Under the pieces are notes generated by a model, which saw nothing but the letters and a program-made list of their open reading frames with translations, ran no database searches and was not told the origin of the DNA. Of a stretch of 32,000 bases of DNA, positions 1-32,000 are shown piece by piece; positions within the stretch are counted from its first letter, which is position 1; every line of letters starts with the position of its first letter. A program made the position numbers and the translations under genes. This stretch comes from Kineococcus radiotolerans SRS30216 = ATCC BAA-149 (GTDB lineage: Bacteria; Actinomycetota; Actinomycetes; Actinomycetales; Kineococcaceae), in the NCBI RefSeq assembly GCF_000017305.1, contig NC_009664.2, forward strand, positions 3,690,001 to 3,722,000. Reading direction: 5' to 3'.

Positions 1-900
1 CACCTCGCTGATCGCCGTCCGGTCGAAGAGGCGACCCGCCCCGGGACGGGTCACCTCGTCCACGGTGAGCGTCGCGGAACTCGTCACCACGGCCGGGACC
101 GGGATCCGCTGCAGGTCGCGCTCGCCGTCGCTCAGCCGCTGCGGCACCGACACCGGACCGGTGGGTCCCTGGAACGTCCACGTGACGGCCAGGACGCGCC
201 GGCCCTGGGGGTAGCGGTCGGTGCCGTCGTGGGGGTCGACCTTCGCGAAACCGTTGATGAGCCCCACCTCGGTGACGCGCACCGGGGCGTCGAAGGTGAA
301 GGTCAGCGACGAACCCGCGGCGCTGCCCTCCGTGCGCCAGGCCGTGGAGGGGTCGGCGTCGAGGACGTTCGCGGCGACGTAGGTGGTCGTGCGCCCCCCG
401 GCGTCGGCGGAGTCCGGGGAACTGCCCGGGGCCGTGACGCGCGCCGGGGTCAGCACCCCCGTCGGGTACACGGGTTCCGGGGTGGGCGGGGGAACCGGGG
501 CGGCGACCGCGGGGGCGGGGGTGGCCGCGGCCACCTCCCGCACCGGGGTGGACGTGGAGGTCGAGGAGGAGGTCGAGGGGGAGGGCGCCGCCACCGGGGT
601 CGTGCTCACGTCGTCGTCCGGGCGCACCAGCCACCAGCCCGCGACGGCCGCGGCGGCCACGACGGCGACCGCCACCCCCGCCACGACCCGCCCCGACCCG
701 TCCTGCCCGCGCCGGGGCGTCCCGCGGCGCTCCGTGCGGGACGGGCCGGGGTCCGGGGCGGGCGCGTGGTGGACGACGGCCAGCCGGTCCGGGGCCGGGC
801 CCGTCCCGCGCGGGGAACCGCAGGTCCAGCAGAAGGTGTCGGCCGCCCGCATCGCGGCGTGGCAATCGGGGCAGGTCGTCGTCGTCGACACGTCGGTCAT
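1..900 (-). CDS. Zn-ribbon, single-pass membrane protein with C-terminal discoidin (F5/8 type C, glycan-binding-like) domain; 3' end runs off the left edge
   Basis: Not in the ORF track because there is no stop inside the window. Manual minus-strand translation from ATG 900..898 (GAGGA 4 nt upstream) stays open for 300 codons to base 1. It reads MTDVSTTTTCPDCHAAMRAADTFCWTCG (CxxC..CxxC), then TM RVVAGVAVAVVAAAAVAGWWLV, a Pro/Ser/Thr linker, then YVAANVLDADPSTAWRTEG..SLTFTFDAPVRVTEVGLINGFAK..DRTAISEV. Third codon positions are almost all G/C in the stretches checked by hand. Confidence 0.65.
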   Translation of the reverse strand, partial: MTDVSTTTTCPDCHAAMRAADTFCWTCGSPRGTGPAPDRLAVVHHAPAPDPGPSRTERRGTPRRGQDGSGRVVAGVAVAVVAAAAVAGWWLVRPDDDVSTTPVAAPSPSTSSSTSTSTPVREVAAATPAPAVAAPVPPPTPEPVYPTGVLTPARVTAPGSSPDSADAGGRTTTYVAANVLDADPSTAWRTEGSAAGSSLTFTFDAPVRVTEVGLINGFAKVDPHDGTDRYPQGRRVLAVTWTFQGPTGPVSVPQRLSDGERDLQRIPVPAVVTSSATLTVDEVTRPGAGRLFDRTAISEV

Positions 901-1091
901 CCCGTCCTCAGGTCCGCGGAGGAACTCCGGGCGCGGCGACGTCCTGCCACCGAGGGGCCACAAGATACCCCCGGCCACCGCCCCCGGTCAGCACCGCCGG
1001 CACGACGCGCGGAGCCCCCGCCCGGGCCGGCCACGGGGGCCGGGACCGGACGAGGGCTCCGCGAGATCCTCACCGCCGCAGCGGTCCAGGA

Positions 1092-2516
<1,425 letters not shown>

Positions 2517-2585
2517 CCAACCTCCAGGAACGGAACCGGCCCGGCTGTCGAGCCGCCGCGGACGCGCTGACCGTACGACCACGAT

Positions 2586-2623
2586 GTTTCGCGCTCGTTA
2601 CGGCTGCGTTTCCGCCACCTTAC
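2586..2623 (-). promoter_or_regulatory. GlnR-type operator, four half-sites (a1-b1-a2-b2) upstream of glnA
   Basis: Minus strand reads GTAAG-GTGGCG-GAAAC-GCAGCC-GTAAC-GAGCGC-GAAAC. This matches the published actinobacterial GlnR box gTnAc-n6-GaAAc in tandem. It ends 69 nt upstream of the glnA ATG, and a TACGGT (TAnnnT) -10 candidate lies at 2570-2575. Confidence 0.55.
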
Positions 2624-2687
2624 CGAGACGGTGCCCCGGCGGGGTGGGAGGGCGCGGGCCCCGCACCGCCGCACGTAGGCTGACGGG

Positions 2688-3122
2688 GTGCCCGATGGAC
2701 CCAGCGAGCGACCCGCCGGCGGACCGGCCCGACCCGACGCACCCGCCGGGGTGAGGCTGGGGCTGCCCGCGCAGGGTCGCGGGTCGGTCGCCGGCTGGGG
2801 GCGCCGCTTCCTGGGCGTGCTCGTGGACTGGGCCGTCGCCAGCGTCATCGCCCGGGCGTTCCTGTCCGGCCTCGGGGTCCAGTTCGGCCCGCTCCTGGTC
2901 TTCTTCGCCATGCACCTGCTGCTGGTCTCCACGATCGGGACGACCCTCGGGCACGCGGTCGCGGGCGTCGTCGTGCGCCGCCTCGACGGCCGTCCCGTCG
3001 GCTTCGTCGCCGGCGCCGCCCGCGCCCTGCTGCTGACGCTCGTGATCCCCGCCGTCGTCACCGACCCCGACCGCCGCGGGCTGCACGACAAGGCCGCGCA
3101 GGTCGTCGTCGTCCGCCGCTGA
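2688..3122 (+). CDS. RDD family membrane protein
   Basis: 144-aa ORF with GTG start. Hydrophobic segments WAVASVIARAFLSGL, LLVFFAMHLLLVSTIG and ALLLTLVIPAVV, with an R...D...D-type pattern (RRLDGRP..DPDRRGLHDK). Its position next to glnA is conserved in actinobacteria. Confidence 0.75.
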   Translation: MPDGPSERPAGGPARPDAPAGVRLGLPAQGRGSVAGWGRRFLGVLVDWAVASVIARAFLSGLGVQFGPLLVFFAMHLLLVSTIGTTLGHAVAGVVVRRLDGRPVGFVAGAARALLLTLVIPAVVTDPDRRGLHDKAAQVVVVRR

Positions 3123-3178
3123 CCCCGGCGCCGGCCGGTCGGCCCCGGTCCGCACCTGCGCTCGCACCCGCACGGCAC

Positions 3179-3232
3179 GGAGCCCCGCAGCGGTCCCGGT
3201 GACCTCGCGGTCCTCGGGCGCTGCGGGGCTCC
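3179..3232. terminator. GC-rich stem-loop between convergent genes (candidate bidirectional terminator)
   Basis: Perfect 14-bp inverted repeat: GGAGCCCCGCAGCG (3179-3192) and CGCTGCGGGGCTCC (3219-3232), with a 26-nt loop. It lies between the RDD stop (3122) and the DUF4191 stop (3261). No U-tract. Confidence 0.4.
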
Positions 3233-3260
3233 GCGCCGGCCGGGCTCGTCGGCCCCCGGC

Positions 3261-3992
3261 TCAGCGTCCGCGCATGGCCTTGCGGTCGGGACGGGCGCGC
3301 ATCGGGTCGATGCCCTTGGGCACCGGAGGACGGATCCCGCCGAGCGCGCGCAGCCGCTTCTGCACGGCGGCGACCTCCTGCTTGGTCAGCTGGGGCTTGA
3401 GGCGCTGGACGCGGGAGGCGAGCTTGTGCAGCGGCACCTCGCCCTCGGTGTCGCCGTCGCCGACGGTGAACAGGTGCACGGGCACGTTGGGGACGATGCG
3501 GGAGACCTTGCGCCGCTCGGCCTCGAGCAGCTTCTTCACCCGGGTGGGCGGGCCGTCGCCCACCAGGACGATCCCGCCGCGGCCGGTGGCGCGGAAGACC
3601 ATGTCCTGGGTGCGGGCCTCCGCGGCGACCGGCTCCTGCTCGATCGTCCACCCGCGCCGGATGGAGCTGAGGGCCGCGCCGGCCGCGCCCTTCTGGCCCT
3701 TGAGGTTCACGTACGCGGCGCGCTCGGCGCGCCGGCCGAGGACGAACATGCCGGCGAGCACCCCGACCAGGAGGCCGAGGATCGTGAAGTAGATCGGGTG
3801 GTCGACCAGGAGACCGATGAGCAGACCGAGGACGACCGGGCCCGCGAAGGCCAGCAGCAGCCACCACTTCGCGCCCGGGTCGACCCGGACGGTCATGTCG
3901 TAGACCTGCTTCAACTGGCGCGTGCGCGCGAACCGCTTCTTCTTCGGCTTCTGCGCCGGGGTCGCGCCCGCAGGCTTCTCACGTCGTGCCAT
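3261..3992 (-). CDS. DUF4191 domain membrane protein (Rv2219-like)
   Basis: 243-aa ORF. Basic N-terminus KPKKKRFARTRQLKQVYDMT, two TM helices (WWLLLAFAGPVVLGLLIGLL, IYFTILGLLVGVLAGMFVL), then a soluble domain (GRGGIVLVGDGP..VPVHLFTVGDG). Conserved position between glnA and lipA. Confidence 0.85.
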   Translation of the reverse strand: MARREKPAGATPAQKPKKKRFARTRQLKQVYDMTVRVDPGAKWWLLLAFAGPVVLGLLIGLLVDHPIYFTILGLLVGVLAGMFVLGRRAERAAYVNLKGQKGAAGAALSSIRRGWTIEQEPVAAEARTQDMVFRATGRGGIVLVGDGPPTRVKKLLEAERRKVSRIVPNVPVHLFTVGDGDTEGEVPLHKLASRVQRLKPQLTKQEVAAVQKRLRALGGIRPPVPKGIDPMRARPDRKAMRGR

Positions 3993-4037
3993 GCGGGCAA
4001 GGATACGGCCCGCCCGCCCGCGTCCCCGCGCCCCGGA

Positions 4038-5039
4038 TCAGCGGGCGAGCAGGCTGGACGCCTCCTGCGCGGCGGGGCTCTCCTTGTCGAGGTGGGCCAG
4101 CTGCGCCGGGATCGCCACCCCGCGCCGCTTCATCGCCTGCGCCCACAGCCGCCCGGCGCGGTAGGAGGAACGCACCAGCGGGCCGGCCATGACCCCGGCG
4201 AAGCCCAGGCGCTCGGCCTCGGCGGAGAACTCCACGAACTTCTCCGGCTTCACCCAGCGCTCCACGGGGTGGTGGCGCGGGGTGGGACGCAGGTACTGGG
4301 TGATGGTGATGATGTCGCACCCGGCCCCGCGCAGGTCGGCGAGCGCCTCGAGGACCTCCTCGTCGGTCTCGCCCATCCCGAGGATGAGGTTGGACTTCGT
4401 CACCAGGCCCGCGTCGCGGCCCTGGGTGATGACGTCGAGGGAGCGCTCGTAGCGGAAGGCGGGGCGGATGCTCTTGAAGATCCGCGGCACCGTCTCGACG
4501 TTGTGGGCGAACACCTCCGGCTGGGCGTCGAAGACCTGCTGCAGCAGCTCCGGCTTGCCGTTGAAGTCGGGCACGAGGATCTCGACGCCGGTGCCGGGGT
4601 TGGCGGCGTGGGTGGCGCGGATCGTCTCGGCGTACAGCCACGCCCCGCCGTCGTCGAGGTCGTCGCGGGCGACACCGGTGATCGTGGCGTAGCGCAGGCC
4701 CATCGTGGCGATGCTCTCCGCCACCCGCCGCGGCTCGTCGCGGTCCAGCGGGGAGGGCTTGCCCGTGTCGATCTGGCAGAAGTCGCAGCGGCGGGTGCAC
4801 TCGGAGCCGCCGATGAGGAACGTGGCCTCGCGGTCCTCCCAGCACTCGTAGATGTTGGGGCAGCCGGCCTCCTCGCACACCGTGTGCAGGCCGCCGGACT
4901 TCACCAGCCCCTTGAGCTCGGTGTAGTCGGGGCCGGTGCGGGCCTTCGTGCGGATCCACGACGGCTTCCGCTCGATCGGCGTCTCGGCGTTGCGCGCCTC
5001 GATGCGCAGCATCCGCCGGCCTTCCGGTGCGATCGTCAC
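4038..5039 (-). CDS. lipA: lipoyl synthase
   Basis: 333-aa ORF with GTG start. Lipoyl-synthase N-terminal Cys motif [12 protein letters not shown] and radical-SAM CTRRCDFC. Confidence 0.97.
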
Positions 5040-5073
5040 GGCGCCAGCCTACGTCGGCCCGGAGCGTGCCGCG

Positions 5074-6465
5074 TCAGGCCCCGCCCGTCCACCCCCCGGC
5101 GTCGACCCCGCCGGGCACGTCGGCGTCGGGGTCGTAGGGGGTGCGGGTCAGGCGGAAGCTGGCGAGGTCGAGGTGGCTCACGCCGCCGTCGGCGCCGCGG
5201 ACGGGCCGCAGCAGCTCCCCGGCGTAGTAGCCGTCCAGCCCGCGCCACAGCCCCGGCTCTCCGGCGGGCACGAACCGGGACGCCCGCCCGCGCCCGGTCA
5301 GGCCCCGCAGGTCGAAGCCGCCGTCGCGCCCGGCCCGGACCACCAGGGGGGACGGGCCCCAGTACCAGGGGCCGACCAGCTCGAGGACGTCGGCGGGGAC
5401 CTCCCGCGGCGCCCACGGCTCGGGGTCCAGCGGTTCCCGCTCGGCCAGCGTCGTCAGCAGCCGGGCCGGCAGGTCCCCGAACCCCGAGGTCGAGTTCGTC
5501 ATCACGACGACCCCGTCCCCGGTCTCGACGTCCACGCGCAGCATCGCGACGAACCCGGGCATGGAACCGGAGTGCCCCGCGTGGCGGCGACCGCCCGCGT
5601 TCCACACCTGCAACCCCAGGCCGTAGCCCACGCTCCACGCCGAGCCCCGGGCGTCGTCGACGCTCTGGGGTTCCCACATGGCCTCGACGGTGCTGCGCCG
5701 CAGCACGCCGGAGGTCCCCGCCACGACGCCCGCCCAGCGGGCCAGGTCGGCGACGGTGGACCACAGCTGCCCGGCGGGGGCCATCGCCCCGGCGTCGTGC
5801 TCGGGTTCGGGCAGGACGACGTCGGCCCAGGGGTGCACGGCCAGGCCGCGCGCGGCGGGGGCCTGCGGGCGCGGCGTGGTGCGCGTCATGCCGAGCGGCA
5901 CCAGGAACTGGGCGGCGACGACCTCGCGCCAGGTGCTGTCGCGGACCCGCCCGACGAGCTCGCCCAGGACGCCGAAGCCGACGTTGGAGTAGTGGAAGCG
6001 GGTCCCGGGCCGGTGCCGCACCGCGCTCTCCCCGAGGATCGGGCGCAGGGAGTCCCAGTCCCCGCCCTCGGTGCGCTCCCACCAGGGGCCGTCGGTCTCG
6101 GCCTGGACCCCGCCGGCCTGCCCGAGCAGCTGCCCGACGGTGACCCGCCCCACCCCGTCGACGAGCTCGGGCAGGTGCGCCCGCACGGGGTCCTCCAGCC
6201 CCACGAGGCCGTCCTCGACGGCCCGCAGGACCGCCGCGGCGACGAAGGTCTTGGAGATGGAACCCACCCGGTACTGGGTGTCCAGCGGGTCCGGCCCGGC
6301 GCCGGGCTCCCCGTCGACCCCGGTCGTGCCGCGACCGCCGCTCCACACCAGCCGGCCCCCGCGCACCAGACCGGCCACCACCGACGGCAGCCGGGCCTCG
6401 GACTGCTCGCGGGCGAGGAGGTGGTCCAGGGTGCGGGTGGTGCCGGGGAGCAGCGCGACGTCCAT
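5074..6465 (-). CDS. serine hydrolase, beta-lactamase/PBP4-like family (cytoplasmic)
   Basis: 463-aa ORF. S-x-x-K (GSISKTF), Y-x-N (HYSNVGF) and HSG (AGHSGSMPGF) motifs. No signal peptide visible. Confidence 0.85.
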   Translation of the reverse strand: MDVALLPGTTRTLDHLLAREQSEARLPSVVAGLVRGGRLVWSGGRGTTGVDGEPGAGPDPLDTQYRVGSISKTFVAAAVLRAVEDGLVGLEDPVRAHLPELVDGVGRVTVGQLLGQAGGVQAETDGPWWERTEGGDWDSLRPILGESAVRHRPGTRFHYSNVGFGVLGELVGRVRDSTWREVVAAQFLVPLGMTRTTPRPQAPAARGLAVHPWADVVLPEPEHDAGAMAPAGQLWSTVADLARWAGVVAGTSGVLRRSTVEAMWEPQSVDDARGSAWSVGYGLGLQVWNAGGRRHAGHSGSMPGFVAMLRVDVETGDGVVVMTNSTSGFGDLPARLLTTLAEREPLDPEPWAPREVPADVLELVGPWYWGPSPLVVRAGRDGGFDLRGLTGRGRASRFVPAGEPGLWRGLDGYYAGELLRPVRGADGGVSHLDLASFRLTRTPYDPDADVPGGVDAGGWTGGA

Positions 6466-6515
6466 GCTCCGACCCTGCCAGAGCGCCGCCGCCGCCCACC
6501 CGGCAGGATCGGGGC

Positions 6516-7439
6516 GTGGACCTGCGCATCTTCACCGAACCCCAGCAAGGCGCCCGCTACGAGGACCTGCGTCGGGTGGCCGTGGCCGCCGAGCAGGCCG
6601 GGTACTCGGCGTTCTTCCGCTCCGACCACTACCTCACGATGGGCGGGTCGGGGCTGCCCGGGCCGACCGACGCGTGGACGACGCTGGCCGCCCTGGCCCG
6701 CGACACCACCACGATCCGCCTCGGCACCCTCGTCAGCTCGGCCACGTTCCGGCACCCGGGCGTGCTGGGCATCCAGGTCGCCCAGGTCGACGAGATGTCC
6801 GGCGGCCGCGTCGAGTTCGGCCTGGGCACCGGCTGGTACGAGGAGGAGCACACCGCCTACGGCATCCCCTTCCCGTCGCTGAAGGAGCGCTTCGACCGCT
6901 TCGAGGAGCAGCTCGCGATCATCACCGGCTCGTGGGCCACGCCGGTGGGGGAGACGTTCGGCTTCACCGGTGAGCACTACCGGCTGAAGGACTCCCCGGC
7001 GCTGCCGAAGCCCGTGCAGTCCCCGGTGCCGGTCATCGTCGGCGGGGCGGGCAAGAAGCGCGGCGCCGAGATCGCCGCGCGCTACGCGAGCGAGTTCAAC
7101 GCCGCGTTCGCCTCGGTCGAGGACACCGCCGGCGCGTTCGGGCGCGTGCGCGAGGCGTGCGCGCAGGCCGGGCGCGACGCCGGGTCGATGGCCTACTCCG
7201 CCGCGCTCATCGTCTGCTGCGGGCGCGACGAGGCCGAGGTCACCCGCCGCGCGGCGGCCATCGGCCGCGAGCCCGAGGAGCTGCGGCGCAACGGGCTGGC
7301 CGGCACCCCGGCCGAGGTCGTCGACGCGATCGGGCGCTACGCGGACGCCGGGGTGGAGCGGCTCTACCTGCAGGTCATGGACCTCTCCGACCTCGATCAC
7401 CTCGACCTCGTCGCCGCCGAGGTCGCACCGCAGCTGTGA
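6516..7439 (+). CDS. LLM-class (luciferase-like) F420-dependent oxidoreductase
   Basis: 307-aa ORF with GTG start. MDLRIFTEPQQGARYEDL..FFRSDHY..GRVEFGLGTGWYEEEH is typical of the TIGR03560-type LLM family. Confidence 0.85.
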   Translation: MDLRIFTEPQQGARYEDLRRVAVAAEQAGYSAFFRSDHYLTMGGSGLPGPTDAWTTLAALARDTTTIRLGTLVSSATFRHPGVLGIQVAQVDEMSGGRVEFGLGTGWYEEEHTAYGIPFPSLKERFDRFEEQLAIITGSWATPVGETFGFTGEHYRLKDSPALPKPVQSPVPVIVGGAGKKRGAEIAARYASEFNAAFASVEDTAGAFGRVREACAQAGRDAGSMAYSAALIVCCGRDEAEVTRRAAAIGREPEELRRNGLAGTPAEVVDAIGRYADAGVERLYLQVMDLSDLDHLDLVAAEVAPQL

Positions 7440-7621
7440 GCCGCTGAGCGGCCGTCCCGGCGCCGCCCTGCGCCACCTCACCTGACGCTGCGGGAGAGGT
7501 GACGCAGGGCCACCGCAGGTCCCGGTGTCACCCCTGGGGAGAGTTGTGGCACCGCGCACCGCCGGTGCACCCTCGCGGGGAGCGACGCCGGTCCCGGTGT
7601 CCCAGGTACCCGGAGGCCACG

Positions 7622-8512
7622 GTGACCGACCACGAGCGAGACGCTGCGCCGACCGTCAGCGTCGGGGTGCCCGTCCACAACGGCGAGGCCTACCTCGAGC
7701 AGACCCTCGAGGCGCTGCTGGACCAGTCGTACGCGGACTTCGAGCTCATCGTCTGCGACAACGCCTCCACGGACCGGACCCGCGAGATCGTCGAGGCGTT
7801 CGCCGCCCGCGACCCCCGGGTCCGCTACGTGCGCAACCCCCGCAACATCGGCCTGGCCCGGAACTTCAACCGGGTCTTCCAGCTCGCGCGGGGGAAGTAC
7901 TTCCGGTGGGCGATGGCCGACGACCTCGTCGGCCCGACGAACCTCGCCGACTGCGTCGCCGCTCTCGACGCCGACCCCGGCGTGGTGCTCGCCGTGCCCA
8001 CCTGGGACCTCATCGACGCCGAGGGCCGCCCGGCCCGCGGCGGCCGGGAACTGGCCTCGTTCACGTGGGACGAGGACCCGGCCCGCCGCATGGCGCAGTT
8101 CATCGACATGATCAACGGCCGGTCCTCGATCGCCGTGCTGGCCTACCTGTCGGGCCTGGTGCGCACCGAGGCGCTCTGGGACACCGACCAGCTCGGCAGC
8201 TACCCCTGCTCCGACCAGGTGCTGCTGGGCCAGCTGCTGCTGCGCGGGCGGTTCGTGGAGGTCCCCACGCCGTCGCTGCACGTGCGGCTGCACGAGTCCT
8301 CCGCCGGCCACGGGATCGGCACCGGCGACTACGCCGCCGTCCACCGCACCTTCTTCCCCGACCGCGCCCCCGCGAACCTGCTGCGCTGGCGCGCGACCCG
8401 CCACCACCGGATGTGGAACGTCCTGCGCGCGGCGGCGAGCTCGTCCGCGCAGCGCCGTGCCCTGCGGGTCCGCTACGCGCGGGCCTCCGCCCTGCAGCTC
8501 CTGCCCCTCTGA
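7622..8512 (+). CDS. glycosyltransferase family 2
   Basis: ORF 7499..8512. I prefer the in-frame GTG at 7622 (GGAGG at 7612-7616, 5-nt spacer). VSVGVPVHNGEAYLEQTLEALLDQSYADFELIVCDNASTDRT is the GT2 N-terminal signature, and there is a D-x-D-like MADD. Confidence 0.8.
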   Translation: MTDHERDAAPTVSVGVPVHNGEAYLEQTLEALLDQSYADFELIVCDNASTDRTREIVEAFAARDPRVRYVRNPRNIGLARNFNRVFQLARGKYFRWAMADDLVGPTNLADCVAALDADPGVVLAVPTWDLIDAEGRPARGGRELASFTWDEDPARRMAQFIDMINGRSSIAVLAYLSGLVRTEALWDTDQLGSYPCSDQVLLGQLLLRGRFVEVPTPSLHVRLHESSAGHGIGTGDYAAVHRTFFPDRAPANLLRWRATRHHRMWNVLRAAASSSAQRRALRVRYARASALQLLPL

Positions 8513-8516
8513 GGGC

Positions 8517-9179
8517 TCACCCGGGCAGGGCCGCCCCCGGGAGGAGGGCCTCGACGACGGCGGCCGCGTCGAGGACCCCGACGCGGCGCCCGGCGCGCGC
8601 GCTCAGCGACGACGCCCCGGCGTCGGGCAGGCCGCAGGGCACGATGCGGCTGAACCCCTGCAGGTCGGTGTCGCAGTTCAGCGCGAAGCCGTGCATGGTG
8701 ACCCCCTTCGCGACGCGCACCCCGATCGCGGCGAGCTTGCCCTCCGCGCGCCACCCCTCCCGCAGGGGCTCGTCGCGGGTCCAGACCCCGGTGCGGTCCT
8801 CGACGCGGTAGCCCTCGACGCCGAAGGCGGCGCAGACGCCGATGAGCAGCTCCTCCAGCCGGCGCACGTACCCCACGACGTCGAGCGCCCCGTGCAACCG
8901 GACGATCGGGTACCCCACCAGCTGACCCGGCCCGTGCCAGGTGATCCGGCCACCGCGGTCGACGTCGACGACGGGGGTCCCGTCGTCGGGGCGTTCCCAG
9001 GAGTTCGTCCGCCTCCCCGCCGTGTAGACGGGGGGGTGCTCCAGCAGCAGCACGGTGTCGGGGCGCTCGCCGGCGACGACCTCGGCGTGCCGGCGGCGCT
9101 GCAGGTCCCAGGCCTCGCGGTAGTCGACGGGTTCCCCGCCGAGCCGCACCCGCTCGACCACGAGTCCCCGTTCCGGCAC
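8517..9179 (-). CDS. lipB: lipoyl(octanoyl) transferase
   Basis: 220-aa ORF with GTG start. [58 protein letters not shown]. Confidence 0.93.
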
Positions 9180-9281
9180 CGCCCCAGCCTACGGGCGCGG
9201 ACCCGGTGCCCAGGAGGTGGTGCGGACCGGGGCCCACCGTCGGGACCGGGACGGCGACGGGCGTGGCCGCCCGGCCCGCGC

Positions 9282-10013
9282 TCAGACCCGGCGGGGTTCC
9301 AGCCGGGTCTCGACGACCCCGCCCGCGCCGTCGCGGCGCACGACGTAGGCGCCCTTCCCGGCGACCTCGGTCACGGCCTCGACGAGGTCGGTGCCCCGGT
9401 AGACCAGGCCCACCCCGTCGTCGCTGCAGTGCGTCTCGCCCAGGACCCCGGAACCGACGAGCTCGTGCACCAGGGGCCGGCGCCGGGCCTCGGAGTCGTA
9501 GTGGACGCCGTTGCCGTACGGCAGCAGCCCGAGGCCGTTCGTCACCGGGCGCAGCTCGGTCCCGAACGAGTCGGTCGTCCCCCCGGTGAACCAGCAGATC
9601 GACCCCGCGCTCACCCCGCCGAGGACGACCCCGGCCTCCCACGCCGCGCGGAACGCCGCGTCGAGGGCGTGGACCCGCCACACCGCGAGGAGGTTCGCGA
9701 CGGACCCGCCGCCCACCCACACGACGTCGGAGTCGAGCAGCTGCAGCGCCGGGTCCTCCACGCTGGGCATCGGGAACAGGTCCAGCACCGTCGTGGAGAA
9801 ACCCGCGCGCTCACCGGCGGCGTGCACCTCCGCGGCCCACGACCGCTGGTCACCGCCGGCCGTGCCCAGGTAGGTGATCCGGGGACGCCGTCCCGCGGGG
9901 ACCCGGGCCAGTTCCACCGCGAGGTGCGCCGTCCCGGCCCAGTCCAGGCCGCCGCGCTCGCGACGGGTCCAGCCGCCCGAGGTCGCGACGACGGTGGGGC
10001 CCTCAGCCGGCAC
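9282..10013 (-). CDS. peptidase S51 (peptidase E-like, type 1 glutamine amidotransferase-like fold)
   Basis: 243-aa ORF with GTG start. Nucleophile elbow GVSAGSICW and the GNGVHYD region. The start overlaps the upstream gene's stop by 11 nt. Confidence 0.75.
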   Translation of the reverse strand: MPAEGPTVVATSGGWTRRERGGLDWAGTAHLAVELARVPAGRRPRITYLGTAGGDQRSWAAEVHAAGERAGFSTTVLDLFPMPSVEDPALQLLDSDVVWVGGGSVANLLAVWRVHALDAAFRAAWEAGVVLGGVSAGSICWFTGGTTDSFGTELRPVTNGLGLLPYGNGVHYDSEARRRPLVHELVGSGVLGETHCSDDGVGLVYRGTDLVEAVTEVAGKGAYVVRRDGAGGVVETRLEPRRV

Positions 10014-11358
10014 GGCGCGAACCGCTGCGGCCGAAGACGTCGGACAGCACCGCGTCGGCGGCGCGGCGGCCGGAGACCAGCGCCCCCTGCTGCGAGGAGT
10101 TCTCCCGGTGGTCGCCGGCGACGAACACGCCGTCGCCGGCGTCGACCGGCTGCGGGCCCTCGAAGGGCGGCGCCACGACGGGGAGCGCGTGCGGGACCTC
10201 GTGGGCGGCCACCAGTTCCCACCCCGCGGTGCCCACCCCGTACACCCGTCCCAGCTGCTCGCGCACCCGGCGCTCGGCTTCGGCGCCGGTGTCGGTGCCG
10301 AGGGTCTGCGCGCTGACCAGGGCCCGGCGGTCGGTGCCGTCCACGACGTAGCCGGGGGCGACGGCGGAGACGACGGCGGAGTTCACGACGGGTCCCGAGC
10401 GGTCCCCGTCCAGGTGCAGCAGGCGCTCGCGGGACTCCGGGGCGGGGGAGGTCGGCGCGGCGAACCAGAACGTGGACAACCCGTGGCTGTCGGGGACCCG
10501 GAGCTCCGGCACCAGGTGGGCGGCGGTGTGCGCGTCGGTCGCCACGACGATCCGCTGGCAGTTCACGCCCCCGGCGACGGTCTCCACGACCAGCGAGCGC
10601 GGCGCGAAGCCGATGTGGCGCACCTTCGTGCCCAGGACCACCGACCCCGCGGGCAGCCCCGCCGCGAGCTGGTCGGGGACGGCCTGCACGCCGCGGGCGG
10701 GCAGCGCCGGGGTCGCCCGCAGGAAGCTGCGCACCAGCAGGTCGACGAAGCGGCGCGACGTGGTGCCGTCGACCTCGCCGAGCACCCCGGCCAGGAAGGG
10801 CTCCAGGACCGACCAGCGCAGCTCGCCGTGGACCTCCGCGGCGTCCAGCCCCTGCGACCAGCCGGAGTCCGGGCCCTTCAGCTCGCCCGCCGAGGTCACC
10901 TTGACGATCCAGCGCGCCAGCGCCGCCTTCTCCTTCACCGTGCCCAGCGGGAAGCGCAGCGCCTCCAGGACGGCGGTGGGGTGGCGGCGCGGGTCGCGCA
11001 CCACGCTCACCCGGCCACCGCGGTGCACGGCGACACCCGCGTCGAACGGCTGCAGGTCCAGCGCGTCGAGGTCGAGGACCTTGAGCACCTCCGGGTAGCC
11101 CGGGTTCAGCAGCTGGAACCCGCGGTCGACCCGGAAGCCCCCGACCGTCTCCGAGCGCACCCGCCCCCCGACGGCCTCGGCGGCCTCCACGACGAGCACG
11201 TCGAGCCCGGCGGCGCTCAGGTGCTTGGCGCAGGCCAGACCCGCCAACCCCGCCCCGACGACGACCACCTCGGCCGAGGAGCGCAACGACGAGGCGTACG
11301 GGGACTCCGTCCCGTGCGGGGCGGGCGAGGTGGCATCGGGTGTGGTGCTGACGGTCAC
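10003..11358 (-). CDS. NAD(P)/FAD-dependent oxidoreductase (flavin amine-oxidase/desaturase-like)
   Basis: ORF 10003..11448. Dinucleotide fold VVVVGAGLAGLACAKHL..VVEAAEAVGGR. I prefer the GTG at 11358 because GC3 drops upstream of it in a hand check. The start is uncertain (alternative 11448) and no clear SD is present. Confidence 0.78.
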   Translation of the reverse strand: MTVSTTPDATSPAPHGTESPYASSLRSSAEVVVVGAGLAGLACAKHLSAAGLDVLVVEAAEAVGGRVRSETVGGFRVDRGFQLLNPGYPEVLKVLDLDALDLQPFDAGVAVHRGGRVSVVRDPRRHPTAVLEALRFPLGTVKEKAALARWIVKVTSAGELKGPDSGWSQGLDAAEVHGELRWSVLEPFLAGVLGEVDGTTSRRFVDLLVRSFLRATPALPARGVQAVPDQLAAGLPAGSVVLGTKVRHIGFAPRSLVVETVAGGVNCQRIVVATDAHTAAHLVPELRVPDSHGLSTFWFAAPTSPAPESRERLLHLDGDRSGPVVNSAVVSAVAPGYVVDGTDRRALVSAQTLGTDTGAEAERRVREQLGRVYGVGTAGWELVAAHEVPHALPVVAPPFEGPQPVDAGDGVFVAGDHRENSSQQGALVSGRRAADAVLSDVFGRSGSRRAG

Positions 11359-11407
11359 CGGCAGAGCGTATCGACCCTGTGGACAACCAGCGAGGCAGTC
11401 CCCCGGC

Positions 11408-13114
11408 GTGCGCGACCCTGGGGAGGTGGACGCCCCCGAACCCCTCACGCAGCCCGCGCCGGTGCGCCAGTGGCGCCGGGAGGCGCTGGCCGCGCTCGGG
11501 GACGACCCGCGGCGCCGCCCGCCCGTCGTCGACGGCTACCGCACGGGCCGGCTGCTCGGGGCGGGCGGCTCCGGCGTGGTCTGGTCCGGGACGGGCCTGG
11601 ACGACGTCGAGCGCGCGCTGAAGGTGCTGCACACCGGCGGCCCGGGGGACCTGCTGGCGGAGCTGTCCATGCTGCGCCGGGTCCGCCACCCTCGGGTCGT
11701 CGCGGTCCACGACATCTCCACCGACGACGAGGGCCGCCCGGTCCTCGTCCTGGACCTCGCCCCGGGCGGCTCGCTGGCCGCCCTGCTCACCCAGCGCCGC
11801 CGGCTCTCGGCCGGGGAGGTCTCCGGTCTGCTCTCGGTGCTCGGCCCCGCCCTGGAGGACCTGCACTCCGCCGGCGTCGTCCACGGCGACATCGCCCCCG
11901 GCAACGTCCTGCTCGACGCGCACGGCGAGCCGCTGCTGGCCGACCTCGGGGTCTCCCGCGCCCTGGGGCGCCGGCACGGCAGCGTCCTGGGCACCCCCGG
12001 CTTCGCCGATCCCGCAGCGCTCGCGGGCGGGGGCGTCGGCGCCGCCTCCGACGTCTACGGCCTCGCCGCGCTGGGCTGGTGGGCGCTGACCGGTGAGGCG
12101 CCGGCCCGCGCCGGGGCCCTGGGGGCCCGGCTCGCCGTCCGCCGGGCCGCCGCCGACCTCCCGCCCGGCTCGGCGGCCGCGGTGCTCACCGCCCTGCAGG
12201 AGGGGTTGCAGCGCAACCCGTCCCGTCGCCCCACCCCGGGGGAGCTGGCCACCGCGGTCACCGCCGTCTCCCGCCCCCGCCCGGTGCGCGGGCTCGTGCC
12301 GGCCCCGCCGGTGGGGGCGCCGCGCCGGGCGCCGGACGGGGGGACCGCGGCGATTCCCCCGCCCCCGGGGGCCACGCGGGCGCTGCCCGTCCCCGCCCCG
12401 GCCCCGAGCAGCGCCCGGCCCGCTCCGGCCGCCGGCGGGGGCCGGTCCAGCGCGGCGCGGGGCCGCCGGCGGGCCGGGCGGGAGGCGACCGCGGCACGGC
12501 GGGCCGCCCCGGGCCGTCCCCACCGCCGCCCGCTCCTGGCCGTCGCCGCGGGGGTGGTGCTCGTCGCGGGGGCCGCCGTCCTGCTGCCGACGCTGCGCGA
12601 GGGGGACCCGGCCCCGCCCGCCGCTCCGCCGGGGCCCGCTGCGGCGGAGGGGGCGCCCGCCGCCGCCCCCGTGGCTGCTCCCGTCACCGCGCCCGTCGCG
12701 CCGGTGGAGGGGGATTTGGACGAGGGGGCCGAGGTCCTGCGGGGCGTGGACCCGGTGGCCGTGGTCACCGAGCTCGCCGCCCGCCGGGCGCGGGCCCTGT
12801 CCACGGGGGACCGGGCCCTCCTGGACCTGGTGGACGTGCCGGGGTCGCCCGCGGCCGCGGCCGACGCCGCGGTGCTGACGGAGCTGGCCGCGGCCGGGAC
12901 GGTGCTGGCCGGGCTCGGGTTCGAGGTCGTCGACGTGCGGCCCGGGGTCGCCGGGGCGGACCGCTGGGTCCTGGACGCCGACGTGGTGACCACCGCGCAC
13001 GCGGTGGTCGCCGGGGACGGGACGTCGTCCGCCGTCGCCGCCGGCGCCCCGCGCACGTCGCGGTTGACGCTGGAGCGGGTGGCGGGGGAGTGGCGGATCA
13101 GCGCGGTGGGCTGA
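11408..13114 (+). CDS. membrane-anchored eukaryotic-like protein kinase with uncharacterised extracytoplasmic C-terminal domain
   Basis: ORF 11225..13114. The 5' part overlaps the divergent gene and has low GC3, so the start is probably GTG 11408, 11426 or 11468. Kinase subdomains: GAGGSGVVW, ALKVLH, LLAELSMLRRV, VVHGDIAPGNVLL, ADLGVS, GTPGFADPA, DVYGLAALGWWALTG. An Ala/Pro/Arg-rich linker and TM PLLAVAAGVVLVAGAAVLLPTL are followed by about 170 aa ending RLTLERVAGEWRISAVG. Confidence 0.8.
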   Translation: MRDPGEVDAPEPLTQPAPVRQWRREALAALGDDPRRRPPVVDGYRTGRLLGAGGSGVVWSGTGLDDVERALKVLHTGGPGDLLAELSMLRRVRHPRVVAVHDISTDDEGRPVLVLDLAPGGSLAALLTQRRRLSAGEVSGLLSVLGPALEDLHSAGVVHGDIAPGNVLLDAHGEPLLADLGVSRALGRRHGSVLGTPGFADPAALAGGGVGAASDVYGLAALGWWALTGEAPARAGALGARLAVRRAAADLPPGSAAAVLTALQEGLQRNPSRRPTPGELATAVTAVSRPRPVRGLVPAPPVGAPRRAPDGGTAAIPPPPGATRALPVPAPAPSSARPAPAAGGGRSSAARGRRRAGREATAARRAAPGRPHRRPLLAVAAGVVLVAGAAVLLPTLREGDPAPPAAPPGPAAAEGAPAAAPVAAPVTAPVAPVEGDLDEGAEVLRGVDPVAVVTELAARRARALSTGDRALLDLVDVPGSPAAAADAAVLTELAAAGTVLAGLGFEVVDVRPGVAGADRWVLDADVVTTAHAVVAGDGTSSAVAAGAPRTSRLTLERVAGEWRISAVG

Positions 13115-13138
13115 CCCGCCGCCCCTCCCGCGCCCGGC

Positions 13139-14029
13139 TCAGGCGTTGGCCAGCCACGTCGTCACGGCGCCGACGTCGGGGTGGCGGAAGGTGAACCCCG
13201 CCTCGAGCAGGGCGGCGGGCACGACCCGCTGGCTGCCGGTGATGGAACCGGCGAACTCCCCGAGCGCGACCCGGAGCGCGGCGGCCGGGACGGGCAGCAG
13301 CGCGGGGCGGTGCAGGGCCGCCCCCAGGGCGCCCGTGACGGCGAGGTTGGTCGCGGGTTCGGGGCTGACGAGGTTCACCGGGCCGGGGACGGGACGGGTC
13401 AGCAGGAACTCCAGCGCGGCGAGCTCGTCGGGCATGGAGATGAGGCTCCACCACTGCCGGCCGGAGCCCAGCGGGCCGCCGAGGCCGAGGCGGAACAGGG
13501 TCAGCATCTGCCCGAAGGCCCCCCCGACGGGGTTCGCGAGCAGCCCGGTGCGGGCCAGGCTGACCCGGATCCCCGCCGCCGCAGCGGGTTCGGTGGCCTC
13601 CTCCCACACCTGCACGACGTGGGCGAGGAAGTCGTCGCCGCGGGGGGACCCCTCGGTGAGGACGGTGTCCCCGCCCTCGCCGTAGGCGCCGATGGCGGAG
13701 GCGTTCACGAGGACCTCGGGGGGTTCGTCCAGGGCGAGCAGCGCCCGCACGAGGGTCGAGGTCGTCTCGGTGCGCGAACGGACGATGAGGTCCTTGTAGG
13801 CGTCGGTCCAGCGGTGGTCCCCGACGCCGGCGCCGGAGAGGTTCACCGCCGCGTCGACGCGGCCCAGCCGCCCGGGGTCGAGGTCGCCGGCGGCCGGGTC
13901 CCAGCGCACCTCGGAGGGTTCGCGCTCGGCGCGCCGGACGAGCACGACGACCTCGTGCCCCCGGTTGCGCAGGTGGGCGACGAGGTGGCGGCCGATCAGG
14001 CCGCTGGCTCCGCTGACGACGATGCGCAC
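13139..14029 (-). CDS. TIGR01777-family NAD-dependent epimerase/SDR (SDR39U1, DUF1731 C-terminus; Rv2216-like)
   Basis: 296-aa ORF with GTG start and GAGGAA 5 nt upstream. MRIVVSGASGLIGRHL Rossmann motif and C-terminal LLEAGFTFRHPDV. Confidence 0.85.
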   Translation of the reverse strand: MRIVVSGASGLIGRHLVAHLRNRGHEVVVLVRRAEREPSEVRWDPAAGDLDPGRLGRVDAAVNLSGAGVGDHRWTDAYKDLIVRSRTETTSTLVRALLALDEPPEVLVNASAIGAYGEGGDTVLTEGSPRGDDFLAHVVQVWEEATEPAAAAGIRVSLARTGLLANPVGGAFGQMLTLFRLGLGGPLGSGRQWWSLISMPDELAALEFLLTRPVPGPVNLVSPEPATNLAVTGALGAALHRPALLPVPAAALRVALGEFAGSITGSQRVVPAALLEAGFTFRHPDVGAVTTWLANA

Positions 14030-14118
14030 GGTGGTTCCTCACAGGGGTCGGGAGACGGGACAACCCCGTCCCCGGCGGACCGGGAACGGGGTTGCGGGGT
14101 CGTGCGGGACCGGCTCGG

Positions 14119-15975
14119 TCAGAGACCGAGCTCGCCCTCGAACTCGCCGGCTTCGATGCGCTTCTTGACGGTCTGCAGGAAGCGGGCCGCGTCGGCGCCG
14201 TCGACGATCTGGTGGTCGTAGGACAGCGCCAGGTACATCATCGAGCGGATCGCGATGGTCTCCTGCCCGTCGACCTCGAGGACGACGGGACGCTTGACGA
14301 TCGCGCCGGTCCCGAGGATGGCGACCTGGGGCGCGTTGAGGATCGGGGTGTCGAACAGGGCCCCGATGCTGCCGGTGTTGGTGATGGTGAAGGTGCCCCC
14401 GGACAGGTCGTCGGGGGTGATCTTGCTGGCCCGGGTGCGGGCGGCCAGGTCGGCGATCTTGCGGGCCAGCCCGCCGAGGTTCAGGTCCCCGGCGTCCTTG
14501 ATGACCGGGGTGATGAGGCCCTTGGGGGTGTCCACGGCCATCGAGACGTTCTCGCTGCCGTGGTAGACGATGTTCTCGCCGTCGATGCTGGCGTTGAGCG
14601 AGGGGTGCTGCTTGAGCGCCTCGACCGCGGCCTTGACGAAGAACGGCAGGAAGGTCAGCTTCGCACCCTCGGTCGCGAGGAAGCCGTCCTTGGCCCGCGC
14701 CCGCAGGCGCGCGATCTTCGTGACGTCGACCTCGATGACGGTGGTCAGCTGCGCGGAGTTCTGCAGCGACTCCTTCATCCGCTGGGCGATGACCTTGCGC
14801 AGCCGCGACATCTTCTCCGTCGTGCCGCGCTTGGCCGAGACCTCCACGGCCGGAGCGGGCTTGGCGGCGGGCTTCTCGGCGGCCGCGGCCGGAGCCGGGG
14901 CGGCGGCCTCGGCGGCCTTCGCCTCAGCGGCCCTGGCGGCCTCCGCCGCCTTGTCCGCGGCCTCCTGCACGTCCTGCTTGCGCACCCGGCCGCCGACACC
15001 GGTGCCGGTGACGGTGGCGAGGTCCACGCCGAGGTCCTTGGCCAGCTTGCGCACCAGGGGGGTGACGTAGGTGCCGCCGCCGGTGACCTCGGCCGGGGCC
15101 GGGGTGCTCGCCGGAGCCTGCGGCGCGGGCGCAGCGGGGGCGGGAGCCGGCGCGACCGGCTGCGCGGGGGCGGAGGCGGGTTCCGCGCTGGGGGTCGAGG
15201 ACGGCTGGGTGGCGCTCTCGGCCTGGGCCCGGGCGGTCTCCCGCTCGGCCACCTCGTCGGCCAGCGACTCCTCCTGCGGCGCAGCGGGAGCCTCCTGGGC
15301 GGGGGCGGCCGGAGCCGGCGACGGGGCGGCGGAGGCGTCGCCGATGCGGGCCAGGTCCGCGCCGACGTCGGCGGTCTCGTCCTCGCCCACCAGGATCTCC
15401 AGCAGGGTGCCGGCGACGGGGGAGGGGATCTCGGTGTCGACCTTGTCGGTGGACACCTCCAGCAGCGGCTCGTCGACCTCGACGCTGTCGCCGACGGCCT
15501 TGAGCCAGCGGGTGACGGTGCCCTCGGTGACGGACTCCCCGAGCGCGGGCATCTTCACGGCCTCGCCCCCGCCGGGGGCGGGAGCCGCGGCGGCCGCGGG
15601 GGGCTCCTCGGGAGAGGGCTCCTGCGCCGCCTGCGGGGCGGCCTGCGTGTCCTCGGTGGACGGCGGGGCCGGGGCGTCCTGCGGCGCGGCCGGGGCCGGC
15701 TGCTCCTGCGGCGCGGGGGACCCGCCGCCCTGCTCGCTCGGGTCGCCGATGCGGGCCAGGTCGGCGCCGACGTCGGCGGTCTCGTCCTCGGGGACGAGGA
15801 TCTCCAGCAGGGTGCCGGCGACGGGGGAGGGGATCTCGGTGTCGACCTTGTCGGTGGACACCTCCAGGAGGGGTTCGTCCACCTCGACGGTGTCGCCGAC
15901 CGCCTTGAGCCACCGGGTGACGGTGCCCTCGGTCACGCTCTCGCCGAGAGCCGGCATCTGCACCGAGTTCGACAT
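14119..15975 (-). CDS. sucB: dihydrolipoamide acyl(succinyl)transferase E2 with two lipoyl domains
   Basis: ORF 14119..15993 trimmed to ATG 15975 (AGGAGA 9 nt upstream). Two lipoyl domains ([32 protein letters not shown]), PSBD ([33 protein letters not shown]) and catalytic [14 protein letters not shown]. Confidence 0.95.
15337..15959 (-). repeat. in-frame internal duplication (405-bp period) encoding the two lipoyl domains
   Basis: 15337-15554 and 15742-15959 align without gaps. The run 15392-15462 is identical to 15797-15867 (about 70 nt). Flanking parts differ mainly at synonymous positions. Confidence 0.85.
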
Positions 15976-16038
15976 CTCTACGGTTCTCCTCACGGACGTT
16001 CTCCGGCGCCCGGGGGACGCCGCGGGTTCAGGTGCGGG

Positions 16039-17418
16039 TCAGGCGTGCGAGTGCAGGGGCTTGCCGGCCAGGGCGAGGAAGGCCTCGCCGACCGCCTCGT
16101 TCTGCGTCGGGTGGGTGTGCACGAGGGAGGCGACGTCGTCGGGGTAGGCCTCCCAGTTCACGATGAGCTGGGCCTCGCCGACCTGCTCGCTCATGCGGGA
16201 ACCGACCATGTGCACGCCGACGACGGGGCCGTCCTTCTGCCGCACCAGCTTCACGAAGCCGGTGGTGCCGATGATCTGGCTCTTGCCGTTGCCGCCGAGG
16301 TTGTACTCGACGACGTCGACGTCGCCGTACTTCTCCCGCGCCTTGGCCTCGGTCAGCCCCACGGAGGCGACCTCGGGTTCGCAGTAGGTGACCTTGGGGA
16401 TGCCGAGCTCGTCGATCGGGGCCGGGGCGAGGCCGGCGATGTCCTCGGCCACGAAGATGCCCTGGGCGAACCCGCGGTGGGCCAGCTGCAGGCCGGGGAC
16501 GATGTCGCCGACGGCGTAGACGCCCTCGACGTTCGTCCGCAGCCGCTCGTCGGTGAGGACGAAGCCGCGGTCCATGGTGATGCCCTGGTCCTCGTAGCCC
16601 AGGCCGGCGGTGTTGGGGCCGCGGCCCACGGCCACGAGCATGAGGTCGGCCTCGAACGTCTTGCCGTCCTCGAGGGAGACCACGACGCCGGAGTCGGTCT
16701 GCTCCACGCCCTTGAACCGGACGCCGAGGGAGAACTTGATGCCCCGCTTGCGGAAGGCGCGCTCGAGGGCCTTGCTGGCGGCCTCGTCCTCGAGGGGGAC
16801 CAGGTGCGGGAGGGCCTCGACGATCGTGACGTCGGCGCCGAAGGAGCGCCACACGCTGGCGAACTCCACGCCGATGACGCCGCCGCCGAGGACGACGACC
16901 CGGTCGGGGACGGAGTCCAGGGCGAGGGCCTGCTCGCTGGTCATGATCCGGCCGCCGACCTCGAGGCCGGGGAGGCTGCGGGAGTAGGAACCGGAGGCCA
17001 GGACGACGGCCTTGCCGGTGTAGCGCTGACCGTCCACCTCGACGGTGTTCTTGGCCACGAGCTTGCCGGTGCCCGCGACGAGGTCGATCTTGCGGGACTT
17101 CACCAGGCCCTGCAGACCCTTGTACAGGCGGGCGATGACGCCGTCCTTGTACTTGTTGACCCCGGCCATGTCGATCGAGTCGAACGTGGCGCGGACCCCG
17201 AAGGTCTCGGACTCCTTGGCGCTGTCGGCGACCTCGGCGGCGTGCAGCAGGGCCTTGGTCGGGATGCACCCGCGGTGCAGGCAGGTCCCGCCCAGGAGGT
17301 CCTTCTCCACGAGGGCCACCTTCAGGCCCAGTTCGGCGGAACGCAGCGCGCAGGCGTAACCCCCGCTGCCTCCCCCGAGGATGACGACGTCGTACTGCTG
17401 CTCGGCGGCACCTGCCAC
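16039..17418 (-). CDS. lpdA: dihydrolipoyl dehydrogenase (E3)
   Basis: ORF 16039..17475 trimmed to GTG 17418 (AGGAG 6 nt upstream). DVVILGGGSGGY, redox disulfide GGTCLHRGCIPTK, C-terminal HTHPTQNEAVGEA. Confidence 0.95.
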   Translation of the reverse strand: MAGAAEQQYDVVILGGGSGGYACALRSAELGLKVALVEKDLLGGTCLHRGCIPTKALLHAAEVADSAKESETFGVRATFDSIDMAGVNKYKDGVIARLYKGLQGLVKSRKIDLVAGTGKLVAKNTVEVDGQRYTGKAVVLASGSYSRSLPGLEVGGRIMTSEQALALDSVPDRVVVLGGGVIGVEFASVWRSFGADVTIVEALPHLVPLEDEAASKALERAFRKRGIKFSLGVRFKGVEQTDSGVVVSLEDGKTFEADLMLVAVGRGPNTAGLGYEDQGITMDRGFVLTDERLRTNVEGVYAVGDIVPGLQLAHRGFAQGIFVAEDIAGLAPAPIDELGIPKVTYCEPEVASVGLTEAKAREKYGDVDVVEYNLGGNGKSQIIGTTGFVKLVRQKDGPVVGVHMVGSRMSEQVGEAQLIVNWEAYPDDVASLVHTHPTQNEAVGEAFLALAGKPLHSHA

Positions 17419-17555
17419 GAAATGCTCCTGAGGTCGGCTGTGCTGGCGACTGCTCCGTCGCGATCCTCTCACCACGACCTCGGCGGAGCGCGAGGGGGTC
17501 GTGACCCTCCGCCCGGGCGGGGGAGGGCTGCGGCCGGGGAGGATCCGGCCCGGAC

Positions 17556-17632
17556 GCGCGACAGCGCCCGTCCCGGGGGATCAGGCGCTGTCGTGCGGGA
17601 GTGCGGTCCTCCCGGAACCCCGCGGGGTCCGG
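17556..17632 (-). terminator. two GC-rich hairpins downstream of the small repeat-protein gene
   Basis: Hairpin 1: GCGCGACAGCGCC (17556-17568) pairs with GGCGCTGTCGTGC (17584-17596), 13 bp including one G-U. Hairpin 2: 17612-17632, CCGGAACCC / GGGTCCGG with one bulge. Both lie between the stop at 17640 and the lpdA start. No U-tract. Confidence 0.35.
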
Positions 17633-17639
17633 GGGGAGC

Positions 17640-18029
17640 TCAGCGCTCCTTCTCGGTGTTGAGGGACTCCTTGCGCGCGGTCACGGACTCCTTGCGCGCG
17701 GTCACGGACTCCTTGCGCGCGGTCACGGACTCCTTGCGCGCGGTCACGGACTCCTTGCGCGCGGTCACGGACTCCTTGCGCGCGGTCACGGACTCCTTGC
17801 GCGCGGTCACGGACTCCTTGCGCGCGCTGACCGATTCCTTGCGCTCGACGACGGACGTCGACTTCTGCCCCAGGACGACCTTCGTGGTCGTCAGGGTGGC
17901 CGAGGGGGCCGCCGAGGCGCTCACGGCCGTGGCGAGGCCGCCGCCGGCGAGCACGGCGGTGGCGGCGAGGCCGGCCGCGAACCGGGCGAGGTGACGGGAC
18001 GTGCGGGAGTGCGGGGCGCTGCTGGACAT
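17640..18029 (-). CDS. small predicted secreted protein composed of RKESVTA heptad repeats
   Basis: 129-aa ORF with ATG 18029 and GGAGG 4 nt upstream. Sec-type signal peptide MSSSAPHSRTSRHLARFAAGLAATAVLAGGGLATAVSASA/AP. The mature part is a short Thr/Ser-rich segment followed by nine RKES-containing heptads. Nearly every third codon position is G/C in this frame, which is not true of the plus-strand readings. Confidence 0.7.
   Translation of the reverse strand: MSSSAPHSRTSRHLARFAAGLAATAVLAGGGLATAVSASAAPSATLTTTKVVLGQKSTSVVERKESVSARKESVTARKESVTARKESVTARKESVTARKESVTARKESVTARKESVTARKESLNTEKER
17658..17846 (-). repeat. 21-bp tandem repeat, seven perfect copies flanked by one degenerate copy on each side
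   Basis: Unit GGTCACGGACTCCTTGCGCGC. Perfect copies start at 17679, 17700, 17721, 17742, 17763, 17784 and 17805. Degenerate copies lie at 17658-17678 and 17826-17846. The repeat is in frame (7 codons). Confidence 0.97.
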
Positions 18030-18205
18030 GGTGCCTCCGTGACGTGTCCCCCGGTGGGCACCGAGGGAGCCTGGGGATGGACAGAACCGGCCGGGATCGA
18101 TGACGCCCCCGAGCAGGTCGTCACGCTGAGCATATAGCTAGTCGCTCAGAGTGCACGACCGGAATCGAGAAGGATCACCGGGGACGTCCGTCGAGGACCC
18201 CACCG

Positions 18206-18231
18206 GCCCGCGCGCGGTGCTCCGCGCGGGC
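18206..18231 (-). terminator. stem-loop downstream of pepA
   Basis: GCCCGCGCG (18206-18214) pairs with CGCGCGGGC (18223-18231). Perfect 9-bp stem and 8-nt loop, 25 nt beyond the pepA stop. No U-tract. Confidence 0.35.
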
Positions 18232-18255
18232 TCGGTCGGGGACCTCGGTCAGGGC

Positions 18256-19758
18256 TCAGCGCCCGGCGCGGTCCTCGGCGAGGGCGACCAGGGTGCGCAC
18301 GGCCACGCCCGTCCCGCCCCGGTGGGTGTACCCCCAGGGCTCGCCCGTCACGAAGGCCGGGCCGGCGATGTCGAGGTGCGCCCACGGGATGGGGGTGCCC
18401 AGGCTCGAGGTGCCGACGAACTCGCGCAGGAACACCGCCGCGACGAGCATCCCGCCGGCCCGGTCGCCGATGTTGGCGAGGTCGGCGACGGGGGAGTCCA
18501 GCGTCGCGCGCAGCTCGTCGGGCAGCGGCATCGGCCAGAACGACTCCCCGGCGCGCTCGGCCGCGGCGAGCACCGCGGTGCGGAAGGCCTCGTCGTTGCC
18601 CATCACGCCGGAGACGCGGTTGCCCAGCGCGACGACCTGCGCACCGGTGAGGGTGGCGACGTCGACGATGGCGTCGGGCTGCTCCTGCGAGGCGGCGACG
18701 AGGGCGTCGCCGAGGACCAGCCGGCCCTCCGCGTCGGTGTTGAGGACCTCCACCGTCGTGCCGCCGTGCATCGTCAGCACGTCCGAGGGGCGGATCGCGG
18801 TGCCGGAGGGCATGTTCTCGGCCACGGCCAGCCAGCCGGTGACCTTGATCGGCAGGTCGAGCTCGGCGACGGCGCGCAGCGCGGCCAGCACGGCCGCCGC
18901 CCCCGACATGTCGCTCTTCATCGTCTCCATGCCCGCCGCGGGCTTGAGCGAGAGACCGCCGGAGTCGAAGGTGATGCCCTTGCCCACGAGGGCGAGGTGC
19001 CCCTGGGCCCGGGCCGGGGAGTGCTCGAGCACGACCAGCCGCGGCGGGCGGGAGGACCCCTGCCCGACCCCGAGGATGCCGCCGTAGCCGCCGTCGGCCA
19101 GCGCCTGCTCGTCGAGGACCCAAACGGTCAGGGAGGTGCCCTCGGCGGCGCGCACGGCCTCGGCCGCGAGGTCGGCCGGGGCGAGGTCGGCCGGGGCGGT
19201 GTTGATCAGGTCGCGGGCCGTGGCCACGGCCCGGGCCAGCACCGAGGCCCGCTCGACGGCGGCGCGGGCGGCCTTGTCGCGGGGCTTGTCCACGAGCAGC
19301 GAGACCTCGGCGACCGGTTCTCGCTCCGCGGCGCGGTAGCGGGTGAAGGCGTACGCGCCCAGGGCCGCGCCCTCGGCCACCGCGCCGAGGGCGCCCGCGT
19401 CCGGGGTCGGCAGGGCGAGGGCCACCCGGCGCTTGCCGGCGAGGGCGCGCACCGCGGCACCCGCCGCGCGGCGCAGCGTCTCGTGGTCGGGGTCGGTCCC
19501 CACCCCCGTGAGGGCCACCAGCGGGGTCGCGAGCCCGGGGGTGCCCGGGACCAGGTGCACGGTGCCGGCCTCGCCGCTCGCCCCCACGGCCAGGGCCGCG
19601 TCGGCCAGCGCGGACCGCGTCGCCCGGGGCAGGTCGTCCCCGCCCAGCACCACGGGCGCGCCCGGCCGCTTCCCGGTCGCCGGGGCGAGGCCCACGACCA
19701 GGGCGTCGACCGACACGCTCTTGACGGACTTGCTGCTGAGGAGGAGACGCGGCACCAC
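18256..19758 (-). CDS. pepA: leucyl aminopeptidase (M17)
   Basis: 500-aa ORF with GTG start. VGKGITFDSGGLSLKP and the M17 signature NTDAEGRLVLGDAL. Confidence 0.93.
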   Translation of the reverse strand: MVPRLLLSSKSVKSVSVDALVVGLAPATGKRPGAPVVLGGDDLPRATRSALADAALAVGASGEAGTVHLVPGTPGLATPLVALTGVGTDPDHETLRRAAGAAVRALAGKRRVALALPTPDAGALGAVAEGAALGAYAFTRYRAAEREPVAEVSLLVDKPRDKAARAAVERASVLARAVATARDLINTAPADLAPADLAAEAVRAAEGTSLTVWVLDEQALADGGYGGILGVGQGSSRPPRLVVLEHSPARAQGHLALVGKGITFDSGGLSLKPAAGMETMKSDMSGAAAVLAALRAVAELDLPIKVTGWLAVAENMPSGTAIRPSDVLTMHGGTTVEVLNTDAEGRLVLGDALVAASQEQPDAIVDVATLTGAQVVALGNRVSGVMGNDEAFRTAVLAAAERAGESFWPMPLPDELRATLDSPVADLANIGDRAGGMLVAAVFLREFVGTSSLGTPIPWAHLDIAGPAFVTGEPWGYTHRGGTGVAVRTLVALAEDRAGR

Positions 19759-19777
19759 CGCACCCTAACGTGGCGGC

Positions 19778-20491
19778 GTGACGGAACCGGCGGCGCACCA
19801 GGACCTCGGACCCACCGCCGAGGAGGTCGTGCCCGGGGTGCGGTGGCGACCGGTCGCCCCCGCCGACGTCCCCCGGCTGCAGCGGATCTGCCTGCTCACC
19901 GGCGACGCCGGCCGCGACGCCACCGACCGCACGGCCCACCCGGACCTGCTCGCCGACGTCTACGCCACGCCCTACGCGCTCCACGAGGCCCGCTTCGGGA
20001 CCGTCGTCGAGGACGCCGACGGCGTCGCGGGCTACCTGCTCGGCTGCCGCGACACCGCCGCGTTCGAGCGTTGGCGCGAGGCGGAGTGGTGGCCCCCGCT
20101 GCGCCGGCGCTACCCGCGCCCGGAGGACGCCGAACGGGCCTTCGACGTCGGCCCGCTGCGGATCGTGCGCACCGGGGTGCCTCCCGAACCCCGCTGGGCC
20201 ACCCACCCCTCCCACCTGCACGTGGACCTGCTGCCGCGGGTGCGGGGCCGGGGCATCGGCCGTCTGCTGCTGGAGCGCGTCCGCGCCCAGCTGGCCGCCG
20301 ACGGGTCCCCGGGCCTGCACCTGGAGGTGTCGGCGGCCAACCCGGGCGCGGTCGCGTTCTACCGGCGTAGCGGGCTGGTCGAGCTGGCCCGCTCCGAGGG
20401 CAGCTACGTCTTCGGCTGCTCGTTCCCCTCCGCCGGGCCGTCCGCGGCGCCCTCCGCGGGACCCGCCGCCGAGGGCTCCCCGCCGGCCTGA
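19778..20491 (+). CDS. GNAT family N-acetyltransferase
   Basis: 237-aa ORF. Acetyl-CoA motif [16 protein letters not shown] and [13 protein letters not shown]. Taking 19778 as the start leaves only 19 nt to the divergent pepA start. An alternative GTG at 19838 ([11 protein letters not shown]) has GAGGAGG 11 nt upstream. Confidence 0.8.
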
Positions 20492-21621
20492 GGCGCGGGT
20501 GCCGCCTCGGGCTCGACCTCGGGTCCGGCCTCGGGCTCGGCCTCCAGTTCGGGTTCGGGCTCCGGTTCGGGCAGCGGCGGCAGCGCGGCCTCGTCGGCCG
20601 CCGCGAGCACCTGGGCCGCCCGCAGCACCCCGAGCGCGGCCAGCGCCCCCGACCCCCCGCCGCGACCGGCCCCGAGGTCCAGCACCGGGACCAGCTTCAG
20701 CCGGTCCACGGCCAGCGCCTGGGCCGGCTCCGCGGTCGCCGCCCCCACCTGCCACCACTTCTCCGCCCCGGGCACGCCGCGGGAGGCGAGCAGCGCCGCG
20801 GCCACCCCGACCGTCCCGTCCAGCAGCACCGGCGTGCGCCGGGCCGCGGCCCGCAGGAGGAACCCCACGGCGGCGGCCACGTCGGCGCTCGCGACCGCCT
20901 GCAGCACCGCGGCGGGGCGGGTCGCGAGCTTGCGGGCGCGGCGCACGGCGTCGCGCACGGCGGCGGTCTTGCGCATCCACGCGTCGTCGTCGATGCCGCT
21001 GCCGCGGCCCACGACGTCCACCGCGCCCTTGCGCAGGCAGACCGCCACCAGGGTCGCGGCGACCGTCGTGGCCCCCGCTCCCAGGTCGCCCAGCAGCAGC
21101 AGGTCCACCCCCGCGTCGATCTCGGCGTCGGCCACGGCGGCCCCGGCCCGCACCGCCGCCTCCACCTCCTCCGCCGTCAGCGCGTCCCCCGAGGCGATGT
21201 CGCCCGAGGGCCGCAGCGCGTGCTCCAGGACCCGGGCCGGGACCCCGGCCGGGCCCTCCCCGCCCCAGTCCACCCCCAGCGCGTGCACGGCCACCGGGAC
21301 CCCGGAGGAGGCGGCGAGCGCGGCGAACGCGCCCTCCCCGCCCACCAGCTCGCGCACCGCCCGCGCCGTCCAGCCCGGTTCCAGCCGCGAGATCCCGCGG
21401 GCCGCCACGCCGTGGTCGCCGGCCAGGACGACCAGGCGCACCCGCTCCAGCGGGGCGGGGACGTCGCGGTCCTGGGTGCCGGCCAGCCACGTGGCGAGGC
21501 CGTCGGCGCGCGAGGCCGGCCGCAGCGGGGCCACCAGCCGGGGCCGGGCGCGGGGGACGTGCGGCGAGCGCAGGCCCTCGGCGATCTCGCGCAGGTTCAA
21601 CGGCCGCGGGCCGTCGGTCAT
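20404..21621 (-). CDS. CobT-like protein (nicotinate-nucleotide:dimethylbenzimidazole phosphoribosyltransferase family) with acidic Pro/Glu-rich C-terminal tail
   Basis: ORF 20404..21852 trimmed to ATG 21621 (GAGGAG 5 nt upstream). CobT-like blocks [66 protein letters not shown]. The last ~60 aa are [26 protein letters not shown]... No gene symbol is given because key motifs look altered. Confidence 0.75.
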
Positions 21622-21799
21622 CGGTGCTCCTCGGGAGGGCTGGGCGGGCGGGTCGTCCCGCGGTGTCGGCCGCGGTGCCACGCATGGTCGCACCCGCGGG
21701 GACCCCGCGGCCGACGCGATCCCCTCGACACCCGTCCGCCCGCCGCCTACCGTGCTGGCCATCCGGGCCCGGGGAGGACCCGGGGAGGAGGTCGCGAGG

Positions 21800-23068
21800 G
21801 TGCTGCCGGCTGCGTCCCGCTCGCGCGAGGAGTGGCTGGCCTCGTGCGCCAACGACCTCGCCGGGACACCCCTGCCCGGCGCGCGCGACCTGGTGTCCTC
21901 GTCGTGGTGGCGCGCCCGCAGCAGCGGGCTGGACCCCGACCGCGTCCTGCCCCCGGTCCTGCTCGGGGGTCCCGCCCTGCTCGAGCGCCGCGCCGGTCAC
22001 CCGCTGGCCGGGGTGCTGCCCACCGCCCGCCGGCTGCTGCTCGACGAACCCCTCGGGGTGCCGCTGCTGATGGCGGTCAGCGACGTCGACGGGACCCTGC
22101 TGTGGGTGGAGGGCGACGCGGGGCTGCGCCGGGCCGCGGAGCGGATGGCCTTCACCCCGGGCGCGCGGTGGAGCGAGGACGTGGCCGGCCTCAACGCCCC
22201 GGGCACCGCGCTCGCACTGGGCCGGCCCGTCCGGGTCCGCGCCGGGGAGCACTACGCCACCGCCGTCGCCGGCTGGAGCTGCTCGGCGGCGCCCGTGCGC
22301 GACCCCGGCACCGGCCGGGTCCTGGGGGTCCTCGACCTCACCGGCGGCGACGACCTCGGCCGCGCCCGCGCCCTGGACCTGGTGCGCGCCGCCGCGGGGG
22401 CCCTCGAGGGCGAGCTGCGGGTCGCCGCGCTGCGCCGCGGGCTGCGCGGGGCGGGCGCTCCCGCCGGCGCGGTCCCGCCCCTCGTGCGGCTCTCGGTGCT
22501 GGGGGGCCCCGCCCGGCTCGGGGTGGGGGAGGAGGTGGGTCCGCTGTCGCTGCGGCACGCCGAGGTCCTGCTCACCCTCCTGACCGGACCGGGGGGCGGG
22601 CGCTCCGCGGCGCAGCTGGCGGCCGACCTCGACGACCGCGACCTCGCCCCCGTCTCGGTGCGCGCCGAGGTGCACCGGCTGCGCGCGGTCCTGGCCCGGC
22701 GCACCGGCGGTCTCGTGCAGCTCTCAGCCGCCCCCTACCGGCTCCTCGGCCCGGTGCGCTGCGACGCCCTGGCAGTCCGCGACGCCGTGCGGGCCGGGCG
22801 CCCGCGCGAGGCCGTGCGCGCCTGGACCGGCGACCTGCTGCCGGCCTCCGACGCCCCGCGGGTGCGCGAGCTGCGGGAGGAGCTGCGCGCGGGCCTGCGG
22901 GCGGCCGTCCTCGAGGGGGACGACGACCAGGCGTTGCTGGAGTTCTCCCGCACCGCCGCCGGCCGCGACGACCCCCTGGTGGCGCGCGACCTGGTGCGCC
23001 GGCTGGCCCCGGGCGACCCGGGACGGGCCGAGGCGCTCGCCCAGCTGCAACGGGTCTGCAACGGGTAG
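21800..23068 (+). CDS. transcriptional regulator: AcoR-type GAF sensor fused to SARP-like winged-helix plus BTAD-like C-terminus
   Basis: ORF 20834..23068 trimmed to GTG 21800 (GGAGGAGG about 9 nt upstream). N-terminus [74 protein letters not shown]-terminus [75 protein letters not shown]. Confidence 0.72.
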
Positions 23069-23127
23069 CGCCGCAGACTGGGGAGCAGGCGACGGAGCCG
23101 TCGCCGTTCCTCACCGTGGAGGTCCCC

Positions 23128-24651
23128 ATGACGGTCTACGAGGCGCCCGGGCGCGCCGGCAGCGTCGTGCAGTACGCCGACCGCTACGACCACTGGATCG
23201 GCGGCGAGCGCGTCGCCCCCGCCGAGGGCGGGTACTTCGAGAACCCCAGCCCCGTCACCGGCCAGCCGTTCACCGAGGTCGCCCGCGGTACCGCCGCCGA
23301 CGTCGAGCGCGCCCTGGACGCCGCCCACGCCGCCGCGCCGGCCTGGGGCCGCACCTCCGTCGCCGAGCGGGCCCTGGTGCTGAACCGCATCGCCGACCGG
23401 ATCGAGCAGAACCTGGAGGAGCTCGCCGTCGCGGAGACCTGGGACAACGGCAAGCCCGTGCGGGAGTGCCTCGCCGCGGACCTGCCCCTCGTCGTGGACC
23501 ACCTGCGCTACTTCGCCGGGGTCGTGCGGGCGCAGGAGGGCGGGATCTCCCAGATCGACGACGACACCGTCGCCTACCACTTCCACGAACCGCTGGGGGT
23601 CGTCGGGCAGATCATCCCGTGGAACTTCCCGCTGCTCATGGCGATCTGGAAGCTGGCCCCGGCGCTCGCGGCCGGCAACGCCGTCGTGCTCAAGCCCGCC
23701 GAGCAGACCCCGGCCTCGATCATGCTGCTGATGGACCTCGTCGGGGACCTGCTCCCGCCCGGCGTCGTCAACGTCGTCAACGGGTTCGGCGCGGAGGCGG
23801 GCAAACCGCTGGCCAGCAACCCCCGCATCCGCAAGATCGCCTTCACGGGCGAGACGACGACGGGCCGGCTGATCATGCAGTACGCCAGCCAGAACCTCAT
23901 CCCCGTGACCCTGGAACTGGGCGGCAAGAGCCCGAACGTCTTCTTCGACGACGTCGCCAGCGCCCGGGACGACTTCTACGACAAGGCCCTCGAGGGGTTC
24001 ACGATGTTCGCCCTCAACCAGGGGGAGGTGTGCACCTGCCCGTCCCGCGCGCTCATCCAGAGCGGCATCTACGAGTCGTTCCTCGCCGACGCGCTGGACC
24101 GCACCCGGGCCGTGAAGCAGGGCAACCCGCTGGACACCGAGACGATGATCGGGGCGCAGGCCAGCAACGACCAGCTCGAGAAGATCCTCTCCTACATCGA
24201 CATCGGGAAGCAGGAGGGCGCGAAGCTGCTGACCGGGGGCGAGCGCGCCGACCTCGGGGGGGAGCTGTCCGGCGGCTACTACGTGACGCCGACGGTGTTC
24301 GAGGGCGACAACTCGATGCGCATCTTCCAGGAGGAGATCTTCGGGCCCGTCGTCTCCGTGACCCGCTTCGACGGCCCGGACGACGCGCTGAAGATCGCCA
24401 ACGACACCCTCTACGGCCTGGGGGCGGGCGTGTGGTCGCGCGACATCCACCTCGCGTACCGGATGGGGCGCGGGATCCAGGCCGGGCGGGTGTGGACGAA
24501 CAACTACCACGCCTACCCCGCGCACGCGGCGTTCGGCGGGTACAAGAGCTCCGGCATCGGCCGGGAGAACCACGCCATGATGCTCGACCACTACCAGCAG
24601 ACGAAGAACCTCCTCGTCAGCTACTCCACCAGCAAGCTCGGGTTCTTCTGA
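23128..24651 (+). CDS. NAD-dependent aldehyde dehydrogenase (AcoD/ThcA-like, 507 aa)
   Basis: Long ORF 21220..24651 trimmed to ATG 23128 (GGAGG 5 nt upstream). [46 protein letters not shown], catalytic Cys block [22 protein letters not shown]. Confidence 0.95.
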
Positions 24652-24653
24652 GC

Positions 24654-25013
24654 ATGGCGGTCGGACTGACCCCGGAGGCGGCGGCGCAGCTGCGCCGCCT
24701 CCGGGCCCGGCACGGGGACCTGATGTTCCACCAGTCCGGGGGCTGCTGCGACGGCAGTTCCCCGATGTGCTTCGCCGCGGGGGAGTTCATCGTCTCCGAC
24801 GCCGACGCGTTCCTCGGGGACCTGCACGTCCCCGCCGCGGAGGGGTCCGAGGCGTTCACCGTCGGGGTCTGGATGTCCCGGGAGCAGCACCTGCGCTGGG
24901 CGCACACCGAGCTGACGATCGACCTGGTGCCCGGGCGCGGGGCGGGGTTCTCCCTCGAGGCGCCCGACGGGGTGCGCTTCCTCGTCCGCTCGCGGGTGTG
25001 CCGCACGCCCTGA
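24654..25013 (+). CDS. DUF779 domain protein
   Basis: ATG 24654 lies 2 nt after the ALDH stop (24649-24651), in frame with track ORF 23466..25013. 119 aa. LMFHQSGGCCDGSSPMCF..GEF..WMSREQHLRWAHTELTIDLVPGRGAGFSLEAPDGVRFLVRSR matches my memory of the DUF779 family. Confidence 0.85.
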   Translation: MAVGLTPEAAAQLRRLRARHGDLMFHQSGGCCDGSSPMCFAAGEFIVSDADAFLGDLHVPAAEGSEAFTVGVWMSREQHLRWAHTELTIDLVPGRGAGFSLEAPDGVRFLVRSRVCRTP

Positions 25014-25042
25014 CCCCGGCGCGCGCTCGCTACGGTGGGCCG

Positions 25043-26077
25043 GTGAGCGACGCCGCGGACGTGACCTTCGCCCTGGTCGGCTACGGCGGGGGCGGGCGCT
25101 ACTTCCACGCCCCCGTCATCGCGGGGGCGCCCGGGGCCCGGCTGGGGGTCGTGGTCACCACGAACGCCGAGCGCGCGGCGCAGGCCCGGGCCGAGCACGG
25201 GGTGGAGGTCGTGGCCTCGCTGGCCGAGGCGCGCGCCGCCGGGGTGGACGCCGTCGCGATCTCCACGCCCGCCGCGACCCACACCGAGCTGACGCACCAG
25301 GCGATCGACCTCGGGCTGCCCGTGGTGTGCGACAAGCCGTTCGCGCTCGACGGCGCGACCGCGGCCGCGACCGTGCGGCGCGCGGAGGCCGCGGGGGTGC
25401 TGCTCTCGCCGTACCAGAACCGCCGCTGGGACTCCGACCTGCTGACGCTGCGACGGGTCCTGGCCGAGGGGGAGTTGGGCGAGGTCCTGCGCTTCGAGTC
25501 CTCCTTCGAGCGGTGGGCCGCGGGCGACCCGCCGGCCGCCGGGGGCGGGCTGCTGCGCGACTTCGGGGCGCACCTCGTCGACCAGGCGCTGCACCTGTTC
25601 GGCGAGGCGTCGACGGTGGCGGCCCAGGCGTGGGGCGCCGAGGGCGCCGAGGACGGGTTCCGGGTGCAGGTCGAGCACGTCGGCGGGGTCCGCACGGAGC
25701 TGTCCGGGGCGTGGAAGCAGGCCCTGCCCGGTCCGCGCTTCCGGGTGACGGGCACCCGGGGGACGTTCGTGCTGGAGTCGCCGATGGACGTCCAGGAGGA
25801 GCGGCTGCTCGCCGGCCGCACGCCTGCCGCGGAGGGCGCGGCCTGGGGGGTGGAGCCGCCGAGCCGCTGGGGCTGGCTGGCGCTGGGCGGGGGCCCGGTG
25901 CGGCGGGTGCCGAGCGAGGCCGGGCGGTGGCCGGAGTTCTACGCGCGCTTCGCCGCGGCGGTGCGCGGCGAGGGCCCGGTGCCCGTCGACCCGTGGGACG
26001 CGTGGCGCACGTGCGCCGTCGTCGACGCCGCGCACGCGTCGGTGCGCGAGCGCGAACTCGTCCGTCTCAAGGACTGA
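25043..26077 (+). CDS. Gfo/Idh/MocA family oxidoreductase
   Basis: ORF 24767..26077 trimmed to GTG 25043. N-terminal Rossmann FALVGYGGGGRYFHAPVI and VVCDKPFAL (EKP-type motif). Confidence 0.85.
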   Translation: MSDAADVTFALVGYGGGGRYFHAPVIAGAPGARLGVVVTTNAERAAQARAEHGVEVVASLAEARAAGVDAVAISTPAATHTELTHQAIDLGLPVVCDKPFALDGATAAATVRRAEAAGVLLSPYQNRRWDSDLLTLRRVLAEGELGEVLRFESSFERWAAGDPPAAGGGLLRDFGAHLVDQALHLFGEASTVAAQAWGAEGAEDGFRVQVEHVGGVRTELSGAWKQALPGPRFRVTGTRGTFVLESPMDVQEERLLAGRTPAAEGAAWGVEPPSRWGWLALGGGPVRRVPSEAGRWPEFYARFAAAVRGEGPVPVDPWDAWRTCAVVDAAHASVRERELVRLKD

Positions 26078-26246
26078 GACGACCGTCTCGCGAGCTGGAT
26101 GACTGGCGGGCTGGGCGTAGGATCCACGTCGCACCCGGGGCGACGACGGCGACCCCGTGCACGACGCCGGGTGCCCACCGCCCGGCCAGGACGACCCCTG
26201 CGAACGGCTGCGACCCGCCCATCCCCGTCGTCCCGAAGGTTCCGCC

Positions 26247-27557
26247 ATGGGTCCCGCCGACCTCAACACCGCCTCGACGCAGGCCGCCCCGCCGACCAAC
26301 CCGACCCGCAAGGTCGCGGCCGCCAGCCTCATCGGCACCACGATCGAGTTCTACGACTTCTACGTCTACGCGACCGCGGCCGTGCTCGTCTTCGGGCCGC
26401 TGTTCTTCCCCTCCGGCAACGAGACCGCGCAGACGCTGGCCTCGCTGGCCACCTTCGCGATCGCCTTCGTCGCCCGCCCCATCGGCTCGGTTGTCTTCGG
26501 CCACTTCGGCGACCGCATCGGGCGCAAGACCACCCTCGTCGCCGCGCTGCTGGTCATGGGCATCTCCACCGTCCTCATCGGCGTCCTGCCCACCCACGCC
26601 ACCGCGGGCAACCTCGCCCCGGTCCTGCTCTGCCTGCTGCGCTTCGGGCAGGGCTTCGGCCTCGGCGGGGAGTGGGGCGGCGCCGCGCTGCTCGCCACCG
26701 AGAACGCCCCGGCCAACCGCCGCGCCCTCTACGGCATGTTCCCGCAGCTGGGCGCCCCCTTCGGCTTCGTCCTCGCCAACGGCCTCTTCATCGTGCTCGC
26801 CACGACCATGAGCGACGAGACCTTCACCAGCTGGGGCTGGCGCATCCCGTTCCTGCTGAGCGCCGTCCTCGTCCTGCTCGGGCTCTGGATCCGGCTCAGC
26901 CTCGCCGAGACGCCCGTCTTCGCCAAGGCGCTGGCCGAGAACAAGCAGGTGCGGGTGCCGGTCGCGGAGACCTTCCGCAGCAGCTGGCGGATCGTCGTCC
27001 TCGGCGCCTTCTCGGTGATGCTCACGTACACGCTCTTCTACCTGACCACGACCTGGTCGCTGAGCTACGGCACGAAGGCGCTGGCCTACGAGCGCCAGGA
27101 CTTCCTGCTCATGCTGTGCGTCGCCGTGCTCTTCATGGCCGCCGCCACCCCGCTCTCGGGCTGGCTGTCCGACCGGTTCGGACGCCGCCCGGTGCTGGCC
27201 ACCGCCATGGTCGGCGGCGCCGTCGTCGGCCTGCTCACCGGCCCGCTGCTCGGCTCCGGCGAGACGCCCCTGGTCATGCTCTGGCTGTGCGCCGGGCTGT
27301 TCTTCATGGGTCTGGTCTTCGGGCCGATCGGCGCCTACCTGCCCGAGCTGTTCCCCACGAACGTCCGCTACACCGGGGCTTCGCTGGCCTTCAACTCCGG
27401 CAGCATCCTCGGGGCCTCGCTGGCGCCGTACACCGCGGTGAAGCTGGCCACGGCCTACGGGGTCAGCTGGGTCGGGTTCTACCTCGCCGCCACGGCCGTC
27501 GTCAGCCTCATCGCCCTCTCGATGCTGCGCGAGACCCGGACCGCGTCGCTCACCTGA
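26247..27557 (+). CDS. MFS transporter, metabolite:H+ symporter (MHS) family
   Basis: ORF 26157..27557 trimmed to ATG 26247. IEFYDFYVYATAAVLVFGPLFFP and MFS motif A GHFGDRIGRKTTL. About 12 hydrophobic segments. Confidence 0.88.
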   Translation: MGPADLNTASTQAAPPTNPTRKVAAASLIGTTIEFYDFYVYATAAVLVFGPLFFPSGNETAQTLASLATFAIAFVARPIGSVVFGHFGDRIGRKTTLVAALLVMGISTVLIGVLPTHATAGNLAPVLLCLLRFGQGFGLGGEWGGAALLATENAPANRRALYGMFPQLGAPFGFVLANGLFIVLATTMSDETFTSWGWRIPFLLSAVLVLLGLWIRLSLAETPVFAKALAENKQVRVPVAETFRSSWRIVVLGAFSVMLTYTLFYLTTTWSLSYGTKALAYERQDFLLMLCVAVLFMAAATPLSGWLSDRFGRRPVLATAMVGGAVVGLLTGPLLGSGETPLVMLWLCAGLFFMGLVFGPIGAYLPELFPTNVRYTGASLAFNSGSILGASLAPYTAVKLATAYGVSWVGFYLAATAVVSLIALSMLRETRTASLT

Positions 27558-27570
27558 CCGACCGTCTATC

Positions 27571-28731
27571 GTGGAGCACCACGGCCGCCGGGACCCGGCG
27601 GCCGCGGTGCTGAGCGGGGGGGCGCAGGACGTGGTGGCTGGATCGGGACGCACCTACCGGACGGTGTACCGGCACCTGCTGACCCGCGTCGACCCCGAGG
27701 TCGCGCACCGCTGGGCCTTCGCCGGGATGCGCGCGGCCAGCCGCGTCCCCGTCGCCCCGCACGTCCTGCGCCGCGCCTTCGTCGAACCCGACCCCAGGCT
27801 GCGCACCCGCGTCCTCGGCATCGACTTCCCGACCCCGCTGGGGCTCGCCGCGGGCTTCGACAAGAACGCCACCGGGATCTCCGCCCTGGGCAACTTCGGC
27901 TTCTCCTGCGTCGAGATCGGCACCGTCACCGCCCGGCCCCAGCCGGGCAACCCCAAGCCCCGGCTGCACCGCCTCGTCGCCGACCGCGCCGTGGTCAACC
28001 GCATGGGGTTCAACAACGCTGGCGCCGAGGTCGTCGCCCGGCGGCTGCGGCAGCTGCGGGCCGTGCCGCCGGTCCACCCCGTCGTCATCGGGGTCAACAT
28101 CGGCAAGAGCAAGGTCGTCGCCGAGGCCGACGCGGCGCAGGACTACGCGACCTCGGCGCGGCTGCTGGCCCCCTACGCCGACTACCTCGTCGTCAACGTC
28201 TCCTCCCCGAACACCCCCGGCCTGCGCGACCTGCAGGCCGTGGAGAAGCTGCGCCCGGTGCTGCGCGCCGTCCGCGAGGCCGCCGACGGCGCCGCCCACC
28301 GCCACGTCCCGCTGCTGGTGAAGATCGCCCCCGACCTCTCCGACGAGGACGTCGACGCCGTCGCCGACCTCGCCGTGGAGGAGGAGCTCGACGGCATCGT
28401 CGCCACCAACACCACGATCTCCCGCGAGGGCCTGCGCTCACCCGCGGCGCTCGTCGCCGCCGCCGGCGGGGGCGGGCTGTCGGGGGCGCCGCTGAAGGAG
28501 CGCTCGCTGGAGGTCCTGCACCGGCTCGCCGCCCGCACCCGCGGCTCCCTCGTCCTCGTCAGCGTCGGCGGGATCGAGACCGCCCAGGACATCGCCGAAC
28601 GCCTCGACGCCGGCGCCTCCCTGGTCCAGGCGTACACCGCGTTCATCTACGAGGGCCCCGGCTGGGCCCGCCGGGTGCTCGGCGAGCTCGCCGCTAGCCG
28701 CAGCCGGCGCGAGACCGACCGCCCGTCCTGA
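27571..28731 (+). CDS. pyrD: dihydroorotate dehydrogenase (quinone), class 2
   Basis: 386-aa ORF. GLAAGFDKN, VEIGTVTARPQPGNPKPRL, NRMGFNN, NVSSPNTPGLRDLQ, VATNTT, GGLSGAPL. By comparison with the E. coli and Mtb N-termini, the true start may be GTG 27631 rather than GTG 27571. Confidence 0.93.
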   Translation: MEHHGRRDPAAAVLSGGAQDVVAGSGRTYRTVYRHLLTRVDPEVAHRWAFAGMRAASRVPVAPHVLRRAFVEPDPRLRTRVLGIDFPTPLGLAAGFDKNATGISALGNFGFSCVEIGTVTARPQPGNPKPRLHRLVADRAVVNRMGFNNAGAEVVARRLRQLRAVPPVHPVVIGVNIGKSKVVAEADAAQDYATSARLLAPYADYLVVNVSSPNTPGLRDLQAVEKLRPVLRAVREAADGAAHRHVPLLVKIAPDLSDEDVDAVADLAVEEELDGIVATNTTISREGLRSPAALVAAAGGGGLSGAPLKERSLEVLHRLAARTRGSLVLVSVGGIETAQDIAERLDAGASLVQAYTAFIYEGPGWARRVLGELAASRSRRETDRPS

Positions 28732-28926
28732 GTCGCGCCCGCCCCGTTCCGGGGTGAAGGTCGTCAACGGTCCGCACCGCCCCGGACCCACGACGACCGA
28801 GGAGATCCGTGACCGACGTGGCCCAGCGCTCACCCGGTTCGTCCGGCCCCCAGGACCCGGGGACACCGGGGCGCCCCCGACCCGAACCGCTGGAGGGCCC
28901 TCTCGGTCTGCCTCGCGGTCGGCTTC

Positions 28927-30342
28927 ATGACCCTGCTCGACGTGTCCATCGTCAACGTCGCCCTGCCCTCCATGGAGAGCTCGCTGGGGGCGGGGTCCAG
29001 CGAGGTCCAGTGGATCGTCGCCGGCTACGCCCTCGCCTTCGGCCTCGTCCTCGTCCCCGCCGGACGGGTCGGGGACCTGTACTCCCGGCGGCTGCTCTTC
29101 GTCGTCGGGCTCGCGGGCTTCGTCCTGACCAGCGCGGCGGCCGGTCTCGTGCAGTCCGCGACCGCGCTCGCCGTCGTCCGCCTCGCCCAGGGGGTCACCG
29201 CGGGACTGGTCAACCCCCAGGTCCTCGCCCTCATCCAGCAGCTGTTCACCGGGGCCGAGCGCGCGAAGGCGTTCGGCCTCTTCGGCACCACCATCGGGCT
29301 CTCCACGGCCATCGGCCCGCTGCTCGGCGGCGGGATCCTCGCCGTCTTCGGCGAGGCCCAGGGCTGGCGCGGGGTGTTCCTGGTCAACGTCCCCATCGGG
29401 CTCGTGCTGCTGCCCCTGGCCTGGCGGTGGCTGCCGAAGCAGGGCCGCGCCCGGACGGCGGGCCGGCTCCACCTCGACGTCGTGGGGCTGCTGCTGCTCG
29501 CCGCGGCGACGGTGTTCGCGATGCTGCCCTTCGTGCTCACCACCGGTGAGGACGACCCGCCCGCGCGCTGGTGGTTCCTGGCCCCCGGCCTGGCCCTGCT
29601 CGCGGCCTTCGCGGGCTGGGAGCGGCGCGAGGAGCGACGGGGCAACCAGCCCGTCGTGGCGGGTGAGCTCGTGCGCACCGGGTCCTTCAGCGTCGGCGCC
29701 CTGGTCGGGATCGCCTACTTCGCCGGGTTCACCGGCATCTTCCTCGTGGTGACCCTCTACCTGCAGACCGGGCTGGGGCTCTCGCCCCTGCAGGCGGGCC
29801 TCGTGCAGACCCCGTTCGCGATCATGTCCGCCGTCTTCGCCCAGGTGGGGGGCCGGGAGGTCTCCCGCCGCGGCCGGCCCGTCGTGGTCGTGGGGCTGGT
29901 CGTCGTCGCCGTGGGCCTCGGAGCCGCCGACGTCGTCTCCGCCGCCGTCCAGGGCACCGCCGGGGCCATCGCCCTCTCGGCCTGCCTCGCGGTGGCCGGG
30001 GCGGGCAGCGGCCTGGTCATCTCCCCGAACCAGACCCTCGCCCTGGCCGACGTGCCGCGCGCGGTGGCCGGGGTCGCCGGCGGCGTGCTGCAGACCGGGC
30101 AGCGCGTCGGGTCGGCGATGGGGGTGGCGGCGACGACCGCGATCTTCTTCTCCACCCTCGCCGCGCAGGGGTCCAGCGAGTCCGTCTTCGGCGAGGCGCT
30201 CTCCGACGGCCTGCGCGTCTCGCTGGGGCTGGTGCTGCTCGCCCTCGTCCTGGCCGTCGTCGACCTGCGCCGACGCGCCGGCCACCGCCCTGCCCGCGAC
30301 GGCGCCCCCGACGGTGGGGCGGCGGGGCACCGCGTCGACTAG
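28927..30342 (+). CDS. MFS transporter, DHA2 (EmrB/QacA-like) family; 5' end ambiguous, apparent frame break
   Basis: 471-aa ORF. The motif region FMTLLDVSIVNVALPS is normally the middle of TM1, and the same frame continues upstream as ..PDPNRWRALSVCLAVGF with no ATG/GTG/TTG/CTG back to the stop at 28810. A GTG at 28809 with GAGGAG 4 nt upstream lies in the adjacent frame. Confidence 0.82.
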   Translation: MTLLDVSIVNVALPSMESSLGAGSSEVQWIVAGYALAFGLVLVPAGRVGDLYSRRLLFVVGLAGFVLTSAAAGLVQSATALAVVRLAQGVTAGLVNPQVLALIQQLFTGAERAKAFGLFGTTIGLSTAIGPLLGGGILAVFGEAQGWRGVFLVNVPIGLVLLPLAWRWLPKQGRARTAGRLHLDVVGLLLLAAATVFAMLPFVLTTGEDDPPARWWFLAPGLALLAAFAGWERREERRGNQPVVAGELVRTGSFSVGALVGIAYFAGFTGIFLVVTLYLQTGLGLSPLQAGLVQTPFAIMSAVFAQVGGREVSRRGRPVVVVGLVVVAVGLGAADVVSAAVQGTAGAIALSACLAVAGAGSGLVISPNQTLALADVPRAVAGVAGGVLQTGQRVGSAMGVAATTAIFFSTLAAQGSSESVFGEALSDGLRVSLGLVLLALVLAVVDLRRRAGHRPARDGAPDGGAAGHRVD

Positions 30343-30351
30343 GTTCGCCGG

Positions 30352-30561
30352 GTGAGACCGACGCAGTGGACCTGGAAGTACGAGGACGCCGACGGGCGCG
30401 CCCTCGCCGGCGACAACGCCGTGTTCCCCACGCAGTCCGACGCCGAGACGTGGATCGGCGAGGCCTGGCGGGGGCTGCGCGAGCGCGGCGTGGAGAACGC
30501 CCACCTGTGGGCCGACGGCGCCCGGGTCTACGGCCCGCTGTCGCTGCGCCCCGCGGACTGA
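30352..30561 (+). CDS. small conserved hypothetical protein (69 aa)
   Basis: GTG 30352 lies 9 nt after the MFS stop. Third codon positions are almost all G/C. WTWKYEDADG..FPTQSDAETWIGEAWRGLRERGV..VYGPLSLRP resembles small actinobacterial proteins I recall, but I cannot name a family. Confidence 0.55.
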   Translation: MRPTQWTWKYEDADGRALAGDNAVFPTQSDAETWIGEAWRGLRERGVENAHLWADGARVYGPLSLRPAD

Positions 30562-30573
30562 GGCGCACCGTCA

Positions 30574-30606
30574 CCCCCTCGACGTCGGTCGCCGACGTCG
30601 AGGGGG
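30574..30606. terminator. perfect 15-bp stem hairpin between convergent genes (candidate bidirectional terminator)
   Basis: CCCCCTCGACGTCGG (30574-30588), loop TCG, CCGACGTCGAGGGGG (30592-30606). It starts 13 nt after the stop at 30561. Confidence 0.6.
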
Positions 30607-30779
30607 CGGCGCCGCGGGCCTAGCTCGGGCGCTCGGTCGGCGCGCTGGCCGCGGTGCGGGCCGGGTCGCGCTCCACGACGTCCCCGAGGGCGGCGCCGCG
30701 GGCCTAGCTCGGGCGCTCGGTCGGCGCGCTGGCCGCGGTGCGGGCCGGGTCGCGCTCCACGACGTCCCCGAGGGCGGCG
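30607..30779. repeat. perfect 84-bp tandem duplication (plus 5 nt of a third copy) spanning the aldo/keto reductase stop codon
   Basis: 30607-30690 is identical base for base to 30691-30774 (compared by hand), and CGGCG recurs at 30775-30779. GGGCGGCG microhomology is present at all three junctions. Confidence 0.97.
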
Positions 30780-31714
30780 TCGACCCGCTGCATCAGCTCC
30801 GCGGGGATCCTCACCCCGGACGCCTTGACGTTCTCGTGCACCTGCTCGGGCCGCGAGGCGCCGATGATGGCGGCGGCCACGTTGTCGTTCTGCAGGACCC
30901 AGGCCACCGCGAGCTGCGCCATCGACAGCTGCAGCTCGCTCGCGACCGACTTCAGCTGCTGGACCCGCGACAGGACGTCGTCGCGCATCCAGCGGCTGAT
31001 CATCTGCTTGCCGCCCTTCTCGTCCGTGGCGCGGCTGCCCTCCGGCGGCGCGCCGCCGGGGGTGTACTTGCCGGTCAGCACGCCCTGGGCGATGGGGGAG
31101 AAGACGACCTGCGAGATGCCGAGCTCGCGCGAGGCCGGGACGACCTCCGGCTCGATGACCCGGTAGAGGGCGGAGTACTGCGGTTGGTTCGAGATGAGCT
31201 GGAAGCCCAGGTCCTTCGCCAGCGCGTGGCCCTGGCGGAGCTGGTCGGCGGTCCACTCGCTGACGCCGATGTAGAGGGCCTTGCCCGCGCGGACCACGTC
31301 GGCGAAGGCCTGCATGGTCTCCTCGACCGGCGTCGAGACGTCCCAGCGGTGGGCCTGGTAGACGTCGACGTGGTCGGTGCCCAGCCGCTTCAGCGAACCG
31401 TCGATGGACTCCAGGACGTGCTTGCGGGACAGCCCCGAGTCGTTGTGGCCCTTGGGACCGGTCGGGAAGTAGACCTTGGTGAGGATCTCCAGGCTCTCCC
31501 GGCGCTGCCCCTTGAGCGCCGTGCCCAGGACCGTCTCCGCCGCGGTGTTCGCGTAGACGTCGGCGGTGTCGAACGTCGTGATGCCGACGTCGAGCGCGGC
31601 GTGCACGCACGCGACCGCGGCGTCGTTCTCCACCTGGGAGCCGTGGGTGAGCCAGTTGCCGTAGGTGATCTCAGAGATCTTCAGACCGCTGCGGCCGAGG
31701 TGTCGGAACTCCAT
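30704..31714 (-). CDS. aldo/keto reductase (Kv-beta/YghZ-like subgroup)
   Basis: 336-aa ORF. MEFRHLGRSGLKISEITYGNW, FDTADVYA, LGTDHVDVYQAHRWD, YIGVSEW, PQYSALYR. Confidence 0.93.
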   Translation of the reverse strand: MEFRHLGRSGLKISEITYGNWLTHGSQVENDAAVACVHAALDVGITTFDTADVYANTAAETVLGTALKGQRRESLEILTKVYFPTGPKGHNDSGLSRKHVLESIDGSLKRLGTDHVDVYQAHRWDVSTPVEETMQAFADVVRAGKALYIGVSEWTADQLRQGHALAKDLGFQLISNQPQYSALYRVIEPEVVPASRELGISQVVFSPIAQGVLTGKYTPGGAPPEGSRATDEKGGKQMISRWMRDDVLSRVQQLKSVASELQLSMAQLAVAWVLQNDNVAAAIIGASRPEQVHENVKASGVRIPAELMQRVDAALGDVVERDPARTAASAPTERPS

Positions 31715-31739
31715 GGCCGGAAACCTAGCCCGTCGCCGA

Positions 31740-32000
31740 TCAGACGGCGAGCGCCTCCGGGGCGAGCCGGTCCACGCGCGTGGTGCGGGCCGCCAGCAGG
31801 ACGCGGGTCGCGCCGGCCGCGGTCAGCGCCGCGCCGAGCAGGTGCAGGACCACGGCGAGCCCCGGGAGGCCGTCGAGGCTCTGGTAGACCCCCAGCGCGG
31901 CCTGCGCGACGAAGAGCGCGAGCAGGATCGTCGCGCGCCGCTGGACCAGGCCGTCGCCGGCGCGGCGGGCCACGACGACGACGACCGCCGCGAGGACCAG
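31740..32000 (-). CDS. integral membrane protein, C-terminal part only; possibly heme A synthase (COX15/CtaA)
   Basis: The track starts this ORF at 31973, but the frame stays open to base 32000 (..LVLAAVVVVV ARRAGDG..). LFVAQAALGVYQSLDGLPGLAVVLHLLGAALTAAG resembles the last CtaA helix pair (..LP..LV.LH.LGA..). The assignment rests on a short fragment. Confidence 0.45.
   Translation of the reverse strand: MVLAAVVVVVARRAGDGLVQRRATILLALFVAQAALGVYQSLDGLPGLAVVLHLLGAALTAAGATRVLLAARTTRVDRLAPEALAV

What the first reader, a model, noticed from the sequence alone, without database searches (positions are those of the whole stretch)
17640..18029. Predicted secreted 129-aa protein made of nine RKESVTA heptads, encoded by seven perfect 21-bp tandem repeats
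Seen directly: a self-contained gene sits between lpdA and pepA.
- It has a good SD and ATG, a Sec-type signal peptide ending ASA/AP, and hairpins on its downstream side.
- About 70% of the mature part is (RKESVTA)n.
- Seven DNA units are identical base for base, which implies recent expansion or concerted evolution. Because the unit is 21 nt, copy-number change would alter length without breaking the frame, as in a VNTR.
- Each heptad carries R, K and E (net +1) plus S and T, and only V and A as hydrophobic residues.
- The a/d positions of a coiled coil are not hydrophobic, and there is no i/i+4 E-K pairing.
Inference: a disordered, basic, hydrophilic exoprotein seems more likely than a structured rod. 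There is no LPXTG motif, lipobox or recognisable catalytic motif. I cannot place it in any family I know. Speculative roles include a hydrophilin/LEA-like protectant, a binder of anionic envelope or matrix polymers, or a spacer/stalk.
Basis: partly seen in the sequence, partly recalled or inferred. Interest (0 to 1): 0.7.

Follow-up and report, generated by a model that had tools for sequence, protein, structure and literature searches.

The report
Kineococcus-only secreted RKES repeat protein
This is a real small gene, found between the same two housekeeping genes in every Kineococcus genome examined, that encodes an exported protein made almost entirely of short Arg-Lys-Glu-Ser units whose number changes even between close strains; it matches no described family and its role is unknown.

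Summary
ORF 17640-18029 (-) encodes 129 aa: a signal peptide ending ASA|A, a 22-aa Ser/Thr-rich linker, nine heptads and a C-terminal EKER. Seven heptads are identical 21-bp units (17676-17822).

It is a real gene. All 11 other Kineococcus loci, plus a near-identical strain, carry an ORF in the same slot, strand and frame. All 11 other species also share the ATG, a GGAGG Shine-Dalgarno site and a promoter-like block (12 of 13 sequences match the full TGCAC-N16-TATGCTC-N3-GTGAC; L004 lacks the TGCAC end). Only [R/K]-K-E-[S/A] is conserved in the units. The other 2-5 residues, the unit length (5-8 aa), the DNA period (21-84 bp) and the copy number (6-39) differ by species. A strain about 0.8% diverged has 11 units instead of 9, so it behaves as a VNTR.

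No Pfam, NCBIfam, Rfam or PDB family fits, and no relative appears in the protein collections searched. Other genera lack the gene.

AlphaFold2 gives a confident single helix for this allele. Against a conserved rod or coiled coil: there is no hydrophobic seam and no i/i+4 salt bridges, the unit period varies, and one orthologue has a proline in most of its units.

Best guess, at low confidence: an extended, highly hydrated, net-basic chain in the cell envelope or matrix. Function is untested. Interest is moderate.

The parts
18120..18156 (-). Promoter-like conserved block: GTGCAC-N16-TATGCT(C)-N3-GTGAC. TATGCT fits the actinobacterial -10 pattern TAnnnT; the -35 position is a poor match to TTGACA.
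   Evidence: Twelve of the 13 sequences searched match the full block with fixed geometry; L004 matches only the TATGCTC-N3-GTGAC half. It occurs once per locus and nowhere else in the 32-kb window. The generic sigma-70 scan did not call it. Promoter function is inferred.
18030..18124 (-). Putative 5' leader of about 95 nt, with a 5-bp hairpin GUGAC...GUCA(U/C) at 18101-18123 and a species-variable GC-rich hairpin just before the SD site.
   Evidence: The alignment of 12 leaders gives only the 5-bp stem as consensus, with no compensatory changes. No Rfam family matches.
18034..18038 (-). Shine-Dalgarno site GGAGG, 4 nt before the ATG.
   Evidence: Invariant in all 12 aligned species.
17640..18029 (-). 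Coding sequence, 129 codons plus TGA.
   Evidence: GC3 is 0.98 in this frame. The same frame is open and syntenic in all Kineococcus loci.
17910..18029 (-). Signal peptide, residues 1-40: MSSSAPHSRTSRHLARFAAGLAATAVLAGGGLATAVSASA, with predicted SPase I cleavage after ASA.
   Evidence: The n/h/c architecture and AxA motif are conserved in every orthologue. No signal-peptide predictor was available, so cleavage is inferred.
17844..17909 (-). Ser/Thr/Ala/Val-rich linker, residues 41-62 (APSATLTTTKVVLGQKSTSVVE).
   Evidence: Present in all orthologues with variable length and sequence.
17655..17843 (-). Array of nine 21-bp / 7-aa units (RKESVSA, 7 x RKESVTA, RKESLNT). The seven identical units occupy 17676-17822.
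   Evidence: A close strain has 11 units. Other species have 6-39 units of 5-8 aa.
17643..17654 (-). C-terminal EKER. It reads as a truncated last unit: xKE plus the R of a next unit, then stop.
   Evidence: The ending is E[K/R]ER in 10 of the 11 complete Kineococcus orthologues aligned (window included) and again in L204. K. siccus ends TEWLR, and L006 is cut off by the contig end. The terminal Arg is invariant where the end is seen.
17504..17637 (-). Run of GC-rich hairpins between the stop codon and lpdA. The strongest is at 17555-17597. Likely a transcription stop or RNA-stabilising structures.
   Evidence: MFE is -98.3 kcal/mol with z = -2.8 against shuffles. There is no U-tract and the terminator scan found nothing. 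The function is inferred.

Best explanation
Shown:
- This is a separately signalled, genus-restricted protein-coding gene of Kineococcus. It sits between pepA and lpdA and has its own conserved promoter-like block, leader, SD site and ATG.
- The product has an N-terminal signal peptide with an AxA cleavage site.
- The mature part is an array of [R/K]-K-E-[S/A]-x(1-4) units that ends in E[K/R]ER.
- The array turns over quickly by gain and loss of whole units. Every DNA period seen (21 to 84 bp) is a multiple of three, so the frame never breaks.
- Selection keeps the frame, the RKE(S) core, a positive net charge and the export signal.

Inferred (the mechanism I think most likely):
- After Sec export and signal-peptidase cleavage, the mature chain has no lipid, sortase or transmembrane anchor. 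It acts outside the membrane as an extended, strongly hydrated, net-basic polyampholyte.
- It is probably flexible or only conditionally helical.
- It would be held non-covalently in the anionic wall or extracellular polymer layer through many weak electrostatic contacts, one per RKE unit. There it would contribute to hydration or cohesion of the envelope or matrix.
- Repeat number would tune reach and valency.
For: Gene reality:
- The same slot, strand and frame occur in 12 of 12 Kineococcus species loci and in a near-identical strain.
- ATG and GGAGG are invariant across the 12 aligned species. The full promoter-like block matches in 12 of 13 sequences searched; L004 lacks the TGCAC end.
- GC3 is 0.86-0.99.

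Protein-level constraint:
- K and E are invariant in 133 of 133 units.
- Ser at position 4 is encoded by TCC, TCG and AGC, and Glu by GAG and GAA.
- All six variant units among the nine RKESVTA units of the sister strain are synonymous (GTA x2, GAA x4).

Turnover:
- Copy number ranges from 6 to 39, and species-specific DNA periods are 21, 36, 39, 42, 63 and 84 bp.
- Strains about 0.8% apart have 9 versus 11 units.

Export:
- The n/h/c regions and AxA motif are conserved in all orthologues.
- There is no Cys, LPXTG or second hydrophobic segment.

Extended polyampholyte:
- The fraction of charged residues is 0.36-0.48.
- Net charge per residue is +0.03 to +0.12, and net charge is +2 to +38, positive in every orthologue.
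- Charge mixing kappa is 0.05-0.08 and GRAVY is -0.6 to -1.7.
- Charge-rich, well-mixed sequences are expected to be expanded (PMC9171777).

Against a fixed fold:
- Unit spacing is 5, 6, 7 or 8 aa.
- K. siccus has a proline in 9 of 13 units.
- A Pro-bearing look-alike is predicted as coil with pLDDT about 55.
- The hydrophobic moment is not consistent across orthologues.
Against: - AlphaFold2 predicts a single helix over residues 42-128 with pLDDT about 96 for this allele. A rod is therefore not excluded, although high pLDDT can also mark conditionally folding disordered regions (PMC10622901).
- The strict order R-K-E-S is more specific than simple charge or hydration would need. That points to recognition by a partner or an enzyme.
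- Net charge falls to +2 in one species, which weakens a pure polycation model.
- No expression, secretion, localisation or phenotype data exist.
- No signal-peptide predictor was run.
Confidence: 0.4

Rival explanations
1. It is a self-associating alpha-helical rod or stalk in the envelope, in the spirit of Braun's lipoprotein or a surface-protein stalk. Its length would be set by repeat number.
For: - AF2 predicts one uninterrupted helix of about 87 residues at pLDDT about 96.
- The best PDB sequence match is the designed trimer heptad VSALKEK in 4LIY, E = 4e-4.
- Sub-threshold Pfam and NCBIfam hits, and the profile hits of the look-alike proteins, are all to coiled-coil segments such as LPP, RNase_Y_N and DUF3450.
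- With Ser4 as position a and position 7 as d, Arg and Glu fall at e and g. Position 7 is Leu, Phe or Val in several species.
Against: - Relative to VSALKEK, the d position is Arg.
- No heptad position pair is hydrophobic across species. The conserved residues are the charged ones, and the putative core positions are the variable ones.
- Units of 5, 6 and 8 aa break any heptad register.
- K. siccus has Pro in 9 of 13 units.
- There are no i/i+3 or i/i+4 salt bridges.
- A six-fold length range across the genus argues against a calibrated spacer.
- The structure search found nothing.
Confidence: 0.2
2. It is a polyprotein precursor. After export, a protease cuts at each Arg-Lys site and releases many copies of short, species-specific peptides such as ESVTA, ESTTL or EAAPL. 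This would work like fungal KEX2-processed repeat proteins, yeast alpha-factor or animal prohormones.
For: - The architecture matches: a signal peptide followed by tandem short cores, each flanked by a dibasic pair. KEPs are defined this way (PMC7329392, PMC6339444).
- The conservation pattern fits. The flanking RKE is invariant while the 2-5 residues between differ by species and are homogenised within a species.
- The gene has its own conserved regulatory block.
Against: - No cognate protease, transporter, receptor or modification gene lies nearby. The neighbours are pepA, a cytosolic M17 peptidase, and lpdA.
- The pair is RK, not the KR/RR preferred by kexins.
- Several species carry many different cores in one protein, and the cores vary in length from 2 to 5 residues.
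- No bacterial precedent was found.
Confidence: 0.1
3. It is an extracellular LEA-like desiccation or radiation protectant that gains helix on drying, specific to this stress-tolerant genus.
For: - Extreme hydrophilicity, with a composition dominated by K, E, R, S, T and A, and a tandem short motif.
- The AF2 helix is compatible with conditional folding (PMC10622901).
- LEA3 repeat proteins do protect Deinococcus (PMC8213827, PMC6559209).
Against: - There is no LEA Pfam hit.
- Units are 5-8 aa, not 11-mers.
- Gly is 0-3.8%, below the hydrophilin cut-off as I recall it.
- The predicted helix is not amphipathic.
- A signal peptide would put the protein outside the cytoplasm.
- No expression data link it to drying.
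Confidence: 0.15
4. It is not a functional protein. The element would be a DNA-level minisatellite in an intergenic spacer, or the true coding frame would be another one.
For: - CGC-AAG-GAG is almost invariant at the DNA level (CGC 119, CGG 1). It contains the SD-like hexamer AAGGAG.
- The antisense frame that shares third codon positions also has GC3 0.98.
- dN/dS of the N-terminal part is high, 0.2-1.8.
Against: - The antisense ORF is the usual high-GC shadow. It runs antisense through sucB and lpdA.
- Only the minus-strand frame keeps its start, SD site, signal peptide and stop in the other species.
- Ser switches between the TCN and AGC codon families, and Glu between GAG and GAA, while the amino acids stay the same.
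- All strain-level unit variants are synonymous.
- Every array period is a multiple of 3.
Confidence: 0.04

Closest known systems
Erp, the exported repetitive protein of Mycobacterium (PGLTS repeats)
   Same: Both are actinobacterial, restricted to one genus (for Erp this is from memory) and exported through a signal peptide. Both have a central domain built of short tandem peptide repeats (PMC2639381). That the Erp repeat number differs between species is my recollection.
   Different: The Erp unit is the uncharged pentapeptide PGLTS, and Erp has a hydrophobic C-terminal domain (my recollection). Here the unit is charged RKE(S)xxx and the protein ends in EKER with no hydrophobic tail. There is no sequence similarity.
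Extended low-complexity stalk regions of Gram-positive surface proteins (staphylococcal Aap, SasG and Sdr-type stalks)
   Same: Both are repetitive, highly charged or polar extracellular segments that stay extended whatever their exact sequence (PMC9881980). In both, length is set by repeat number.
   Different: Those stalks are parts of large LPXTG-anchored proteins with folded functional domains. This protein is only a signal peptide plus an array, with no anchor and no domain.
Designed and natural polar heptad coiled coils (VSALKEK trimer in PDB 4LIY; Braun's lipoprotein Lpp, PF04728)
   Same: Heptad periodicity in this allele and the pattern V-[S/T]-A-x-K-E-x. It is small, exported and predicted all-helical.
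   Different: The d-position Leu is Arg here. There is no lipobox and no C-terminal Lys. No Lpp profile hit appeared at E<=1. Orthologues use 5-, 6- and 8-residue units or contain Pro.
KEX2-processed repeat proteins (KEPs) and prohormone polyproteins
   Same: A signal peptide followed by tandem short cores separated by a conserved dibasic site. The cores diverge between species (PMC7329392, PMC6339444).
   Different: KEPs are eukaryotic and depend on Golgi kexin cutting after KR/RR. Here the organism is a bacterium, the pair is RK, and no processing enzyme or product is known.
Group 3 LEA proteins and hydrophilins
   Same: A very hydrophilic tandem-repeat protein in a desiccation-tolerant organism, with possible helix gain (PMC6559209).
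   Different: LEA3 uses 11-mers that form amphipathic helices and is mostly cytosolic. Here there is no LEA profile hit, Gly is low, the helix is not amphipathic and a signal peptide is present.
In-frame perfect tandem repeats that create disordered protein regions (for example in Borg elements)
   Same: Perfect nucleotide repeats in multiples of three lie inside ORFs, evolve fast and encode disorder-promoting residues (10.1101/2022.05.18.492195).
   Different: That describes a genome-wide property of archaeal extrachromosomal elements. This is a single orthologous chromosomal locus kept across a bacterial genus.

Membership tests
Sec-type (SPase I) secretory signal peptide | Basic n-region, a hydrophobic h-region of 15-25 residues, and small residues at -3/-1 (AxA). 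| tested here: met
   Read directly: R9, R12 and R16; h-region FAAGLAATAVLAGGGLATAV; A38-S39-A40|A41. The same layout is seen in all orthologues. No trained predictor was available.
Tat signal peptide | Twin arginine in a (S/T)-R-R-x-F-L-K-like motif before the h-region. | tested here: not met
   The window and L204 have LARFAAG, with a single Arg. Ten of the 11 other species have ARR[A/T], but L005 has FARTAAL there and its RR lies upstream at LRRF. The export route is therefore unresolved, but Tat is not a property of this allele.
Bacterial lipoprotein / Braun's lipoprotein (Lpp, PF04728) | Lipobox L-[A/S]-[G/A]-C; for Lpp also a hydrophobic a/d heptad and a C-terminal Lys. | tested here: not met
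   There is no Cys anywhere in the protein, the C-terminus is Arg, and PF04728 was not among the hits at E<=1.
Sortase-anchored surface protein | C-terminal LPXTG, a hydrophobic stretch and a basic tail. | tested here: not met
   The protein ends ...RKESLNTEKER, with no LPXTG and no C-terminal hydrophobic segment.
Canonical coiled coil | Hydrophobic residues at heptad positions a and d, kept along the array and across homologues. | tested here: not met
   Only Val5 and Ala7 are apolar, and they are spaced i/i+2. The variable positions are the candidate core positions. Units of 5, 6 and 8 aa occur in orthologues, and the hydrophobic moment is inconsistent.
Single alpha-helix (ER/K, SAH) domain | Dense opposite-charge pairs at i/i+4 (and i/i+3). 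| tested here: not met
   Opposite-charge pairs at i+3/i+4 number 1/0 in the repeat part of the window protein, and are similar in most orthologues.
LEA group 3 (LEA_4) / hydrophilin | 11-mer repeats with a LEA profile match; for hydrophilins, Gly >6% plus high hydrophilicity (cut-off from memory). | tested here: not met
   No LEA family appears in Pfam at E<=1. Units are 5-8 aa. Gly is 1.1% here and 0-3.8% in orthologues, although GRAVY is -0.93.
Ice-binding beta-roll (PF21300, LbR_Ice_bind) | Profile match above the gathering score; a regular 14-15-residue coil. | tested here: not met
   The score is 19.5 bits against a cut-off of 30. AF2 gives no strand. The unit length is irregular across the genus.
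Mycobacterial Erp | PGLTS pentapeptide repeats and a C-terminal hydrophobic domain. | tested here: not met
   Neither feature is present, and there is no similarity in any search.
Repeat polyprotein precursor (KEP-like) | (a) Signal peptide. (b) Tandem cores each flanked by a dibasic site. (c) A processing protease and released peptides. | tested here: inconclusive
   (a) and (b) are met in form, with RK at every unit. (c) is not testable with these tools, and no candidate partner gene lies in the neighbourhood.
Coding VNTR (in-frame minisatellite) | Unit length a multiple of 3, and copy number differing between close strains. | tested here: met
   The unit is 21 bp. The window has 9 units and GCA_014191015.1 has 11, with about 0.8% flanking divergence.

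The most novel reading that the evidence does not exclude
The gene encodes a bacterial repeat polyprotein. After export it would be cut at every conserved Arg-Lys site into dozens of short, species-specific peptides (ESVTA and relatives) that act as extracellular signals or effectors. That would be an actinobacterial counterpart of fungal KEX2-processed repeat proteins and animal prohormones, with repeat number setting the peptide dose.
Probability: 0.1. Interest if true: 0.8.

Novelty: new variant of a known kind. Interest (0 to 1): 0.45.

Why it matters
- It defines a taxonomically restricted gene family that matches no curated family searched. It was also not retrievable from the protein collections searched, although a 143-codon gene is called at this position in one NCBI assembly.
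- Across a whole genus, selection keeps only a four-residue motif, an export signal and a regulatory block. Everything else, including length, is free to change. That makes it a clean natural system for asking what a short linear motif array does outside a Gram-positive cell.
- It can also show how in-frame minisatellites evolve under protein-level constraint, and whether such arrays contribute to the envelope or matrix properties of a genus known for desiccation and radiation tolerance.
- Practically, the array breaks short-read assemblies at this locus. It could also serve as a strain-typing marker.

Tried and rejected
- Pfam and NCBIfam scans of the protein gave only sub-threshold coiled-coil or low-complexity hits.
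- Rfam on the whole window found nothing.
- A word-indexed protein search with the single sequence, and another with a 10-species profile, returned only a Pontibacillus low-complexity ORF, generic actinobacterial signal peptides and one KKExAPL metagenome ORF.
- Exact look-ups of 11 orthologue sequences found none in the collection.
- An exhaustive phmmer search of the mature part against 1.84 billion representatives gave 530 hits. None of the 150 listed contained RKES. All those inspected were unrelated heptad or low-complexity proteins, or probable spurious ORFs, and their repeats hit generic coiled-coil profiles.
- The PDB sequence search gave only designed heptad coils. Foldseek of the model against PDB found nothing.
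- The generic promoter and terminator scans made no calls.
- The leader alignment showed no covariation-supported structure.
- dN/dS on the N-terminal part (0.2-1.8) was too noisy and saturated to show constraint.
- Literature searches for Kineococcus plus repeats, proteome or transcriptome found nothing on this gene.
Paralogues and other copies of the promoter block elsewhere in Kineococcus genomes therefore could not be searched.
Full report
**1. What is in the sequence**

The minus strand of 17640-18029 carries an ATG-to-TGA ORF of 129 codons. Tandem Repeats Finder reports a 21-bp array at 17664-17844 with 8.6 copies, 97% match and score 334. Only one other array in the 32-kb window scores comparably: a perfect 84-bp duplication at 30604-30779, score 352.

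Unit by unit, the array reads:
- RKESVSA at 17823-17843;
- seven base-identical copies of CGCAAGGAGTCCGTGACCGCG (RKESVTA) at 17676-17822;
- RKESLNT at 17655-17675;
- then EKER and the stop.

Other features:
- GGAGG lies 4 nt upstream of the ATG.
- The N-terminus has a basic n-region, a 20-residue Ala/Leu/Gly h-region and SASA|AP.
- The protein has no Cys, no LPXTG and no second hydrophobic stretch.
- Downstream there is a run of GC-rich hairpins (MFE -98 kcal/mol, z = -2.8) without a U-tract.
- The neighbours are an M17 leucyl aminopeptidase (18256-19758) and dihydrolipoyl dehydrogenase (16039-17418), followed by the E2 component.

**2. It is a real gene, and the frame is the one proposed**

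GC3 is 0.98 in the proposed frame. In a 75% GC genome the antisense frame that shares third positions scores the same, so composition alone cannot decide. Comparison between species can.

A scan of species-representative genomes with pepA identified the organism as a Kineococcus; the best pepA identity was 88%.
- All eleven Kineococcus loci recovered have an ORF in the same slot, on the same strand and in the same frame. Each has a signal peptide (consensus ARRAxxxxAAAVLAGGGLxTAxSASAA), a short Ser/Thr/Ala linker and an array of RKE-containing units. Ten end in E[K/R]ER followed by a stop; K. siccus ends TEWLR, and L006 is cut off by its contig end.
- The ATG and GGAGG are invariant.
- About 95 nt upstream lies a promoter-like block, TGCAC-N16-TATGCTC-N3-GTGAC. 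It has fixed geometry, matches in full in 12 of the 13 sequences searched (L004 keeps only the TATGCTC-N3-GTGAC half) and occurs nowhere else in the window or loci. TATGCT fits the actinobacterial -10 pattern TAnnnT, but the -35 position is poor. Promoter function is therefore inferred, possibly activator-dependent.
- The leader has only a 5-bp conserved hairpin without covariation, and no Rfam family matches.

**3. What is and is not conserved in the array**

Across 133 units from 12 species:
- Lys2 and Glu3 are invariant.
- Position 1 is Arg, or Lys throughout K. siccus.
- Position 4 is Ser in 109 units and otherwise mostly Ala.
- The remaining 1-4 residues differ freely between species: VTA, STA, VVT, TTD, TTL, ISL/VNL, AAPL and others.

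Spacing between RKE motifs is 7 in most species. It is 6 in L006, a mix of 6 and 7 in L008 and L012, and alternates 8 and 5 in L013.

Ser4 uses both codon families (TCC 58, TCG 43, AGC 8), and Glu uses GAG and GAA. The amino acids, not just the DNA, are therefore being kept.

Each species has its own higher-order DNA period (21, 36, 39, 42, 63 or 84 bp), and several are perfect or near-perfect. Copy number runs from 6 to 39: K. sp. G2 has 18.5 perfect copies of a 42-bp double unit, giving a 330-aa protein. This is the signature of continuing unit gain, loss and homogenisation under a protein-level constraint on a four-residue core.

**4. Strain-level variation**

The exact lpdA protein of the window also occurs in NCBI assembly GCA_014191015.1 (locus L204). 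There a 143-codon gene is called between pepA and lpdA.
- Its product is the same protein with 11 units instead of 9.
- Flanking DNA differs by about 0.8%.
- Its nine RKESVTA units come in three blocks: GTA x2, the canonical unit x3 and GAA x4. All differences are synonymous. This shows block-wise duplication and, again, no amino-acid change.
- Metagenome and Logan contigs carrying the same lpdA begin inside the array and show further alleles, such as three GAA units and RKESLST versus RKESLNT.
- Contigs with the same pepA end inside or just before the array.

The array is therefore a genuine coding VNTR and a recurrent assembly breakpoint. The exact count of nine in this window cannot be verified independently.

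**5. Distribution and database status**

Outside Kineococcus, the pepA-lpdA gap takes one of two forms. It is either about 60-150 bp (up to about 340 bp in a few loci) with no such gene, or it holds an unrelated, conserved gene of about 109 aa on the opposite strand, seen in 27 loci, with no Pfam family.

The searches for relatives gave:
- Pfam and NCBIfam: only sub-threshold coiled-coil-type hits.
- Single-sequence and 10-species-profile searches of 5.8 billion proteins: no orthologue.
- Exact look-ups of 11 orthologue sequences: none found.
- An exhaustive phmmer search of the mature part against 1.84 billion representatives: 530 hits, none of the 150 listed containing RKES, and all those inspected unrelated heptad or low-complexity sequences.

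One metagenomic ORF (P0002, locus L083) has a signal peptide plus KKExAPL heptads like K. siccus, but it sits in a different context next to an HTH_17 gene. Its relation is unclear.

Because a gene is called in GCA_014191015.1, I claim only that the family is absent from the collections searched. I do not claim that it is unannotated everywhere.

**6. Structure**

The closest solved sequence is the designed trimer heptad VSALKEK in 4LIY. Our VTARKES matches it except that the core d-position Leu is Arg.

Arguments against a conserved rod or coiled coil:
- No pair of heptad positions is hydrophobic across species, and the conserved residues are the charged ones.
- Opposite charges never sit at i/i+3 or i/i+4 (1 and 0 pairs), so it is not a single-alpha-helix domain.
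- The helical hydrophobic moment is low and inconsistent.
- The 5-, 6- and 8-residue units break any register.
- K. siccus has a proline in 9 of its 13 units.
- The Pro-bearing look-alike P0002 is predicted as coil with pLDDT about 55.

Sequence statistics:
- fraction of charged residues 0.36-0.48;
- net charge per residue +0.03 to +0.12, always positive (+2 to +38);
- charge-mixing kappa 0.05-0.08;
- GRAVY -0.6 to -1.7.

These values describe a well-mixed strong polyampholyte, expected to be expanded (PMC9171777). High pLDDT helices in such sequences can reflect conditional folding (PMC10622901). My reading is an extended, hydrated chain with high helical propensity in this allele, not a fold shared by the whole family.

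**7. Mechanism**

Steps shown:
- a separate gene with its own signals;
- an export-type N-terminus;
- no anchor motif;
- a motif array under protein-level constraint with free length.

Steps inferred:
- Sec export and cleavage after ASA;
- a mature chain retained non-covalently among anionic wall or matrix polymers through one weak basic contact per unit;
- a role in hydration or cohesion of the envelope or matrix, with repeat number tuning reach and valency.

I put this at about 0.4. The strict order R-K-E-S is more specific than charge alone needs, which keeps alive two other readings. One is recognition by a partner. The other is a precursor model in which the invariant RK is a cleavage site and the variable residues are released peptides. 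That architecture is the same as fungal KEPs (PMC7329392, PMC6339444). It has no bacterial precedent that I found and no partner gene nearby, so I give it about 0.1. A helical rod gets about 0.2, a LEA-like protectant about 0.15 and a non-functional element about 0.04.

**8. Comparison with known systems**

- It works most like the extended low-complexity stalks and exported repeat proteins of Gram-positive bacteria and actinobacteria: staphylococcal stalk regions (PMC9881980) and mycobacterial Erp with PGLTS repeats (PMC2639381). It is a member of neither, having no LPXTG, no folded domain, no PGLTS and no hydrophobic C-terminus.
- It fails the defining tests for Lpp, canonical coiled coils, SAH domains, LEA3/hydrophilins, ice-binding beta-rolls, lipoproteins and, for this allele, Tat substrates.
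- It passes the tests for an SPase-I-type signal peptide (by reading only) and for a coding VNTR.

**9. Verdict**

- gene, frame, VNTR behaviour and family-less status are supported;
- 'disordered rather than rod' is unresolved.

The finding is a new, genus-restricted family within a known broad kind, namely exported tandem-repeat, low-complexity proteins. It is moderately interesting. The cross-genus conservation of only a four-residue motif plus regulatory signals is a neat result, and the precursor reading would be striking if true. Nothing here yet overturns expectations, and function is wholly untested.

Noticed in passing
window 30604-30779: A perfect 84-bp tandem duplication (2.1 copies, 100% match) covers the 3' end and stop codon of an aldo/keto-reductase-like ORF (30704-31714, minus strand). 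A second copy of the gene's last roughly 25 codons plus stop therefore lies just downstream.
   Followed up: partly
window 18120-18156 (-), and the same position in L001-L013 and L204: A promoter-like block, GTGCAC-N16-TATGCTC-N3-GTGAC, is unique to this gene's upstream region. It includes a conserved AGCnAC inside the spacer, which suggests a dedicated regulator site. The full pattern matches in 12 of the 13 sequences searched (L004 has only the TATGCTC-N3-GTGAC half), and L204 carries it too. No other copy occurs in the 32-kb window.
   Followed up: partly
L014-L082 (for example L072:5510-5836, minus strand): In 27 non-Kineococcus actinobacterial loci, the pepA-lpdA gap holds a conserved gene of about 109 aa on the opposite strand (motif ...EAFIEPPTRVTQTTMVVVA..GEWTRR.VPD...GYPSRMREW). 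It has no Pfam family. It is absent from the window and from all Kineococcus loci, where the RKES gene occupies the slot instead.
   Followed up: partly
L025, about 5664-6386 (plus strand; estimated from the offset): An uncultured actinomycete MAG has, in the same gap, a 240-aa ORF with an N-terminal hydrophobic segment, an acidic low-complexity middle and C-terminal KQPKP/HKAKE repeats. It is a different protein of a similar general style, with no Pfam hit.
   Followed up: no
L006 (JBPBQU010000618.1): A contig filed under a Janthinobacterium lividum MAG carries a Kineococcus-like pepA (75% identity) and the RKES gene with 6-residue units (RKESVQ/RKESVA). This is probably bin contamination. 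The contig ends inside the array.
   Followed up: no
L001, L002, L205-L209, L006, L007, L009, L012: Short-read contigs from many independent assemblies end at or just after this array. The locus is a systematic assembly breakpoint.
   Followed up: yes
window 17655-17843 (-): Each unit contains AAGGAG, a perfect Shine-Dalgarno-like hexamer, 3 nt before an in-frame GTG. That gives nine internal SD-like sites in one short mRNA. The spacing is too short for likely internal initiation, but it might affect ribosome transit.
   Followed up: no
L083:336-602 (protein P0002): A metagenome contig encodes an 88-aa ORF with a signal peptide plus KKExAPL heptads, resembling the K. siccus orthologue. It lies next to an HTH_17 gene rather than between pepA and lpdA. 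AlphaFold2 predicts no helix in its repeats.
   Followed up: partly
window 14092-17994 (+): A 1300-codon stop-free ORF runs antisense through sucB, lpdA and the repeat. This is the usual high-GC shadow frame, not a gene, but automated callers could be misled by it.
   Followed up: partly
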